From the NCBI GenBank assembly GCA_937920115.1, contig CALGVF010000082.1:9733-73732 (forward strand): DNA of 64,000 nucleotides. The letters run 5' to 3'. Within the stretch, counting starts at the first letter, position 1. Each line of letters starts with the position of its first letter. The DNA comes from an uncultured Clostridia bacterium (GTDB lineage Bacteria > Bacillota > Clostridia > Christensenellales > Borkfalkiaceae). The position numbers and the translations under genes were made by a program. Under the pieces are notes generated by a model. That model was not told the DNA's origin. It searched no databases and saw only the letters and a list, made by a program, of their open reading frames with translations. This document shows, one piece after another, positions 1 through 64,000 of the stretch.

Positions 1-73
1 AAGGTTAATCAGGTTTCAAAATCAAGACGCGCGGTGATTTTTGAAATAATATATAATAAGGAGAAAACAAACT

Positions 74-715
74 ATGGATGGTTCTTCCGGAATTACTCCC
101 GTAATGCCTTTAGGCGGTAATTATTCGGGATTCGGAACGGGCGGCGACGCAATTTGGCTTTTTGCTCTACTCATATTGTTCGGTATGGGCGGCTTTGGCG
201 GCTTTGGAGCAAACAGAGGCGTTTATGACGGCTTTATGACCGACAGACCCGCTACGGCAAACGACGTAACTCAGGCATCGAATTTCGCCGCATTGGAAAG
301 ACAGAACAACGAAGGTGTAGCGGCAACTCGTCAGGTCGGATATGACTTGCAAACGGCAATCAAAGACGCAAACTACAACACGCTCGGCGAACTTCGCGAT
401 TTGGAAGCGGCAGTTGCGGCGGGTAGCGCACAGGCTCAGCAATGTTGTTGCACTACGCTCAGATCGATCGATAACCTGTCCTATCAGGGTGCTATCAACA
501 CTTCGGCTATCAACGCGAACACTACGGCGGGGATTCAAAAAGTTCTCGACGCAATTTCGCAGGACAGAATCGCTCAGATGCAGAGCAAAATTAACCAACT
601 TGAACTTCAGCAGGCAGTTGCAGGCGTCGTAAGATATCCTATGACTTATGCTTACAGCGCGGGTCCCTCTCCGTTCTGTGGAACAGGTTGCGGCTGTAGC
701 GGAGCAAGTTACTAA
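74..715 (+). CDS. Membrane-anchored Gly-rich/Cys-rich coiled-coil protein, function unknown
   Basis: 213-aa ORF. RBS aaggag lies upstream of the ATG. One TM helix (AIWLFALLILFGMGGFGGFG), a helical Ala/Gln-rich middle and a C-terminal CGTGCGCSG. A hairpin terminator follows. Confidence 0.6.
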   Translation: MDGSSGITPVMPLGGNYSGFGTGGDAIWLFALLILFGMGGFGGFGANRGVYDGFMTDRPATANDVTQASNFAALERQNNEGVAATRQVGYDLQTAIKDANYNTLGELRDLEAAVAAGSAQAQQCCCTTLRSIDNLSYQGAINTSAINANTTAGIQKVLDAISQDRIAQMQSKINQLELQQAVAGVVRYPMTYAYSAGPSPFCGTGCGCSGASY

Positions 716-747
716 TATCGGCTGAATTGAGCCACTAACGTCTAAAT

Positions 748-788
748 AAAGGGTAAGTGGCTTGTAATAAGTTGCTTACCCTTTATCA
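748..788 (+). terminator. Rho-independent terminator
   Basis: 10-bp stem AAAGGGTAAG (748-757) / CTTACCCTTT (775-784) followed by TTTAT. Confidence 0.6.
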
Positions 789-805
789 ATAAAAGGAGAA
801 AAAGA

Positions 806-1225
806 ATGAGCAGAAAATCTTATGTAAAAACCGTAAACGCCAACGCGACTTCGGTTTTGGCAAACAGCATAGTGCCTATCGGCGCGACTTTAACTACGGG
901 TTATAATCGTTGCAATATCGAACGCGTAGGCAACAGTGTAGTAATTTACGATCGTTGCCCAAACGGATATAAAATTACTGCGAACGTTACGTTTACCGCG
1001 CCCGTTGCAGGAACCGTTCAACTGTTAATGCAACAGAACGGCGCGACGATAACCGGCGCAACCGCTTCAACCACGGTTACTACCGCGACGACCGAAGTCA
1101 GAAACCTTTCGTTCAGCACGATTATCAAAGCGACGAGCGGTTGTACGAACGACGTAATAACGCTTATAACGGGACCGCTTGCAATCACTACGAGCAACGT
1201 CGAATTTGACGTAGAAAGTCTGTAA
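806..1225 (+). CDS. Beta-rich Thr/Ala-rich protein (possibly a structural or C1q/BclA-CTD-like fold), function unknown
   Basis: 139-aa ORF with RBS aaaaggag. The fold guess rests on composition only. Confidence 0.5.
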   Translation: MSRKSYVKTVNANATSVLANSIVPIGATLTTGYNRCNIERVGNSVVIYDRCPNGYKITANVTFTAPVAGTVQLLMQQNGATITGATASTTVTTATTEVRNLSFSTIIKATSGCTNDVITLITGPLAITTSNVEFDVESL

Positions 1226-1234
1226 GGTGACGAT

Positions 1235-1441
1235 ATGAATTTTGGAGAGCAGTTTTCATTTATAGATATAGTGTCGATTTTATCGTTTTTTATCGGACTT
1301 GAGAATCTCAGTCTGAATAAGGTTCAGGTAAACGACATAATGCAGGAATTGCAAAGTAACCAAAACGGAATGCTCTCCAAAATCATAGAGCAAAACGAGC
1401 AGATTATTCAAATGTTAAAGGAGAAAAACCGTAATGATTGA
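1235..1441 (+). CDS. Small membrane protein (holin-like size/topology, unproven)
   Basis: 68-aa ORF with RBS aaggtga. Has an N-terminal hydrophobic segment (FSFIDIVSILSFFIGL). Confidence 0.45.
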   Translation: MNFGEQFSFIDIVSILSFFIGLENLSLNKVQVNDIMQELQSNQNGMLSKIIEQNEQIIQMLKEKNRND

Positions 1442-2000
1442 AGTATTTAACGAAATAAGCAACAGAATGGTAAAAAGTATGATGTTTTACAGCGAAATGG
1501 CTGACGCTTTCGACTTTCTGTCCTTACACGGCTTAAAACGGATAATGGAAACTATGCACATAGAAACCGTTTGCGCTCGCAGAGGCTTGCATCGTTACGC
1601 TTTGAACCATTTAAACAAACTTATCGACGAGGGAAACATAACGACAGAACATTATATCGATCCGTCGTGGTTCAGTCACGTTCGGGCTGACGTAGATCCG
1701 ACTACTCGAAAAAATTATCTCATAAGCGCAATGTCAAAATGGGTTGCATGGGAAGCCGAAACGAAACGTTATTATGAAGAGCGTTTCAAAAAGTTGACCG
1801 ACAATTCAAAGATTGCGGAAGCGGATAAGATAAACGAACTTATTCTCTGCATTGATAAGGAATTGAAATACTCCACAAGGAAAATGCTCGACTATAAGGG
1901 CGTGAATTACGACGCGTATTACGTAATGTACGACCAAAAAGAACTGCACGAGGAATACGAAAAGCGTTTAAAAGACGAGTTCAAAATCGAAATGTGCTAA
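1434..2000 (+). CDS. Helical protein, weak ferritin-like resemblance, function unknown
   Basis: 188-aa ORF with RBS aaaggag. Its start overlaps the upstream stop. Confidence 0.5.
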   Translation: MIEVFNEISNRMVKSMMFYSEMADAFDFLSLHGLKRIMETMHIETVCARRGLHRYALNHLNKLIDEGNITTEHYIDPSWFSHVRADVDPTTRKNYLISAMSKWVAWEAETKRYYEERFKKLTDNSKIAEADKINELILCIDKELKYSTRKMLDYKGVNYDAYYVMYDQKELHEEYEKRLKDEFKIEMC

Positions 2001-2017
2001 AATTTTTATAAAAAGTC

Positions 2018-2046
2018 TTGACAACTCAACTCAAATGATATATAAT
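2018..2046 (+). promoter_or_regulatory. Sigma-70/SigA-type promoter
   Basis: TTGACA (2018-2023), 17-nt spacer, TATAAT (2041-2046). Confidence 0.65.
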
Positions 2047-2065
2047 TTGCTTGAGGTGTGGTGCT

Positions 2066-2497
2066 ATGACCGAATTTGAAACGTCCCCGAAATTTGTAAC
2101 TCCCGATGATTTTTTCAATTATACGGGCAGAGATTTGCGGGCGATATTAAAACCTAACGATAATATATCGAACAACGCGGAACTGTTTCTGAAAAACATA
2201 GAGGACGATCTGATGTTTCGTGTGGATAAACTATCTTTCAGGCTTTATCCGTGGGACGATTTGTGTCAGTATCAACTTGACTGTATGAAACGCGCCGTAA
2301 TAAAGCAAGCGGAATATGTCTTAAGAAACAGCGACATTATGACCGATTCGGGTTACGACATAGAAAAAGGCAGGATAATTTCCCGTGCCGAACTCGAAGA
2401 GATCGCATTGTGTCCCGCCGCGATAGACGCGCTCAATGCGTGCGGACTTTTGAACCACGTTATTCGTAACCATCCGAGATTCCCTCGCACGATTTAA
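2066..2497 (+). CDS. Hypothetical protein
   Basis: 143-aa ORF from the ATG at 2066 (RBS gaggtg). The ORF-track start at 2051 is TTG. Confidence 0.55.
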   Translation: MTEFETSPKFVTPDDFFNYTGRDLRAILKPNDNISNNAELFLKNIEDDLMFRVDKLSFRLYPWDDLCQYQLDCMKRAVIKQAEYVLRNSDIMTDSGYDIEKGRIISRAELEEIALCPAAIDALNACGLLNHVIRNHPRFPRTI

Positions 2498-2515
2498 AAA
2501 AATTAAAATATTTTT

Positions 2516-2552
2516 AAAATATTGTCAACAAACGCTTGACAATATTTTTTTT
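2516..2552 (+). terminator. Palindrome (13-bp arms) acting as a terminator hairpin; its right arm carries the next -35 box
   Basis: AAAATATTGTCAA (2516-2528) / TTGACAATATTTT (2536-2548) with a 7-nt loop and a T-run. Identical arms recur at 12122-12154. Confidence 0.55.
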
Positions 2553-2564
2553 ATGTGTTAAAAT
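2536..2564 (+). promoter_or_regulatory. Promoter with extended -10
   Basis: TTGACA (2536-2541), 17-nt spacer, TGtTAAAAT (2556-2564). Confidence 0.6.
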
Positions 2565-2589
2565 CCAATCACAAGGCAGGTGAAAAGGA

Positions 2590-2877
2590 ATGTTGAACAT
2601 TAGAAAACTCAGAGGGAAAACCGGAATGTCACAACAAGAAGTGGCTGACATACTCGGGGTTTCGCGGTCCTCGGTAATGTTTTGGGAAAGTCCGATATGT
2701 AAAAATTTATCGGCGAGCGTGCAAAGTAAACTGTGTAAATTATTTAAATGTACAGCGATAGATTTGTACGGTATGGATAATCTGAAAGTTCAGCCGACCT
2801 CGAACGAAGAAAGGCAGAGAATGATAGATTATATCCTTGCAACAATGGAGAATGAAAATGGCGACGGTAAAGAATGA
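2590..2877 (+). CDS. XRE-family helix-turn-helix transcriptional regulator
   Basis: The N-terminus LRGKTGMSQQEVADILGVSRSSVMFWES is a classic Cro/C1-type HTH. RBS is present. Confidence 0.8.
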   Translation: MLNIRKLRGKTGMSQQEVADILGVSRSSVMFWESPICKNLSASVQSKLCKLFKCTAIDLYGMDNLKVQPTSNEERQRMIDYILATMENENGDGKE

Positions 2878-3205
2878 AATCAAAGAAATTAAAGCAATTT
2901 TAAAAGAACTCGACCAAAATTCCGCGCATAAAGCGAAACTGTACGAGAAGTTAAAGGAACAAATAGGGACTATAAAGATAGGCGTGTCGAAAGTCAACGT
3001 GTTCTTTGATTCGGCGAACGGGAACTTCGGCGTGAAAGTCGAGTATATAGTCCCGACTGAAACAATTTATGTAACTAACGAGGGCGAAGTACTTGCAAGC
3101 GACAGATTTAAAAACATAAACGCGCTCGACCTTGTTTCGTTCGCGGATATGGAAAAGATACAGTCGGCGATTAATACGGCATTAAAAAAGACAAATAATA
3201 AATAA
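2858..3205 (+). CDS. Hypothetical protein
   Basis: 115-aa ORF from the ATG at 2858 (RBS ggaga). Overlaps the upstream gene end. Confidence 0.5.
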   Translation: MATVKNEIKEIKAILKELDQNSAHKAKLYEKLKEQIGTIKIGVSKVNVFFDSANGNFGVKVEYIVPTETIYVTNEGEVLASDRFKNINALDLVSFADMEKIQSAINTALKKTNNK

Positions 3206-3255
3206 AGTGTGGAAATAGAATATGCTGTCAAAAAATTTTTTAAAGGAGAAAATTA

Positions 3256-3477
3256 ATGACGGCGAAAAGTAAATTCGGAGAGGAGTTCAAGAGGCTCGTT
3301 ATCGAAAAGGGTTTAACACTTAAGGAATTATCGGAGCGTTCGGGATTGTCTGTGGCGCAGTTATCGAATCTGCAGTCAGGACAATGCGAACCTACGGTGC
3401 AGACGATATATAAATTGTCCGAAGCATTAAATTCCGATTACGATAAATTATTCGATGCCTCGACAGAAAAAAGATGA
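3256..3477 (+). CDS. XRE-family helix-turn-helix protein
   Basis: HTH motif GLTLKELSERSGLSVAQLSNLQSG. RBS aaaggag. Confidence 0.8.
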   Translation: MTAKSKFGEEFKRLVIEKGLTLKELSERSGLSVAQLSNLQSGQCEPTVQTIYKLSEALNSDYDKLFDASTEKR

Positions 3478-4313
3478 TCGATAAAAATTTAACGAAAGAG
3501 AATTACAGATATAATCATTATTATCTATCTTATTCTCGATTTTCAAAGTTTTTGGAATGCGAGGCGGCGGCGTTTTCGGATTATCAGACCGAGGCTTCTA
3601 TTGCGTTCCTTGTAAGCTCGTATGTGGACGCTTATTTCAGTGGCGAATCCGAGCAGTTCGAGCAGGAACATCCCGAAATGTTTAATAGCAGAACGGGCGA
3701 ATTGAAAAAGGACTTTGCTCGAGCAAACGACATTATTCAAAGGGTAATACAAGACCCTACGCTTGTACATTTTATGAGCGGCGAAAAGCAGGCTATAATG
3801 TCGGGTGAAATCTGCGGAGTGCCTTTTAAAATCAAAATGGACTCGTACCTCAAAGACGAGGCGATAGTCGATTTGAAGATTATGAAAGACTTCGGGAAAG
3901 TTTGGTCGGACGCGTACAGAGCGTATGTGAATTTTGTAGAGGCTTACGACTACGATATCGAACTTGCGATATTTCAAGAAATCGTTAGACAGAATACGGG
4001 CAAAACGTTGTCTTGCTATTTGGTCTGTGCAACAAAAGAAACACCGCCCGATATAGGCTTGTTTGAAATTCCACAAGAGAAGTTAGACAAGGCTTTAGAA
4101 ACGGTTAAGAACAATTTGCCGAGGTATTTACAGATACGGCAAGGAAAAGTCGCGCCGCATCGTTGCGAAAAATGCGCATATTGCAGAGCAACGAAAAAGG
4201 CAAGATTGATAAGTTACGAATATGCCGGAATGAGCGGAGATGAACTTCGCGAAGAGGGTATAGAATGTAACGACGAAAAGGTTAATCCCGAAGAATATTC
4301 GGATAAAAAATAA
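3474..4313 (+). CDS. PD-(D/E)XK (Cas4/RecB-like) exonuclease with Cys cluster
   Basis: D...DLK core (IVDLKIMKD). One N-terminal Cys (FLECE) plus a C-terminal CEKCAYC, as in Cas4/DUF2800-type Fe-S nucleases. Confidence 0.7.
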   Translation: MIDKNLTKENYRYNHYYLSYSRFSKFLECEAAAFSDYQTEASIAFLVSSYVDAYFSGESEQFEQEHPEMFNSRTGELKKDFARANDIIQRVIQDPTLVHFMSGEKQAIMSGEICGVPFKIKMDSYLKDEAIVDLKIMKDFGKVWSDAYRAYVNFVEAYDYDIELAIFQEIVRQNTGKTLSCYLVCATKETPPDIGLFEIPQEKLDKALETVKNNLPRYLQIRQGKVAPHRCEKCAYCRATKKARLISYEYAGMSGDELREEGIECNDEKVNPEEYSDKK

Positions 4314-4327
4314 CAGGAGGGCAATTT

Positions 4328-4837
4328 ATGCATTGGAAAAATTTAGCAAACTATGATTATCTTGGGGCGTATTCGCTCGAGGGTAAAGCAGACGAAGTTG
4401 TTCTTACTATTAAGGACATCAAGCGTCAACTCGTAACAGCCGAGGGCGGGAAAAGCGAAAACTGCATTGTGGCAAGTTTTGAGGAAACGAACGTAGACGG
4501 CGTAGAAGTGAAACCTATGGTTCTGAACAAAACGAATTGCAAGACCATAGAAAAGATTTACAAGACGGGCGAAATCGAGAACTGGATCGGCAAAAGAATT
4601 AAAGTTTTTGCGACCACAACGAAATTTGCTCGCGACATCGTACCTTGCTTAAGAATCAAAGCAGAAGTACCTGCGGCAGAGGTGTATGCTTGCGAAGTAT
4701 GCGGAACGGTTATGGATAAAAAGACCTATTTTGCAACGAAGAAAGCATACGGCGCGGGCGTGTGTTCGGCTGATTGCAAGGCGAAATATTTAAGCGAAAA
4801 AAGCAACGAAGAAAATAAAGAAACTAAAGGAGAATAA
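4328..4837 (+). CDS. Phage protein with C-terminal zinc ribbon, function unknown
   Basis: 169-aa ORF with RBS aggagg. Contains the conserved-looking motif VLNKTNCKTIEKIY..W.GK and a CEVCG...CSADC motif. Confidence 0.55.
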   Translation: MHWKNLANYDYLGAYSLEGKADEVVLTIKDIKRQLVTAEGGKSENCIVASFEETNVDGVEVKPMVLNKTNCKTIEKIYKTGEIENWIGKRIKVFATTTKFARDIVPCLRIKAEVPAAEVYACEVCGTVMDKKTYFATKKAYGAGVCSADCKAKYLSEKSNEENKETKGE

Positions 4838-4843
4838 TCAAAT

Positions 4844-5308
4844 ATGTTGCATTTTGACGGAAAAGTAGAAAACAGAGAATACGAACTTATCACAGACGGC
4901 GATTACGAGGTAACACTCGAAGCGGAATGGTCGAAAACGAAAAGCGGCGATCAGTATATAAACTGCAAGTTCACGATTCGTAAAGACGTAGACCAAAAAT
5001 TCGGCGGTAGAATTATTTTCGACGGTATTTACAAAAACAAAACCACAGGCGAATATAATTCCTCGAAGATAAACGGAATACTCAATGCAATTCCTGCGGC
5101 AAAGCAAGACTTTGAAGATTACGACGATCTTATTCAGTACATTAACGGACAGAATATGATTATTTCGATCGTAACGCAAGAGGCGCAAGGCGATTACCCG
5201 GCAAAGAGTGTTGTGGATTATCTTTCTTACAGAATGTCCGAAAACATTCCGCAGGGAACGAAAGACGCAACTTCCGAAGAAATCGACGTAAATTCTCTTC
5301 CTTTCTAA
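4844..5308 (+). CDS. DUF669-like single-stranded DNA-binding protein
   Basis: 154-aa ORF with an acidic C-terminal tail ending in SLPF, like the bacterial SSB tip DDDIPF. Sits in the replication module. Confidence 0.55.
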   Translation: MLHFDGKVENREYELITDGDYEVTLEAEWSKTKSGDQYINCKFTIRKDVDQKFGGRIIFDGIYKNKTTGEYNSSKINGILNAIPAAKQDFEDYDDLIQYINGQNMIISIVTQEAQGDYPAKSVVDYLSYRMSENIPQGTKDATSEEIDVNSLPF

Positions 5309-5320
5309 TTTAAAACAATC

Positions 5321-5350
5321 AAGCCCATGACAAATGGTTGTGGGCTTTTA
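5321..5350 (+). terminator. Rho-independent terminator
   Basis: AAGCCCA (5321-5327) / TGGGCTT (5341-5347) followed by TTTTA. Confidence 0.65.
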
Positions 5351-5351
5351 T

Positions 5352-5430
5352 AGGCGGCGAGAGAGGGTTTCCACAACACACAGCATATTCCCCTCGGCTC
5401 AATACGGTTCAATTCCGTAGCCGCCTTCCA
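5352..5430 (+). other. Degenerate tRNA-like element
   Basis: Acceptor pairing AGGCGGC (5352-58) / GCCGCCT (5420-26). T-arm TACGG-TTCAATT-CCGTA (5403-19). Discriminator plus CCA (5427-30). The central 42 nt do not fold into D and anticodon arms. Confidence 0.35.
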
Positions 5431-5452
5431 AAAAAAATTTGGTGAGCGAATT

Positions 5453-7945
5453 ATGGACTTATTTGCATTACAAGAAAAATATAAAAGCGTTCCGAATGAA
5501 CTGAAAATACTTAAGCGTTGGATTTGTTTTAAAGTTGAGGGGAGAGAGGACGGAAAGACAACAAAACGCCCGTATAATGCGTTAAACGGTAAATTTGCAA
5601 GGGTTAATGACGATTTGACATGGAGCAACTTTAATATAGCGTTAAACGGTTGTATTAAATATCATTGTGATGGATTAGGCTTTGTTCTTGGTAACGGTAT
5701 ATTTGGGATCGATCTCGATAATCACGCGGATAAAGACGGAAACATTGCAATGAACGACGAAGAGTTTAAAACCTTTTCCGAGCAGTTTATTTCCGCGCTC
5801 GATTCGTATACCGAATATTCGCAGAGCGGGAAAGGTGTACATATAATCTGCTCGGGGACATTGCCTGAGGGTAGTCGTAGAAAAGGTTGTGTCGAAATGT
5901 ACGATTCGGGACGGTTTTTCGCGTTTACGGGTAACGTTATCCGAAACACTACAATTAATGTTCGAACAGAACAGGTAAAACCTTTATGGGAAAAGTTTGT
6001 TCAATCGGAATATCAAGCAAATCGTCCTGCGATACAGCCTCGTCAGCCGAATCCTAACGCATTAATGTTGTCCGACGACGAAATAATCAAAGCCGCATAT
6101 GCGAGTAAAAACGGCGAAAAGTTTTACGCATATTATCACGACGGCGATATCTCTATGGATAACAACGATCAAAGCGCGGCAGATATGTCGTTCTGCAATC
6201 TTTTGGCGTGGTGGTGCAACTCCGACAAGGCTCAAATGGATAGAATATTCCGTAGTTCGGCTTTAATGCGCGATAAATGGGACCAATACAGAGGAAGTCA
6301 GACTTATGGCGAAATAACGCTTACAAAGGCGATTGCGGACTGCGTTGGCGGATATGCTTGCGACAGATCGTTTGCAAATGGTGACACTAAAGGATTAACA
6401 CCGCAAAGGAATTATACGATACGTAATGAGGTTGCGTCTGCGACTAAAGATAACGGAATGAACCTTAATGCGGACGGCGAGCCTATATTCAGGATTAAAA
6501 AGATTTTCAGACATTACGCATTAACCGATACGGGAAACGCCGAAAGGTTTTATGATTATTTCGGAGATTGCTTTAAGTATAACACGACCGATGAATGTTT
6601 TATGTTTTGGACAGGCAAAACATGGATAAAAGACAACGGAGATATTATTATTCGTAAGTATGCGGATAAAATGATTTCGATATTGCAATCGGAAGAGGAT
6701 GAGGTCGCAGGTCAGATAGAAGAAGCCAAAAGACAAGGCGAAAACGAAAAAGCGGCACAATACACTGTATTACTTGCCGAAATGATAAAAAATAAGAAGA
6801 AAATCTCAAACAAATCGGGAAAGGATTCAATGCTTTCCGAATTGCGACACATAAAGAAAATGGCTGTCGAGAATTCGATTTTTGACCAAGACCTTTATTT
6901 GCTTAATACGGATTCGGGCATTGTGGATTTACGGACAGGCGAAATAAAGCCGTTCGATAAAGAATTCTATATGTCGAAAAATACGAATACGGAAGTTTCG
7001 TTTGAAGAACCTACGGAATGGCTTAAATTCATTCGTAGCATATTCGATAGCGGTAATTTTATTGAAACAAATGAGATTGTAGATTCTATTCAGACGTTTT
7101 TAGGCTATTCATTGTCAGGCTCGACAAAAGAGCAGGTAATGTTTATGCTTTACGGCGACGGCTCAAACGGTAAATCGACTTTAACAGAGCAAATCGCAAA
7201 AATTTTAGGCGATTATGCGACAAGTATTCCGAGTAGCGTTTTAATGTCGCAAAAGAACGGGAATTCGGTTGCGGTTGAATATTCTTTGGCAAGACTTCGC
7301 GGCGTAAGATTTGTTGCTACCGGCGAAACGGACGAGGGCGCGAAGTTTGCAGAATCGCAAGTCAAGATCATAACGGGTAGCGATAAAATACAGGCTCAGT
7401 TCAAATACGGTCAGCCGTTTACTTATTATCCACACTATAAGATATGGATGTCGACAAATAACTTGCCGAACATAAAGGGTACGGATAACGGTATTTGGCG
7501 TAGATTAGAAACTGTTCCGTTTTTGCGGACTTTTACCGATAAAGAAAAAGACAAATTTTTGCCCGAAAAACTCGAAAAGGAAAGCGCGAAGATTCTCGGT
7601 TGGTGTATACAAGGCTTTATGAAATACTGGCAATTAGGCAACTTTATTCGTTGTCCGAGATTGCAGGAACTTAAAGACAGATATAAATATAAAATGGATA
7701 TGGTCGAGCAGTTCCTTGTCAATGAATGTACGTATGCGACAAACGCAAAAGTCGAGTGCAGAGAATTATATTCGCATTTCAAATCGTGGTTTAAGAATAA
7801 CACAGAATACGAAATGCGCGAAAGTATGTTCCGCGACAGACTTACCAAAAAAGGCATTAAGATTCAGTCGATGTCGAACGGTGTTCGTGTGTACGTCGGT
7901 ATAAGACTTAACGGCGCAAACATAGGGGGACACGACATATGGTAA
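5453..7945 (+). CDS. Bifunctional primase-polymerase / D5-P4-type replicative helicase
   Basis: 830 aa. N-terminal prim-pol-like region (GFVLGNGIFGIDLDNH). C-terminal SF3 NTPase with Walker A GDGSNGKST and Walker B-like RFVATGETDE. Confidence 0.88.
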   Translation: MDLFALQEKYKSVPNELKILKRWICFKVEGREDGKTTKRPYNALNGKFARVNDDLTWSNFNIALNGCIKYHCDGLGFVLGNGIFGIDLDNHADKDGNIAMNDEEFKTFSEQFISALDSYTEYSQSGKGVHIICSGTLPEGSRRKGCVEMYDSGRFFAFTGNVIRNTTINVRTEQVKPLWEKFVQSEYQANRPAIQPRQPNPNALMLSDDEIIKAAYASKNGEKFYAYYHDGDISMDNNDQSAADMSFCNLLAWWCNSDKAQMDRIFRSSALMRDKWDQYRGSQTYGEITLTKAIADCVGGYACDRSFANGDTKGLTPQRNYTIRNEVASATKDNGMNLNADGEPIFRIKKIFRHYALTDTGNAERFYDYFGDCFKYNTTDECFMFWTGKTWIKDNGDIIIRKYADKMISILQSEEDEVAGQIEEAKRQGENEKAAQYTVLLAEMIKNKKKISNKSGKDSMLSELRHIKKMAVENSIFDQDLYLLNTDSGIVDLRTGEIKPFDKEFYMSKNTNTEVSFEEPTEWLKFIRSIFDSGNFIETNEIVDSIQTFLGYSLSGSTKEQVMFMLYGDGSNGKSTLTEQIAKILGDYATSIPSSVLMSQKNGNSVAVEYSLARLRGVRFVATGETDEGAKFAESQVKIITGSDKIQAQFKYGQPFTYYPHYKIWMSTNNLPNIKGTDNGIWRRLETVPFLRTFTDKEKDKFLPEKLEKESAKILGWCIQGFMKYWQLGNFIRCPRLQELKDRYKYKMDMVEQFLVNECTYATNAKVECRELYSHFKSWFKNNTEYEMRESMFRDRLTKKGIKIQSMSNGVRVYVGIRLNGANIGGHDIW

Positions 7946-8349
7946 AATCAAAACAACTACAAGTCGGAAACGCAACCGAAGAACGACTTGCCCGATATTT
8001 TCAGAGTATGGGCTTTTGGGTCTATATTCTTCCAAAGAAAATCGGCGGGCAACCGTTTGATATCATTGCAGGACGAAACAGAGAGGCGTGGTTTATAGAC
8101 GCAAAGCACTTAGAAGCGAGCGAAGCGTCGTTTGATTTTAAACGAATCGAGCCGAATCAGATAACTTCTATGAAAATGGCTACAGAATTCGCAAACTTAG
8201 CCAACGTCGGATTTTTTATCTACTGGGAAAGAAAGCCCGACGGATTCTTTTTTATGCCGTATAGGCTCTATAAAGCCTTAGAAAAAATCGGCAGAAAATC
8301 AGTGGAAATTGAGGAACTTGTATGGAAACCAATATTGGAAGTGAAATAG
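7939..8349 (+). CDS. Hjc-like Holliday-junction resolvase (PD-(D/E)XK)
   Basis: Motifs E(14)...FDIIAG...FIDAKH with the spacing typical of archaeal-type Hjc. ATG overlaps the primase stop. Confidence 0.6.
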   Translation: MVKSKQLQVGNATEERLARYFQSMGFWVYILPKKIGGQPFDIIAGRNREAWFIDAKHLEASEASFDFKRIEPNQITSMKMATEFANLANVGFFIYWERKPDGFFFMPYRLYKALEKIGRKSVEIEELVWKPILEVK

Positions 8350-9737
8350 AAATAATAGATCCGACACAAGAGATTTTGGATTGGGCAGAGAAATGGCTTA
8401 CGCTGACAAATCCCGAATATACTCAGTTGAAACTCTTGGGGAAAGACAATCTTATAAAATGGCGCAGAGTCCCCGAAAAACTTTGCTTATACGCAAAACG
8501 CGGAAACAGATTAATATTGCCGTTCGGATTGCTAAAGGCTGTGTGGAAATTTTTTTACAGAAACGCTTTTAACGCAACGTTCAATAATGCCGGCGAAATC
8601 AGCATTGCAGATTGCAAGCCGACATTATCGTTATACAACTATCAAGAAAAGGCTGTAAACGCAATGTTAAAGGCAAAAGGTGGGGTTTTAGTGGCTCCCT
8701 GTGGATCCGGAAAGAGTCTGATGGGTATAGAAATCATTCGTCGCATAGGTAAAAAGGCGTTATGGTTGTGTTCTACGGGCGATTTATTGCGACAAGCAAA
8801 AGCGGATATGGAAGAACTTTATCCGTCAATTAAAATAGGATTAACCACAGAGGGGAAACTTGAAATCGGCGAGGATGTAACAATTTCGACCGTTCAGACT
8901 TTGAGTAAAATCGATCCGTCGTATTATAAAAACGAGTTTGACGTTATTATCTGCGACGAGTGCGCTCACGTCTTTTCTGTTCCGTCAAAACTGCAGATGT
9001 TTGGAAAGGTTCTGACAAGTATTCCCGCGCGATTCAAATTCGGATTAACCGCTACTCCGACAAGAAGCGGGGGAGCGGATCTTATCCGAGCAATGTACGC
9101 ATATTTGGGTTGCGATAACAACGGCGAGTTCGCTCCCGCATATAAAGTCCCGAAAGAAGAAGTTAAAACTATTACGGCAGTACAAGAGAAAATCGAACTG
9201 TATAGCGGTTATGACGAAGTATCTCAAATGATGCAGATTTACGACACCTCGGGAATGATTGTCTATAACGACCTTATTAACGCTCTGTCGGAAGATAATG
9301 ACAGAACCGATAAGATTATCGAGAATATAATAAAATGCGACGCAGAGGGCAGAAAACAGGTCGTATTGACGCTTCGGGTAGAGCATTGCAAAATCATTGC
9401 GGAGAAACTACTCGAACGCGGAATAAATGCGGTTGTTTGTACCGGTGCAGTTACAGCGAAAAAAAGAAAAGAGATTTTGACGTGCAAGACGGATTGGAAA
9501 GTTTTGGTTGCGACTTATTCGTTACTGAAAGAGGGGGTTTCGATAAAGGCTCTCGATACTCTGCACCTTGCAACGCCGATAAAAGAAAAGGCTATGATCG
9601 TTCAGTCTGTGGGACGAATCGAAAGATATATGGATAATAAAAAGCAACCTATCGTATATGATTATGTAGATATGGATATTCCGTATTGCGTAAGAGCATA
9701 CGATGTAAGACGCAGAGCGTTAAAATCAAGATTCTAA
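8322..9737 (+). CDS. Superfamily-2 DEAD/DEAH-box helicase
   Basis: Motif I APCGSGKS, motif II DECAH, motif III GLTATP, motif VI QSVGRIER. Confidence 0.85.
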   Translation: METNIGSEIEIIDPTQEILDWAEKWLTLTNPEYTQLKLLGKDNLIKWRRVPEKLCLYAKRGNRLILPFGLLKAVWKFFYRNAFNATFNNAGEISIADCKPTLSLYNYQEKAVNAMLKAKGGVLVAPCGSGKSLMGIEIIRRIGKKALWLCSTGDLLRQAKADMEELYPSIKIGLTTEGKLEIGEDVTISTVQTLSKIDPSYYKNEFDVIICDECAHVFSVPSKLQMFGKVLTSIPARFKFGLTATPTRSGGADLIRAMYAYLGCDNNGEFAPAYKVPKEEVKTITAVQEKIELYSGYDEVSQMMQIYDTSGMIVYNDLINALSEDNDRTDKIIENIIKCDAEGRKQVVLTLRVEHCKIIAEKLLERGINAVVCTGAVTAKKRKEILTCKTDWKVLVATYSLLKEGVSIKALDTLHLATPIKEKAMIVQSVGRIERYMDNKKQPIVYDYVDMDIPYCVRAYDVRRRALKSRF

Positions 9738-9749
9738 AAGGACGGGTTT

Positions 9750-10214
9750 ATGGATAAAGTATATAAAATCAAAGACACAGTAGACAACAATTTATTCGGC
9801 GAAATCGGCTACGATCTTATTCCGACGTTGGACTTGACGGTCGTAAAAGTCGTTCCGTTTGATTATGAACACGAACTCGTTCAGTATAAAATACGACAGT
9901 TTTATAACAATCCCGAATGGCGAGATAAGTTTTATAAACCAAACAAAAAGATATTTAAGGAACGTTTCGATTTGAGATATTCGAGGGACGGCGAATTAAA
10001 ACCTACGCCGACATTCGTTGAAATGATTACGAACTGGCAGTTGCTTATCGAACTGAAAGGCGATAGGTGGTTAGGGTTTTCCACACTCGACACAAGCGAT
10101 TCTTCCGTATATTATAATAAGGATTTGCTTGATAAGTATTTCCCCGAAGAAATAGCAGAGTTAAAGAAACGCGACGTTTTGGAAGAAGTCGAGGTGACTT
10201 CGGATGCGGGATGA
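9750..10214 (+). CDS. Hypothetical protein
   Basis: 154-aa ORF with RBS aaaagga. Confidence 0.55.
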   Translation: MDKVYKIKDTVDNNLFGEIGYDLIPTLDLTVVKVVPFDYEHELVQYKIRQFYNNPEWRDKFYKPNKKIFKERFDLRYSRDGELKPTPTFVEMITNWQLLIELKGDRWLGFSTLDTSDSSVYYNKDLLDKYFPEEIAELKKRDVLEEVEVTSDAG

Positions 10215-11760
10215 TATATTTGTACTCGACGAAAGAGGCAATAGACAACTATCGCTTTCAAAACTAATCGGCGGCGGGTATACAGACGCGTGGTTCACGA
10301 ATTGCAGAGTGCGTTACAGATTATTCTGTGGCGCACGTTCCACAAAGAAATCCTATAATATAATAGGTTGCGAGCCGATTATAAAAATATTGTCGGATCC
10401 GCGCAGAAATATTCTTGTTGCGCGTCAGAACGATAGCGATAACAGGCAATCGACTTTTGAAAATATCACAGGGCGTATTATTGATCTCGGTTTGGAAAAC
10501 AGTTTTAAAATTTCTAAAAACCCGCTCACAATTGAATACACTGCAACAGGTCAGCAGATAATCTTTCGTGGACTTAACAATCCAACATCTTTGAACGGTA
10601 TCACTTTTGCTCACGGATATTTTACCGACGCGTATATCGACGAAGCGTTTGAAATTCCGACGTTCGAGGATTTTCGTAAACTCGACGGTTCAATTCGTGG
10701 TAAATTGCCCGACGATTTGTTTTTCCAAATCACAATGTGCTTTAATGCTTGGGACGGCGAATCATGGCTCAATGAAGAGTTTTTCAAAGGCAGACTCGAC
10801 GACGACTACGAAATGTTAGACCGTCCCGAAGTTCAATATCTCGATTACTTTAATCAAGACTTTATCGGACCTTACGGCAGGGGTTTATATCTCCACAAGT
10901 CAACTTACAAGATAAATGAATTTCGCGCCGCAGATTACGATTTATCGGCTCAGGAAATGAAACGCAAGTCCCCGAAGATATATCAGGTTGAATTCCTTGG
11001 AATGTTCGGTAATACGGGTTCGAGTGTTTACGATGAATTCAACGATTCTTTGATTCTTCCGTTATCGGCGTTTGTCGGCTCAGATAATATGGGCAGACCT
11101 GCGATGCAATTTTATGACTTTGCAATCGGTATAGATATAGGCTTATCCGACGGCGAAGGTAAGAAAATCAAAATCGGCAAGAACGAGGACGCGACAAAGA
11201 AAGTCCGCGCGGCAACAACTATGTCGCTTTGTGCAGTTACGTCCGACCTCGAAAAAATGGTTGTCATTGATGAATACTACCACAGCAACAATGCGGCAGA
11301 TAACACTTGCAACACCGACGATCGTGAAAATTTGGGATTACCCGCTCAAGCCGATCGAATTATGCAGTATATAGCAAAATGGTTCGACCAATACGGCGGC
11401 GGCTCGACAATCCTTATGAACGGTCAAGTCAACGTTTACGTCGATTCGGCAGATGTGGGAGCGCGAGCCGTACTTGAAATGAAAGCGCGTGAATGGGGCT
11501 TCTATAACCTGCATTTCTTTGGCTCGACAAAAATCAGTATTCAATCTCGTATCGACTTTTGGCGTTTAATGATGGCTTACTCGTCATTTCTTGTTTGTGA
11601 TAAATGTAAAAACCTTATCAGAGAGATAAAAAATGCCCGTAGAGGCAAAAAAGGTGAAGCCCGAGCCGATGTCGACGACCATATTTTAACTGCTACAGAA
11701 TATGGATTTCAGCCGATTATCGGGCAACTGAAACGTTGGCGTTCGTTCAAAATGCACTAA
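10204..11760 (+). CDS. terL: Terminase large subunit
   Basis: 518 aa. Walker A-like CGARSTKKS, Walker B AYIDEAFE, and a C-terminal RNaseH-like nuclease region with acidic residues (VYVDSAD, DVDDH). Confidence 0.8.
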   Translation: MRDDIFVLDERGNRQLSLSKLIGGGYTDAWFTNCRVRYRLFCGARSTKKSYNIIGCEPIIKILSDPRRNILVARQNDSDNRQSTFENITGRIIDLGLENSFKISKNPLTIEYTATGQQIIFRGLNNPTSLNGITFAHGYFTDAYIDEAFEIPTFEDFRKLDGSIRGKLPDDLFFQITMCFNAWDGESWLNEEFFKGRLDDDYEMLDRPEVQYLDYFNQDFIGPYGRGLYLHKSTYKINEFRAADYDLSAQEMKRKSPKIYQVEFLGMFGNTGSSVYDEFNDSLILPLSAFVGSDNMGRPAMQFYDFAIGIDIGLSDGEGKKIKIGKNEDATKKVRAATTMSLCAVTSDLEKMVVIDEYYHSNNAADNTCNTDDRENLGLPAQADRIMQYIAKWFDQYGGGSTILMNGQVNVYVDSADVGARAVLEMKAREWGFYNLHFFGSTKISIQSRIDFWRLMMAYSSFLVCDKCKNLIREIKNARRGKKGEARADVDDHILTATEYGFQPIIGQLKRWRSFKMH

Positions 11761-11764
11761 ACGC

Positions 11765-11793
11765 TTGCAGAACTACAAAAAGTGTGCTATACT
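11765..11793 (+). promoter_or_regulatory. Promoter positioned for a leaderless transcript
   Basis: TTGCAG (11765-70), 17-nt spacer, TGcTATACT (11785-93). The ATG at 11800 lies 7 nt after the -10 box. Confidence 0.45.
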
Positions 11794-11799
11794 TTGCCT

Positions 11800-12111
11800 A
11801 TGAAGAAGTTTTTCAAAAAGATTTGGGGATATATTCTCAAACCCTTTAAGTGGATTGCTGTAAACTGCAAAGACTGGCGCACTTTTGTCATATTTGCGAT
11901 TGTCTACATAGTATTGAGTTCAGAAGTGTGGGTGCCGTATATAATTGCTCTATGCATCGGATTGTCCACACCTGCAGGCATTGCTCTGTCGGGCTTTGCG
12001 ACGGCTTGCTTTATTTTTTGGCAACTCCCGGGAACGCCGTTCTTGCTGATTTGTTTGGGTGTAACGGCGGGAATTAAAACATTATGGGATAAACACCGAA
12101 AGAAAAAATAA
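11800..12111 (+). CDS. Small integral membrane protein
   Basis: 103 aa from the ATG at 11800 with 2-3 hydrophobic helices. No SD is present (see promoter). Confidence 0.55.
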   Translation: MKKFFKKIWGYILKPFKWIAVNCKDWRTFVIFAIVYIVLSSEVWVPYIIALCIGLSTPAGIALSGFATACFIFWQLPGTPFLLICLGVTAGIKTLWDKHRKKK

Positions 12112-12121
12112 AAATAATTTT

Positions 12122-12158
12122 AAAATATTGTCAAAAAGTAGTTGACAATATTTTTTTA
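12122..12158 (+). terminator. Palindrome/terminator identical in its arms to 2516-2548
   Basis: AAAATATTGTCAA (12122-34) / TTGACAATATTTT (12142-54) followed by a T-run. Confidence 0.55.
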
Positions 12159-12170
12159 TTGTGATAAGAT
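12142..12170 (+). promoter_or_regulatory. Promoter with extended -10
   Basis: TTGACA (12142-47), 17-nt spacer, TGaTAAGAT (12162-70). Confidence 0.55.
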
Positions 12171-12199
12171 ATAGATACAAAAGCAGAAAGGAGAATGAA

Positions 12200-12505
12200 A
12201 TGAATAGAGAAGAGCAGATACAAGAAATGAGCAAAATTATCTGTGGTGTTTGCGAAATGGCACTCGGTGGTGACGGTGACGATTGCGCAGAAAGTTCAGA
12301 TTATAGAAAGTGCGGAGTTTGTCGCGAAGTCGCCGAGAAGTTATACGATAAGTATTTGTATCGCAAGGCATTTGCATATAATAACGAATCGCCTGAACAA
12401 ACGGCGTTTAAACGTGGGTATGCCCAAGGATATTGCGACGGCGAAGAAACTGTCAGTAAAGAATTACACAGAATTTTACAAGAAACGATAAAAGGAGTAA
12501 AATAA
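12200..12505 (+). CDS. Cys-containing small protein, function unknown
   Basis: 101 aa from the ATG at 12200 (RBS aaaggag). The ORF-track GTG at 12161 overlaps the promoter. Confidence 0.55.
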   Translation: MNREEQIQEMSKIICGVCEMALGGDGDDCAESSDYRKCGVCREVAEKLYDKYLYRKAFAYNNESPEQTAFKRGYAQGYCDGEETVSKELHRILQETIKGVK

Positions 12506-12506
12506 C

Positions 12507-13226
12507 ATGAAAGGTTACAAGGCTTTTGAAAAAGGTTTAATTTGCCGCGGCAAGCAATACGTCGAGAACACAGTATTTGAAGAGGACGAGGCGGTTGTTG
12601 GCAAAAAGGGGATGCACTTTTGCAAAGACCCTTTGGCGGTTCTCGATTATTATCCGCTTGTAGACGATCGCGGCAATATATCGGAGTTTGCCGAGGTCGA
12701 GGCACTGGATGAGCCTATGACCGATGATAATCAGATGTATTGCTCGAAAAAATTAAAAATAAAGGGGAAAATTAATTTTGCACAGTTGGTTCAAGCAAGC
12801 GTTAAGTTTGACTATGAAAAGACTGGCGAAACAAAGGTAAAAACAACTAAAAAATATTCCGCAAAGATAGACTCTTTAGGCGATTGCGCAAAGGTAGACT
12901 CTTCGGGTGATTACGCAAAGATATACTCTTCGGGTGATTACGCACAGATACACTCTTCGGGTGATTTTGCACAGATAGGCTCTTCGGGCGATTCTGTAAA
13001 GATATGCTCTTTGGGCAAATATTCCGTTATTTGTTGTGCCGGGAATGATTCGATTGCGAAAGGTAAGGTTGGCTCATGGATAACGCTTTCCGAGTGGAAG
13101 TGGAACGACGAAGAACAAGCCTATAATCCTATTTGTGTAAAAACGGAAAAGATAGACGGAGTTAAGATAAAAGCCGATACGTTTTATAAACTTCAAAACG
13201 GCGAATTTGTGGAGGTGACAGAATAA
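12507..13226 (+). CDS. DUF7666-like phage protein with six 9-aa (SSGDxAxI) repeats
   Basis: The N-terminus MKGYKAFEKGLICRGKQY...GMHFCKDPLAVLDYYP is typical of this phage family. Internal beta-helix-like repeats. Confidence 0.6.
   Translation: MKGYKAFEKGLICRGKQYVENTVFEEDEAVVGKKGMHFCKDPLAVLDYYPLVDDRGNISEFAEVEALDEPMTDDNQMYCSKKLKIKGKINFAQLVQASVKFDYEKTGETKVKTTKKYSAKIDSLGDCAKVDSSGDYAKIYSSGDYAQIHSSGDFAQIGSSGDSVKICSLGKYSVICCAGNDSIAKGKVGSWITLSEWKWNDEEQAYNPICVKTEKIDGVKIKADTFYKLQNGEFVEVTE
12870..13031 (+). repeat. Six tandem 27-bp (nonapeptide) coding repeats
   Basis: Units are DSLGDCAKV, DSSGDYAKI, YSSGDYAQI, HSSGDFAQI, GSSGDSVKI and CSLGKYSVI. Confidence 0.8.
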
Positions 13227-13552
13227 TGCGAACCGTTCAACTTTCAAATGCACAGATTTTAACAATTATGATTGCGCTGAAAAGATCCGAAGAACAACAT
13301 AAAATGTCGGCATGCAAAGAAGAACTGTTAAACATTCGAGATTATTGCTACGCAAGAGCAAAAGCCGAATCGGACTTATACGACTTATTTAGGGAACTCG
13401 AAGCCTCATCGCCCGAAAAAGAATCCGCAAGGCAGTTTGCAATAAAACTTGAATCGCGGTTTGCTTATGACGACGATAAAGACACGATAACAAAGAAAGA
13501 ATTGCTTGATATCGTAAAAGATATTTTAAAGGAGAAAGAGAATGATTTTTAA
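13226..13552 (+). CDS. Hypothetical protein
   Basis: 108-aa ORF with RBS ggaggtga. ATG overlaps the upstream stop. Confidence 0.55.
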   Translation: MRTVQLSNAQILTIMIALKRSEEQHKMSACKEELLNIRDYCYARAKAESDLYDLFRELEASSPEKESARQFAIKLESRFAYDDDKDTITKKELLDIVKDILKEKENDF

Positions 13553-13609
13553 AAACATATAAAAACACAACTAAATGTATTGATTTTTACATATTTTAAA
13601 GATAAATTT

Positions 13610-14767
13610 ATGAAAACATATAAAACCGAAATAGAATTAAATCCATTACAGCAAGAAAAATTTTTGCGTACAATAGGTGTTTGTCGGTTTGTATATAATT
13701 TATTTTTACAAAAGAATAAAGAGTTATATACTAAAAATAAAGATACTAATTTACCTAAATATATAAATAATTTTGAATTCAGTAAATGGTTAAATAACGA
13801 ATTTATACCTGATAATCCTGAATATCAATGGATAAAAGAAGTATCAAGTAAAGCAGTACGACATGCTATAGATAACGCAAACAAAGCGTTCGCAAAATTC
13901 TTTGCACATAAAAGTAATTTTCCGCGATTTAAAAAGAAAAACAAAAACGATTGTAGTATGTATTTTGTTAAAACAGACAAAAACACTAAAATCAAATGCG
14001 AAAGGCATAGAATAAAAATACCTACGCTTGGTTGGTGTAAATTAAAAGAATTTGGTTATATACCAACTGATAAAACAATAACAAGCGGAACAATTATTAA
14101 ATATGCCGGAAGATTTTATATAAGTGTTTTAACAGATGAACCTATCAATATAAAATCTAATAATTCGCAAGACGGAATCGGGATTGACTTGGGCGTAAAG
14201 GATTTTGCGATACTGAGTGATGATACTAAATACAAAACACTTAAACAAACTAAATTAAATAAAAGGCTAAAACGAGAGCAGAAAGCAATCTCGAAAAAGT
14301 ATGAAACAAAAAAGAAAAATAAAAAGGAGGTTGCTACTTGTAAAAATATAGAAAAACAAATACTACGAGTACAAAAAATATATCGGCGAATAGCAAATAC
14401 TCGAAACGATTATCAAAATAAAATTATAAGCGAAATAATAAAACGAGAACCAAGTTTTATTACAATCGAAGATTTAAACGTTCGCGGTATGTTAAAGAAT
14501 AGGCATTTATCAAAAGCAATAGCAAATCAAGGATTTAATCAATTTGTTTCTAAACTTCAACACAAATGTGTTTTGAATGGAATAGAGTTAAGGCAAGTTG
14601 ATAGATTTTATCCGAGTTCTAAAATTTGCAGTGATTGCGGAAAGATAAAACAGGATTTAAAATTAAGCGATAGAATTTATATCTGTGAGTGCGGAAACAT
14701 AATAGATAGAGATTTGAACGCGGCAATAAATCTTAAGTATGCCAAAGAATATAAAGTAATCGCATAA
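13610..14767 (+). CDS. tnpB: TnpB RNA-guided endonuclease (IS605 OrfB family)
   Basis: The N-terminus KTYKTEIELNPLQQEKFLRTIGVCRFVYN is typical. RuvC D (GIDLGVKD), E (ITIEDLN) and D (IDRDLNAAINL) are present, plus the zinc ribbon CSDCG...CECG. Confidence 0.9.
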   Translation: MKTYKTEIELNPLQQEKFLRTIGVCRFVYNLFLQKNKELYTKNKDTNLPKYINNFEFSKWLNNEFIPDNPEYQWIKEVSSKAVRHAIDNANKAFAKFFAHKSNFPRFKKKNKNDCSMYFVKTDKNTKIKCERHRIKIPTLGWCKLKEFGYIPTDKTITSGTIIKYAGRFYISVLTDEPINIKSNNSQDGIGIDLGVKDFAILSDDTKYKTLKQTKLNKRLKREQKAISKKYETKKKNKKEVATCKNIEKQILRVQKIYRRIANTRNDYQNKIISEIIKREPSFITIEDLNVRGMLKNRHLSKAIANQGFNQFVSKLQHKCVLNGIELRQVDRFYPSSKICSDCGKIKQDLKLSDRIYICECGNIIDRDLNAAINLKYAKEYKVIA

Positions 14768-14905
14768 TCAAGCGACTTTATATATGTACTCGTGGCTAAC
14801 GAGGAATTAACGACTGTGGACTGCTATACAAACCAAAGTAGGTTTACGAAATGGGGCAGGATGAAGCAGTAATGGGAATATCGCGAGATACCCGAATTCT
14901 AAAGT
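14690..14905 (+). ncRNA. Candidate omega (re)RNA scaffold of TnpB; ends approximate
   Basis: Overlaps and follows the tnpB 3' end. Helices: CTCGT/ACGAG 14789-93/14799-803, AAACC/GGTTT 14830-34/14841-45, ACTGC/GCAGT 14820-24/14866-70. Confidence 0.45.
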
Positions 14906-15000
14906 ATTATATATTTTTATATGCTTTTAGTAGCAGAAGAATTGATTGCACAGGGAAGAATTAAAACAGTTAAAGTTTTGGAAGGTATTGAGGAAATCTA

Positions 15001-15162
15001 ATGAATATCCGCAAAATTAAGAAAATCGAAAAAGACGGCACAATCAAAGAAATAACAGTCGATTGGGATAAATTGCCCTGTGCAAAATGTGACAGAAGAT
15101 ACCATTTCTGTTGCCCGAAGCCCGACTGTTGGAATAAAAAAGCACAATACTGTATTTATTAA
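15001..15162 (+). CDS. Small Cys-rich protein (53 aa), tentative
   Basis: ATG ORF MNIRKIKK...CAKCDRRYHFCCPKPDC, below the ORF-track size cutoff. Confidence 0.35.
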   Translation: MNIRKIKKIEKDGTIKEITVDWDKLPCAKCDRRYHFCCPKPDCWNKKAQYCIY

Positions 15163-15180
15163 AAAAGGAGAAAAACGAAT

Positions 15181-15381
15181 ATGAAATGTCCGGTATGTAA
15201 CGGAGAAACAAAAGTAATTTGCTCGAGAGCAACAGACAACTCGGTAATCAGATGGAGAAAATGCGTTGACTGCAAACAGTCTATCTACACCGAAGAATTA
15301 CAAACCACACACAATGTTTTCAAAAAAGCGCAGAACAATTATGCGACGGGATTAAGAAAGTTGAAAGGGGAAAAGGAATAA
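15181..15381 (+). CDS. NrdR-like zinc-ribbon protein lacking an ATP-cone
   Basis: MKCPVCNGETKVICSRATDNSVIRWRKCVDCKQSIYTEE matches the NrdR N-terminal pattern CPxC..TKVI.SR...R.R.C..C...[FY]T.E. RBS aaggag. Confidence 0.6.
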   Translation: MKCPVCNGETKVICSRATDNSVIRWRKCVDCKQSIYTEELQTTHNVFKKAQNNYATGLRKLKGEKE

Positions 15382-15382
15382 A

Positions 15383-15676
15383 ATGAAAAAGTTTATTAAA
15401 GGTTCTTACGAAATAAAAGACGATATTCCCGATTTAGACGTTTTTGTTGAAAAGCATAGAAAAGAATTTGAATATTTGATTTCGTATGCGAATAAAAGCA
15501 ATATTGGCTTCAATATCGGAACGTCAGACAAAGGTGATGTTCTTTGCGAGTATAAAGTCGTCGGACAATCGCTTAAAGAGTGTAAAGCGGTAATGTCTGA
15601 ATTCAAACGAATGTTAAAAATGATTTTCAAAAAGGTCAATCCGCTTTACGAGGGTAACGGCGACCAAATATTTTAA
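15383..15676 (+). CDS. Hypothetical protein
   Basis: 97-aa ORF, tightly packed, RBS aaaagga. Confidence 0.5.
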   Translation: MKKFIKGSYEIKDDIPDLDVFVEKHRKEFEYLISYANKSNIGFNIGTSDKGDVLCEYKVVGQSLKECKAVMSEFKRMLKMIFKKVNPLYEGNGDQIF

Positions 15677-15694
15677 AAGATAGGAGATTACGCT

Positions 15695-15967
15695 ATGAAT
15701 GACAAACCTATAATACACACTTCTTTTAAGTCCTTAGCCAACCCCGTTGTAACGAAATGTAACGGCGATACTTATGAACTTGAAATGATTCAAAAATCAG
15801 TCGCAAAAGTTATGAAAGGAGTTATGGAAGAGGGCGAGAAAGTGTTGTATAAAGCAATGCTTGATTTTGCTAAAAGAGAGAAATTCACCGATATTTACTT
15901 AATAGACGAAGATTTCTTACGCTCGGCTATTGAAAACGAAATTAAAAGGAGAAAAGGTGAGAAATGA
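15695..15967 (+). CDS. Hypothetical protein
   Basis: 90-aa ORF with RBS taggag. Confidence 0.5.
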   Translation: MNDKPIIHTSFKSLANPVVTKCNGDTYELEMIQKSVAKVMKGVMEEGEKVLYKAMLDFAKREKFTDIYLIDEDFLRSAIENEIKRRKGEK

Positions 15968-16317
15968 ACGACGTAGTAAATCACCCGTCGCATTATACCG
16001 ACGGGAAAATAGAAGTAATAACATACATCGACGATAAGAATTTCAATTATTGTCGCGGCAATGCAATTAAATACATTTCGAGAGCCGGCAAGAAAAATCC
16101 CGAAAAGGAAATCGAGGATTTAGAGAAAGCCAAATGGTATATACACCACGAAATTGAACGATTGCAGAAACTTAAAGCACAAAAAATAAAAGACCAAAAA
16201 ATAAAAGAAAAAGCGAGCAAAAGAGCAAAAGAAAGTTGGACTGAATTGCCTAAAACGATAACTCGTTTTAACGGCGAAGAATACAACCCGGTATTAGACG
16301 ACGAGGAGCAAAAATAA
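15964..16317 (+). CDS. DUF3310 family phage protein
   Basis: NHPSHYTDGKIEVITYI...GNAIKYISRAGKK...DLEKAKWYI is the DUF3310 signature. Confidence 0.75.
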   Translation: MNDVVNHPSHYTDGKIEVITYIDDKNFNYCRGNAIKYISRAGKKNPEKEIEDLEKAKWYIHHEIERLQKLKAQKIKDQKIKEKASKRAKESWTELPKTITRFNGEEYNPVLDDEEQK

Positions 16318-16321
16318 AAGA

Positions 16322-16735
16322 ATGCAACATCGAATAAGTTATATGTTAGGTGTAGGAAGCCCTGAACGCCCGAGATTAAACAATAACATCACAATCTCAA
16401 AAGACGAGTTTTGGACTAAGTTTTTAGTCGATTGTATAGACAATTTCGGATCTATAGCAGAATATAGAGGCTTTGATTTGCATTTGTCTGAAATGGGCTT
16501 TCTTTTCGGAATCGAGCCGTCTTATCAGTATGACGACGTATTGATAATCGGTATAATGTTTTCGGACAAAAAGAACTGCTTTATCGAGCGTGGCAGAGCG
16601 TTCGGAAGTTACGGAACTAAACAACTAACTAAAATTAAAGTTTATGCGGATTATAAACGGCAGTCAAAGTTTACAAAGTTTATAGACAAATGGTATGAAC
16701 CGTTAGTAAAAAAATTGCAGGGGTGTAAAAAATGA
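16322..16735 (+). CDS. Hypothetical protein
   Basis: 137-aa ORF, co-directional packing, weak RBS. Confidence 0.45.
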   Translation: MQHRISYMLGVGSPERPRLNNNITISKDEFWTKFLVDCIDNFGSIAEYRGFDLHLSEMGFLFGIEPSYQYDDVLIIGIMFSDKKNCFIERGRAFGSYGTKQLTKIKVYADYKRQSKFTKFIDKWYEPLVKKLQGCKK

Positions 16736-17307
16736 AAGTTTTAGCAAGCCTTAAGCCGTATTATTATTACTTAATCGGTGAAAAAATTAAGACACTCGAA
16801 ATAAGAAAATCGGATTTAAAAAATCTACCACAAGACGTTCTATTTTATATGAGTAAGGACGAAAAATCTTTTGCAAAGATACCGAAAGAGTTTCAAGAAA
16901 AATATCGCAAGCATTTCGGGAAAGTCGGAATAGAATTTATTTGTGATAAGTCGATTTGCCTTGATTATTACCCACAAGATTACACAGGTATGCCCGGTAA
17001 ATTCTCGGAAATGATATGTAAGGAAAGTTGCTTATCTTACGACGAAATTATGGCATACAAGAAAGAGAAACTCGCTTACGGTTGGCACATTTCAAATTTG
17101 AAAGTTTACGATAATCCACGGGAATTAAGCGAGTTTCGCCGCGAATGTCCTAATTATAAAGATTTGCCGGCATATGGTTACGTAAATTGCAATCAGTGCA
17201 GATATTCATATACTATCAACCGTTTTATTAAATGCCAAATCGCCGGGAATATACCAGTATTTTGCGCGCCGCAATCGTATATGTACATTAAAGAGGTAGA
17301 AGGATGA
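16732..17307 (+). CDS. ASCH/PUA-like domain protein (tentative)
   Basis: N-terminus LKPYYYYLIGEKIKTLEIRKS resembles the ASCH core. Cys-rich C-terminus. Confidence 0.45.
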   Translation: MKVLASLKPYYYYLIGEKIKTLEIRKSDLKNLPQDVLFYMSKDEKSFAKIPKEFQEKYRKHFGKVGIEFICDKSICLDYYPQDYTGMPGKFSEMICKESCLSYDEIMAYKKEKLAYGWHISNLKVYDNPRELSEFRRECPNYKDLPAYGYVNCNQCRYSYTINRFIKCQIAGNIPVFCAPQSYMYIKEVEG

Positions 17308-17651
17308 AAAAAGAAGCCAAAGAAACGCCAGATTGGGGAATAATTCTCACTATTTGTATATCTGCAGTATTACTTGTCATACTCGTAACTTTTTGGGTTA
17401 GGAAATCAATAGAGAACTATAACGAATGTATTGATAACAGTCCGTCGAAGAATTGGTTTGAGGAAGATTTGGAAACAACATTTCTTTCAACTGCCGTATA
17501 TGTATTGGATGTTAATGATGAAATTAAGGGCGAAATAATTGTTACAATCAAAGTCGAAATACAAGACAAAGAGCAATATTATCGGTGCTTATATAAACTA
17601 AAAAGTTACGACACATTTAATTGGCACTGGGAATTAGTGAGGTATGTATGA
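17304..17651 (+). CDS. Small membrane-anchored protein
   Basis: 115 aa with an N-terminal TM helix (WGIILTICISAVLLVILVTFWV). Confidence 0.5.
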   Translation: MKKEAKETPDWGIILTICISAVLLVILVTFWVRKSIENYNECIDNSPSKNWFEEDLETTFLSTAVYVLDVNDEIKGEIIVTIKVEIQDKEQYYRCLYKLKSYDTFNWHWELVRYV

Positions 17652-18238
17652 ATAGAGAAATAAAAAGAATTGCAAAAATAATGTGTGAGGGATACGGCGA
17701 ATCCTGCAAATATTGTCTAAAAGACCCTTGTAATATTGAATATATTGCCGAAAAATTATATAATGCAAATTATAGAAAAACAAATTCTAATTATCGCGAA
17801 AAGATAACAAAGCAAGCAATAAAAAAGTTTGTTGCTGAATTAAAACAAAAAACTGTAATGGTTGATATTCCTTGTGGAGATAAGTATATTAAAGCAAATA
17901 TTTCAGCCGTTCTATGGGAACAAATCAATGCCATCGCAAAAACTCTTTACAATGCAGGATATCGCAAGGTTGACCTTGACAACGAAGCGGCAAAAGAAAT
18001 TGCACTGCTGAAATCCGAACTAAAAAAGGAACTCGATGAACACGAGGCGTTTGTTAATAACATGAAAAACGTTCTTGAAATCGAAAAGAAAAATGCGGTT
18101 AGAGGGTTTGTGGAACAATTTAAAGAAAAAGCCCGCAAAGGTGCGTCTTACGATCCCGTAACATATAAATTTATCGAACGTGATTATACAGCAACGGAAA
18201 GCGAATTGACAAAAATATTGGTGGAATTTTTAAAATGA
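17648..18238 (+). CDS. Hypothetical protein with duplicated LYNA(N/G)YRK motif
   Basis: 196 aa from the ATG at 17648 (ATGA overlap). Motifs AEKLYNANYRK and AKTLYNAGYRK. Confidence 0.5.
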   Translation: MNREIKRIAKIMCEGYGESCKYCLKDPCNIEYIAEKLYNANYRKTNSNYREKITKQAIKKFVAELKQKTVMVDIPCGDKYIKANISAVLWEQINAIAKTLYNAGYRKVDLDNEAAKEIALLKSELKKELDEHEAFVNNMKNVLEIEKKNAVRGFVEQFKEKARKGASYDPVTYKFIERDYTATESELTKILVEFLK

Positions 18239-18495
18239 AAAAGATACATATTTATTACTTAAACAAAATTAAAGAAACGCTTGCAAAGGAATTTGCCGAG
18301 CAGGATTCGGAAGAACCCGACAAAAGAAAAATTTATATCTACGAAAGAACTCTTCGGCATTGGATTGATAAAGCACAATTATCTGACGACGAGTGGCTCG
18401 ATTTATACACGCTCATAGATTGGCAAAACGGCGATTGTGTTTCTGTCTTAAAAGCAAACGGTTGGGAAATTTTGGTAGGCGAGGTGAAAAAATGA
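18235..18495 (+). CDS. Hypothetical protein
   Basis: 86-aa ORF with an overlapping start. Confidence 0.5.
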   Translation: MKKIHIYYLNKIKETLAKEFAEQDSEEPDKRKIYIYERTLRHWIDKAQLSDDEWLDLYTLIDWQNGDCVSVLKANGWEILVGEVKK

Positions 18496-18629
18496 CCGAC
18501 ACGCAAGCATTGTTACTCATCATATTTATCGTTGCGTCTTTTGAGTCTGCGTTATTTTCAATAATCGTGGCAAGACTTGAAAAGCGTATCGAAAAATTAG
18601 AAAAGAAACTTGAGGAGAAAGAAAAATGA
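18492..18629 (+). CDS. Small TM protein (45 aa)
   Basis: ATGA overlap with the upstream gene. TM helix ALLLIIFIVASFESALFSIIV followed by a charged coiled tail. Confidence 0.4.
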   Translation: MTDTQALLLIIFIVASFESALFSIIVARLEKRIEKLEKKLEEKEK

Positions 18630-18928
18630 TAATTGACTATCCCGGGCAGGAACTTATTTGGAATTTAACCGAGACGCACCCATATAAACAGAATCGCGGA
18701 AATTATAAAATAATGATTCGTTGCCAAACGCCGTTGCAAAATAAAAAGTGGTATTCTTTTTTTAAAAAACATCTCGGCGGGAAATTAAAAATTCAAATGA
18801 CACGATATATAGACAAAAATACAGGGCTTGAACGTTTTCTTTGTGAGAAAATTTCAATTCCCAACGCTCTTGGCGGTGAGGGCGAAGTCGAATTTATCAA
18901 CGAATTTGCAAGAGGTGTAAAAGAATGA
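18626..18928 (+). CDS. Hypothetical protein
   Basis: 100-aa ORF with RBS gaggag. Confidence 0.5.
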   Translation: MIIDYPGQELIWNLTETHPYKQNRGNYKIMIRCQTPLQNKKWYSFFKKHLGGKLKIQMTRYIDKNTGLERFLCEKISIPNALGGEGEVEFINEFARGVKE

Positions 18929-19236
18929 TTGAAGAAAATATCAAACTTTGTGATTTTGTAGAGCGATTTGTCGGACACAATTCCACAGTATATCTCTATA
19001 AAGAACATTATGAAATAGAGAATAAAAGCCGCGTTAGGCATGACGAACTGCTTTGGCGGGGAATGGATTGGCAGATTTCCTTCGCTTATAACGATTCGGA
19101 TTACTTCAAAGTACATCCCGAAGTTCAGCCCTGTCCGTATCGGAACGCAATTGTTGAGAAAATAGTAACACCACACAGCATTGTTCACGCAATCAGTGAC
19201 GTGGGAATTGTTATACGGGAATCAGAAGAAAATTAA
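18925..19236 (+). CDS. Hypothetical protein
   Basis: 103-aa ORF with RBS agaggtg. Confidence 0.5.
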   Translation: MIEENIKLCDFVERFVGHNSTVYLYKEHYEIENKSRVRHDELLWRGMDWQISFAYNDSDYFKVHPEVQPCPYRNAIVEKIVTPHSIVHAISDVGIVIRESEEN

Positions 19237-19244
19237 AAATTTTT

Positions 19245-19284
19245 AAAATAGTCTTGTTATTTAGTTGACAAGGCTATTTTTATA
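19245..19284 (+). terminator. Palindrome/terminator overlapping the next -35
   Basis: AAAATAGTCTTGT (19245-57) / ACAAGGCTATTTT (19268-80) with one G-U pair, then a T-run. Confidence 0.45.
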
Positions 19285-19293
19285 TGCTATAAT
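19265..19293 (+). promoter_or_regulatory. Consensus promoter
   Basis: TTGACA (19265-70), 17-nt spacer, TATAAT (19288-93). Confidence 0.65.
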
Positions 19294-19322
19294 TAAGCCA
19301 TAAAACGCAGGAGGAATGCGAA

Positions 19323-19796
19323 ATGAAAGATTATTTTACTACAAGGGACAGAGCAAGACATTTCTTTGTCGTCGGAATTACTCAAATTATAAAAGATTTG
19401 GCAAACTCGGACGCTCTTAGCCCGTTTGAAGCCAAAAACTTAAAGACCGCGGCAACTTGCTTGGACAAGGCAAACGATTCGATTTTCGACCGTTTAGGAA
19501 CGGCATATCGCAAGAAAGTTCTCGCAATGAACCGCGATAATAAAATCGATTTGGTAAGTCGGTACGGTTCGGGCGGGGTTACGATATCGAACGTTGCAAG
19601 CGAGGACATTGAGCCTACACTCGAGGATTTGCGGTTGTGGAAATGTACGAGTTGCGAAACGCCGGAGAAATTTAAGGACTGCGCCGTATATAATATGTGC
19701 GTTGCGTGCGATTGCAGGGTCAACGATTACAAAAGCGAAACTTGTCCGTTTAAAGCAAACTACAAAGATAACTTAGATATCGACGAGGATTTTTGA
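19323..19796 (+). CDS. Cys-rich protein, function unknown
   Basis: 157 aa with RBS aggagg. C-terminal cluster CTSCE...C..YNMCVACDC...C. Confidence 0.5.
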   Translation: MKDYFTTRDRARHFFVVGITQIIKDLANSDALSPFEAKNLKTAATCLDKANDSIFDRLGTAYRKKVLAMNRDNKIDLVSRYGSGGVTISNVASEDIEPTLEDLRLWKCTSCETPEKFKDCAVYNMCVACDCRVNDYKSETCPFKANYKDNLDIDEDF

Positions 19797-19797
19797 A

Positions 19798-20034
19798 ATG
19801 GTTCGGAAGAAGATAAGTATTTTTGAGCCGATAAAAGGCAAAACATCAGTCGATAGTAAAATTAGGCATATGCGGAAAGACGCGACAATGCGAGTGCAAT
19901 GCGAGATAAGATTATGTTGTAACTGCACCGAAGGATATTGTAGCGGAAAGCCTTGCGATAAATTAAAAGAAGCATATAAACAAGTAAAGGAAGAATGGAA
20001 CAATAAAAAAAAGGAAAGAAGGAAGCAGAAATGA
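19798..20034 (+). CDS. Small Cys-rich basic protein
   Basis: 78-aa ORF with motif CCNCTEGYCSGKPC. Confidence 0.45.
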   Translation: MVRKKISIFEPIKGKTSVDSKIRHMRKDATMRVQCEIRLCCNCTEGYCSGKPCDKLKEAYKQVKEEWNNKKKERRKQK

Positions 20035-20483
20035 AAGTTCTATATCAATGTTTTGAAACAAGTTATCTTAATGACATCGAATGTAGATACCACGGTTGGC
20101 TACTCGATAATCCGCAAATACGTTACGGCGAACTTCCCGCAAGTCAGACGATAACATACACCACAGAAGATAAATCATTACTGCATTTATTGGAAGCGGG
20201 GTACTTTGAGGGAATTTGGATTACCGAGCCGATTTTCAAAGGCAAAAGGGAAATGGATAAGTTGACCGATTGGGAACTTAGATATGTGCCGAGAAGTTCA
20301 GAATACGGCAAGCGAATGAAATGGACTGATTTTAACTCGGTTACAAAGGTCTACGATTATCGCGAAATAAAGCATCCCGAGAAGTTTACTCTTGCGCGAC
20401 TTATGCGGGAACTTCAGGCAAACGAATTTATAGAATTTTGTAAGGATAGGGGATTGGGAGTAATTCCTGTGGAGATAAAATAA
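20031..20483 (+). CDS. Hypothetical protein
   Basis: 150-aa ORF with RBS aaggaag. Its stop overlaps the next ATG (TAATG). Confidence 0.5.
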   Translation: MKVLYQCFETSYLNDIECRYHGWLLDNPQIRYGELPASQTITYTTEDKSLLHLLEAGYFEGIWITEPIFKGKREMDKLTDWELRYVPRSSEYGKRMKWTDFNSVTKVYDYREIKHPEKFTLARLMRELQANEFIEFCKDRGLGVIPVEIK

Positions 20484-21610
20484 TGGCAATAAAATTACTT
20501 ATCGGCGGAAGTCCATGTACGTTTTGGAGCATAGCCCAAAAAAATAATCGTGAAACAACTGCAGAGGGTTTAGGTTGGGAATTGTTTAAAAATTATTTAA
20601 TTGCAAAAGAAAAATTTAAACCCGATTTTTTCCTTTACGAAAATAACAAATCTGCGGCACAAGCAATTAAAGACCAAATAAAGAAAGAATTAAAAGTTTG
20701 GGACGGTTCTTTGCTTATGGAAGATACAGGAGCAAGATATATTGAAATAAATTCTGCTCTTGTTTCGGCACAAAATCGCCAACGGTTTTATGTTCATAAT
20801 TGCGGCGAAGTTGAACAGCCCGAAGATAGAGGGATATTATTAAAAGATATTCTTGAATCGGGTGAAAGCCTATCAAGCAATAAAAAGAGTTACTGTTTAA
20901 CTGCCTCATATAATGGAGCGTGTGCATGGAACACGTTAGAACGCTGTCAGAGGGAAATGATTACCGAACCTATAAATGTTTGTAAGGGCGAAAAATCTCA
21001 TACAATTAAGGCTCAATACTTTAAGAATGGAATTGCAAATTTTGTTACGAATGGAGGACACGCGGCAATGGCTGTCGCTGAGCCGATTCGAGTCGGTGCG
21101 TTACCTCGTCCAAACGGTGAACTTTCGACAAGTCAGGCAATGCGCATATATAGCATTAACGGGAAATCCGTAACACAATCTGCTGGCGGTGGTGGAATGG
21201 GCGGTAAAACAGGACTATACGCCGTTCTCTCTACAAAAGACAAAAACGTCTATGAAGTGAAAGACGGCTTTATAACAATTAAAAGCAAGCAATACCCGAT
21301 AAAATTACCCGACGGTTTTTATATTATCCGAAAATTAACTATAACGGAATGTGAAAGGTTGCAAACGCTTTCCGATGGATATACGCAAAAAGATCCGACA
21401 GTAAAGAAAGCGATAAATAATTTTCACGAATTAACAAAGAGTATTTTATTAGACGCAGATTATTACGGAGCGTTTATTGATGAAGCAAAAGATACCGATA
21501 AAGAATCATTTGATATTATACTCGATAAATATCCGAATATTGAAAAAGATAAATTAAATACGATTTATTCTTTACGTGTTGCATATATCCTTATATATCC
21601 TAAAAAATAG
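20483..21610 (+). CDS. DNA cytosine-5 methyltransferase-like protein lacking motifs I-III and X
   Basis: Starts directly at motif IV (LLIGGSPCTFWS). Motif VI is FLYENNK, motif VIII QNRQR, motif IX TITECERLQTLSDGY, with a TRD-like SAGGGGMGGKTG. No FxGxG or GN..VP motif is present. Confidence 0.7.
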   Translation: MAIKLLIGGSPCTFWSIAQKNNRETTAEGLGWELFKNYLIAKEKFKPDFFLYENNKSAAQAIKDQIKKELKVWDGSLLMEDTGARYIEINSALVSAQNRQRFYVHNCGEVEQPEDRGILLKDILESGESLSSNKKSYCLTASYNGACAWNTLERCQREMITEPINVCKGEKSHTIKAQYFKNGIANFVTNGGHAAMAVAEPIRVGALPRPNGELSTSQAMRIYSINGKSVTQSAGGGGMGGKTGLYAVLSTKDKNVYEVKDGFITIKSKQYPIKLPDGFYIIRKLTITECERLQTLSDGYTQKDPTVKKAINNFHELTKSILLDADYYGAFIDEAKDTDKESFDIILDKYPNIEKDKLNTIYSLRVAYILIYPKK

Positions 21611-21637
21611 AAGAAAATAATAATCAAGGAGAAAACG

Positions 21638-22021
21638 ATGGAAATTAAAAAGATTTTAATAGCAATTTTATCCGTTTGTGTTTTAATCTGCGCAAGCGGC
21701 TGTTCAGAAGCCGAAAGGGTTAATCACAACATATCAAGGCAAGCGGAATATTTCGAGTGCGAACGGCGCGTTACGGTTTACAACGCCCGAACCGACAAGG
21801 TAATAATGCTTATAGAGGGCTATATAAATATCGAAACTGATACAGAAAACAAAGAGTTAGTCGTAACGGCAAAAGTCGGTCCAAGTAAATACAAAAAGAA
21901 TTATGTGTACCTCACCGATTATACGCTTTACGTGGTTGACGATATCAGCGGAACGCATACGGATCCATGGCATTACAAAATTTACTTTGATTTTAAATTA
22001 CCGGATATAGAGGTGAAATAA
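21638..22021 (+). CDS. Lipoprotein
   Basis: Signal peptide plus lipobox (ILSVCVLICASGC). RBS aaggag. Confidence 0.6.
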   Translation: MEIKKILIAILSVCVLICASGCSEAERVNHNISRQAEYFECERRVTVYNARTDKVIMLIEGYINIETDTENKELVVTAKVGPSKYKKNYVYLTDYTLYVVDDISGTHTDPWHYKIYFDFKLPDIEVK

Positions 22022-22185
22022 TGGGCGGAAAGTATGAAATACGCGGTTGGAATAACGATGAAGTCGGATTAAAATTTTGCGAATTTACGAACAGTTGGTT
22101 CAAAATGAAAAAATTGCTTTGGCGAGCCAAAAAGGAATGCCATAGTGTATTTTTAATCGTAAGGAAAAAGGTAAAAGGATTTTAG
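22021..22185 (+). CDS. Small basic protein (54 aa), tentative
   Basis: ATG overlaps the upstream TAA. Below the track cutoff. Confidence 0.35.
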   Translation: MGGKYEIRGWNNDEVGLKFCEFTNSWFKMKKLLWRAKKECHSVFLIVRKKVKGF

Positions 22186-22200
22186 AAAGGTGATAAAGTT

Positions 22201-22389
22201 ATGACAAATCGTGAATGGGTAAATAGCCTGTCAAATGAAGATTTCGTAACATGGCTCGTAGGACCGATCGAGTGGGATAGCGAAACGGAAGAATATAAAG
22301 AGCCGCATCCGAGGTTGGAGTATTTGAAACGTGCAAACACGAATTTTTTCAGTTCGTTTCAAGAATGGCTGAAAAAGGAAAGAAAGTAA
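22201..22389 (+). CDS. Hypothetical protein
   Basis: 62-aa ORF with RBS aaaggtga. Confidence 0.45.
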   Translation: MTNREWVNSLSNEDFVTWLVGPIEWDSETEEYKEPHPRLEYLKRANTNFFSSFQEWLKKERK

Positions 22390-22433
22390 ATAAAAGTCGA
22401 ATTTAACAATAGAAAGGAATTGGAATAAATATT

Positions 22434-23033
22434 ATGAAAGTAGACATTTTTAATACAGATAAAAAGTACGATATTATATACGCAGATCCGCCTTGGGCTT
22501 ATAACGATAAGAACTGCTCGGGCGCGGCGGCGGCTCAATACGAAACAATGAGTTTAGCCGACATCCAAGCCCTGCCTATAAACAAACTCGCAAGCGATAA
22601 TGCAGTTTTATTTATGTGGGCAACATACCCTAAAATGGACGAGGCATTACAGGTTATAAAGGCTTGGGGATTTAAGTTTAAGTCTATTGCGTTTCAATGG
22701 ATAAAACTTAATAAATCGGCAGATATAAACTCAATGCGTAAAGCAGTCAACGAAAGCAATTCTATAGACGAAGTAATGAAGAAATGTTGTTTCTTTGGAC
22801 TCGGACGCTGGACGCGAGGCAATTCTGAGCCTTGTTTTATCGCTGTAAAGGGCAAACCGTCACGCATTTCTCCGAGTGTCGGACAACTCGTCTTTGAGCC
22901 TTTAACAAGACATTCTGCAAAACCTGCCGTTGTAAGAGATAAAATTACTACACTTATAGGCGATAAACCTCGCATTGAACTCTTTGCTCGTCAGTACGCC
23001 GACGGTTGGGATTGTTGGGGGAATGAGGTATGA
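22434..23033 (+). CDS. MT-A70 family N6-adenine DNA methyltransferase
   Basis: Catalytic motif DIIYADPPWAY (DPPW). Size and order are typical of phage MT-A70 enzymes. Confidence 0.8.
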   Translation: MKVDIFNTDKKYDIIYADPPWAYNDKNCSGAAAAQYETMSLADIQALPINKLASDNAVLFMWATYPKMDEALQVIKAWGFKFKSIAFQWIKLNKSADINSMRKAVNESNSIDEVMKKCCFFGLGRWTRGNSEPCFIAVKGKPSRISPSVGQLVFEPLTRHSAKPAVVRDKITTLIGDKPRIELFARQYADGWDCWGNEV

Positions 23034-23404
23034 ATTACGAAGGTTTAATTTTGGCGTGTAACGCAAACGATTTTAACAACAAACTAACCGATTTGGTCGC
23101 AAGTAAACTCGGAAATCTCGCTCTGAATTGGAATACACATATTATGGCGATTCAGTTCAAAGACGCAGACGAATATGCTATAGCTCCGCTAATCGATGCA
23201 TATCGTAGAAGCGACGGGCAATATGTCAGAGAGGGCGAATTCTTAACTCGTCAAGAAGTCCACGACAAAGTGCAGCCATTCTGCAAAAGAATATGTATTT
23301 CAATCGCTTCGAAAGATTTTGGCGATAATCAAAAGCATCCTCTCGAAGATTTTCATAAGAAATACGGTTATATCCATTTTACTCAAATAAATACAATTAA
23401 ATAG
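23030..23404 (+). CDS. Hypothetical protein
   Basis: 124-aa ORF with an overlapping start. Confidence 0.5.
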   Translation: MNYEGLILACNANDFNNKLTDLVASKLGNLALNWNTHIMAIQFKDADEYAIAPLIDAYRRSDGQYVREGEFLTRQEVHDKVQPFCKRICISIASKDFGDNQKHPLEDFHKKYGYIHFTQINTIK

Positions 23405-23414
23405 CATAAATTAA

Positions 23415-23443
23415 TTGACAACGCCATATAATAAGCGTATAAT
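23415..23443 (+). promoter_or_regulatory. Consensus promoter
   Basis: TTGACA (23415-20), 17-nt spacer, TATAAT (23438-43). Confidence 0.65.
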
Positions 23444-23462
23444 ATAATCAAAGGAGATAGCA

Positions 23463-23732
23463 ATGTCAAAATTAAGAAAGGTTCAGAAAAATCCGTTGGT
23501 AAATGCAATCATTCATTTTGAAAGTATTGATGGTAATATTAAATGCAAGTTTGCCGGAAGTAAATTGTCCGTTCTCGCGGGCGTCGAAACAATAATGTGC
23601 GATTTCGCAAAGAAAACACAAACACCGCTGTTAAAGGTTTTGGAAATCGTGAGTTCGGCAATTAACTACGAAGCAGAGCAAGAAAAAAGAAAGGAGGAGG
23701 CAAAGGCTCCGTTCGGGGCTAAATTTGAGTGA
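23463..23732 (+). CDS. Hypothetical protein
   Basis: 89-aa ORF with RBS aaaggag. Ends in a TGA that is in frame with the next ORF. Confidence 0.55.
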   Translation: MSKLRKVQKNPLVNAIIHFESIDGNIKCKFAGSKLSVLAGVETIMCDFAKKTQTPLLKVLEIVSSAINYEAEQEKRKEEAKAPFGAKFE

Positions 23733-23819
23733 TATGATAAAAATCATAAAAACGGCGTAAAAAATTTTCACATAACCTGCCCGTATTGCGGTTGCGAATT
23801 TATCTACGAAAACGAGGAT

Positions 23820-24119
23820 GTGTGCAACTCCGAAATAATTTGCCCTTGCTGTATAACAAACCTGCCTCATAAAGGTGTAAGTCAGTCGCAAAACAAATTC
23901 CCCGACATTGACAAGTATGTGCTTTTAAAGAAAACTTCAGACGGAGCAGAAATTCGTCAAAGAGTATTTTCTCCGGATGAAAATCCTTGCGACAGTTGCC
24001 CGAATAATCCGAAACAGCTTAAAACACCTTATGTCGGCGATAGCCCTTGTCAGTGGTGTCAGAAAAATCCTAATAAGGTAACTTGCACAAGCAATGCAAG
24101 TAAGGGTGAAATAAAATGA
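23820..24119 (+). CDS. Zinc-ribbon / Cys-rich protein; true start unresolved (reading frame open from 23733)
   Basis: The track start is a GTG that splits a CPYC-x17-CPCC ribbon. The first half of the ribbon lies upstream (23778-23819) with no in-frame ATG/GTG/TTG. Confidence 0.45.
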   Translation: MCNSEIICPCCITNLPHKGVSQSQNKFPDIDKYVLLKKTSDGAEIRQRVFSPDENPCDSCPNNPKQLKTPYVGDSPCQWCQKNPNKVTCTSNASKGEIK

Positions 24120-24352
24120 TTAAAATGGAATATTTTTGTGCTTGTCCTATTTGCAATAAAAGAATTGTCGGAAAGGCTCAATATAAAAACCACATTGATG
24201 TTGAGGTCGGTGAAATTGTTGATAAATTAAACAAGATAATGCCCGATTTGAAAGAATTTAATATGAGTATTAACGTACAAAAGGTACCTGTTTCGGGGCT
24301 TAATTATCTCAGTTTAAGTGCCTCAAAGGAGAAAGATAACAATGAAAATTAA
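24116..24352 (+). CDS. Small zinc-ribbon-like protein
   Basis: 78-aa ORF with CACPICNKR at the N-terminus. RBS agggtga. Confidence 0.5.
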   Translation: MIKMEYFCACPICNKRIVGKAQYKNHIDVEVGEIVDKLNKIMPDLKEFNMSINVQKVPVSGLNYLSLSASKEKDNNEN

Positions 24353-24518
24353 TCAGGAAATTCACATAACAACCGACGGCAAGACTACTTATGCCGTTTT
24401 AAAACAGAATGGAAAAGTTTTAAACCGTTCCGAAGCAAAATGTCATCCCGACGACAAGTTCGATTTTGAAACGGGCGCGAAGATCGCTCTTGATAGGCTC
24501 GAAATGAAAAGGACATAA
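24342..24518 (+). CDS. Small phage domain protein (AKCxPxDxFDFxxGAxIAxxRL motif)
   Basis: 58 aa from the ATG at 24342 (RBS aaaggag). May be the N-terminal part of the next ORF. Confidence 0.5.
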   Translation: MKINQEIHITTDGKTTYAVLKQNGKVLNRSEAKCHPDDKFDFETGAKIALDRLEMKRT

Positions 24519-24628
24519 AACAACCTAAAAATCCTTTTAAACTCGGAGATATCGTCGAATGTATCTTTGATTATAAAAGATTCGGAGTATTTCCGCCCAA
24601 AGGAACGCTCGGACAAGTAATAGATATT

Positions 24629-25255
24629 TTGGGGCAAGGCGTATTGGTACGTTGGGCAAAAGGTTCTACTTGTGGTGACGGAGAATGGTGGATTTCTGCT
24701 GCTGATATAAGAAATATCTATCAACACGCAGATTCATTTAAAGTTGGTGATATCGTTGAATATATTTCTGACGAGATCAGCCCATTCGATACAAAATTTT
24801 TCCCGCCCAAAGGTACGCGCGGAGAAATAGTGGAACTTGACGATCATAAATCCGACGCCGTAGATTACTGTGTTCGTGTTCGTTGGGAGAAGGGAACAAC
24901 TGGCGGAAATGGAAAATGGTGGTGCAGAGTAAAAAAACTAAAGAAAGTCGAATTTTCTAAATATTCTTTCAAAGTCGGCGACCGCGTAAGGTTTCGTTCT
25001 TGGGACGATCTCAAACGTGAGTTTGGTGTAGACCCTTGTTGCCCTGCCGATATTTGCATTAAAAAGGACAGTATGTATTTTACTTGCTTTATGTCGCCGC
25101 TTTGCGGCACTTACGCAACTATAAAAAGAATATACAGTTCTGAATGTGGGTTTACAAGAGTGGAATTAACAAATTTCTCTTCCCCTATGAAAGCACATAA
25201 ATATATGATTTTCACCACAGATATGCTCGAGCCTGCGTCGATTAAAAAGAGGTAA
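24629..25255 (+). CDS. Protein with three SH3/MIB-HERC2-like repeats; true start unresolved (frame open from 24497)
   Basis: Repeats FK(L/V)GD.V...PPKGT.G.V......V.VRW.KG...G.G.WW. The first repeat begins at ~24536, upstream of the TTG track start, with no start codon. Confidence 0.5.
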   Translation: MGQGVLVRWAKGSTCGDGEWWISAADIRNIYQHADSFKVGDIVEYISDEISPFDTKFFPPKGTRGEIVELDDHKSDAVDYCVRVRWEKGTTGGNGKWWCRVKKLKKVEFSKYSFKVGDRVRFRSWDDLKREFGVDPCCPADICIKKDSMYFTCFMSPLCGTYATIKRIYSSECGFTRVELTNFSSPMKAHKYMIFTTDMLEPASIKKR

Positions 25256-25262
25256 TGTCGTA

Positions 25263-25676
25263 ATGAATAAACTTCCTAAATGGCTTATGTTTGCTCTATC
25301 TTTGCTTTTGGTTCTCGAGGTCGTCGCTCTCGGCTTTAATATCTCGTCTTGTATGCCCGAGAGTTGCGGCTCTTCCGAAGGTCGTAAAACAAAAGACGAG
25401 TGGATCGCCGAAATCGCAAATGCTGAAATCGAAAAGAATATCTATTTCGGATTTGCCAAGACCACTTGTTCGATTGCTTCAAATATCGTTCAAAAGACCG
25501 ACGAAACGTATGCTTTCATTCAGATTCGTAGTATTAACGAGTCTGACACAATCGCGCTCTGTTGCGTGTATCTCAAGGTTGTCGTTTCCGAGAACCTGTC
25601 CGATTCCAAAAAAATCAAACAGTCGCAAATCTTAATTCAGCCTATCGACACCAAAATAAAAGTATTTTACAACTAA
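25263..25676 (+). CDS. Secreted/lipoprotein-like protein
   Basis: Signal anchor LMFALSLLLVLEVVALGFNISSC with a lipobox-like ISSC. Confidence 0.5.
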   Translation: MNKLPKWLMFALSLLLVLEVVALGFNISSCMPESCGSSEGRKTKDEWIAEIANAEIEKNIYFGFAKTTCSIASNIVQKTDETYAFIQIRSINESDTIALCCVYLKVVVSENLSDSKKIKQSQILIQPIDTKIKVFYN

Positions 25677-25687
25677 AGGTTTTCCTA

Positions 25688-26350
25688 ATGAATATTAATT
25701 ATCCCTATAATCTAATTTTAAAACTATTCGGTAAGTCCATCGACGGAATCGATATCGAGAACTTTACCGCTAACTTCCACAAAGCCGCAACTGCCGCAGG
25801 CGTTTCTCCACGCGATATCGATATCGTTTTGCTTCACGAACGCGACGGCTGGTCTTACGCTATGATAAGCAAAAAATATTCCTGTTCGCGTCAAGCCGCT
25901 CAGGTTTGGCTTCATAAGGCAATAAACACTATCGGTAAAGTCGAGTTCAAGCGGTTCTTTTATTTGCCTTGTGTTGCCGAAAATCCACTCACAGAGCCTA
26001 CTTATAATTCTATCGCGCCGGAAAATCCGCTCAACGATAAAATATCCGAACATTGCTTTCCTTACCGATATATCTGCGCGCTCGAAAAAGCCGGATATAC
26101 GTATATCTCGGATATCGCAAAACTCAGTCGCGCCGAACTGCGCAAAATAAAAGGCGTAGGCTCGACCGGGGCTGTTTTAATCGAAGCCGTTCTCAAAGAT
26201 ATGGCAATACCGCGCACTTCCCACGAGGTTCTTTACGCGATAACCGAACTCGCTAAGAAATATAAAATTTCGTATCTTAACGTCGAGTATACCGCAAAGT
26301 ATCTTCAGACGCTCGAATCTTATGCAAATAAATCGGAGGATGAGTATTGA
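25688..26350 (+). CDS. Transcription factor: sigma-70 region-4-like HTH fused to an RNAP alpha-CTD-like helix-hairpin-helix
   Basis: 220 aa from the ATG at 25688. The r4-like part is SPRDIDIVLLHERDGWSYAMISKKYSCSRQAAQVWLHKAINTI. The alpha-CTD-like part is YICALEKAGYTYISDIAKLSRAELRKIKGVGSTGAVLIEAVL. Confidence 0.55.
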   Translation: MNINYPYNLILKLFGKSIDGIDIENFTANFHKAATAAGVSPRDIDIVLLHERDGWSYAMISKKYSCSRQAAQVWLHKAINTIGKVEFKRFFYLPCVAENPLTEPTYNSIAPENPLNDKISEHCFPYRYICALEKAGYTYISDIAKLSRAELRKIKGVGSTGAVLIEAVLKDMAIPRTSHEVLYAITELAKKYKISYLNVEYTAKYLQTLESYANKSEDEY

Positions 26351-26351
26351 T

Positions 26352-26669
26352 ATGTTTTTACGCTTCGTAACAAAAAAAGACTACGCCGCTATGCTCTACA
26401 CCGTTCTGTCGCATCAGGCGTATATGTGGTACCCCGGGAAAAGTTCTGCTCTCGATATGAAAGCAAACTCTACACTCAAGAAACTGCTCTGTAAAAAGAA
26501 GTATCTTTTTAGCGACGATTCTCCGCTTAAAGAACAGCCCACTCGTCGCGGGTTTCAACTTCTGCTCGATTTCGGGTTCGCTTTACCGAAATATCGTAAG
26601 GAATTAAAACTGCTCAAAAACGGCGAAAAGATTCCGCTACTCGGCGAGGATTCTATCTATTATATCTGA
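26352..26669 (+). CDS. Hypothetical protein
   Basis: 105 aa from the ATG at 26352 (RBS ggagga). Confidence 0.5.
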   Translation: MFLRFVTKKDYAAMLYTVLSHQAYMWYPGKSSALDMKANSTLKKLLCKKKYLFSDDSPLKEQPTRRGFQLLLDFGFALPKYRKELKLLKNGEKIPLLGEDSIYYI

Positions 26670-26680
26670 CTTTTGCAATT

Positions 26681-26712
26681 AACCGGCGACGATTTCGTTT
26701 CCGGTTCTTTTG
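26681..26712 (+). terminator. Rho-independent terminator
   Basis: AACCGG (26681-86) / CCGGTT (26701-06) followed by CTTTTG. Confidence 0.5.
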
Positions 26713-26795
26713 CTTACTACAATACTTTTTTAATAAAACGCCTTGCAATGCGTTACATTGCGACGCGTTAAATACTAATAAAGGAAACATATATT

Positions 26796-27293
26796 ATGGC
26801 ATTAGCAAAAAACAATACGACCGGCGTGACCGGCGTTACCTTTGAAAACTATTCGCATAAGTATCGCGCATACGTTCATTTAGGCGGCGAAAAAATCTCA
26901 CTCGGGTATTTCGATACTTTATCCGAAGCCGCAAAAGCCCGCTCCGACGCTCAGCAGTTTTACAAGACACCGCTCGTCAGCAGACTTCGGCTTGTGGACT
27001 TTCTTTCAAAGAAATACGGACTGACTGCCGACTATACGCTTTCGGGCGTTTTAGACGCTCTCAAGGCTTATAAATTCGGCAACGAAAGTTTTCCTACGTT
27101 TGCTATCAATTATTTCAAAAATGCGGGTACGTTCTACTCTGAGCCTGTCTATCCGGAAATGCCCACACTGCTGCAGTGGATGAACGGAATGAGTATGATT
27201 CGGATATCCAAAACGACCGGACAGACACCTACCGAAGTAAAGCAAACGCTTCTGACGTCTATCTCTCAATTAAGGGGACCTCGGGTATGCTGA
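26796..27293 (+). CDS. AP2-domain DNA-binding protein with C-terminal HTH-like segment
   Basis: NTTGVTGVTFENYSHKYRAYVHLGGEKISLGYFDTLSEAAKAR is an AP2/ERF-type motif. No HNH motif was seen. Confidence 0.65.
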   Translation: MALAKNNTTGVTGVTFENYSHKYRAYVHLGGEKISLGYFDTLSEAAKARSDAQQFYKTPLVSRLRLVDFLSKKYGLTADYTLSGVLDALKAYKFGNESFPTFAINYFKNAGTFYSEPVYPEMPTLLQWMNGMSMIRISKTTGQTPTEVKQTLLTSISQLRGPRVC

Positions 27294-27502
27294 TATTATT
27301 AATATTTATATTTGCGGGACTACTTGAAATCGGGATTATCGCCTCGGTTTTCATACCGTATTTTCGTTACAAAGCATACAAAGATATCGAGCGCGAAACT
27401 TTGCTGAGCAAAAACGATAAGAAAAACTCTTCCGAAAACTTTCCAAAATCCGACGAATCGGACGACGAAAATTCTGCCTCAAAAAAAAACCACAATATAT
27501 AG
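27287..27502 (+). CDS. Small TM protein with acidic tail
   Basis: 71 aa from the ATG at 27287 (RBS aagggga). TM helix LILLIFIFAGLLEIGIIASVFI. Confidence 0.45.
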   Translation: MLILLIFIFAGLLEIGIIASVFIPYFRYKAYKDIERETLLSKNDKKNSSENFPKSDESDDENSASKKNHNI

Positions 27503-27722
27503 TGGAAATTTTCTGAGCGGCTTTTGGATTTTACGATTTTGGGGCGACGGCTTACGTATTTTTAAGTAATATTTCGAACTGATTTTAATTATTTTTCGAT
27601 ACAATCTGCGTGGGATTTTCCTATGCAGATTTTTCTTTTTGCTTTATTTTTGGGATTTGATTTGCTTTATTTATGTTTTGCGATTCATTCTGCGTTCGAC
27701 TTTCGGGCTTTCATATTATATA

Positions 27723-27755
27723 ATGCGCATACGCATACACACATGCGCGCGCGTA
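27723..27755. repeat. 33-nt perfect alternating purine-pyrimidine tract
   Basis: ATGCGCATACGCATACACACATGCGCGCGCGTA. A shorter 22-nt copy lies at 28176-28197. Confidence 0.85.
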
Positions 27756-28022
27756 GGAAATACCTTTTCACATATCTTTTTATAAGGCTTTGCGTATGTT
27801 TGTCTTTTTAATATCCACACTTCAGATTAATTTATTTTTTGAGTTATTTTAGGCAAATGTCCCCCCTTTTTGCTTTTCGCTTGTCAACGTTTGTCAATTT
27901 GTAAATTATCTATATCTTGCTACGTTTTTATCACTCTGAAATAATGTCGGGAAATCACTTACATACCACCCCCGTTTTTTTTAGTCAGTTATATAAAAAA
28001 AAGTTGGCTTTTGCCTTTAAAG

Positions 28023-28054
28023 AAACTGCCTAAATGAAAAATAAACTGCCTAAA
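28023..28054 (-). promoter_or_regulatory. Two iterons AAACTGCCTAAA (reverse complement of the 38988-39064 iterons)
   Basis: Copies at 28023-34 and 28043-54, 20 bp apart. Confidence 0.6.
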
Positions 28055-28529
28055 ATGCCTCTTTTTGACACTTTTTTGAAGTTTAAGTGCCTATCCGTTT
28101 TTGCAAAAATCGTAGATAATTTCTAATGAAACGCTCGCTCTCACGCGCAATATTATGTATAATTTTATATTAATCTACATGCGTATACATACATGTAAGG
28201 AAGATAATGTGCGTGAATACATAATTTTTCGTGATTTATGGAAAAAAAGAAAAAAAAATAAAGATAAATACAGAAGATTTTGAGAAAATTTAAAATTGCA
28301 CTTAAAATTGAATTGGCTTGAAAAATTAAAATTATGTCAGTTAGAAGTTTGCAATATTTTAAAAAATTCGGGGCTGTCAATCAAAAAACTGCGAAATTTG
28401 CAATTTTTTGTTTTGGCTCGCTTTCGGTTGCGTATCATGCGTATGAGGACGTTCGTTTGCTCTCGGCGGCTTCCCCGTTTGATTTTCGTCGCACCAAAAA
28501 AATTTTTTCGGAAATTTGCAAAAAAACTC

Positions 28530-28558
28530 TTGACATTCCCGTTTCGGTGTGCTATACT
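28530..28558 (+). promoter_or_regulatory. Promoter of the 28.6-33.2 kb rightward operon
   Basis: TTGACA (28530-35), 17-nt spacer, TATACT (28553-58). The upstream AAAAACTCT is shared with the promoter at 39622. Confidence 0.6.
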
Positions 28559-28644
28559 CAAGGCGAATAACGGGTTCGGAGTTTTCGCTCTTCGCTCGTT
28601 ACTTCGTAAAATTTTGACTCTTATCTCGGAGGCTTTCTACCCCT

Positions 28645-29421
28645 ATGCAATCTTCCGATAACTTCGACAACGCTGTAGTTTCGCAATTTCTTTCCGATTG
28701 TGGTTTCTCGCTTGATGTGTCTGCCACGTCGGATTCTTTGGGTTCTTTAACTACTCCCGCGTCTTGTGTTCACACCCAGCCCGCATTATTTCCCTCGATC
28801 GCTTATCGCCATCGTCTGCGTTGCTTTACCCTTTACTTTCAAGGTCCTCAACGCTGCGGACTTCAACGCTTCAATTTCTACGAAGCCGACTTCTTAGCCG
28901 CTTTCGAGAACTCTAAATTCCTCAGGCTCGTTTCGTCCTCTCTCGACGACGATTCCCGAGTGCCTTTCGACAAGTCCGATTTCTTTGACGATTCCGCTCT
29001 TGCCGCTTACCCTAAACTCGTTTTTAAGTTCTTTTCCGTTACACCAACCGTTCTCAACCTCGCTAAACGACTCGATAAAAAACGGAAACGGAAAATCTTT
29101 CTCCATCCTAAACTCGCCGCAGTCCATAAGGCTCTCGGCGTCTATTCCTACTCGGATGCCTCCGTTGCCTATCGCGCTAAACATCCTCGCAATTCGCAAT
29201 CTCAGGTCCCTCCCGATTCGGTATATTCCCAAATTCAGTCCCCCTCGCCTAATATGCTCACCATCGTTCGCAAAGCCGCCGAAGCTCACGACCTCAATTG
29301 GTTCCATTTGTATTTCGACGAGTTTCTTGATATGATTGGCAGAAAGGCGGTTACAAGGCGAATTCGCGACGAGGTCGAGAAAGACTTCAGGAAAAGAGTA
29401 AACGAGGCTCAGAGGGGCTAA
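28645..29421 (+). CDS. Hypothetical Ser/Leu/Phe-rich protein
   Basis: 258-aa ORF downstream of the promoter. Pyrimidine-rich sense strand. Two overlapping alternative-frame ORFs make this call less certain. Confidence 0.4.
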   Translation: MQSSDNFDNAVVSQFLSDCGFSLDVSATSDSLGSLTTPASCVHTQPALFPSIAYRHRLRCFTLYFQGPQRCGLQRFNFYEADFLAAFENSKFLRLVSSSLDDDSRVPFDKSDFFDDSALAAYPKLVFKFFSVTPTVLNLAKRLDKKRKRKIFLHPKLAAVHKALGVYSYSDASVAYRAKHPRNSQSQVPPDSVYSQIQSPSPNMLTIVRKAAEAHDLNWFHLYFDEFLDMIGRKAVTRRIRDEVEKDFRKRVNEAQRG

Positions 29422-29442
29422 AGAGGGCTTCAGAGAGGCATT

Positions 29443-29586
29443 ATGAATTCGGGCAATACACTCGGTTTCGGACAATTTGGATTGCTTCGTTTCCTCTGTG
29501 TGGTCCTTCTTTCGTTTATTGCAAATTACTCCGTTTTGGTAAATTCTTTGCCATTTTTGGACTCTGAATTTTCCATTTTCGGTTAA
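29443..29586 (+). CDS. Small hydrophobic protein (47 aa), tentative
   Basis: ATG preceded by agagagg. Below the track cutoff. Confidence 0.3.
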   Translation: MNSGNTLGFGQFGLLRFLCVVLLSFIANYSVLVNSLPFLDSEFSIFG

Positions 29587-29618
29587 TATATTTTTTCTCA
29601 AAGGTGGTGCTTTTCTCT

Positions 29619-30155
29619 ATGCCGAATAACGACTTCGATAACGATTTCCTCGATAACGATTCCGACGTCGTCACAGTCAAAAATCACCCCCCCGCTCCCG
29701 ACTCCTCCGACTTCGCCGCTTCTTCTAAAAAAGGCTATAAGTCCGATGTCGAACCTAAGGTCTATATGGACCTCCTCCGTAAGCCTAATCGCCCCGATAA
29801 GCATATCAAAAACTTCGACTTCACTCTCGAGGACTTCGAAAACCTTTGCTCTGTGTGGACTCCTAAAAAAGACTTCACTCTCTTACTGCACTGCTCCGCT
29901 TCGGACCTCGATAAGTTTTGCAATATCGCCTATAATATGAATTTCAACGATACCTATGCTAACCTCATAGGCGTCGCTAATCTCTGGGCAAGACGCGCTA
30001 TCTCTAACCTCGCTCAACGCGGGAATAATACCGCTATGGCTTGCATGATTAAGCACTTTATGAAACTCGACGACAACGTCGCTCCCCAACCCTCTGTTAC
30101 CATTATCAACGATTTGGGTTCGGGTAAATATAATGATAAAAATAATAATAAATAA
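29619..30155 (+). CDS. Small-terminase-like / HTH DNA-packaging protein (tentative)
   Basis: 178 aa from the ATG at 29619. WARRAISNLAQRGNNTAMACMIKHFMKLDD resembles the terS motif ...A..GN..A.IF.LKN. Lies just upstream of the portal. Confidence 0.4.
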   Translation: MPNNDFDNDFLDNDSDVVTVKNHPPAPDSSDFAASSKKGYKSDVEPKVYMDLLRKPNRPDKHIKNFDFTLEDFENLCSVWTPKKDFTLLLHCSASDLDKFCNIAYNMNFNDTYANLIGVANLWARRAISNLAQRGNNTAMACMIKHFMKLDDNVAPQPSVTIINDLGSGKYNDKNNNK

Positions 30156-30169
30156 GGAGAGTTTTTACT

Positions 30170-30325
30170 ATGATTGATAGGTTTGCAAGGGAATTGCTTG
30201 CCTCTCAGGGAGAACGGAATCATTTTACGCGCGCTCTTATTGTTCGTACAGTAACTCCTTTAAAAATCGGTGAAACACCGGCTACAAACGAAGCGGTGAA
30301 GTACACCGATTTTTTTATACAATAA
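30170..30325 (+). CDS. Small protein (51 aa), tentative
   Basis: ATG with a strong RBS aaggagag. Confidence 0.4.
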   Translation: MIDRFARELLASQGERNHFTRALIVRTVTPLKIGETPATNEAVKYTDFFIQ

Positions 30326-30408
30326 GGTGGAAACCGAGTAAGCAGGAATGTAATAAAGATTATCCATTTTTAATAAAATGCGACTGGTTTATCGGTGGAA
30401 AGATTAGA

Positions 30409-30723
30409 GTGAGTAGTTATGAGGGATTGCAAAATGCGGCACAAAAAAATCCTTGGATAAAATTCCTCGTAGAATATACCACAATAAGCGTTCACGATTT
30501 TGCTCGAGCCAAAGCAAATCAGTTAATATCGTTTCCATTTTTTTTAAATTATACGAAATACGAATCGGAAATGCGCGCACAGATTCCGAATTGCCCAACT
30601 TACTACCCTTTTTATACCCCATATGAAGAATCAATGCGACAAGTTGAGTATAGAGAAGGCGTTTATATTAATAAAGGTAAAATGACCGAAAAAGAGAGGT
30701 TCAAAGGACTTTATGACGATTAA
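30409..30723 (+). CDS. Hypothetical protein (GTG start)
   Basis: 104-aa ORF with RBS ggtggaaag. Its end overlaps the portal start. Confidence 0.4.
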   Translation: MSSYEGLQNAAQKNPWIKFLVEYTTISVHDFARAKANQLISFPFFLNYTKYESEMRAQIPNCPTYYPFYTPYEESMRQVEYREGVYINKGKMTEKERFKGLYDD

Positions 30724-32395
30724 GGAATGGTTTCAGAAGAAGTTGTTCGGACGTAGCGGGATAGCGAAAGAGAACGGAAAGCCCGACCCCGAGCGACTGA
30801 CTTTTATAAATAATAATGACGCGCTCACACGTACACGTATACGCGAATATAATATATGGTACGGTGGGGACGGTGACGAATTACTGAATTACTATACCCA
30901 CGCGAATATGTACGAAGCAAACTACGAGCCGTTTTATGCGAGAAACAAGAGAAGTTACTTTTGGGCGATATCGTCGACCGAAACGGATATCAAGAGAACG
31001 CATAGCGGACAGCCCCGGAACATAGTCGATACGCTTGTGGGGATATGCCGATTTCCGACGATAAGTTCGAAAGTTACCGGGGACGGGCAGAACATAGTCG
31101 ACGCGAACCTGAGAAAGATAATCGAAGAGGGGCGGCTGAAAGACGTGTACAGACAGGAACAGTTACCGCTAACGTTAGTCGAGGGTTGGGGCTGTTATAA
31201 AATATGTTGGGATAAAGACATATCGGATTATCCGTTCGCAACATATTACAGAGCAGAGAACGTCGACTTTATATATAAAAGCAATCGGATAGTGAGTGTG
31301 GTTTTTAAAGATTACTACACAGCAGAAGATGGGAAACAGTATATGCTCGCCGAAACGCGAAGCATAAAATACGATAAAGACGAAGATAACCGTTATCTTG
31401 CGATCGAATACGAATTGTTCAGACTATCGGGAAGCGACGATGACATAGCCGCCGCCGAAAAAATAGACTTGAAAAGCATAGAGAAGTTCGCAGAGTTGCA
31501 GGATATGAAAGTGTCGAACTGCAATTTACTGCTCGCAGTGCCTTGTATCTTATTTGCGAATACGTCGAAAGTCGGCGGGTACGGCAGATCGATATTCACA
31601 GGCAAAATCGATTTGTTCGATGATTTGGATCAGTGCTTATCGCAAGCATCGAACAGTGTGAGAAAATCCACACCAGTTGAATACTTCAATGCAGATTATC
31701 TCGAGAGGGATCCGAAAACGGGAATGCCGATACAGCCGCATGCGTATGACCGAAAGTATACGATAATAAACGGACAGCGGAATTCGGATGGAACGAGTAC
31801 GGGCGAAGCCGTGCAGACGACGCAACCGAATATCGACTTCGGGCAGTACAGCGAGCAAGCCGTGCAGATACTCTTACAAATCATAAACGGTGTAATGTCG
31901 CCGGCGACGTTGGGAATCGATATAGCAAAGAAAGACAACGCCGAGGCTCAACGTGAGAAAGAAAAAGTAACGATATTCACGCGAAACGGGATAATCGATA
32001 GCGAAACGCTGATCCTGAAATCTTTGTGTTCGCAGTTACTGTGTGCGAAAGAGTTGATGGACAGCGAGAAGATAACCGTTCGGGACTACGATATATCGGT
32101 GAAGTTCAGCGAGTTTGCAGACGATAGTTATGAGAACAAACTCGAAAAACTCGGAGCGGCTTTGGACGCGCAGTGCATTTCCGAAGAAATGTATATGGCA
32201 AAACTGTACGGCGATACACTTCCGGCAGACGAATTCGAGCGCGAAAAGCAGTGGCTAATCGAACATCATACGCGTCCGCGTGACGAGGGAATGCTCGGAA
32301 TAGCCGGCGGCGGGGCTAATTTACCCGGGATGAACGGCGAACCGACGCTCGAAAACGAGGCAAACGGCGAAATCGGCGCAGAAGAAAACGTATAA
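30713..32395 (+). CDS. Portal protein
   Basis: 560 aa. Size, head-module position and acidic C-terminus fit SPP1-gp6-like portals. Confidence 0.75.
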   Translation: MTIKEWFQKKLFGRSGIAKENGKPDPERLTFINNNDALTRTRIREYNIWYGGDGDELLNYYTHANMYEANYEPFYARNKRSYFWAISSTETDIKRTHSGQPRNIVDTLVGICRFPTISSKVTGDGQNIVDANLRKIIEEGRLKDVYRQEQLPLTLVEGWGCYKICWDKDISDYPFATYYRAENVDFIYKSNRIVSVVFKDYYTAEDGKQYMLAETRSIKYDKDEDNRYLAIEYELFRLSGSDDDIAAAEKIDLKSIEKFAELQDMKVSNCNLLLAVPCILFANTSKVGGYGRSIFTGKIDLFDDLDQCLSQASNSVRKSTPVEYFNADYLERDPKTGMPIQPHAYDRKYTIINGQRNSDGTSTGEAVQTTQPNIDFGQYSEQAVQILLQIINGVMSPATLGIDIAKKDNAEAQREKEKVTIFTRNGIIDSETLILKSLCSQLLCAKELMDSEKITVRDYDISVKFSEFADDSYENKLEKLGAALDAQCISEEMYMAKLYGDTLPADEFEREKQWLIEHHTRPRDEGMLGIAGGGANLPGMNGEPTLENEANGEIGAEENV

Positions 32396-32404
32396 ATTAG
32401 TGTG

Positions 32405-32440
32405 GCGGACGAGAGAAAAGCGGTCTTTCGTCCGTTTTTT
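32405..32440 (+). terminator. Rho-independent terminator
   Basis: CGGACGA (32405-11) / TCGTCCG (32427-33) followed by TTTTTT. Confidence 0.65.
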
Positions 32441-32475
32441 ATTAAGCAATACCGTGCTAATCAGGTGAAATTCTA

Positions 32476-33237
32476 ATGAAAGTTAAGCAAAACCCACTAA
32501 CAATTTTAGACTACAAGCGGATGACGGACGAAGCGTTTAAGGCAATAGTAGACGGAATAGAGCGAAAAACGAGCATATCGGAGTTTGAAAAGTCCTATAG
32601 CCGTGCGTTAAAAATGTATAATTATGCAAAAAAAGGTGAATATTATGCAATTTTAGACGCTGTTATGCAAGTCTACCGTGCCACTAAAAGAGCAACCGAG
32701 AGCGGAAAATGGACGGATATTTTGGCTCAGACTGCGACGTTCAATCGGATATTTTATGCCTGCAAGAGATCCTCGGAAAGTACGCGGATCGAGGTCAAAA
32801 AGGACGCCGTTCGCCGTGCGTTTGATAGGGGCTTTATATTCTTTATCTGCACAACGCACCCGAATTCAGCGAGCGATCACCGCGACCTGCAAGGCAAAAT
32901 TTACGTCGATAAAAATTGGCGTTCGCGGGTGAAGCCTGAACTGTATCTTGCCGTGCTATCGTACATTGAACTGCGGCATATTATGACGGTTCAGGAAGTT
33001 ATGGGAAAGCCGTATTGGCTGACTACTCGTCCGTATTGCGGGCATCGACTGAAGCCGATTCCTATCCGTACCGTGCTTGATACTCCGCAAAATTTGCTCG
33101 TTCAGACATACGCGGAAGTCAAGCCAAAGCGGATTACGAGCGAGCAGGACTACTATAATTTCCGTCGGGAAGTGTATCAGAAACTGTACGACCGAGTACC
33201 CGTGCAAGCATTCGACCGCAAGCGACGCACAAAATAG
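32476..33237 (+). CDS. Minor head / head-morphogenesis-like protein (tentative)
   Basis: 253 aa directly after the portal, with RBS aggtga. Only weak resemblance to the gp7/MuF class. Confidence 0.45.
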   Translation: MKVKQNPLTILDYKRMTDEAFKAIVDGIERKTSISEFEKSYSRALKMYNYAKKGEYYAILDAVMQVYRATKRATESGKWTDILAQTATFNRIFYACKRSSESTRIEVKKDAVRRAFDRGFIFFICTTHPNSASDHRDLQGKIYVDKNWRSRVKPELYLAVLSYIELRHIMTVQEVMGKPYWLTTRPYCGHRLKPIPIRTVLDTPQNLLVQTYAEVKPKRITSEQDYYNFRREVYQKLYDRVPVQAFDRKRRTK

Positions 33238-33272
33238 AAAACCTTAGAATTTATGCGGGGTTTTGCGAGGCA

Positions 33273-33328
33273 ATGTATCTATTTTGTAGGTGTAAGCCCG
33301 TGCGGGATGTATCCGTTTTGTAGGGGTA
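33273..33328. repeat. Two 22-nt direct repeats
   Basis: ATGTATCTATTTTGTAGGTGTA (33273-94) and ATGTATCCGTTTTGTAGGGGTA (33307-28). Confidence 0.8.
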
Positions 33329-33421
33329 CTTACAGGCTTTGCTATGTGGAATATTACATACCGATATATTGCGGACGTGATACCGCGAGCCGTGCAAGTC
33401 ATATCAATACAGAGTAATAAA

Positions 33422-33446
33422 GGACGGACTTCCCGCCGTCCTTTTC
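33422..33446. terminator. Bidirectional terminator at the convergent junction
   Basis: GGACGG (33422-27) / CCGTCC (33436-41), flanked by T-runs on both strands. Confidence 0.6.
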
Positions 33447-33454
33447 TGTTGCCC

Positions 33455-33670
33455 TCAGAACATCTCGTTCTCGACCTTTTGGATAACCTCAAACAATGCG
33501 CTTTGGCTTGCTTTAAACGACTCGTAAGCGTTACCACCCGCCGCCGCGAACTTGCTTTCGTTGCTTGCGTTATCCGTGTAGATTGCCTTTAATTGTCTGA
33601 GCGATAAGATGCCGAACGCGTACATTCTGCGGTATAATCCGTAATATAACTCGCGTTGCTTTTCGTCCAT
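33455..33670 (-). CDS. Hypothetical protein (71 aa)
   Basis: ATG at 33670 with RBS aaggggtgag. Last gene of cassette 1. Confidence 0.5.
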   Translation of the reverse strand: MDEKQRELYYGLYRRMYAFGILSLRQLKAIYTDNASNESKFAAAGGNAYESFKASQSALFEVIQKVENEMF

Positions 33671-33681
33671 TATCTCACCCC

Positions 33682-33816
33682 TTATAAATTCCCGTTTATG
33701 AGCATACCGAGGGCGAAAAAGCCCGCGATAAATGCCCATAACGCTAAGTTTATTAGTATTCCTTTTATGCTCGGAAATGGTTGCTTGTTGCCATAATCTA
33801 AGAATTTACGATCCAT
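33682..33816 (-). CDS. Small TM protein (44 aa), tentative
   Basis: MDRKFLDYGNKQPFPSIKGILINLALWAFIAGFFALGMLINGNL with RBS aaaggaag. Confidence 0.4.
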   Translation of the reverse strand: MDRKFLDYGNKQPFPSIKGILINLALWAFIAGFFALGMLINGNL

Positions 33817-33849
33817 TGCGTTCTACTTCCTTTATGTATATTTATGCAA

Positions 33850-34161
33850 TTAAAGCATTTCGCTTGCTGACGGAACGTAAAAATGGATTTCAGATTTTCC
33901 GTTCACTTCTCCGTCCATCCATTCGTTATTATAAGAGAGTTTAACCGTTGCGCCCCAACCGCTTTTATTTGCAACTTGTATCGCGTAATTCGGGTTAACT
34001 TTCTCGCCCGTTGCCCATACACCCTGATGTAATACAACATAGGGATATTGCTTTATAAAATCCATAAGGGATCTTTCGATATCATCTTCCGGAAATTTAA
34101 ACGTTTTGTTTTCGTCAATGTGTCCGAGTTCTAACAAGTTAATATCTTTAAATTCTGTCAT
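33850..34161 (-). CDS. Hypothetical protein (103 aa)
   Basis: First gene of cassette 1. RBS aaaggag lies downstream of the promoter at 34192-34220. Confidence 0.55.
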   Translation of the reverse strand: MTEFKDINLLELGHIDENKTFKFPEDDIERSLMDFIKQYPYVVLHQGVWATGEKVNPNYAIQVANKSGWGATVKLSYNNEWMDGEVNGKSEIHFYVPSASEML

Positions 34162-34188
34162 TAATATAAATCTCCTTTCTTTTATGGT

Positions 34189-34268
34189 TATATTATACCA
34201 TATATAGATAGCGTTGTCAAGTATTTAAACAAACTTTTTTAAAATATTTTTATCCTGAAACCGTCCGC
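34189..34268. repeat. 80-nt exact repeat (copy 1) carrying promoter and UP region
   Basis: Identical to 34999-35078. Confidence 0.85.
34192..34220 (-). promoter_or_regulatory. Leftward consensus promoter P1
   Basis: On the minus strand: TTGACA (34220-15), 17-nt spacer, TATAAT (34197-92). Lies within an 80-nt exact repeat. Confidence 0.7.
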
Positions 34269-34409
34269 CCGGGAACGGCTACCGAGTAGCACGGACCTCA
34301 TCGGACTGCCCGGAGATAAAGTGATTTTCTGTTGTGGATATTCTCCGATAGGCTACGCGCCGTAACGCGGATTCGGGGTGCGGGGTGACGGCTTTGCACG
34401 GCTATATAA

Positions 34410-34443
34410 GACAAAAGAAAAACGGAACGATTTCCGCTCCGTT
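34410..34443 (-). terminator. Leftward terminator
   Basis: Minus strand: AACGGA-loop-TCCGTT followed by TTTTCTTTTG. Confidence 0.6.
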
Positions 34444-34451
34444 TATTCTTG

Positions 34452-34682
34452 TTATTTGCCTTGTATGCCTTGCAAAAAGTCTTTAACCATTGCCAAGCAA
34501 CTATCTGCCGTTACGCAGATTTTAAACGAGTTGTTCTCGCAGGTGACATGTAAATATTCTTCGTCACCGTCAAAGATATAATCGCAATCATTAAAGCCTG
34601 CCTGCCTTGCTAATGGCTTTATAATATTGACTGTAAAGCGTCTTTTGCCCATGTAATTTTCGCCGTATAATGGTTTTCTCAT
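34452..34682 (-). CDS. Hypothetical protein (76 aa)
   Basis: Second gene of cassette 2. Terminator directly downstream. Confidence 0.5.
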   Translation of the reverse strand: MRKPLYGENYMGKRRFTVNIIKPLARQAGFNDCDYIFDGDEEYLHVTCENNSFKICVTADSCLAMVKDFLQGIQGK

Positions 34683-34684
34683 TG

Positions 34685-34957
34685 TTACGCCCTCCCTGAG
34701 TTTATTTTGTCCGCTGTTTCGCTTAATATCGAGCGGTATTCTCTTTCGCCGTCATCCGTCCCGCGATCTTCGTTTTCTTCGTCATAAACGGCACACAAGC
34801 CTAACATAGTCAACTCTGAATTGTTAAGTCCAAAACTTTCTTTTAACCATTCCGAAACGGCTACATCGCCATCTTCTTCAGTTTTTTGCTTTATGATTTC
34901 ATTAAATAGCCATAGCCTGAAATCATCAATCATGTTGTACGTTTTCTTTTCGTCCAT
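34685..34957 (-). CDS. Acidic hypothetical protein (90 aa)
   Basis: ATG at 34957 with RBS aaaggag. The track start at 34987 is too close to the TSS. Confidence 0.5.
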   Translation of the reverse strand: MDEKKTYNMIDDFRLWLFNEIIKQKTEEDGDVAVSEWLKESFGLNNSELTMLGLCAVYDEENEDRGTDDGEREYRSILSETADKINSGRA

Positions 34958-34998
34958 ATATAAATCTCCTTTGCAATGGCTTTCCATCCACTTGCAAG

Positions 34999-35078
34999 TA
35001 TATTATACCATATATAGATAGCGTTGTCAAGTATTTAAACAAACTTTTTTAAAATATTTTTATCCTGAAACCGTCCGC
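34999..35078. repeat. 80-nt exact repeat (copy 2)
   Basis: Identical to 34189-34268. Confidence 0.85.
35002..35030 (-). promoter_or_regulatory. Leftward consensus promoter P2
   Basis: TTGACA (35030-25), 17-nt spacer, TATAAT (35007-02). Confidence 0.7.
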
Positions 35079-35111
35079 AACCCGCCGCCCGGAGATTAGC
35101 ACGGACTATAT

Positions 35112-35141
35112 AGAAAAAAGGCGGAACGCAATGTCCCGTCC
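35112..35141 (-). terminator. Leftward terminator (imperfect stem)
   Basis: GGACG/CG(T)TCC stem with one bulge, followed by a TTTTTT run on the minus strand. Confidence 0.4.
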
Positions 35142-35169
35142 TTTTCCTTGATTGAGATTTATATATATG

Positions 35170-35376
35170 TTATGTGTGAGCGTAAATATTAAGGTTAAAA
35201 TCGTTTTTAGTGGATCGCGTTGTCTTTATTGCTTTATTGAAATAATCTATCGCGGATTGTTTATCTTCGGTGTACATCATACCATAGGCGACTGCCTTTG
35301 TTTGACGTTCAACGCCATAAAGTCCGCAATCATATTTTACAAGGCATATCGAGCCTTTTCTCGCTAATATAATCAT
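35170..35376 (-). CDS. Hypothetical protein (68 aa)
   Basis: Last gene of the four-gene cassette 3. Confidence 0.5.
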   Translation of the reverse strand: MIILARKGSICLVKYDCGLYGVERQTKAVAYGMMYTEDKQSAIDYFNKAIKTTRSTKNDFNLNIYAHT

Positions 35377-35379
35377 CGT

Positions 35380-35538
35380 TTATTCTCCCTTTGCTTGCTG
35401 TTCGAGCATTGTGTATTTTAAATCGTATAACTTCGTCAATTTAGCCGTTATTCTATCCTGTTCGACCTGATTGCCGTCCGCTTCTCTTCGGGCGATTAAA
35501 AGCCGTCCTATGGCTTCCTTTAACGCTTCTATCGTCAT
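35380..35538 (-). CDS. Small helical protein (52 aa), tentative
   Basis: MTIEALKEAIGRLLIARREADGNQ... with an ATGA overlap with the upstream gene. Confidence 0.4.
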   Translation of the reverse strand: MTIEALKEAIGRLLIARREADGNQVEQDRITAKLTKLYDLKYTMLEQQAKGE

Positions 35539-35840
35539 AATAAATTCTCCATAATCCATTCAATCGCCTGCTTTTCGGTATGTCCCGGGTGTTCTTTCGA
35601 CCATTGTTTGAGCCTTAACTCTTTTGTCTTTCTATCGATTGATCCGGCGGGAGTATCCGCAATAGCGATTTCAAAGCCGTTTAACGCTCTTTTCATTTTA
35701 CCATCTTCGAGTTCTTCGTATGGTATCAGACCGTAATATGTGTTATTGTTTTCCGTTCTGTTATGGTATTTCGGGTTCGTATCGGTTATCAATACGAACT
35801 CGCGATTCATTATATTTACATTTTTTGTTAAAACTTTCAT
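35535..35840 (-). CDS. Hypothetical protein (101 aa)
   Basis: ATG at 35840, 1 nt after the upstream stop. RBS ggtga. Confidence 0.5.
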   Translation of the reverse strand: MKVLTKNVNIMNREFVLITDTNPKYHNRTENNNTYYGLIPYEELEDGKMKRALNGFEIAIADTPAGSIDRKTKELRLKQWSKEHPGHTEKQAIEWIMENLL

Positions 35841-35841
35841 A

Positions 35842-36057
35842 TCATTCACCATCCTTTTCAACTTCAAATTTTGCCTCGGAAATCAGTAAATATAATTTCT
35901 TATACTTCTCTGCTTCTTTGAGATAAAATTGTTTTAAGCCGGAAACTTCGGCTTCTTCTGCGTACTTCTGAGCGCGTTCGATTATGGAATCCAACGTCGC
36001 CAAAATTTCGCCCGTCTGAGTACCATCAAGTTTTACTACTTTTACCAACCTTTCCAT
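35842..36057 (-). CDS. Hypothetical coiled-coil protein (71 aa)
   Basis: First gene of cassette 3. RBS aaaggag. Confidence 0.5.
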   Translation of the reverse strand: MERLVKVVKLDGTQTGEILATLDSIIERAQKYAEEAEVSGLKQFYLKEAEKYKKLYLLISEAKFEVEKDGE

Positions 36058-36099
36058 ATTATATAAATCTCCTTTGGCTCTCGCCCTTCAACTATCTAT

Positions 36100-36128
36100 A
36101 TTGCACCATATCTTGATAGCAATGTCAA
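36100..36128 (-). promoter_or_regulatory. Leftward promoter P3
   Basis: TTGACA (36128-23), 17-nt spacer, TGgTGCAAT (36108-00). Confidence 0.5.
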
Positions 36129-36204
36129 CTATTTTTCGCAACTTTTTGAAAGTATTTTTATTTTTTCTTCGCCCGGAGAACGGCTCGCAATTTTGCACGG
36201 CTAC

Positions 36205-36238
36205 CGGGATAAAAAAAGCGAGGATTTCTCCCCGCTTT
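36205..36238 (-). terminator. Leftward terminator
   Basis: AAGCGGGGAG...CCTCGCTT stem followed by TTTTTTT on the minus strand. Confidence 0.55.
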
Positions 36239-36241
36239 CGG

Positions 36242-36823
36242 TTAGTCGCATAAAAACTCCCACGAACTGATTTTTCTAAGTCCGTAACGCTTTAAATACG
36301 TTTGTAAGCGTTTTTCAAAACGTTCTTTGCATTTCTTCAACGCGACTATGTAACCCGCTCTATCGTCGGCAGAAATGACTTTGTGCGGCTTGTTTCCGTA
36401 ATACGTTGAATGTTTATATTCAGACATAAAGCCGACCGTATAAAAGCCGTTCAAGCCTGTTCCGAACAGATAGCCGTTTCTTGTTTCGTCCTCGGCTTGC
36501 TTTATCTGAACGTCTATCTGTTTCAGATTTTCCGAAATGAAAAACTTTTCAGATTTTCTCGCCCGTTCCGCAAGATCTGAGGCTTCGTTCATCTGTTCCT
36601 GACTTGAAACGCCACAGAATCCATAACCAAAACAAAACGATGTTTTTATCTTCGGCTTTTCAATTTCTACGATCTCCCCCGATGTTAATTCCGTTAGGCT
36701 ATCGAGATATGTATTTTTTAACCATTTAACATACTTGCGGCTGTTTTCGTCGTCGCCGTATTTTTTAATGTAACTGTTTTCAAGTGTTGCGTATAAGTCT
36801 TTTACTTCTTTTAAATTTTTCAT
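36242..36823 (-). CDS. Hypothetical protein (193 aa)
   Basis: ATG at 36823, 1 nt after the upstream stop. Confidence 0.5.
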   Translation of the reverse strand: MKNLKEVKDLYATLENSYIKKYGDDENSRKYVKWLKNTYLDSLTELTSGEIVEIEKPKIKTSFCFGYGFCGVSSQEQMNEASDLAERARKSEKFFISENLKQIDVQIKQAEDETRNGYLFGTGLNGFYTVGFMSEYKHSTYYGNKPHKVISADDRAGYIVALKKCKERFEKRLQTYLKRYGLRKISSWEFLCD

Positions 36824-36824
36824 A

Positions 36825-37169
36825 TTATTTCTCTCTTCTTGCCTCAATTTCTTTTTTCTTTTTAAGTAGTTTATTTGCGAGTTCTGAATACATACATTGT
36901 ATCTTTTCCGCATCTTCTATAAGGGTACTTATAGAACTCGGGACACCGTAAGTTCCTCTCATTTCAATCAACGGCTCAACGTGTTCGTCTATATCGAATG
37001 ACAGAGCAATCTCGCTCACTTGCACAAAAATGTCCGCATCTTTGTTAAGATATTCAACCAAATTCTCACCAGCGGGTGACCAGTTTTCTATCTCAATATC
37101 TTTATTCGTAACGTTAACATTCCATCCGCAATCTTTAATTACTTTTAAATATTCTTTGTATCCTTTCAT
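36825..37169 (-). CDS. Hypothetical protein (114 aa)
   Basis: ATG at 37169 with RBS agagagg. Confidence 0.5.
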   Translation of the reverse strand: MKGYKEYLKVIKDCGWNVNVTNKDIEIENWSPAGENLVEYLNKDADIFVQVSEIALSFDIDEHVEPLIEMRGTYGVPSSISTLIEDAEKIQCMYSELANKLLKKKKEIEARREK

Positions 37170-37219
37170 ATATACAACCTCTCTTTTTGTGAACGTTTCC
37201 CCGCTCACTTTCTGATTAT

Positions 37220-37248
37220 ATTATACTACATATAGATAGCATTGTCAA
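37220..37248 (-). promoter_or_regulatory. Leftward consensus promoter P4
   Basis: TTGACA (37248-43), 17-nt spacer, TATAAT (37225-20). Confidence 0.7.
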
Positions 37249-37440
37249 CCGTTTAAACAAACTTTTTAAAAAATTTTTTAATTATTTTTGACTTGCTCTG
37301 CGTCCGGAGATTTGCACGGCTTGCGTCTGTTCTGCTATGATGTGATATCCACAAGAAAAACTCCGGGCGGTGCTTTGTGGTTTTTCCGTTCGCTCTGTTC
37401 TGTCGTCGAAGTTCTTAGCACGGCTTACGGAAGGCAAAAA

Positions 37441-37474
37441 GAAAACCGCCCTTTCGAGCGGTTTTTCGATTTTA
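37441..37474 (-). terminator. Leftward terminator overlapping the stop codon
   Basis: AAACCGC/GCGGTTT stem followed by TCTTTTTG on the minus strand. Confidence 0.6.
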
Positions 37475-37903
37475 TCCGATTGCTATTATGTTTGATATTT
37501 TAATGTCAAAACAAGCCGTTTGACTGCTTTTTCTGTCGCTGACGAGTTTCTGTTCAACAAGTTCCGCCTTCGTCGTTTTTTCGCCATTTATCGTCCATTC
37601 AGAACGCGTTACCGTATGCGTTGTATAAACTCGCAACATATATTCGCCCGTCTTTTCCGACTGTAAGATATAATTAACGTCGCCGTCTTTCCATACCTTA
37701 CCATTAAGCCCGCCCGTTTCCTTGTTTACGTTCGCTTTCAGGTGCGAGTAATTTATTCCTAAGCGGTAAACGCCTTTACACTTTTTGACGATGTTTTTAT
37801 CTCTACCCGCCGCAAACGTATAAGGGTTAGCGTAATACTCTATGCAAACGAACGCGCCTTTTCTTTTGTCTTTTGCCTTTTCGATAACTTCTTGTAATTC
37901 CAT
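37472..37903 (-). CDS. Hypothetical protein (143 aa)
   Basis: Single-gene cassette 5. RBS agagagg. Confidence 0.55.
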   Translation of the reverse strand: MELQEVIEKAKDKRKGAFVCIEYYANPYTFAAGRDKNIVKKCKGVYRLGINYSHLKANVNKETGGLNGKVWKDGDVNYILQSEKTGEYMLRVYTTHTVTRSEWTINGEKTTKAELVEQKLVSDRKSSQTACFDIKISNIIAIG

Positions 37904-37943
37904 ATATATACCTCTCTTTTGCCTTTCGGCTTTATCTATATAT

Positions 37944-37972
37944 AGTATACTATATTTAGTTTATTTTGTCAA
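37944..37972 (-). promoter_or_regulatory. Leftward promoter P5
   Basis: TTGACA (37972-67), 17-nt spacer, TATACT (37949-44). Confidence 0.65.
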
Positions 37973-38041
37973 CTATTTTTCGCAAGTTTTTTAAAATATT
38001 TTTTATTGTCTGATAGCCGGATGTTTTGCACGGCTACCCGA

Positions 38042-38072
38042 AGATAAAAAGAAAACGCCCTTTCCGGGCGTT
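38042..38072 (-). terminator. Leftward terminator
   Basis: AACGCCC/GGGCGTT stem followed by TTCTTTTTAT on the minus strand. Confidence 0.65.
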
Positions 38073-38077
38073 CGCTT

Positions 38078-38683
38078 TTAATGTAATTTAAAGTAAACCG
38101 CTTGCCCCTCTCTCAGGCTCCAACAACTTTTGCAGAACTTGCAAGAGCCTTGACAAGGGATCGCAAACTCGGGGATGTTATTTTCGGCGGGATCTTTTAA
38201 CTCTACATATGCAACCGGGAAATTATGCGGATTGTCGACTTTAAACGATTTTCCCCAACCACTGAAAACGATATGCAAATTATCGGGAATGTTTCCGCCG
38301 TTCGCGATAAACTCGTTGACGATTTCAAATTTTTTAGTAAATGCTAAAAATTTTGTATCGGGGGAATTTTTCGCGATGTTTATCATCATTTCAAAAAACT
38401 TTTTATTGACGATATCGCCCGAAGAAAACCAACGAAAGAAACGATAAACAATATCGCCGTTATTGATCCATTCGGTAACGTCTTTTTCGAGTTTTTCGGG
38501 GTTGTTTATAAACTCGTTCAGGTTGTTTTTTAAAGATTGTTGAACGTTACCATACATCCAATTACCTTTGCAAGCATAGCAATTTTTTTTACAAGGCGCA
38601 TCGCATCTACAAGTTACGATCGCGGGAAGATTAAACGAAGGGATTTTGTCCCCGAGTTTACTGTTACTTAAAGAAATATGCAT
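38078..38683 (-). CDS. GP88-like Cys-rich protein (tentative family call)
   Basis: 201 aa from the ATG at 38683 (RBS ggtga). N-terminus SLSNSKLG...FNLPAIVTCRCDAPCKKNCYACKG. C-terminus CQGSCKFCKSC. Confidence 0.5.
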   Translation of the reverse strand: MHISLSNSKLGDKIPSFNLPAIVTCRCDAPCKKNCYACKGNWMYGNVQQSLKNNLNEFINNPEKLEKDVTEWINNGDIVYRFFRWFSSGDIVNKKFFEMMINIAKNSPDTKFLAFTKKFEIVNEFIANGGNIPDNLHIVFSGWGKSFKVDNPHNFPVAYVELKDPAENNIPEFAIPCQGSCKFCKSCWSLREGQAVYFKLH

Positions 38684-38739
38684 CTCAATCACCATTGCAA
38701 GCCGTTCGCATCGGCTCGCCCTTTCTTTTTTCTGATTAT

Positions 38740-38768
38740 ATTATACTATATATTGATAACAATATCAA
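38740..38768 (-). promoter_or_regulatory. Leftward promoter P6
   Basis: TTGATA (38768-63), 17-nt spacer, TATAAT (38745-40). Confidence 0.6.
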
Positions 38769-38987
38769 CTATTTTTAACAACTTTTTTAAATTATTTTTT
38801 ATATTTTTGTCGCGTATTTGCCCGGGTATACGCGTATATAGGCACGGGCAACATATATCTTTTATGAACGCCCGCCCCGCCCCTCGCCGAAGTTCCACAA
38901 GCAAAGCAAAGCAGGGTAGGGGTGGTGGGCGAAAGGTATTTTGCAGGAGTGTGTTAAGTGAATCATCCCTCCCGCGTCCAACCCAAC

Positions 38988-39064
38988 CTTAGGCAGTTTT
39001 TAAATTTCCCGTAGCGACCTTAGGCAGTTTTTGAGATAATCCAAACCAAACTTAGGCAGTTTTT
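38988..39064 (+). promoter_or_regulatory. Three iterons CTTAGGCAGTTTTT
   Basis: Exact 14-mers at 38988-39001, 39019-39032 and 39051-39064, spaced 31 and 32 bp. Confidence 0.75.
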
Positions 39065-39621
39065 GACAAAGCAATGCAACCCGACTAATTTTTTTTGCAA
39101 ATGAAGTTATATAACAAAACAAACAAATTTAAAAACGAGCCAAAAAGAATTGTGATAGTGGAGTGATAAAAGTAAAATAAAGCAATTTTAAGTGCAATTT
39201 TTAAAATCGCAAAAATCTACTGTAATTATCGTTTTTTTTGGTGTGGATTTACCCTCTTTTGGCATATTATTATGTATTTTTCTATATTATATACGTGAAA
39301 ACGAGAAAAGAAATATATATAAAGGAATAGAAAAATATACATTATTTTACGCAAAAATAGGCAAATAAAGTAGAAAAAGTCGAGAAATTATCGAAGATTT
39401 TGGAGAAAACAAAAACTGCACTTAAATTTAAAACTCGGCATTAAATTATGACGAAGCAGTGAAAATGCGACCAAAAAGACCGAAAAGTCGCAAAAGTCGC
39501 AAGAAAACGAAAACAAATCTCTTCTCAATCAGAAGTGTGGATATTCCTTTCCGCTTACTGCAATACAGAAACGGGGTAACAGGGGAAACCGCAAAAATTT
39601 TAAAAATTTTCGTAAAAACTC

Positions 39622-39650
39622 TTTACAAAAAGAAAAATGTGTGGTATTAT
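39622..39650 (+). promoter_or_regulatory. Promoter of the scaffold/capsid operon
   Basis: TTTACA (39622-27), 17-nt spacer, TGgTATTAT (39642-50). Leader hairpin CCGACT/AGTCGG. Confidence 0.55.
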
Positions 39651-39719
39651 GTAGACGAAAAGGCATACCGACTGCCCTAAGTCGGGCATATTAACTCAAG
39701 GAGAGAGGTAAAATTCCGA

Positions 39720-40544
39720 ATGCAGAATGAAATCAAAGAAGAGGTAAAGAAACCCGAATCCGAAGCAGACAAAGAACTTAGCGATTTGTTTGTGAAAGAC
39801 GAGGAGGTGACCGCTACCGAAAACAATGCAGATACCCTTACTGCTGGGCAGGAAACCGACGGAACGAAAGAGGACATCGAAGTCAAAACCGAAGAGCCGT
39901 CCGTCGATATGTCGGCTGAAGAAAAAAGCGGCGCGGAAAATTTCGTAAAAACCGAAAACTTATCGCAAAAAGACACAGCGCAGACTGATGCGCCGGAAGT
40001 CGAAAAAGCGATATTCACGCAGTCACAGGTCAATAAATTGGCAGGCAAGGCAAGAGAAGAAGGCAGAGCGTCGGCTTTGAAAGAATTGTTTGCGAGATAC
40101 GGTGTGGCTGACGAGAACGAATTGAACGGAATATTCGGCAAAGGACAAACGTATGACGATCTGAACGAAGAATATGCCGCGCAGGGCAATTCGGTCAGAG
40201 AAGTCAGAGCCGAAAACGCTTTACTCAGAACGAACATAGTTCCCGAACGTTGGGACGACGTTAAAGCGATTCTTGGCACGAAAGGTCTTGAGGTTTCTCA
40301 GGAAAACATTACCGCAGAATTGGCGACGCATCCGGAATGGCGAGGAGCGAGTGTGGCAGTTGAATCGGAAAAGAAACCGTTCAGCCCGGAGTTGGGCGAG
40401 CAACTGAAGAACACGCCGACGCAGAAACCGGACGCGACGGAAAGCAAGATGTCGCCGCTCAGACGGTTAGGCACTGAAAACGGCGAAAACGAATCTCCCG
40501 AAGTTTCCGAAGAGAAGAAAATTCTTTCGATGTTCGGGCTGTAA
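39720..40544 (+). CDS. Scaffolding protein (DUF4355-like)
   Basis: 274 aa, acidic and helical. FTQSQVNKLAGKAREEGR is typical of phage scaffolds. Lies immediately upstream of the capsid gene. Strong RBS aaggagagagg. Confidence 0.65.
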   Translation: MQNEIKEEVKKPESEADKELSDLFVKDEEVTATENNADTLTAGQETDGTKEDIEVKTEEPSVDMSAEEKSGAENFVKTENLSQKDTAQTDAPEVEKAIFTQSQVNKLAGKAREEGRASALKELFARYGVADENELNGIFGKGQTYDDLNEEYAAQGNSVREVRAENALLRTNIVPERWDDVKAILGTKGLEVSQENITAELATHPEWRGASVAVESEKKPFSPELGEQLKNTPTQKPDATESKMSPLRRLGTENGENESPEVSEEKKILSMFGL

Positions 40545-40625
40545 AAACTTACGATTCGAACGAACCGAACTGTAAAAATTTTACGCAATCTAATTCTGTG
40601 GATTATCCAAAGGAGAAAGTGAATT

Positions 40626-41042
40626 ATGACTATCGATGAGGCTAAGAAAGCATTTGACGAAATGAGAGCGCAGGGCGCGGACGATAATGCGATACTCGGA
40701 ACGCTGTACAGAATGTTCCAAGACGACAAAATCGACGTAGAGCAACTCGGCGCGCTCGTAAACGTACTCGGATATGAACTTACGGACGAATTCAAGCAGA
40801 TGACGCCCGAAGATCAAAAGACGAAAGGTTGGGAAGCCGATGACGAAAGCGAAAAAGCGGAAGGCGTGACCGACGAAGAAGTCGAAAAAGCGAAAGAGTA
40901 CGGCGACGATCCTGACGAAAGGAGCGGTAACGCATCCGACGAAAAATCGGACGAAACGGATGCCGAATCCGATAAAAAGGACGAGGAAGAATCCGACGAG
41001 GAAGCGACTAAAAAGGCGAGGAAAATATTCGGTTTGGACTAA
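40626..41042 (+). CDS. Highly acidic small head-module protein
   Basis: 138 aa with RBS aaaggag. Asp/Glu-rich C-terminal half ending in KIFGLD. Confidence 0.55.
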   Translation: MTIDEAKKAFDEMRAQGADDNAILGTLYRMFQDDKIDVEQLGALVNVLGYELTDEFKQMTPEDQKTKGWEADDESEKAEGVTDEEVEKAKEYGDDPDERSGNASDEKSDETDAESDKKDEEESDEEATKKARKIFGLD

Positions 41043-41069
41043 AAATTTATTTTTTTAGGAGAAACCTAT

Positions 41070-42281
41070 ATGGCTGGTAACAATATAGAACTTATTACCA
41101 AGTATAGCACCAAAGCGTTCGACGAAGTTTACAAACAGGAATCGGTTACGGCGGCTTTGGACGTCCCCAACGCGTTTATGGAATTCACGGGTGCAAAGAC
41201 CGTTAAAATCAGAAAATTCCAGACGGGCGGACTTAACAGTTATTCGAGAAACAACAACGCGGGCGGTTACGGCGACACGAGAATTGATCAGCCTTCGGGC
41301 GATTATTATGGTTCTGCGGGATTCGGTTATAAGCAGACGAGCGCGAAAGTCGAATGGGAAGAAAGAACCCTTAAGATGGACAGAGCGGCGGCTATTCCGA
41401 TTGAGTATTTCGATAACGAGGAAGCGGGCGGCGACGTAGTATCGCTTACGGCATCCGAATTTATGAGAACCGTTATGGTCCCCGAAAACGACGCGTACAC
41501 GCTTTCGACGATTGCGGCGAATGCGGGTAAGGTTGTATCCGAGGCAATCGCAGACAATAAAGCCCTTGCGGCATTAAACAGCGCGTTCCTGTATTTCGAG
41601 GAAAACGAAGTTCCCGCAAACGATCAGGTTATCTTCGCGTCGCCGGCATTCATGAAGAAACTTCGTGAAACGACCGAAATGACGAGATTCCTCGGCGAGG
41701 ATGTAAAAGACAGAAAAGTCAATTACAAAATCACGAATTACGAAGGTAGAGATATTATCACGGTATCTCCGCAGAGGCTTCATACGGGCTTCAAGGCTTA
41801 CGAAGGCGGTTATGGATGGGCAAGCGGTTCTGCGGCTATCAACTTCCTTGCGGTAGCGAAATCCGCAGTCGTACACGTTAAAAAATTCGAGCAGTTGAAA
41901 ATCGTAAGCGGCGACATGAACCTTGCCGGTAACGGATTCGACGGTTACACGATTTATGCACGTATGTATTACGATGTGTTTGTACTCGACAACAAGAAAT
42001 ACGGTATTTACGCGAGCATTTCGGCGACTGCTGAAACCGCAGACGTCCCTATGGTAAAACTTGAAATCGAAACGGACACCGCGCATAAGATTACCAAGAT
42101 TACCACTACTCCTCCGAACACGCTTTGCTTTGTAGCGACGGGAACTAAGTCCGGTACTTCCTTGACTTCGCCTGTTCTTGCAAAAGTTGGCGATACTGTT
42201 GCTCAGGATGCTAAGTATTACGCAATTACTTCCGATAAGACCATTATCAGTAACGAAGTAAGCCCCAATCCTAAGGGTTAA
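41070..42281 (+). CDS. Major capsid protein with C-terminal Ig-like extension
   Basis: 403 aa, follows the scaffold, RBS taggag, terminator follows. The fold was not verifiable by eye. Confidence 0.7.
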   Translation: MAGNNIELITKYSTKAFDEVYKQESVTAALDVPNAFMEFTGAKTVKIRKFQTGGLNSYSRNNNAGGYGDTRIDQPSGDYYGSAGFGYKQTSAKVEWEERTLKMDRAAAIPIEYFDNEEAGGDVVSLTASEFMRTVMVPENDAYTLSTIAANAGKVVSEAIADNKALAALNSAFLYFEENEVPANDQVIFASPAFMKKLRETTEMTRFLGEDVKDRKVNYKITNYEGRDIITVSPQRLHTGFKAYEGGYGWASGSAAINFLAVAKSAVVHVKKFEQLKIVSGDMNLAGNGFDGYTIYARMYYDVFVLDNKKYGIYASISATAETADVPMVKLEIETDTAHKITKITTTPPNTLCFVATGTKSGTSLTSPVLAKVGDTVAQDAKYYAITSDKTIISNEVSPNPKG

Positions 42282-42315
42282 TTGCGTAACTCGGCGAACA
42301 ATTTAATCTAACACA

Positions 42316-42353
42316 AAAGGCTATCATTCCGAAAAGGTTTGGTAGCCTTTTTG
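42316..42353 (+). terminator. Rho-independent terminator after the capsid gene
   Basis: AAAGGCTA (42316-23) / TAGCCTTT (42343-50) followed by TTTG. Confidence 0.65.
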
Positions 42354-42383
42354 AAATATTTTTAAAATCTTTTTAGAAAACAC

Positions 42384-42412
42384 TTGACAAGATTTTAAGG
42401 TTGTGATAATAT
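42384..42412 (+). promoter_or_regulatory. Promoter of the ncRNA-tRNA unit
   Basis: TTGACA (42384-89), 17-nt spacer, TGaTAATAT (42404-12). Confidence 0.6.
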
Positions 42413-42419
42413 ATGCTTA

Positions 42420-43040
42420 GGAAATGGATTTTCGCATACATTATTCCGTTTCCCATTCCCCCTTACTCGCGCCGTCGCGTTCTTGATTTACTGATTGCAA
42501 GTTTTTTGCCCTTTGCTTAAATTTTTCTTGCGATACATTCGTTTATAACAGTAATTCTCCATTATTTAAAACCTTTCTGACGCGGCGGCGTGACGATATG
42601 CTGTATATGCTCGGAACAACGGGCGATACGGCACCGGCAGGCAGTTAAAGGGTTCTGCCTTTATTCGAGTTCAAAATTGCGTAGGGGAACTCGGAAAACA
42701 AAACCCTTTTTACGGAAGATTACTCAATCGGCAAAGAGAGGTCCTAAATGGGCGAATAGGGTCGGCACCTATATCTTCCGCCAAAGGTGTGTAGTTCCAC
42801 CTGATGTTACTCGGCTAAAATCGGGTACGGTACGGCTTTGGCTGTTCGTCTTGCTCCGTTAAGGCAGACAGAACGGGTTTTGAAAAGTTTTCCTCGGCAG
42901 AGCAGAGCGTAATGCCGACTTGCGGCGCGCAATAAAACAGAAATGCAAGTTGTCATTGGTTGGCTATTGTTGGTGTGGAGTAATTTCCCACACAAACGAT
43001 CGTGAATCCTCGGTTAAGGGTTGCAACCGAAAAACTTTTA
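42420..43040 (+). ncRNA. Large structured non-coding RNA candidate (ROOL/GOLLD-like context); ends approximate
   Basis: No credible ORF. GC-richer than the flanks, with at least 8 hand-pairable helices. Has its own promoter and a tRNA directly downstream. Confidence 0.5.
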
Positions 43041-43044
43041 TCAT

Positions 43045-43121
43045 CGCGGAATAGAGAAACCCGGAATCTCGCATGGCTCATAACCATGAAATTGCTGGTT
43101 CAAATCCGGCTTCCGCAACCA
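43045..43121 (+). tRNA. tRNA-Met (anticodon CAT) with initiator-like features; encoded CCA
   Basis: Full cloverleaf. Acceptor CGCGGAA/TTCCGCA (C1xA72 mismatch). D arm GAGA-AACCCGGAA-TCTC (A11:U24). Anticodon arm CATGG-CTCATAA-CCATG. T arm GCTGG-TTCAAAT-CCGGC. ACCA end. Confidence 0.85.
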
Positions 43122-43171
43122 TTCACAGTATCTTTGGCATAAACAAATTTTGACTCCGACATCAGGCAGGA

Positions 43172-43197
43172 AATCTCGTTGTGAAACGGGATTTTTT
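43172..43197 (+). terminator. Rho-independent terminator after the tRNA
   Basis: ATCTCGTT (43172-79) / AACGGGAT (43184-91) followed by TTTTTT. Confidence 0.65.
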
Positions 43198-43226
43198 GCT
43201 TTTGTGAAAAATTTTCCTAAAAACGC

Positions 43227-43255
43227 TTGCAAAACTGATAATTTTGTTGTATTAT
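43227..43255 (+). promoter_or_regulatory. Promoter
   Basis: TTGCAA (43227-32), 17-nt spacer, TATTAT (43250-55). Confidence 0.5.
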
Positions 43256-43290
43256 GATAATGAATAAAAATATTTTCAGGCGGTGTGGAT

Positions 43291-44112
43291 ATGGCAGACA
43301 CGAAAAAGCCAAACGTTGGCGAGGCTATATTAGGAAAAAACAAACAAGCGATCGGATCGTATCAGGAAGCCCCGGGCGGCGGAACGCCTTTGAAAGCGGG
43401 CGAGAAAGCACCGTCGAAAGAATGGGTTGCGGCGAATCGCAAAATGCAACCTCGAGATGACGATGGAAAGTTTACGTATAACGCGGCGAACGCGAAGCCT
43501 TTGGAATACGGACCGTCGAGAGGAAAGACAGTGCCGCCTTTTTTGCGTGGCGTTAAACTGACATATGTTGAAAAATCCGACGTAATTATGATCGAAGAGG
43601 GCAAAAGAGTCCTTGCGGGTATCGATATGAGCGTTGAGGAATTAATAAACAATTACAGGAATTATTCCGAACAGGAAGGCGGGTTCAAAAATCTTACGGG
43701 AGAAACAAAAGGCAAAACCGGTGCATACTCACAGAAAGAAAAAGCCGCAAAAGAAATAGGTTATGAGGGTCTGTTAAAGGCTCTTACGATTCAGGATATT
43801 ACCGAGGGATTTAAAGAGAATAAACAAGCCGGCAAATTGATCGGGGAATTTAAATATGTTAAAAAGGATGAAAATAAGCCCGAATCTAAGCAAGAAGTTG
43901 CGCCCGAAGCCCCGAAATCCGGCGTTACGAGCGAAGAAAAAGAACTCGCAAGTACAGATCCTGTTAAACTTTTTGCTACGAGCGATAACGCAAAGGCATT
44001 AAGACAGAAAGCCGAAGAAAAGGGCTTGAAATTATCTGGTAAAGCGGTAGCGAAAGCGATTGCCGATGGATATACGTGGGACGATTTGAATAAAGTTGTT
44101 GACGAGGCGTAA
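43291..44112 (+). CDS. Head-module protein, candidate internal/ejected protein
   Basis: 273 aa from the ATG at 43291. Lys/Glu-rich. DDDGKFTYN resembles the N-terminal HDKEGKFT motif of the next protein. Confidence 0.5.
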   Translation: MADTKKPNVGEAILGKNKQAIGSYQEAPGGGTPLKAGEKAPSKEWVAANRKMQPRDDDGKFTYNAANAKPLEYGPSRGKTVPPFLRGVKLTYVEKSDVIMIEEGKRVLAGIDMSVEELINNYRNYSEQEGGFKNLTGETKGKTGAYSQKEKAAKEIGYEGLLKALTIQDITEGFKENKQAGKLIGEFKYVKKDENKPESKQEVAPEAPKSGVTSEEKELASTDPVKLFATSDNAKALRQKAEEKGLKLSGKAVAKAIADGYTWDDLNKVVDEA

Positions 44113-44114
44113 TT

Positions 44115-45563
44115 ATGGTTACGAAATCAGACAACACAAAAGGTAATCCTTATCACGATAAAGAGGGGAAGTTTACAAAAAAAGAGGGTGCTTCTGCGGG
44201 TGGTGCGTCTATTGAATCTGAAAGCAGTGTTTCTACAAAGAAACTATCGTTGTCCGATATAGTAATTACACCGCAGGAAGTCGGGAAATTAAATCTTTTT
44301 TCTTCTGAAGATGACGATGCTGATTTTTGGGATAAGGTAGATACATATTCCGAAACAAAAACTGATTCTGCGAAAGAGGATTTGAAAACGTCTGAGAAAA
44401 CAGAACAGACAACGATGTCTGCAAATCCCGATGTTGTAACGGTTATTAATGGTCTTGATTCTAAGACTGTTTATGATACTGTATTAAAAGATTCGACATT
44501 GGATCCCGATAAAATTAAGAATGCATCGGAATCCGAATTAAAAGAACTTTTGCAAGCGCAGTCGGTTCTTGCCGAAAAGAAAAACGATAAAACGCTTGAA
44601 GAAGCAAATAATAAATACTTTTATAATTTATGGCAATATCCTGTAAAGCCGTCAGATTATCTGGATAAAAAGGATAAAATTCAGGCTAAAAAGGATTATT
44701 TCCTTTTCGATTATAAAGGTTCTGATAAACAAGAAAAACTTGCCTATCTTGATTCTTTTGTGGAATCGGGAGAAAAATACGCAAAAGCAAAAGAGATATA
44801 CGATTCCAAATATAAATCTGCGATTGAGATTGTAGATAAATTTGGGAACGGAATATACAGTTTTGAGCGTAAAGAGTCTGCAATATATATTGGTGCAAAG
44901 AATTATCCTGTCTTTAACGAGATAGCCGAAAGTAAGAAGATTTTCGGACCAAATTCCGAAACGGTGATAACAGCGTTAAAAAATTCAAATCCTACTGCAT
45001 TAAACGCGGTGATTGGATATACGGGTAGTTATTCAAGCATCAACGAGCCTTTAAGAGGTGTAACTTATTTCGGCAATAAAACAAGCAGAGAAGAGTTTAT
45101 TAAAAACGTTGAGGGAATGACTGAAGCCATAGAATTATCCACATACGATTTTGATTATTGGGTTCAGCGCGGGACGCATAGCGTAGTTGACGAAGAGAAC
45201 GGAGTGGATATAAACTCGAGCATGACGAGTGCCGAATTAAATGGCTTAGTCGGGAAAGAATTCGTACAGCGTTCGTTTTTCTCTGCGGGGGCGGCTAAAA
45301 ACACCGGGATGCCGACTCGTCCGATAATACTGAATGTTTATTGTCCGAAAGGCACAAAGGGTTTGTATGTAGAATCAATTTCGCAGTTTGCGGGCGAAAA
45401 TGAAATGATTCTCCAAAGGGGATATACGTACAAGATAACAAAAGCAGAAAAGGGTTCAAACGGAAGAATCTTCGTAGATTGCGAAGTTGTATTAGGCTCT
45501 GATAAAGATAAATATACTCACGAGCAACTTGTGGATATAGCAAATAAATACATAAAGGAGTAA
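44115..45563 (+). CDS. Protein with C-terminal ADP-ribosyltransferase (R-S-E, exoenzyme-type) domain
   Basis: N-terminal GNPYHDKEGKFT motif. ART motifs: YTGSYSSINEPLRG (Arg), FFSAG (Ser region), GENEMILQRG (ExE). Confidence 0.7.
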   Translation: MVTKSDNTKGNPYHDKEGKFTKKEGASAGGASIESESSVSTKKLSLSDIVITPQEVGKLNLFSSEDDDADFWDKVDTYSETKTDSAKEDLKTSEKTEQTTMSANPDVVTVINGLDSKTVYDTVLKDSTLDPDKIKNASESELKELLQAQSVLAEKKNDKTLEEANNKYFYNLWQYPVKPSDYLDKKDKIQAKKDYFLFDYKGSDKQEKLAYLDSFVESGEKYAKAKEIYDSKYKSAIEIVDKFGNGIYSFERKESAIYIGAKNYPVFNEIAESKKIFGPNSETVITALKNSNPTALNAVIGYTGSYSSINEPLRGVTYFGNKTSREEFIKNVEGMTEAIELSTYDFDYWVQRGTHSVVDEENGVDINSSMTSAELNGLVGKEFVQRSFFSAGAAKNTGMPTRPIILNVYCPKGTKGLYVESISQFAGENEMILQRGYTYKITKAEKGSNGRIFVDCEVVLGSDKDKYTHEQLVDIANKYIKE

Positions 45564-45571
45564 AAGGGAGA

Positions 45572-45769
45572 ATGAATAAAGACAAAGATATTATGCGCGT
45601 AGGCTTTACAAGCAAAGACCTTGTTTGTAAGAAATGCAGGTATGGAGCAATTACCGATCCTGAGAATTCGTTTTGCGCGTTTTATGATGTGAAACCGTAT
45701 GAAATTCGTTGTCAAGGTAAAGATTGTCCGCATTTTGAATCGTTTGAAAAATATGCAAAACAAAAATAA
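45572..45769 (+). CDS. Small zinc-ribbon protein
   Basis: 65 aa with CKKCRYG...CQGKDCPHF. Confidence 0.5.
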   Translation: MNKDKDIMRVGFTSKDLVCKKCRYGAITDPENSFCAFYDVKPYEIRCQGKDCPHFESFEKYAKQK

Positions 45770-45794
45770 ATAAACACAAAGGGGAATGTAAAAT

Positions 45795-46565
45795 ATGTTA
45801 GGTGCGGTAATAGGTGACGTTGTTGGCTCGCGTTATGAGTTTAATAACATTAAAACTAAAGATTTTGAATTGTTTGGAAAGGGCTGTTATGCAACGGACG
45901 ATACGGTTATGACCTGCGCCGTTGCGGAAGTGCTGATAAATAAAAAACAAAACGACAAAGATTATATCGTCGATACTTTTAAAAAGTGGGGCAGGAGATA
46001 TCCCCACGCGGGATATGGCGGTCGCTTTGGATGTTGGGTATTAGGTAATGAGCGCGAGCCGTATAACAGTTACGGAAACGGCGCGGCTATGCGAGTTTCG
46101 GCGGTTGGTTGGATTGCTAAATCCGAAAAAGAAGTGAAAGATTTATCGCGGGAAGTTACGGAAGTTACTCATAATCATCCCGAGGGAATAAAGGGTGCTG
46201 AAGTTGTCGCAATGTGTATTTATTACGCAAAGCAAGGCAAAGATAAAGCGTTTATAAGGGCATATGTTGAGAAATGTTATAATCTTGATTTTAATTATGA
46301 GGAATTGAGAAAAACATATACTCACGCAGAGGAGATTTGCCAAAACACCGTTCCGCAAGCGATTTTTTGTTTTTTGATATCGGATAGTTTTGAAGATTGT
46401 TTAAGGACTACTATTTCAATCGGTGGTGATTGTGATACTACAGCCGCCATCAGTTGTGCGATTGCCGAAGCCTATTATGGTAGTTGCGGATGTTGTGAAA
46501 AAGAAGTTCTTAATTATTTGACTCCCGATATGAAGAATATATTAAAAAAAGTAAAAACGAGGTAA
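45795..46565 (+). CDS. ADP-ribosylglycohydrolase (ARH/DraG family)
   Basis: GAVIGDVVGSRYEF, TDDTVMT, YGNGAAMRVSAVG, THNHPEGIKGA and GGDCDTTAAISCAIAEAYYG match the family signature. Confidence 0.85.
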   Translation: MLGAVIGDVVGSRYEFNNIKTKDFELFGKGCYATDDTVMTCAVAEVLINKKQNDKDYIVDTFKKWGRRYPHAGYGGRFGCWVLGNEREPYNSYGNGAAMRVSAVGWIAKSEKEVKDLSREVTEVTHNHPEGIKGAEVVAMCIYYAKQGKDKAFIRAYVEKCYNLDFNYEELRKTYTHAEEICQNTVPQAIFCFLISDSFEDCLRTTISIGGDCDTTAAISCAIAEAYYGSCGCCEKEVLNYLTPDMKNILKKVKTR

Positions 46566-46567
46566 TT

Positions 46568-46711
46568 ATGGATAGCGGAAATAACATAGAATTAACCACA
46601 AAACAAATCACGGGCAAGAAGAAAATTGATAAAGTTTTCAAGAAAAAGCCTGTCGTAAAAGAATTAAGTCAGTCCGAAATCAATAAAATGTTTGGAATTA
46701 AGGAGAAATAA
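46568..46711 (+). CDS. Small basic protein (47 aa) ending in KMFGIKEK, tentative
   Basis: ATG 2 nt after the upstream stop. Below the track cutoff. Confidence 0.4.
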   Translation: MDSGNNIELTTKQITGKKKIDKVFKKKPVVKELSQSEINKMFGIKEK

Positions 46712-46715
46712 AAAT

Positions 46716-47039
46716 ATGAAAAAGCAGGAAATGTTGGACTATATCGATAAACTTATCGAGGACGAAATCGAAGCGATTGACGGGTATCATAAAGGCATTG
46801 AAAAAATGCAGGATTCTCCGCGTATAGTCGACTTGTTCGGCAGAATTTATAACGACGAAACAAGACATTTAACTGATTTGCAGGATCTTAAGAAAGCCGT
46901 TGAACAGCATGAAGAAGTTATGCAGTCTATCGAAATGCAGAGAATGTTCGGACTCAAAGATTGCGGACCTGTCTGCGTGTATGGACCGCAGGGCGATGGA
47001 ATAGTTATTACCGACGAAGATAAAGAAAAGAAGGAATAA
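46716..47039 (+). CDS. Encapsulated-ferritin-like (EncFtn-type half-ferritin) protein
   Basis: 107 aa from the ATG at 46716 (RBS aaggag). EIEAIDGY (Glu, then Tyr at +7) and DETRH (ExxH) have spacing within 1 residue of the EncFtn ferroxidase ligands. Confidence 0.6.
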   Translation: MKKQEMLDYIDKLIEDEIEAIDGYHKGIEKMQDSPRIVDLFGRIYNDETRHLTDLQDLKKAVEQHEEVMQSIEMQRMFGLKDCGPVCVYGPQGDGIVITDEDKEKKE

Positions 47040-47042
47040 GAT

Positions 47043-47903
47043 ATGGCGTTTATCAATAACAAGAAATTTGCAGAGATACGTAACGCGGCAAAAAACGGCG
47101 ATGAAAAGGCATTGAAAGTATTACAGGCAATGCGTAAAATGCAACCGCAAGCCGATATCGACAGACTTGTCGAAGATTATTATGCTATACCTGCTCCCGC
47201 CGTTGAAGAGACTCCCGAAACGCCCGCTGTAACCGATGATTTGAGTCTTGACGATGTAAGTGTTGTCAATTCGGTGATTTCGTCCGATATAGCCGATTCT
47301 GACGGCGACGTTACGACTATTACGTATAATCTCGACGATATCACAAAAGATATGGACGGGCTTATCGACGAGGATGAAATCGAGGATATGTCGTTTTCGG
47401 ATTTCCTTGCTGATAAGAAAAAGAATATGACGCGGGCGAGAAAGAACGCGGATTATTTCAAAATGTATGATAACGACAGCAGAAGTAAGTACGCGACGGA
47501 CGCGGTTGCAAAATACAAAGCGAAATTCGGCAACCTTGAGCGTGATATCGACAGACGCAACAAAGACACGATGACCGCTTTGGGAATGTATGAGCAGAGT
47601 GTGGGTGACGAACTCGACGATGAGGTCGAACTCAGCGCGGACAATGCGGATAAAGCGTATTCGGATCTGATAGACAATTCGGGCGCGATGCACTCGTTTG
47701 GCAGGTATTGGGACGAAGAGGATAAAGCAAACGTTATTACGGAACTTAAGACTCTTATTAGTAAATACGGAAAAAAGAACGTACTTGCGGCGATAAATAC
47801 TTTGAAAAGCGACAACGAGAATTACAAGAGTTATATGCACAACAAGATAGACACCGAGGTTGGGAAATACTCTAAAAATCTCGAAAATTTGCTTGGCAAG
47901 TAA
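47043..47903 (+). CDS. Acidic head-module protein, function unknown
   Basis: 286 aa with RBS aaggaa. Asp-rich. Confidence 0.55.
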   Translation: MAFINNKKFAEIRNAAKNGDEKALKVLQAMRKMQPQADIDRLVEDYYAIPAPAVEETPETPAVTDDLSLDDVSVVNSVISSDIADSDGDVTTITYNLDDITKDMDGLIDEDEIEDMSFSDFLADKKKNMTRARKNADYFKMYDNDSRSKYATDAVAKYKAKFGNLERDIDRRNKDTMTALGMYEQSVGDELDDEVELSADNADKAYSDLIDNSGAMHSFGRYWDEEDKANVITELKTLISKYGKKNVLAAINTLKSDNENYKSYMHNKIDTEVGKYSKNLENLLGK

Positions 47904-47911
47904 TTTTTTTG

Positions 47912-47940
47912 AAAGGCAAGGGAAAACTTTGCCTTTTTTT
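47912..47940 (+). terminator. Rho-independent terminator
   Basis: AAAGGCAA (47912-19) / TTGCCTTT (47929-36) followed by a T-run. Confidence 0.7.
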
Positions 47941-47941
47941 A

Positions 47942-47969
47942 TTGATTTTTTTTGAAAATATGATATAAT
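47942..47969 (+). promoter_or_regulatory. Promoter with extended -10
   Basis: TTGATT (47942-47), 16-nt spacer, TGaTATAAT (47961-69). Confidence 0.55.
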
Positions 47970-47986
47970 GAAATTAAAGGTGTATT

Positions 47987-48343
47987 ATGATACAAAAATT
48001 ATTGATAGAAGTGGATGCGCCGATGCCGCTTCAGAGTTACGGAGAGGGACACGTTATTATGTATAATGCGCAAAGAGGAAGATATTATGTAACCACACGC
48101 GAGAACTTCCTTGCGGTTCAGAATGCAAAAATATCCGAACTTGAAAAAACGATTCTCGACACCGAGGAGCGTATAAAGATAACTCAGACCGAAATAAGTA
48201 AAACCGTAGGGGATTTAATACAGTCTTTTGCGGATTTTCAGACCAAATCGAGGGAAGAACAGGCTAAGTTTTATGAAACTTACAAAGAAACGAACGCTAA
48301 AATTCTTGACCTTGTAAAAAAATCTTGCGTTTCAGGAGATTAA
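47987..48343 (+). CDS. Hypothetical coiled-coil protein
   Basis: 118 aa with RBS aaaggtg. Confidence 0.5.
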   Translation: MIQKLLIEVDAPMPLQSYGEGHVIMYNAQRGRYYVTTRENFLAVQNAKISELEKTILDTEERIKITQTEISKTVGDLIQSFADFQTKSREEQAKFYETYKETNAKILDLVKKSCVSGD

Positions 48344-48346
48344 TTT

Positions 48347-49369
48347 ATGAAAAAACGTAGTTTGTTTTTTGCTTCAATGGCAATGTTATTCGCTTTAGTC
48401 GGGAACTGCATATTCTTAACCGGTTCTCCGAGAGTTGCTCACGCTGAGGATAACGTTCCGCCGGCAGAAGAAAGCATAATCGAATCCGAATCCGAATCTG
48501 AGTCTGCGGGCGAACCGGAAAGCATTTCGGAGAGCGAGGGCGAAGTTGTAGAACTTCCCTGCAAAGTAATAGTCACTGCCGCTCAGTACGGAGATATTAT
48601 GATCGATAAAGAATCGGGCAACGTCGGCGATATCGTAACCGTTTATGCGAAACCGTATTCGTTATTTAAATTAAAGAGTATAACCGTGAACGGCACCGCG
48701 CTCGTTGCGAATGCCGATGGAATTTATACGTTTGCAATGATAGAGGGCGAAAATAAAGTATCTGCCGAATTCGAGATAAGTCAATCCGAAGTTTCGTATA
48801 TTTTGGGGCTTATCGAGGACGCTAAGAACGGCAATTTTGAAGATATATTCTCGTTAAAAAATTTATTAACGCTTATAAGTTGGCTGATTTCGTTGTTTAT
48901 GGGTAGCGGGTTCTGCATTACGTTGCTGAAATCCAAAAAGATAAAAGCTCAAACAACGGAAGAAATTTCTGCGGCTGTCGACGCGGCTACCAAGAGCGAA
49001 GTTGCGAAAGGTATATCCGCGTTCTTGAGCGAGAAGTTCGGACCGTCGTTTGACGCGCTCAGTACGAGTATAAACGACATTTCCGAAACGTGTCAGTCAA
49101 TGGCTCGTTGTATGGTTTTAGGGCAGGAAAACACACCTGAAGCCCGTCTTGCTATTATACAGGAACTTTCGTCCAAATCTAAAAAAGCAGAGAGTTTGGC
49201 AGAGGAAGTAAAGAAGATTGTCCACGCAGAGATGGCTGACGCAGAAAAAGCGAAACAGGATAAACTTGATTTAATTGAAGAACTCGAAGCAAAGAATCAG
49301 GCAATCGGAACGGACACCTCGGCAGAAGTCAAAACGGACGATAAACCCGATTTAGAAGGAAGATATTGA
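48347..49369 (+). CDS. Secreted/membrane protein with signal peptide, SE-rich linker and internal TM
   Basis: 340 aa. N-terminal signal (FFASMAMLFALVGNCIFL...AHA) and TM LLTLISWLISLFMGSGFCITLL. Confidence 0.55.
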   Translation: MKKRSLFFASMAMLFALVGNCIFLTGSPRVAHAEDNVPPAEESIIESESESESAGEPESISESEGEVVELPCKVIVTAAQYGDIMIDKESGNVGDIVTVYAKPYSLFKLKSITVNGTALVANADGIYTFAMIEGENKVSAEFEISQSEVSYILGLIEDAKNGNFEDIFSLKNLLTLISWLISLFMGSGFCITLLKSKKIKAQTTEEISAAVDAATKSEVAKGISAFLSEKFGPSFDALSTSINDISETCQSMARCMVLGQENTPEARLAIIQELSSKSKKAESLAEEVKKIVHAEMADAEKAKQDKLDLIEELEAKNQAIGTDTSAEVKTDDKPDLEGRY

Positions 49370-49383
49370 GAGGGTAAAATAGT

Positions 49384-50430
49384 ATGGGTGGAATTGAGAA
49401 AAACGACGGAAAAGACCAAAGCGCGGTATTTGTCGGCAAGAAAAAGAAGTTCGCCGAAAAACTAAGAGATAACATACAGAAATTATTGATAGTCGCGGTA
49501 TCTGCCGTGTACATTTTTCAAGGCTTCTTCTCTTTATCGAAAAGAGATACGACGGTTTTGGAAATCCTCGGCAGTATCGGATTATCGATAATTATCGGTG
49601 TCGTGATATCCGCAAGTATGAACTCAATGGGCATAAAAGACGGGCGCAGAAGCGAATTATTTGAAGCGTCTATGAAAGCCTACGGAGAAGCGAAATCCAA
49701 ATCCACAAAATACTTCGATAAACTTCAGGCTTGGTGCGAGTACAAAAACTCAATCGATCTCGAAGCAAAGAAGAAAGATATCGTATTGACGGCAGGATTG
49801 TCGTGGAAAGGCTTTAAATTCGGGTATTACGACGAACACCCTGAAAGACTATCGGAAGAGCAGAAAAAGCAGTTAGAACGCGCGAAATCGGCTAAAATAG
49901 AAAAGTTATATTCGGGCGATCTTCTGAGCGACAGCAACAAAGATAAGTCGCTGTTCGGCAAGCCGTTCGGCAGATTCGGCAAATCGGAAAAAGATTATTC
50001 GTTGATTGTAAATACGTCCGATATGGTTTACAAAGTAGCAATCGGCATAGTCTGTGGTTTATATATGCTCAAGCCGATATTTTCCGAGCAGATTCTTGCG
50101 AATATGATATGGAACACATTGCAGATACTGTTGTGGTTGGCGTTCGGGTCTATGAAGTACGCAAACGCGAAATACTTTATGGAGTATGAATACAGACAAT
50201 CGCACGTTATTCAAAAAACAGAATGTATAAACGAATTCTTTATAACAATGGAGAACCGTCCCGAAGTTATCGAGCAGTTTGATGATGAAGTCGAAATCGA
50301 TAAATACATTTTGGAATTCATAAACGAAAAGGAGAGAGCAAGAAATGCCGAACAATCAGCAGACACCGCCGGCAGTAGTGACGGAAACACCGAATCAGAT
50401 TCCGATCCAACCGTCGAAAATGACGGTTAA
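49384..50430 (+). CDS. Multi-pass membrane protein
   Basis: 348 aa with several hydrophobic helices. RBS gagagg. Confidence 0.55.
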   Translation: MGGIEKNDGKDQSAVFVGKKKKFAEKLRDNIQKLLIVAVSAVYIFQGFFSLSKRDTTVLEILGSIGLSIIIGVVISASMNSMGIKDGRRSELFEASMKAYGEAKSKSTKYFDKLQAWCEYKNSIDLEAKKKDIVLTAGLSWKGFKFGYYDEHPERLSEEQKKQLERAKSAKIEKLYSGDLLSDSNKDKSLFGKPFGRFGKSEKDYSLIVNTSDMVYKVAIGIVCGLYMLKPIFSEQILANMIWNTLQILLWLAFGSMKYANAKYFMEYEYRQSHVIQKTECINEFFITMENRPEVIEQFDDEVEIDKYILEFINEKERARNAEQSADTAGSSDGNTESDSDPTVENDG

Positions 50431-50893
50431 AGAGTTCATTTTCAGGCTCTGCTTATATGTATTTATCGGCGGCATTTTGCCGTTTATATTCCTTGTTTGG
50501 CGGTTTGATTTGTTTAATCCGAACGCAAACAAGCCCGTAGTGATAGGCGGTTGGGGAATCGTTGCGATATTGTTTATTACGATATTCTTCCTTAAGACGT
50601 TGAAAGCGATCCGAAAAGGAATGATGTTTTCCGTATGGACGCGGGTTATAGACGCGATAACGAAAGTATTTATTCCTTTGCTTATCGCGATTATCGTAGT
50701 AAATTTTGTCGGAAGTATTCAGAAAGAATTGTTTCAGTTCTTGGTTGTAGTATTTTTGCTTGAGATACCCGCAACCGCGATAAATCCGATTCCGAGATGG
50801 ACTTACGAAAACAAAATCGAAGAAATGTCGCTTGGGTTAGGTAAAATCGCAAAGAATATCAAAGAACATTTATCAAAGTCTAAAGGGGAATAA
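50345..50893 (+). CDS. Multi-pass membrane protein
   Basis: 182 aa with a strong RBS aaggagag. Overlaps the upstream ORF by 86 nt in another frame. Confidence 0.5.
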   Translation: MPNNQQTPPAVVTETPNQIPIQPSKMTVKEFIFRLCLYVFIGGILPFIFLVWRFDLFNPNANKPVVIGGWGIVAILFITIFFLKTLKAIRKGMMFSVWTRVIDAITKVFIPLLIAIIVVNFVGSIQKELFQFLVVVFLLEIPATAINPIPRWTYENKIEEMSLGLGKIAKNIKEHLSKSKGE

Positions 50894-50895
50894 CA

Positions 50896-51273
50896 ATGCT
50901 TGACCTTTGGAACAGCAGAAGAGATATGTTTATAGAGTGCGAATGGTGGTCTGTAGATAAAAGAGAAATAATTCCCGCAGACCAAATTTGCTATAAACGG
51001 ACTCCGAACGGAACGTTTTTTGCTAAGGAAGTCAATTCGTACACGAGCGACAATCAGATAGTCGAAAGCGCGTTTATGGCTACGCAGAAAACAATCACGT
51101 TAGTTACGGGCGATAATCTGAGAACCCCGGTTGCGATAAAACAAAACGATATCGTAAGAATTGGCGACGATATATATCGTGTGGACGGAATTCAGGAAGC
51201 CCCGATTAAAAAGCAAAATCAGTATATGAATTATGGGAGCAGTCGCACAACTTATTTGAGTTTACGCGGTTGA
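50896..51273 (+). CDS. Virion/tail-module protein, function unknown
   Basis: 125 aa with RBS aaagggga. Confidence 0.5.
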   Translation: MLDLWNSRRDMFIECEWWSVDKREIIPADQICYKRTPNGTFFAKEVNSYTSDNQIVESAFMATQKTITLVTGDNLRTPVAIKQNDIVRIGDDIYRVDGIQEAPIKKQNQYMNYGSSRTTYLSLRG

Positions 51274-51279
51274 TAAGAT

Positions 51280-51639
51280 ATGGACGAAATTGACTGGGAT
51301 AAAGAAAAACTTAAACTCGCGCGGATTATCGTAAAGAATTTGAAAGCAGAGTTTTCGGTTTTTCATTTATCCGGTAATCTCGCGAATACGATAATCATAA
51401 CGAAATACAGTAGCGAATCTCAGAGCGGGTACGAGGTAAACATTCCCGCAGAGATATACGATATTCCGCTGTATAGACGAAAAGGCGTAGTGGTCCACAC
51501 AGGAAACGGCAGTTACGCAAACGAAGTCGATTTAAGCGGTGGGTTCAGCGGACGGCATAAAAACTATGTAGATAGGTGTATTCAGGCATCGATTCAGGAA
51601 TGGCTCAGTTTATCAAGGATAAAGGCAAAGGTTGAGTGA
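51280..51639 (+). CDS. Virion/tail-module protein, function unknown
   Basis: 119-aa ORF, tightly packed. Confidence 0.5.
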   Translation: MDEIDWDKEKLKLARIIVKNLKAEFSVFHLSGNLANTIIITKYSSESQSGYEVNIPAEIYDIPLYRRKGVVVHTGNGSYANEVDLSGGFSGRHKNYVDRCIQASIQEWLSLSRIKAKVE

Positions 51640-51640
51640 A

Positions 51641-52462
51641 ATGGCAGGTTTGGATTATAATGCACTTGTAGAAATGATACGTAACAATATTGCGGACGTT
51701 ATGACCGATCCGTTTTATGACGGTTACGATATCGAGGTCACGAATGAAATGCAGTTTCTCGAGAAGAAAGAGGGCTATAGAAATCGCATTTACATTGTTG
51801 TGAAGTTCGCTCCCGCGACGACGTTTTTCGGGCAGACTGTATTGAGTTTCACCGTTACCGCGATTTCCGAACATAATCACTGCTTTGTCTGCCAAAAACT
51901 GTTATCTGATTACGCTCAGAAATACAACTTAGAACAAGCAGATTATATTCAGCAGATATACGAAACGCCCTCGGTTATATTGAACTTTAACGAGGTGTAC
52001 GAGGGTTTTGCCGCTGTTATGGCTATGAGCGGCACGTTCGTTATCGCTAAAGACATTGCGAGGATAAGTTTCGAGTATATATACACAGATGAAGATGGTA
52101 ATGAGCAACCGCCCGAAACAGTAAATGCAATAACAAATTACTGTCAGTTTAATAACGACGTTGACAGTCAGGCGTTTTACGGAACGCACGATATCGCGGA
52201 TTCTATAGCGAGAATAGGCTCGTTTTCTTGCGGATTATCGACGTATCTTTTCAACAACAGTCAACTGATTAAAGACTGTTTAAAACTTGTGCAACTTGCC
52301 CAAAAAGACGCTACTCCGCTCGCAAATATAGATAAAAAGTTCAAGATTGTAGTACATTTCGGCGATATGCTTGCAATGACTGTAGATATGAAACTTATAT
52401 CTTTTAACTCCGAAGGCTCGTTGGGCGATTTGCCGATAGTATCTATATCTTTCGCAAAATAA
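51641..52462 (+). CDS. Virion/tail-module protein, function unknown
   Basis: 273 aa from the ATG at 51641. The track start at 51632 is TTG. Confidence 0.5.
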   Translation: MAGLDYNALVEMIRNNIADVMTDPFYDGYDIEVTNEMQFLEKKEGYRNRIYIVVKFAPATTFFGQTVLSFTVTAISEHNHCFVCQKLLSDYAQKYNLEQADYIQQIYETPSVILNFNEVYEGFAAVMAMSGTFVIAKDIARISFEYIYTDEDGNEQPPETVNAITNYCQFNNDVDSQAFYGTHDIADSIARIGSFSCGLSTYLFNNSQLIKDCLKLVQLAQKDATPLANIDKKFKIVVHFGDMLAMTVDMKLISFNSEGSLGDLPIVSISFAK

Positions 52463-52473
52463 GGCGGTGAATT

Positions 52474-53049
52474 ATGGCGGCTCAATCAAGTAAACGTGTT
52501 GTAACGATCCGAATCGTCGGCGGTGGCGGGAGCGGCGATAGTGGCGAAAAGAAAACTAAGAAAAAATCCGTCGAATTCGATCCGAGAAAAATTTTATCAA
52601 AAGCGTTGGACGATGCGTTTCCGACTTTAGCAAAAGTAAAAAATAGCGAGTTGGCTCAGTTTACTATCAAAAAAGCGGGCGCGGTGCTGAATTCGTCTGT
52701 GTCTTACGCGACGAACAGATATTTTTCGCTTAAAGAAGATTATTTATCCGAAAACGTATACAACAATATTAAATCGGGCGTAACAAAAGGCTTAGGAATG
52801 GCAAGTAGTTTAATATCCGGTGCGGCGGCAGGTGCAAAAACCGGAAGCGTTTTCGGACCTGTAGGAACGGCAGTAGGCGCGGTTCTTGGTGCTTCGGTCG
52901 GTGGGTTCGGATATGGACTGAATCAATACGTTCAGTATCAGCAGAAAATGAGCGGGTATTATCAGCAATTAAACGCCACAAACGCTCAGACGCAGTTCCA
53001 AGCAAAACGTTTAGGATTATCTAACGAGGGACAAAACACTCTGAATTAA
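52474..53049 (+). CDS. Gly-zipper membrane-active virion protein (tentative)
   Basis: 191 aa with the glycine-zipper-like segment GAAAGAKTGSVFGPVGTAVGAVLGASVGGFGYG. Confidence 0.5.
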   Translation: MAAQSSKRVVTIRIVGGGGSGDSGEKKTKKKSVEFDPRKILSKALDDAFPTLAKVKNSELAQFTIKKAGAVLNSSVSYATNRYFSLKEDYLSENVYNNIKSGVTKGLGMASSLISGAAAGAKTGSVFGPVGTAVGAVLGASVGGFGYGLNQYVQYQQKMSGYYQQLNATNAQTQFQAKRLGLSNEGQNTLN

Positions 53050-53059
53050 AGGGGCAATT

Positions 53060-56000
53060 ATGAATTTAAGAGCAACAATAAACGGCAAACAATACGATAT
53101 ATTACAAGGGGCTACTTTCGCAGAAGAATTCAATGAAACTCTCGATAGTGGCTCTATTGTTATAAGCGGAGTAGAGAAGATAAACGATTTATTGCCTTAC
53201 GATGACGTTTATATTTATTCTTTTACTGATCCGAATTATAAGTTCAAGGGCTATCCGTTTGACACTGATAATCCGCAACCGAAGTTTTATAAGCATTTGC
53301 TTGTGGATCAATTTACCGAAGAAGTTTTAAGGCTCGGCGACGATCGGAATGCAGGAGTTTATAAATACAAAATCGAGTTGATGAGCGAAACGAAAAAACT
53401 CGAAACGATTCAGTTGCCGAATATTTCGATAACTCAGCCGATAACTTCTACAAAGACTTCTACATGGATTCATATACTTCGTTTTGTAAATTTATATTCT
53501 CCCACATATAAGATAAAAACATCTGATGCTATTACAGACGGCGTAAGAAAATGGACAACACAGAAAAAATATACAGTAAGTAGCGATTTAGAAGCGGTTT
53601 TCGGGAATGTGTATACGCCCGATTTCGTGTTAAACGCTCCGTCTTTAAGAGTCTTATTATCAAAACTCTTTCTCGTAAAAGATATGATCCCGTATGTGAA
53701 AGACGATGTTATATACGGTATGGATATATCTAAACGGGGCAAGGAATTTGATGCCAACGATAAATATGTAAATATTATTACGGGTACGCGTACAAGCGAC
53801 AACCATTGCGACAATTTAAGACGTAATTATTCCGATGCGTTAGTTCAGGACAGAACTTGTCGTTCTGTGGAGTATGTAGGATTCAGAAACAGCGATAACG
53901 CATTAATGACTATCTCAAATATGCGTCTTGAACTCGGTATGCCTATTTATAAAATTCGTAAAATTTATCTTTGTTATTATAAAGATATAAAGGTAAATTA
54001 TACTAATGCAATAAACGAAAGTGATAGAGAGAAGGGCGTTCAAGACGGTGTAATGCTTTGTAAACAAGACATTACAAAATTAGTTAAACTCAACACTGAG
54101 CGTAATTTATTAAGTCAAGATTGGGAAGATTTAGAAGTTACTAAACCACCGAAGTCTGTTGATGAAATGGCACAATATAAATATTGTACAGTCGGATACG
54201 ATATAGGCTCGAGATATATAACTGGTTGGGGAGATATTTATACTTACCCGACATTTTGGAATGACAATAAATATACTTCGGTTCAGAATATTGTTTCTAA
54301 AATGGATTATTTCTATCCGTATGGTATTTATAATGCACAATACGTCGCAAAACAATTTGGTGAGGGTTGCACTGTTTACTCATTATTAGACGCGTCATTT
54401 TGGGCGCAACTTATAAATACGAACATTAGAGATAATTCTAACGGTACCGTAGATACATTTTTTAGTACAGTAGAAAGTCCATTTACAAACCCAAGTCTTA
54501 AATTGAAAGGTTTGTTCTTTATAGTGGATTATGAGGGGTTCTATAACGGCACAATAGTTCATTCCAAAAAGAACCACAGAGATGATATAACAATAAACGA
54601 TAACGCTTCGGAATCATTGACTTTGGTTGAACAGGACGCAATATTTCAAAGTGAGAAGGTAAATAGATTTGGAAATAAAGCCTTACAGATAAATGCAAGA
54701 TACGACACGTTTTACGATCCAAACGATGAAACACAGGAGTTACTACAGCCTTTAGCAAGCGTTTACAGTTCAAATTATGAGGACGATGTTGTAATATATC
54801 ACAGAGAATATTCAATTTATAATAATTGTGTTCAATGTATTTATTATGGCATAAAGAATTACGTTTTAAAGAATTGGTTTACGTCTGTTTATGCGAAATA
54901 CAGAACGTGGAATTTAATGTCATACAACGAAAGTGTAAGACGTGCAGAAAACGAAAAAGAATATATTTATTGGTCGGAAGATGAGTTATATTATGAAAAG
55001 AAACCTCTATTCGGGAATTATTCTTCTGATAATAGCAATGTTTTAAACGATTTAATAAGTTGTTTTTCGTCATTAAATTATAGTGATATTATAGGCATAC
55101 AAAGTTTTTCTACGCCCAAAAAAATAGACACTGCTTATATTATATCAGATAAAATCTTATACGATACTCCTGATACAAATGGAATTCCTGGAGATAGAAA
55201 GATTGACGAAAGCGAGTATTTTTCTTCTGATTTAAACGCGTTTATTGCAAATAACTCAATGTGTTTTAATTTTAAATTAAACGACAACTTTTCGCAGGGT
55301 GTTTATATTTCAAAAGCCGAGCCGTTTATTGGTGGAAGATATAACGACGATGACGGCACCCTGATCTCCGACACAGATTGGGCGAATCAACCATGGGATT
55401 TCTTTACAGAGCCTGCAAATTCGGATTATTCTGGAAGTAAGCAAGATTATTATTCTATTATTGATAAAGAGCCTTTAACGGGTGATACTCAGTCATTGGG
55501 CTTTTATGTTGGGCAAAAACCATCTTCGTATTCGGTAGATTTATGGAAAAGCAATGAGAAAAAATCAGAATTAACCAAAGCAGTCACAAATTTTTATACA
55601 GATCGAATTTTTACAGTTCCAAAATTGAATAATGCAGATTCGTTCAAACAACAAATCGGTATACGTAAGAATTTTTATAAAGATAACAAATCTTTTATTG
55701 ATATGACTTTGCAGATTGAAAATTTAACAATGTCTAATGATATTATTCTTTCCCCTTGGATAATGAAACTTTCTAATTTGCTTGGAGATTATCCAAAATT
55801 TGATAGCACTATTAAAGATACTTCACATCCGATAAATGGTGGTACGCAGTATATTATTTCGGAGTTTCTTTCAGAAGAAATAACTGAAACGGGATCTTCC
55901 ATGGCATTTAACAGTCCGATAATAACGTTAAAATTTTCTTCTGATTTTATAAATTCCGCTGTTGATTCAACATTATATGATTTTGCCTCTACTTTTAATT

Positions 56001-57397
56001 TTACATTGGTTTCTGCGAATCCGACCGCAAATTTATCTATAGGTAAAGTTATGTTAAATAAATTTGCTTGTAAAAAAATCAGATTTAAAGAAAATAAAAC
56101 AATATTAGAGTTGTGTGGAATTTTATCAATGTGGTATCATCCATCGTTAGGAACATTTACAAATTTAGACATTCCTTTTGTTTTTACATTGTTACGAATG
56201 GGAAATAAAGGTTCGCTTGTGAGTTCTATAATGCCTGACGCAGATCAGTCCCAAAATAATTTTGGTACTTCGTTAAACAGTTCACTTATTTATTATTCAA
56301 GTCTAATTAACAAACCACAAACCTATGATTGGGATGGTGCTTATAATGCATCTGCTAATCTCAACGGAGGTTATCCGATAATTCCCGGAGATATTGCAGG
56401 CGGATATCAGACAGACTCTGATTATACAACAAAGGATTATAGTCAAGGAACATTTGTATTTCAATATAACAATGAAACGGTAACTCTTCCCAAAAACACT
56501 TCTAATCCTTTATCATTCTATATAAGAATAGATCTTAATCAACGCCCATTATATGATACTGATAAACGAAAATCTTGGAATGGATTAAATATAACTACTT
56601 TGCATAGTATTGTTTCTGGCGGCGAAATAATAAATGACAATGCAGTATGCGCAACATACTACAAAAATATGTTTTTGCGTTACGACACCAAAAATGATCT
56701 TGATTCTCAATCGTTAAAAGATTCATATAAATACAGCGAAATAGAAAACGATTCATCTTTTGATTTTGTAAATAGAGTTTCGAGATGTTTTGTTTCGCAG
56801 TTGTATTATACTAAATTTCCATACATAGAAATTCCATCTTTATATGAGGTAAGAAATGCGGACGGCACAATTTTTCAAGGCACATGGAGAGATTGCAAAA
56901 TAACATTATCTACACAAACTACTGTGGTAAAATTTGAAGATATTTATTTAGCGACTCCAAGAGATTCCTATCGTTATATAAAGACAATAATATCGGCAGA
57001 TGGTAAATGTTTTTCCGTGGATTCACAAGTTTATCAAACAGGAGATACGCAATATATTATAGAATATAATCCTAATTTAACCGCCACAAAACTAAAAGCC
57101 CTGTCTTTTTGGTATTTAAACGATTCTCAGAACGGATATACAACTGCCGTGGATTCTATGGGATATGTTTCAAAGTTTAAGTACAATCCCGACAATTGTT
57201 ATTGTCATTTCGTATTCGGAGTAAATATAGACGATAATTTCTCGAGAAAAATATATCTGTCTATGCTTAAGAAAAAAGATTTGCGAGTATTTGACGAGTA
57301 TCATCAAGTAATAGGTGAATCTAAGAATTATCTCGAGCCTGACGGAACAATAGATAATAATTACGGCGACGGACAATTTTTTACTGAAAAAAAATAA
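53060..57397 (+). CDS. Very large virion (tail/baseplate-like) protein, 1445 aa
   Basis: Uninterrupted ORF with RBS aaagggg. Asn/Tyr/Asp-rich, beta-like composition. Sits in the tail module. Confidence 0.6.
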   Translation: MNLRATINGKQYDILQGATFAEEFNETLDSGSIVISGVEKINDLLPYDDVYIYSFTDPNYKFKGYPFDTDNPQPKFYKHLLVDQFTEEVLRLGDDRNAGVYKYKIELMSETKKLETIQLPNISITQPITSTKTSTWIHILRFVNLYSPTYKIKTSDAITDGVRKWTTQKKYTVSSDLEAVFGNVYTPDFVLNAPSLRVLLSKLFLVKDMIPYVKDDVIYGMDISKRGKEFDANDKYVNIITGTRTSDNHCDNLRRNYSDALVQDRTCRSVEYVGFRNSDNALMTISNMRLELGMPIYKIRKIYLCYYKDIKVNYTNAINESDREKGVQDGVMLCKQDITKLVKLNTERNLLSQDWEDLEVTKPPKSVDEMAQYKYCTVGYDIGSRYITGWGDIYTYPTFWNDNKYTSVQNIVSKMDYFYPYGIYNAQYVAKQFGEGCTVYSLLDASFWAQLINTNIRDNSNGTVDTFFSTVESPFTNPSLKLKGLFFIVDYEGFYNGTIVHSKKNHRDDITINDNASESLTLVEQDAIFQSEKVNRFGNKALQINARYDTFYDPNDETQELLQPLASVYSSNYEDDVVIYHREYSIYNNCVQCIYYGIKNYVLKNWFTSVYAKYRTWNLMSYNESVRRAENEKEYIYWSEDELYYEKKPLFGNYSSDNSNVLNDLISCFSSLNYSDIIGIQSFSTPKKIDTAYIISDKILYDTPDTNGIPGDRKIDESEYFSSDLNAFIANNSMCFNFKLNDNFSQGVYISKAEPFIGGRYNDDDGTLISDTDWANQPWDFFTEPANSDYSGSKQDYYSIIDKEPLTGDTQSLGFYVGQKPSSYSVDLWKSNEKKSELTKAVTNFYTDRIFTVPKLNNADSFKQQIGIRKNFYKDNKSFIDMTLQIENLTMSNDIILSPWIMKLSNLLGDYPKFDSTIKDTSHPINGGTQYIISEFLSEEITETGSSMAFNSPIITLKFSSDFINSAVDSTLYDFASTFNFTLVSANPTANLSIGKVMLNKFACKKIRFKENKTILELCGILSMWYHPSLGTFTNLDIPFVFTLLRMGNKGSLVSSIMPDADQSQNNFGTSLNSSLIYYSSLINKPQTYDWDGAYNASANLNGGYPIIPGDIAGGYQTDSDYTTKDYSQGTFVFQYNNETVTLPKNTSNPLSFYIRIDLNQRPLYDTDKRKSWNGLNITTLHSIVSGGEIINDNAVCATYYKNMFLRYDTKNDLDSQSLKDSYKYSEIENDSSFDFVNRVSRCFVSQLYYTKFPYIEIPSLYEVRNADGTIFQGTWRDCKITLSTQTTVVKFEDIYLATPRDSYRYIKTIISADGKCFSVDSQVYQTGDTQYIIEYNPNLTATKLKALSFWYLNDSQNGYTTAVDSMGYVSKFKYNPDNCYCHFVFGVNIDDNFSRKIYLSMLKKKDLRVFDEYHQVIGESKNYLEPDGTIDNNYGDGQFFTEKK

Positions 57398-57454
57398 TCA
57401 AAACTCTTGTCCTTTTACAAAATTTGTGCTACAATAAAAATGAGGTACTAAAAT

Positions 57455-60400
57455 ATGTTTTTATATTTCGATAAAAGTCTTACACTGAAAACTAAAATAG
57501 ACCACGGGGAAAGACCAAGACAAGGCAGTGATTTGAATATTACTGTCTGTCTTGATGCTGATTTTTGGAAAGATACCGAAAAATGGGGCGTAAACGGTAA
57601 CGATTTATGGATTATTAAATTAGTCCTTACGGTCCCGGATAAAACTCAATCAATCCCGTTTGCTTCCGATAAGGGCGAACTTCGCGTTTTTGAAAAATTA
57701 TACGAAAGCGAAATTGTTTATGACCTTGTGCCGGGAACGTCGTATTACATGTACGATTTCCAAATCCCCGCTAAGGTTGCGACGGAACAATTTGGGAAAC
57801 TTAAGGCGAGTTTTAGTTTCAAGAGAAGCATAAGTACCGACGATTATGTTAAATTAGCCTCTGCCGATCAGTGGAATAACAACTATTCGAGCGTCATTCT
57901 TAAGGCGGATGAGGTTGGAATATCTTATAATGTTGCAGGTTCGGAATATAAGAAAATGGTCGGAGATGGGAAAACCACCGCTTCAAATCTTATAAAAACG
58001 CCCATTGCTTACGGTAAAAATGAACCTACAAGTTTAACTGACACATCTTCCGGATATTATTACGAAATAAACCAACAGTCCGTGTGGATTTATGGAAATG
58101 TAGAATATTATGATTCTATAACAAATTCCACACAGACTATTCCACAATGGATTCGTGCATTGCAATTTAATCCAAACGTTGATGTTTCGATGAAAAATGA
58201 CGAAACGCAGGCTTTAGGAACTGCCGAAATAACCGTAGAAAAGACCGTCGGATATGCTCAGAAAGTTATTGACCAACTTATTTCGATAAAGTATGAGGAT
58301 ATAATGCGTGAATTTACGAAAGTTTACGCGGCGATAAACATTGCGGGAACGCGTCCTGACTGGACCGAAGATAACACGAACTCTCCCGCGTTTATTCTGA
58401 ATAAACCCGACATCGAAAAAATGCACGCGGAACTTGAGGCGAAGTTAAACGATAACTTGATTCAAGCCGCATTGATTTCGCCTGAGAATACCTATATTGT
58501 ATGGAAAGGCGAAAGTTTCCCTGGGGCGGACGTTTCGGGGTTTAAGGCTAAGGCGGGATTTAAAATCGATTTCGGCGACGGTGAACATACAAGTTTTGAT
58601 AAGGCAAGCGACAATATCGTAACGCATAGTTATAAAGACGGTATTGATTATCACTTGATAAGTGTAAATACGCTTTATGCGGATATGTTTAAAGATTGCA
58701 GTTCGGTTATTAGCGTTATAATCGGTAATAATGTTAAGTCCGTTCTTGAAAATACATTTTATAATTGCTCGGCTTTAAAAAAAGTAATAATTTCTAATTT
58801 CGTAACTCGAATTTATCCTTTTGCATTTGAGGCTTGTATAGGATTAGAGGAGATTACATTTGGTAAAAACATATCCATAATAGGCAATCAGGCATTTGTA
58901 TCTTGTCATGCTTTATCTGAAATAAAACTCGGATCGCAGGTTACATCTATAAGTGATGGCGCGTTTGCGGATAATAGAGTTTTTAAAACTGTTTATATTG
59001 AAACAACTACTCCGCCAACAATCGGAACAGGCGTATTCCCTACCAATATAGATAAGATTTTTGTCCCCGAGAGTGCATACGAGGCATATAAAACGGCTTG
59101 GTCGGCATATGCGGATAAGATTGTTTATAAGGTCGATAATTCGCATTTAACGAGCAAAGTCGATAAACTCGATTCCGATAGCACCGACTTAACCGAAAAT
59201 TCCGATGTTAAAGTTTACGCTCAGACTGCAGACAAAGAGGGTTACGTAAACGCTTCCGAAGCCAATAAAGAGCATACTATCGTAAAACGCGGCGCAAACA
59301 AAGAAATCAAAATCGGCGACGCAATACAAGCCGACGAAGCCACTTCGTTAGGGCAGTTGAATATCGCGAAAGACGATTTGAATAACAATATCGCGATAGA
59401 TCCGAACAAAACGTATATATTGTTTGTCGGTAAGACGATTGACATTTCTTGCGGTAGCAGTTTCTCGAATTATCAGATAGATATGGGCGACGGAGCAGTT
59501 TATCCGAAAGATACGACTGTAGACGGAACGCCGATTCATCATATTTACGCGAAAGACAGGGCGCATTTGATTGCTATCAGCGGAACTGCTCCGAACGATA
59601 CGTTTGATTTGGCGTTTTCGGGAACAGGCAATCTGTACAGAGTAATTCAGTTCGCAGACGGAATCAAGAAAATCGGAAACGTTATCGGCGAAACTGCTGT
59701 AAGAGTTTGCGTTCTGCCTGAAACGCTTGAAGAAATTACCGCAGAAAACACTTTTGCAAAAGCAAAGGTTGTTTATTGTCCTGCGACAAACCCGCCTACG
59801 ATTGCCACGGGTGTATTTGCAGATTCTGAAAAGATTTTTGTAAAAACGAGTGCTAACACTCAATATGTTGAGGCTTGGGGAAGTTTATCCGAAAAAATTG
59901 TAAGCGAGGTCGACAGTTCCGATCTTGAAGATTTAAAAGGTATCGGAACTCGACTCGTTCAGCATATATCGAATATAAATAATCCACACAAAGTTACGAA
60001 AGAGCAAGTCGGATTAGACAAAGTGGATAACACGTCCGACTTAGATAAACCGATTTCTAAAGCCACTCAAGCGGCTCTCGACCAAAAAATAGGCGCGGGC
60101 GGCGGCGCGATTGTCGGAGATATGACGATTCAGGGCAATCTTACTGTTCAGGGAACTGCAACGTATGAAAACGTACAGTCTTTAAATGTAAAAGATGCTA
60201 TAATCGTTACGAATATCGACGGTGAACCACTGGGAGCGGCATTATCAGGTCTTGCCATTAAGAAAAATTCGTCCAAGGTCTACGGGTTAATGTACGACCC
60301 GACGGACGATACCGTAAAATTCGGCGAAGGTGTTCTCGACGCGGAAAACAAACATTTCACGTTTTCTGAATACGAGGGCAAGCCGATTGCTACGAGAGCC

Positions 60401-62263
60401 GACAGCAAAGATTTGGTCGAAGCGCATATAATCAAGTGGGACTCGTATATTAACGCTTTTGTAGATAGCGGTGTGAAAGTTTCGGATCTCGCCAAATCGT
60501 CTGTATTCGATTTAAAGCATTCCAAAATTCAAAACACCGACTTAAACGGCAATAAAGAAGATAGTTGGGGTACGGAAGAAGCAGACACAGACCTGACTAT
60601 CTATTCTAAATCGTTTTATCTTAAAGACGGCGAACAGACCGAAAAATATACAGGCGTAACGGTCGGCGACGGATATGTGAATGTGGTACATTCGGGAAGC
60701 GCGGGCAACGCAAAGTTCGCAATGCTCGAAAACGAATTCCTGATTACTTCGTCCGACGCTAACGGAAAGACCGTAACTGTAGAGATTACTCCCGACGGCG
60801 CAACAATCGACGATTACGATATTATGACGAGCAAAGGCGGTACGTTTATCGCACGTCCGAAAGTTCAGGAAAACGGCGAAGCGGTGTCCGTCGCGCTTAT
60901 AAAAGATATCGCAAACTTCCTTGCAAAACAGAGCCTCGGCGATAATTATTCGTGTGTTATCACGAACGAGAACGGCGCGTTCAAAATCGAAATAACGAAG
61001 AGCGGCGAACAGTCCGCAACGCACAGTTTTGGTGTCAGCAAGGACGGCGTAACGGTCGATAACGAGAATATCCCGACTGCGGGTAAACTCAACAAACTTC
61101 TCGCTCAAATCGACGAAAATATTATTATCAATCCCGATAAAACGTATTTGCTGTTCGGCGGTACGACCTTTACCGCTCCGCAAGTCGCATACGATATCGA
61201 TTTCGGCGACGGAACGATTTACGATAAGCAGAACGCGATAAACCACACCTACACTGACGGATTTGATTATCATATCATAACGATTTCGACGGGTTCGGCT
61301 ACAACATTCAGCCTCGGAGCGAATTCGACTACTTTGGGTTCGGACGCTTCGTTCAGAATCGTACATTTTGCCGAGGGCTTGACGAATATCCAAACGTTCG
61401 GCGAAAACGTAAAAACCGAAGTCGCGATATTCCCGTCGACCGCAACGGCAATCGGCTCGAACGTTTTGAATAAAATCGACCTTGTTTATATCAATGCGGA
61501 TTTACCCCCGACGAGAGGCTCTGCAAGTCTTGAGGAAGCAAAGAAAATCTTTGTTAAGAGAACTGCGAACACGATATACAAAAACGCTCAGGATTGGCTG
61601 TTATTGGCTAATAATATCGTTCACGAAATCGATAGTTCGGATATTATCGGAGCGGGGCTGTCCGACGAAGATATTGCACGCTCGGTTACGTTATCGAATC
61701 CGTCGTCGGCGACAAACGGAACGCTGACCGAATTGGAACTCTCGACATTGCTTGCAAGTAATCTGAATTTTATTGTATTTAACAACGAGATTTATTATCT
61801 TGCCGACAAAGGACACACCGAGGGAATCGTAAGTTACACGCACAACGGTTGGAACGGTACGGCGATTCAGGATAAAAGCATAAATATAACGCTGTCTACT
61901 CGTGCGTGGACTTTGGTAACGGGTTCGACCGATATTAAAGCGTTTATCCATAATATTTACATAAAAGGTACGGACGATAGCGGAAACACTGTTTGCGAGA
62001 TTCGACTTAATCGGTTGTCAGCAGGAGCAACGAAAGTCACGAGTATTTCGGGCTTGGCTTCGTTAATCGATAATAACGAAATTGTCGAGGCTTCGGGATA
62101 TAGACTTGTAAACGGGAATTACTATACTATTCCGTGGATAAAGAATAACAGTATGTTTGTTATCCCTGCGGCGACTTCGATAGCAAATCCGTCGTGGTAC
62201 GGATTCGGTTCGATAACCTGCACAGTCGAAGATACGGTCGATATGTTCAATTTCGCAAAATAA
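57455..62263 (+). CDS. Tail fibre / receptor-binding protein, 1602 aa, with three PKD-like + BspA-type LRR modules
   Basis: Three (I/D)DFGDG...H.Y...G.Y motifs, each followed by LRR_5-like repeats. Has the fibre motif VGLDKVDNTSDLDKPISKATQAAL. Confidence 0.7.
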   Translation: MFLYFDKSLTLKTKIDHGERPRQGSDLNITVCLDADFWKDTEKWGVNGNDLWIIKLVLTVPDKTQSIPFASDKGELRVFEKLYESEIVYDLVPGTSYYMYDFQIPAKVATEQFGKLKASFSFKRSISTDDYVKLASADQWNNNYSSVILKADEVGISYNVAGSEYKKMVGDGKTTASNLIKTPIAYGKNEPTSLTDTSSGYYYEINQQSVWIYGNVEYYDSITNSTQTIPQWIRALQFNPNVDVSMKNDETQALGTAEITVEKTVGYAQKVIDQLISIKYEDIMREFTKVYAAINIAGTRPDWTEDNTNSPAFILNKPDIEKMHAELEAKLNDNLIQAALISPENTYIVWKGESFPGADVSGFKAKAGFKIDFGDGEHTSFDKASDNIVTHSYKDGIDYHLISVNTLYADMFKDCSSVISVIIGNNVKSVLENTFYNCSALKKVIISNFVTRIYPFAFEACIGLEEITFGKNISIIGNQAFVSCHALSEIKLGSQVTSISDGAFADNRVFKTVYIETTTPPTIGTGVFPTNIDKIFVPESAYEAYKTAWSAYADKIVYKVDNSHLTSKVDKLDSDSTDLTENSDVKVYAQTADKEGYVNASEANKEHTIVKRGANKEIKIGDAIQADEATSLGQLNIAKDDLNNNIAIDPNKTYILFVGKTIDISCGSSFSNYQIDMGDGAVYPKDTTVDGTPIHHIYAKDRAHLIAISGTAPNDTFDLAFSGTGNLYRVIQFADGIKKIGNVIGETAVRVCVLPETLEEITAENTFAKAKVVYCPATNPPTIATGVFADSEKIFVKTSANTQYVEAWGSLSEKIVSEVDSSDLEDLKGIGTRLVQHISNINNPHKVTKEQVGLDKVDNTSDLDKPISKATQAALDQKIGAGGGAIVGDMTIQGNLTVQGTATYENVQSLNVKDAIIVTNIDGEPLGAALSGLAIKKNSSKVYGLMYDPTDDTVKFGEGVLDAENKHFTFSEYEGKPIATRADSKDLVEAHIIKWDSYINAFVDSGVKVSDLAKSSVFDLKHSKIQNTDLNGNKEDSWGTEEADTDLTIYSKSFYLKDGEQTEKYTGVTVGDGYVNVVHSGSAGNAKFAMLENEFLITSSDANGKTVTVEITPDGATIDDYDIMTSKGGTFIARPKVQENGEAVSVALIKDIANFLAKQSLGDNYSCVITNENGAFKIEITKSGEQSATHSFGVSKDGVTVDNENIPTAGKLNKLLAQIDENIIINPDKTYLLFGGTTFTAPQVAYDIDFGDGTIYDKQNAINHTYTDGFDYHIITISTGSATTFSLGANSTTLGSDASFRIVHFAEGLTNIQTFGENVKTEVAIFPSTATAIGSNVLNKIDLVYINADLPPTRGSASLEEAKKIFVKRTANTIYKNAQDWLLLANNIVHEIDSSDIIGAGLSDEDIARSVTLSNPSSATNGTLTELELSTLLASNLNFIVFNNEIYYLADKGHTEGIVSYTHNGWNGTAIQDKSINITLSTRAWTLVTGSTDIKAFIHNIYIKGTDDSGNTVCEIRLNRLSAGATKVTSISGLASLIDNNEIVEASGYRLVNGNYYTIPWIKNNSMFVIPAATSIANPSWYGFGSITCTVEDTVDMFNFAK

Positions 62264-62324
62264 TATTATATCAATGTGTTGATTTTTAGATATTTTTGTT
62301 GTAAAATAGACATAGGAGAAGATA

Positions 62325-62486
62325 ATGCATCCTTATAGAAAATTATTGATAAAAGCAAGTTTGGTCGAGGCTGTCGGTATCGGCGACCTCGTGCTGTCTT
62401 GCAAAGACGGTATAGTTACGCTGAATCCGAACGGACGCGGCTTTAAAATCTCGGTATCGAACGGAATCGTTACGTTATTGACTTAA
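62325..62486 (+). CDS. Small protein (53 aa), tentative
   Basis: ATG with RBS aggagaag. Below the track cutoff. Confidence 0.4.
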   Translation: MHPYRKLLIKASLVEAVGIGDLVLSCKDGIVTLNPNGRGFKISVSNGIVTLLT

Positions 62487-62498
62487 CGGGGTGAATTT

Positions 62499-63962
62499 AT
62501 GAGCGGAAAGAATTTAAAAATCGACGGAAAAGTCTGCCCGAATGTAACCGTAATAAAAGCACTCGACACCGACGAAAATAAGTTGGTTGAGTTTGTGGAC
62601 ACTTCGGACGCGGACGCGACTTCGAGTGACATTATAACGGGCAAAACGGCGTATGTCGACGGAAAGAAAGTTATCGGCGAGGCGACTGCGGGCATAGACA
62701 CCTCAGACGCTACAGCCGTTGCTGCCGATATCCGTTTGGGAAAGACAGCATATGCGAAAGACGCGAAACTCACGGGAACGATAGAAGATTACGACGGTGC
62801 GGCAAGTCAGGGTTCGGGAAATTATACGGTAAAAGTAATTGACTATGACGGTACTGTATTAATGGAGAAAAGGGGTAATACGGGCGACGTAATCGAATTG
62901 CCCGAAGCCCCGACACACGATAGGCTTGTTTTCCAAAAATGGAGTGCAAGCCGAACTGTAACCGATAACAAAGTTACAATCGGTAACGACAACGTAATGG
63001 TCGGAGCAACCTATACGACTGCAAGCGGACAAAGCGAGTTTGATATAACGGTTACAAAAGCGACGGGCTTAACTGTTACGTTTAATGCGAGCGGGGTGAA
63101 AGATTGGGGTGACGGAACAAGCGATAGCGAAACTTCTCATACTTATACTGCTTACGGCGATTATATGATAAAATGGGTGGGGAGTAGTATTCCGAGTAGT
63201 TTATTTGGTAGCGGTATAACGTATTTTTTAACTTTTGCAAGATTAGCGGGTATAACGAGTATTAGCCGTTATGCGTTTCAAAATTGTTATTCTCTAACAA
63301 GTATAACAATACCCGAGGGAGTAACGAGTATATTTAATAGTACGTTTAATAGTTGTTACTCTTTAGTAAGTATAACAATACCCGAGGGAGTAACGAGTAT
63401 ATTGGATGATGCGTTTAATAGTTGTTATTCTCTAACAAGTATAACAATACCCGAGGGAGTAACGAGTATTAGCCGTTATGCGTTTCAAAATTGTTATTCT
63501 CTAACAAGTATAACAATACCCGAGGGAGTAACGAGTATTGCCGGTTTTGCGTTTTATAGTTGTTACTCTTTAGTAAGTATAATAATATCTGATGGAGTAA
63601 CGAGTATATTGGATAATGCGTTTAATAGTTGTTACTCTTTAGTAAGTATAACAATACCCGAGGGAGTAACGAGTATTAGCAGTTATGCGTTTCAAAATTG
63701 TTATTCTCTAACAAGTATAACAATACCCGAGGGAGTAACGAGTATATTTAATAGTACGTTTCAGCGATGTTATTCAATAATAAAATATGATTTTTCGCAA
63801 GCAACAGCCGTACCCACTTTAAATAATGTTAATGCGTTTGAGGGTATAAACAAAATATGCAAAATAATAGTCCCCGACAATTTATACGACCAATGGATAG
63901 CGGCGACAAATTGGTCTACATATGCCGATTACATTTATAAAGCGAGTGAGGTGAGCGAATGA
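62499..63962 (+). CDS. BspA-type leucine-rich-repeat receptor-binding protein
   Basis: 487 aa. N-terminal GKTAYV.G.K..G repeats, PKD-like DWGDGTSDSETSHTYTAYGDY, then about 7.5 units of 23-aa LRRs (AFQNCYSLTSITIPEGVTSI). Confidence 0.75.
   Translation: MSGKNLKIDGKVCPNVTVIKALDTDENKLVEFVDTSDADATSSDIITGKTAYVDGKKVIGEATAGIDTSDATAVAADIRLGKTAYAKDAKLTGTIEDYDGAASQGSGNYTVKVIDYDGTVLMEKRGNTGDVIELPEAPTHDRLVFQKWSASRTVTDNKVTIGNDNVMVGATYTTASGQSEFDITVTKATGLTVTFNASGVKDWGDGTSDSETSHTYTAYGDYMIKWVGSSIPSSLFGSGITYFLTFARLAGITSISRYAFQNCYSLTSITIPEGVTSIFNSTFNSCYSLVSITIPEGVTSILDDAFNSCYSLTSITIPEGVTSISRYAFQNCYSLTSITIPEGVTSIAGFAFYSCYSLVSIIISDGVTSILDNAFNSCYSLVSITIPEGVTSISSYAFQNCYSLTSITIPEGVTSIFNSTFQRCYSIIKYDFSQATAVPTLNNVNAFEGINKICKIIVPDNLYDQWIAATNWSTYADYIYKASEVSE
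63247..63790 (+). repeat. Tandem 69-bp LRR coding repeats with 207-bp higher-order periodicity
   Basis: A 78-nt exact duplicate at 63255-63332 and 63462-63539. The units are near-identical at the DNA level. Confidence 0.85.
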
Positions 63963-64000
63963 TAGTAGAAGAAGTATTTTCGGAAAATCACGTTCGGAGA
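63960..64000 (+). CDS. 5' end of next gene (partial)
   Basis: ATG at 63960 overlaps the upstream TGA. RBS gaggtgag. Runs off the window. Confidence 0.4.

Follow-up and report, generated by a model that had tools for sequence, protein, structure and literature searches.

The locus raises the question of why a tailed phage encodes, within its head module, a small protein resembling the ferritin-like cargo of encapsulins, and whether this protein enters the phage head. The window, that is, the whole stretch of 64,000 nucleotides analysed here, contains at 46716–47039 on the + strand (the strand of all features given below) a gene for a 107-aa protein with an ATG at 46716 and a stop codon at 47037–47039. 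A Shine-Dalgarno sequence, AAGGAG, can be read directly at 46700–46705, 10 nt 5′ of this ATG. The ORF listing also offers a TTG start at 46692. Because the TTG would overlap the upstream gene and all homologs begin M-K/T-K, we take the ATG at 46716 as the start. The comparison below is with EncFtn, meaning the EncFtn/Flp cargo of Family 1 encapsulins (PF22277, TIGR04535 and NF058679; PDB 5da5, 5n5f, 5n5e, 3k6c, 7s5c and 7s8t).

The preliminary description of this DNA had pointed to a Glu followed by a Tyr at +7 and then by an E-x-x-H. The stretch ...LIEDEIEAIDGYHKGIEKMQDSPRIVDLFGRIYNDETRHLTDL... agrees with the letters quoted there, and the residues are E17, Y24, E48 and H51, with Glu48 and His51 at +24 and +27 from the Tyr. 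The ferroxidase-centre residues of EncFtn are Glu32, Glu62 and His65, with Tyr39 nearby (R. rubrum numbering; PMC11202242). This source and the PDB alignment to 5da5 confirm the EncFtn ligands Glu32/Tyr39/Glu62/His65 (“EELEAVDWY...DEEKEH”) named in the preliminary description. In the helix-1 block E17-I-E19-A20-I-D-G-Y24 (46764–46787), E17 corresponds to Glu32, E19 to Glu34 and Y24 to Tyr39, and in the helix-2 block E48-T-R-H51 (46857–46868), E48 corresponds to Glu62 and H51 to His65. The spacing is, as claimed, the same within one residue: Tyr-to-Glu is 23 in EncFtn and 24 in the present protein, since the loop of the latter is one residue longer. The feature E ... ExxH on two consecutive antiparallel helices, characteristic of the ferritin-like superfamily, is present, and all of 37 relatives, which were chosen among carriers of the motif, share L13, E17, A20, Y24, E48, H51 and L55 without exception.

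Profile searches, which the preliminary description had proposed as a check, placed EncFtn models first, but with scores far below the cut-offs. EncB_fam (NF058679; E 7.4e-5) and ferrit_encaps (TIGR04535; E 1.5e-3) were the best two of 18,950 NCBIfam models, matching residues 1–66 with 22.7 and 18.5 bits against curated cut-offs of 90 and 125, respectively. The Pfam search gave no match of the protein to PF22277, and Pfam Rubrerythrin was below its cut-off (E 0.062). PF22277 was passed by two relatives from the phage family, P0024 and P0041 (33.6 and 27.4 bits against a gathering score of 27). The best PDB matches of phage-family members, 3k6c and 5da5, are gapless and set E/Y/E/H on E32/Y39/E62/H65 of R. 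rubrum EncFtn. With hhalign, the alignment of the protein's own clade (A1) matched the core phage family of “DExEAIxGY...EExEH” mini-proteins (A4) with 98.9% probability (E 1e-17), and A4 matched EncFtn fragments with 95% (E 4e-8), while A1 compared directly with EncFtn fragments reached just 17% (E 1.4e-3). Judged from these profiles, the homology to EncFtn is remote and partly indirect. Of the EncFtn identity first assigned to the protein, the fold class, the ligand register and the remote homology stand, while the protein itself falls under every curated cut-off.

In a profile search of the PDB, NE0167, EncC, EncB and EncFtn were the best natural single-domain matches; the same search with a mixed subfamily alignment (A2) returned mostly designed bundles and coronavirus spike heptad repeats and was uninformative. 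Among 50,697 GenBank phages, no match was obtained by megablast of the 12 kb around the gene or by tblastn of the protein or P0024, which left no cultured relative from which to transfer annotation. PHROGs yielded no match with E < 0.1 for the protein and, for ten family members, nothing beyond one weak match of unknown function, and a scan of GTDB genomes with A1 found no relative and hence pointed to no host.

The AlphaFold2 model (pLDDT 86) consists of helices at residues 3–30, 35–63 and 65–77, the helix layout of EncFtn, followed by 30 residues of low confidence. Foldseek against the PDB ranked EncFtn (5n5e), EncC and EncB (entries 7s8t and 7s5c), 5da5 and bacterioferritin at the top, with E 0.8 at best. 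The order of matches in the PDB and BFVD agrees with an EncFtn/ferritin-like protein, but no E-value was below 0.07, and we take it as compatible only; non-significant values are expected for a helical hairpin. A tandem fusion of two copies, modelled with AlphaFold2 as a stand-in for a dimer, was uninformative (pLDDT 60.7, pTM 0.36), and its Foldseek matches are meaningless. The profiles, hhalign, the PDB alignment and the Foldseek ranks together bear out a single-hairpin protein of half-ferritin type, as first proposed, with EncFtn, EncB and EncC as its closest natural relatives. Alternatively, the E...Y...ExxH pattern might have arisen by chance in a helical or coiled-coil protein of other ancestry, which would agree with the many designed helical bundles and coiled coils among the PDB profile matches and with the non-significant Foldseek values. 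This explanation is effectively refuted by the EncFtn models at NCBIfam ranks 1 and 2 in register, by the 98.9% hhalign match to a family that passes the Pfam EncFtn-like model, and by the invariant ligand columns.

As the preliminary description had stated, the gene is part of a phage head module, with the order scaffold, major capsid protein (MCP), ..., half-ferritin gene, ..., tape-measure-like and tail-fibre-like genes. The phage genome in the window also carries TerL, portal, scaffold and tail genes, and the half-ferritin gene forms an operon with head genes, with gaps of 4 nt. The MCP (41070–42281; PHROG 422, E 8e-55) has no relatives among PDB sequences or in Pfam, and thus there is no specific sequence link between this MCP and encapsulins. 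Two variable inserts precede the half-ferritin gene: an ADP-ribosyltransferase gene between it and the MCP gene (ART, 44115–45563; PF03496), absent in locus L063, and an ADP-ribosylglycohydrolase gene (ARH, 45795–46565; PF03747). A gene for a 286-aa protein (47043–47903) starts 4 nt after the half-ferritin stop codon. The N-terminus of this protein resembles an extension that is fused to EncFtn-like domains in other phages, the resemblance being limited to the first ~35 residues; a degenerate EncFtn domain hidden in the 286-aa protein was ruled out (hhalign probability 0.1%).

EncFtn-like genes were found in 50 IMG/VR loci, and the family is widespread in phage contigs, mostly in head modules. 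Five of 31 upstream neighbours of these genes are MCPs homologous to that of the window, with the EncFtn-like gene immediately 3′ after gaps of 62–111 nt; further upstream neighbours include MCPs of other families, a minor head protein, and a portal or adaptor. This linkage bears on the reading of the protein as a soluble, ferritin-like accessory (auxiliary metabolic) factor, which acts on iron or oxidative stress in the host cytoplasm, never enters the head and lies in the late operon incidentally. Full-length ferritin-like genes of Dps type occur in phages as accessory functions (PMC6669764), the ART and ARH genes nearby are variable inserts that resemble morons, and minimal family members of 56 aa have no obvious docking peptide. 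However, the half-ferritin gene, unlike ART and ARH, occupies a constant position in every relative examined (L001, L002 and L063), and the linkage to window-type MCP genes recurs in the five further loci. The EncFtn-like domain is also fused to large head-module proteins, e.g., a DUF2213 protein in L035, and the protein carries the scaffold-type motif described below, which is terminal in one ortholog. A purely cytoplasmic role is therefore improbable in our view.

Directly after helix 3, the protein contains R76-M-F78-G79-L80 (46941–46955), a [LIMV]FG[LIMV] motif and, by sequence comparison, a candidate capsid-docking peptide. At the extreme C-terminus, this motif occurs in 3 of the 108 window genes, against 0.16 expected, and none of 2000 shuffles reached 3. 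All three genes fall in the head module, and two of them are directly 5′ of the MCP gene. One of these two encodes an acidic, 274-aa head scaffolding protein that ends ...SMFGL (39720–40544) and is homologous to PHROG 2303 scaffolding proteins; the other encodes an acidic, 138-aa protein that ends ...RKIFGLD (40626–41042) and would be a second scaffold-like protein. A 47-aa ORF (46568–46711), the stop codon of which lies 4 nt 5′ of the half-ferritin ATG, ends ...INKMFGIKEK, and its counterpart in L001 and L009 is a 51-aa ORF ending ...DKLFGVKEK. The C-terminal motif of the scaffold is conserved in L001, L002, L010, L023, L034, L039 and L063. A syntenic ortholog of the half-ferritin with the full ligand set, P0011 (79 aa), terminates ...DPMRVFGI, whereas the motif of the present protein is internal, with 27 more residues after it. 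The 56-aa and the N-terminally extended family members have no [LIMV]FG[LIMV] motif, and the PHROG search revealed no homology between the protein and scaffold families outside it.

The cargo peptide consensus of encapsulins is L(F)-X1(G/T/S)-V(I)-X2-X3-L(I) (PMC11202242); R-M-F-G-L fits its first half but is not C-terminal in the present protein. The FG motif, which the preliminary description had not seen, constitutes independent, circumstantial support for the cargo idea, and its sequence suggests that the protein may be loaded inside the phage head by means of a scaffold-type motif.

The preliminary description had held that ligands not conserved in homologs would speak against its claim, and this is partly the case: the full ligand set is missing in 19 of 32 members of the immediate, syntenic subfamily, most of which keep none or one ligand, and the ligand-less P0046 sits in the same genome slot as the present protein. 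In the part of the subfamily to which the protein belongs, the four ligands and A20 are invariant from 95% to ~28% identity, and they are also invariant across the wider phage family; in most members of the other part, the four ligands are almost wholly lost. The features kept across the whole subfamily are I14, the DSPR loop (D33-S-P-R36, 46812–46823), L55, E63-N-H65, F/Y78, DG[IL]V and the acidic tail; D94-G-I-V97 with the following acidic/lysine tail (46995–47036) and the loop are retained in members without ligands, too. Because the full set is absent from 19 of 32 members, P0046 included, the conserved role of the gene slot needs no di-iron site. The conserved role in the protein's lineage is probably structural; chemistry on iron would be an additional function that its clade has kept, alongside a Cys pair.

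This raises the reading that the protein is an auxiliary scaffold or internal head protein, a purely structural hairpin of ferritin-like ancestry that docks by the FG motif and the DGIV/acidic tail, with E/Y/E/H vestigial or serving as a non-catalytic metal bridge between chains. The non-ligand nature of the features conserved throughout, the frequent loss of ligands, the filling of the same slot by P0046 and the FG motif common to the protein and the scaffolding proteins all agree with such a role. Moreover, EncFtn assembly is itself iron-dependent (PMC11202242), and small helix-loop-helix scaffolds exist, e.g., in phi29 (10.1101/2025.06.18.659913). The invariance of the ligands and A20 argues against it, as does the tendency of relatives to retain or drop the ligands as a set, as expected of a functional site, and the Cys pair tracks the ligands. 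We take this reading seriously but hold it doubtful.

The Cys pair, C83-G-P-V-C87 (46962–46976), co-occurs with an intact ligand set in the subfamily alignment: at least two Cys shortly after the FG motif were found in 11 of 13 ligand-complete members and in 2 of 19 ligand-deficient members (Fisher p = 3.9e-5, phylogeny ignored). The spacing differs (CxxxC, CCxC, CxC and CC), but the pair itself persists. Together with the weak Pfam Rubrerythrin matches, this would fit a miniature rubrerythrin, in which the dimer has a di-iron centre and an inter-subunit Fe(Cys)4-like centre, formed by C83 and C87 of each chain, feeds electrons to it, resulting in a peroxidase or oxidase rather than a simple ferroxidase. 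However, model confidence is low in the Cys region, one chain has no rubredoxin-like CxxC...CxxC knuckle pair, and the association may reflect shared ancestry only. P0095, P0096 and P0011 have the ligands and lack the Cys pair, and the opposite is seen in P0007 and P0089. We regard the mini-rubrerythrin reading as decidedly improbable.

Starting from the remote homology, the ligand correspondence, the fold class, the head-module linkage and the shared motif, all of which are observed, we propose at roughly even odds (about 50%) that the protein is a divergent EncFtn-type half-ferritin, a helix-loop-helix with a short third helix, which is dimeric and binds di-iron, docks in the procapsid, and oxidises or sequesters Fe(II). 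As in EncFtn and the designed DF1 proteins, two antiparallel copies would together make up a four-helix bundle. Since a chain has just a single helix pair, a di-metal site could arise only between chains. Each chain would contribute Glu17, Glu48 and His51, with Tyr24 nearby, to a symmetric ferroxidase-type centre at the dimer interface. During head assembly, the protein probably docks on the inner face of the procapsid via R-M-F-G-L, because the scaffolding proteins of this phage terminate in the same motif; the C-terminal targeting peptide of encapsulin cargo would be the counterpart. Within the head, or on leaving it, the protein may oxidise or sequester Fe(II) and consume O2 or H2O2 beside the DNA, and the adjacent Cys pair may serve as a redox or metal partner. 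A DNA-filled head leaves little space for iron mineral, which counts against this proposal.

A more far-reaching version of this proposal, which we consider unlikely, would make the procapsid a natural encapsulin-like compartment into which an active EncFtn-type half-ferritin, possibly a mini-rubrerythrin with its Cys pair, is loaded by a scaffold-docking FG peptide. The phage pairing would then represent an ancestral or parallel state of EncFtn-encapsulin systems, and encapsulin cargo loading would descend from viral scaffold docking.

An EncFtn-like gene in a phage head module had been called undescribed, and our literature search likewise found no published description; if loaded into the head as proposed, the protein would be the viral equivalent of an encapsulin cargo. 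The prevailing view is that encapsulins arose by domestication of HK97-type phage capsids, and the question is how they acquired their cargo proteins and loading peptides. A 2025 preprint speculates that phage scaffolds are related to encapsulin cargo and that procapsids might carry enzymes (10.1101/2025.06.18.659913). Our study gives this question a concrete object: a family of phage proteins that shares ancestry with the best-known encapsulin cargo and is genetically linked to MCP genes, both at the five further window-type loci and with other MCP families. In the lineage studied here, the EncFtn-like protein bears the scaffold's own terminal motif. The question of cargo origin thereby becomes directly testable. 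If packaged and active, the protein would set a precedent, as phage heads are not known to contain any other enzyme with iron or redox activity, and its motif would offer a natural tag to direct proteins into phage capsids. If its role is purely structural, an enzyme fold of ferritin type would have been co-opted for capsid assembly, and sister phages would preserve both the state with ligands and the state without them.

Several known systems resemble the protein in part. Lactobacillus phages encode full four-helix Dps-type ferritin-like proteins (PMC6669764). These are likewise ferritin-superfamily genes carried by phages; however, they lie in a DNA-metabolism region, whereas the present gene encodes a half-ferritin in the head module. 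Alt and the internal proteins of T4 are packaged into the prohead by a short capsid-targeting sequence, which is N-terminal and is removed by the prohead protease. The concept of an enzyme brought into the prohead by a peptide is the same, and an ADP-ribosyltransferase gene lies two genes 5′ of the half-ferritin gene, but no protease or cleavage site was identified for the present protein. Like phage scaffolds of the PHROG 2303 type and phi29 gp7, the protein is small, helical, acidic and encoded beside the MCP, and it shares [LIMV]FG[LIMV] with PHROG 2303-type scaffolds; unlike them, it has a ferritin-type ligand set and is encoded after the MCP.

Bacterioferritin/ferritin (PF00210), rubrerythrin (PF02915) and DUF2383/PA2169 share the E...ExxH helix pair, with weak matches to their C-D pair, but the protein has no haem site, rubredoxin domain or 24-mer cage features of four-helix ferritin-like proteins. 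Unlike rubrerythrin, it lacks a four-helix domain and a C-terminal CxxC...CxxC and has one Cys pair (C83 and C87) per chain. “Due Ferri” DF1 is a minimal helix-loop-helix that dimerises into a di-metal four-helix bundle. The DF1 dimers and 4EH2 bundles, with their E / ExxH helix-loop-helix, gave the highest raw sequence scores in the PDB; they were designed on natural di-iron sites, and thus their likeness to the protein is convergent by design and has no evolutionary meaning.

EncFtn is a metal-dependent dimer that builds a D5 decamer (a pentamer of dimers). Like EncFtn, the protein is a half-ferritin of ~100 aa with two long helices, a short third and a flexible C-terminal region; Glu/Tyr/Glu-x-x-His are in register with one added loop residue, a short hydrophobic-Gly-hydrophobic peptide follows the helical core, and the gene is beside that of an HK97-type shell protein. 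In contrast to EncFtn, it scores far below the family cut-offs, has an added Cys pair and a DGIV/acidic tail, and has many orthologs without ligands. Its gene is 3′ of the shell gene rather than 5′, and its partner shell is not an encapsulin but the capsid of a true tailed phage, encoded together with portal, terminase and tail genes.

The 107-aa target is the product of a real gene on the forward strand, running from an ATG at 46716 to a stop codon at 47037-47039, with AAGGAG located 10 nt before the ATG. A TTG start at 46692 was rejected, since it would overlap the upstream gene and all homologs start with M-K/T-K. The gene lies in a tight same-strand operon: a 47-aa ORF stops 4 nt before it, and the next gene follows after 4 nt. 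The preliminary description read the product as a half-ferritin resembling EncFtn, the encapsulated ferritin that is a cargo of encapsulins, and possibly as an iron-oxidising virion cargo. The peptide and the spacings that it reported are exact, namely E17, Y24 (+7), and E48 and H51 at +24 and +27 from the tyrosine.

As to whether the target is ferritin-like and SPECIFICALLY EncFtn-like, sequence comparison consistently points to a distant homology to EncFtn, in part via intermediates. With the target alone, Pfam returned sub-threshold matches to DUF2383 (E 1.2e-3) and to the C-terminal helix pairs of Ferritin (7.5e-3) and Rubrerythrin (0.06), and PDB returned designed di-iron bundles and bacterioferritin helices C-D, also below threshold. 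A mini-rubrerythrin is an improbable identity for the target. Among 18,950 NCBIfam models, the top two were encapsulin cargo models, both covering residues 1-66: EncB_fam NF058679 (E 7.4e-5, 22.7 bits, cut-off 90) and TIGR04535 ferrit_encaps (E 1.5e-3, 18.5 bits, cut-off 125). By curated thresholds, the target is thus not a member of the EncFtn family. In profile-profile comparison, the alignment of the target's clade matched that of the core phage family at 98.9% (E 1e-17), which in turn matched EncFtn fragments at 95% (E 4e-8); the clade matched EncFtn fragments directly at only 17% (E 1.4e-3), in an alignment where the four ligands coincide and the loop is one residue longer. The best natural single-domain matches in the PDB profile search were NE0167, EncC, EncB and EncFtn. 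That the ligand pattern arose by chance is very improbable.

The word-index homolog search recovered close relatives of the target only, and an exhaustive HMM search of 1.84 billion representatives yielded 90 proteins, most of them 55-140 aa long with the signature LI.DE.EAI.GY...(H)I..EE.EH. TIGR04535 matches members of this wider family at E as low as 5.7e-14, and two of them, P0024 (33.6 bits) and P0041 (27.4 bits), pass the gathering score of PF22277 "EncFtn-like" (GA 27). The best PDB matches of P0024 were NE0167 (3k6c, E 1.8e-5) and Rhodospirillum rubrum EncFtn (5da5, E 4.2e-5), and in the ungapped alignment its E12/Y19/E42/H45 fall on the EncFtn ligands E32/Y39/E62/H65. L13, E17, A20, Y24, E48, H51 and L55 are invariant in the wider family, as judged on relatives picked among motif carriers. 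The EncFtn-like family is common in phage contigs, as the pattern DExEA[IV]xGY led to 50 confirmed IMG/VR loci. Its domain can make up a whole 56-aa protein, can follow an N-terminal extension, or can be embedded in proteins of 200-985 aa, such as a 626-aa protein directly after the major capsid protein (MCP) in locus L012. In the large proteins of L035 (4209-7163), L037 (4011-6266) and L042 (3765-5981), the domain is embedded alongside DUF2213 (PF09979, 1e-41) or DUF4314 (PF14192), being fused behind DUF2213 in L035; our literature search did not establish a function for either.

The AlphaFold2 model of the target, built from a 24-sequence alignment (pLDDT 86), has helices at 3-30, 35-63 and 65-77, and its last 30 C-terminal residues are poorly defined. 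This predicted layout matches that described for EncFtn, in which a disordered tail bearing the targeting peptide follows two long helices and one short helix (PMC11202242). The highest Foldseek ranks went to 5n5e, 7s8t, 7s5c, 5da5 and bacterioferritin, all with non-significant E-values (best 0.81).

The target belongs to a narrow subfamily of ~95-110 aa recognisable by M-T/K-K at the start, DSPR in the loop, E-N-H following helix 2, an F/Y-G motif, DG[IL]V and an acidic tail. All four ligands are present in 13 of its 32 members, from 95% down to ~28% identity to the target. At least one is missing from the remaining 19, most of which have none or one; P0016 and P0019 have two and P0013 three. 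The ligand-less P0046 occupies the target's slot in a syntenic structural module, where the following genes encode 279, 108, 317, 383, 150, 123, 109, 370, 179 and 1482 aa, against 286, 118, 340, 348, 182, 125, 119, 276, 191 and 1445 aa in the window. The role that retains the gene therefore needs no di-iron site. These ligand-less orthologs favor the main rival explanation, in which the protein would be internal or scaffold-like with a solely structural role, and its metal site vestigial or merely bridging; however, the fact that the ligands are deeply conserved and tend to be retained or lost jointly counts against it, and we consider it unlikely. Where the di-iron site persists, it does so as a unit. 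A Cys pair (C83 and C87 in the target; CC, CxC or CCxC elsewhere) accompanies the site in 11 of 13 ligand-complete members, whereas it occurs in 2 of 19 ligand-deficient ones (Fisher p = 3.9e-5, shared ancestry not corrected for). The DSPR loop and an E-N-H/Y triplet (columns E63-Q/N64-H65, at the start of helix 3) are conserved even in ligand-less members, and may form a second metal site or a contact surface.

The window is tailed-phage DNA, with genes for primase (5453), helicase (8322), large terminase (10204) and portal (30713). Its scaffolding protein (39720-40544; BLASTP 2e-22 to the PHROG 2303 scaffold of L034) is separated by a 138-aa acidic protein from the MCP (41070-42281; PHROG 422, 8e-55), after which come an ADP-ribosyltransferase (44115-45563, +; PF03496, 1e-25), an ADP-ribosylglycohydrolase (45795-46565, +; PF03747, 4e-38), the 47-aa ORF, the target and then tail genes. 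The target's place is kept in the related loci L001, L002 and L063. The two ADP-ribosylation genes, paired between MCP and target, are variable: L001 has both, L063 neither, and L002 gave no Pfam match for either. They may encode a packaged effector and its antidote or regulator. Among 31 upstream neighbors of EncFtn-like genes, major head proteins belonged to PHROG 422 (5), PHROG 264 (2) and PHROG 267 (2); two each were of a minor head protein family, portals (one phrog_213, one phrog_1497) and an adaptor family. The five PHROG 422 neighbors are homologous to the window MCP (E 1e-29 to 3e-53) and lie 62-111 nt upstream. In L010, the order is terminase, portal, MuF-like protein, scaffold, 61-aa ORF, MCP, EncFtn-like protein (56 aa) and connectors. 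At 47043-47150, the N-terminal end of the 286-aa protein encoded downstream (MAFINNKKFAEIRNAAKNGDEKALKVL...) is similar to the N-terminal extension (MKYISDMKKLAKIQEMAKGGDEQAKDFL...) of the EncFtn-like proteins of L034, L039, L046 and L047, which follow homologous MCPs (BLASTP E 4e-4); this likeness hints at a gene fusion or fission linking the two.

Three window proteins end in the motif [LIMV]-F-G-[LIMV]: the 274-aa scaffold (...SMFGL), the 138-aa protein (...KIFGLD) and the 47-aa ORF (...KMFGIKEK). This motif lies in the last 12 residues of 3 of 108 window genes against 0.16 expected, and none of 2000 shuffles reached three. The target carries it at M77-L80, directly after helix 3, and its 79-aa syntenic ortholog P0011 (L063/L064), with four intact ligands, has the exact C-terminus ...DPMRVFGI. 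Scaffold-like proteins upstream of the MCP end in the motif in L001, L002, L010, L023, L034, L039 and L063, and those of L010, L023, L034 and L039 match PHROG 2303 "head scaffolding protein" (E down to 2.8e-8). We infer from these sequences that the motif docks scaffolds and target to the MCP inner face. In sequence alone, the motif resembles the opening half of L(F)-X1(G/T/S)-V(I)-X2X3-L(I), the targeting consensus of ferritin cargo in encapsulins (PMC11202242). A cytoplasmic accessory role for the target is improbable, slightly less so than the mini-rubrerythrin.

Other features of the region were also observed. A tRNA-Met (CAT) gene (43045-43121, +) sits inside the structural operon, in the ~1-kb gap between the MCP gene and a 275-aa gene; a 90-aa GTG ORF in the same gap (42590-42862) is unusual in composition and probably not a real gene. 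The motif D-x-x-G-[KR]-F-[TV] recurs near N-termini ("RDDDGKFTYNAANAKP", "NPYHDKEGKFTKKEG", "RDELGRFTYNSANAKP", "NPYHSKKDGRFVSKGEEG"), at sites in window 43285-44112 (aa ~55-65) and 44115-45563 (aa 10-25), L063 5523-6137 and L002 8427-9563, and may be a packaging or processing signal of internal head proteins. The capsid gene of L002, the P0046 phage, is apparently interrupted (5402-7466): a 146-aa ORF starting like the L063 MCP N-terminus precedes an HNH/NUMOD4 endonuclease gene, after which comes a 288-aa ORF; this arrangement may reflect an intron- or intein-type insertion. A transposase gene (13580-14767, +; PHROG 506, E 4e-103) and, 46 nt after it, a RAGATH-18 RNA (14813-14872, +; 60 bits, gathering score 44.9) look like an insertion element with an associated RNA inside the phage genome.

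The best-supported reading, to which we give a probability of roughly 0.5 as a whole, is an EncFtn-type half-ferritin that docks in the procapsid and oxidises or sequesters Fe(II). The half-ferritin would dimerise, and E17, E48 and H51 would then build a di-iron centre close to Y24; the scaffold-type peptide would dock the protein into the procapsid; and Fe(II) would be oxidised or sequestered near DNA, where the Cys pair may serve as redox or metal partner. By our own rough estimates, homology to EncFtn is highly probable, the predicted di-metal site in the dimer is likely, the putative procapsid association is slightly favored, and a putative physiological ferroxidase activity is somewhat less likely than not.

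Full-text literature searches found no phage-encoded EncFtn, and a 2024 EncFtn review does not mention one (PMC11202242). A large encapsulin survey took phage genomes out as false positives (PMC8346489), and a 2025 preprint only speculates on scaffold-cargo kinship and enzymes carried by procapsids (10.1101/2025.06.18.659913). Among the top BFVD matches, some metagenomic phage proteins are auto-named "Ferritin-like protein", "Bacterioferritin" or "four-helix bundle model"; the fold has thus already been flagged by pipelines, without any study. Phage Dps-type ferritins are already known (PMC6669764); in contrast to these, the target is a different kind of protein, encoded in a different genome region.
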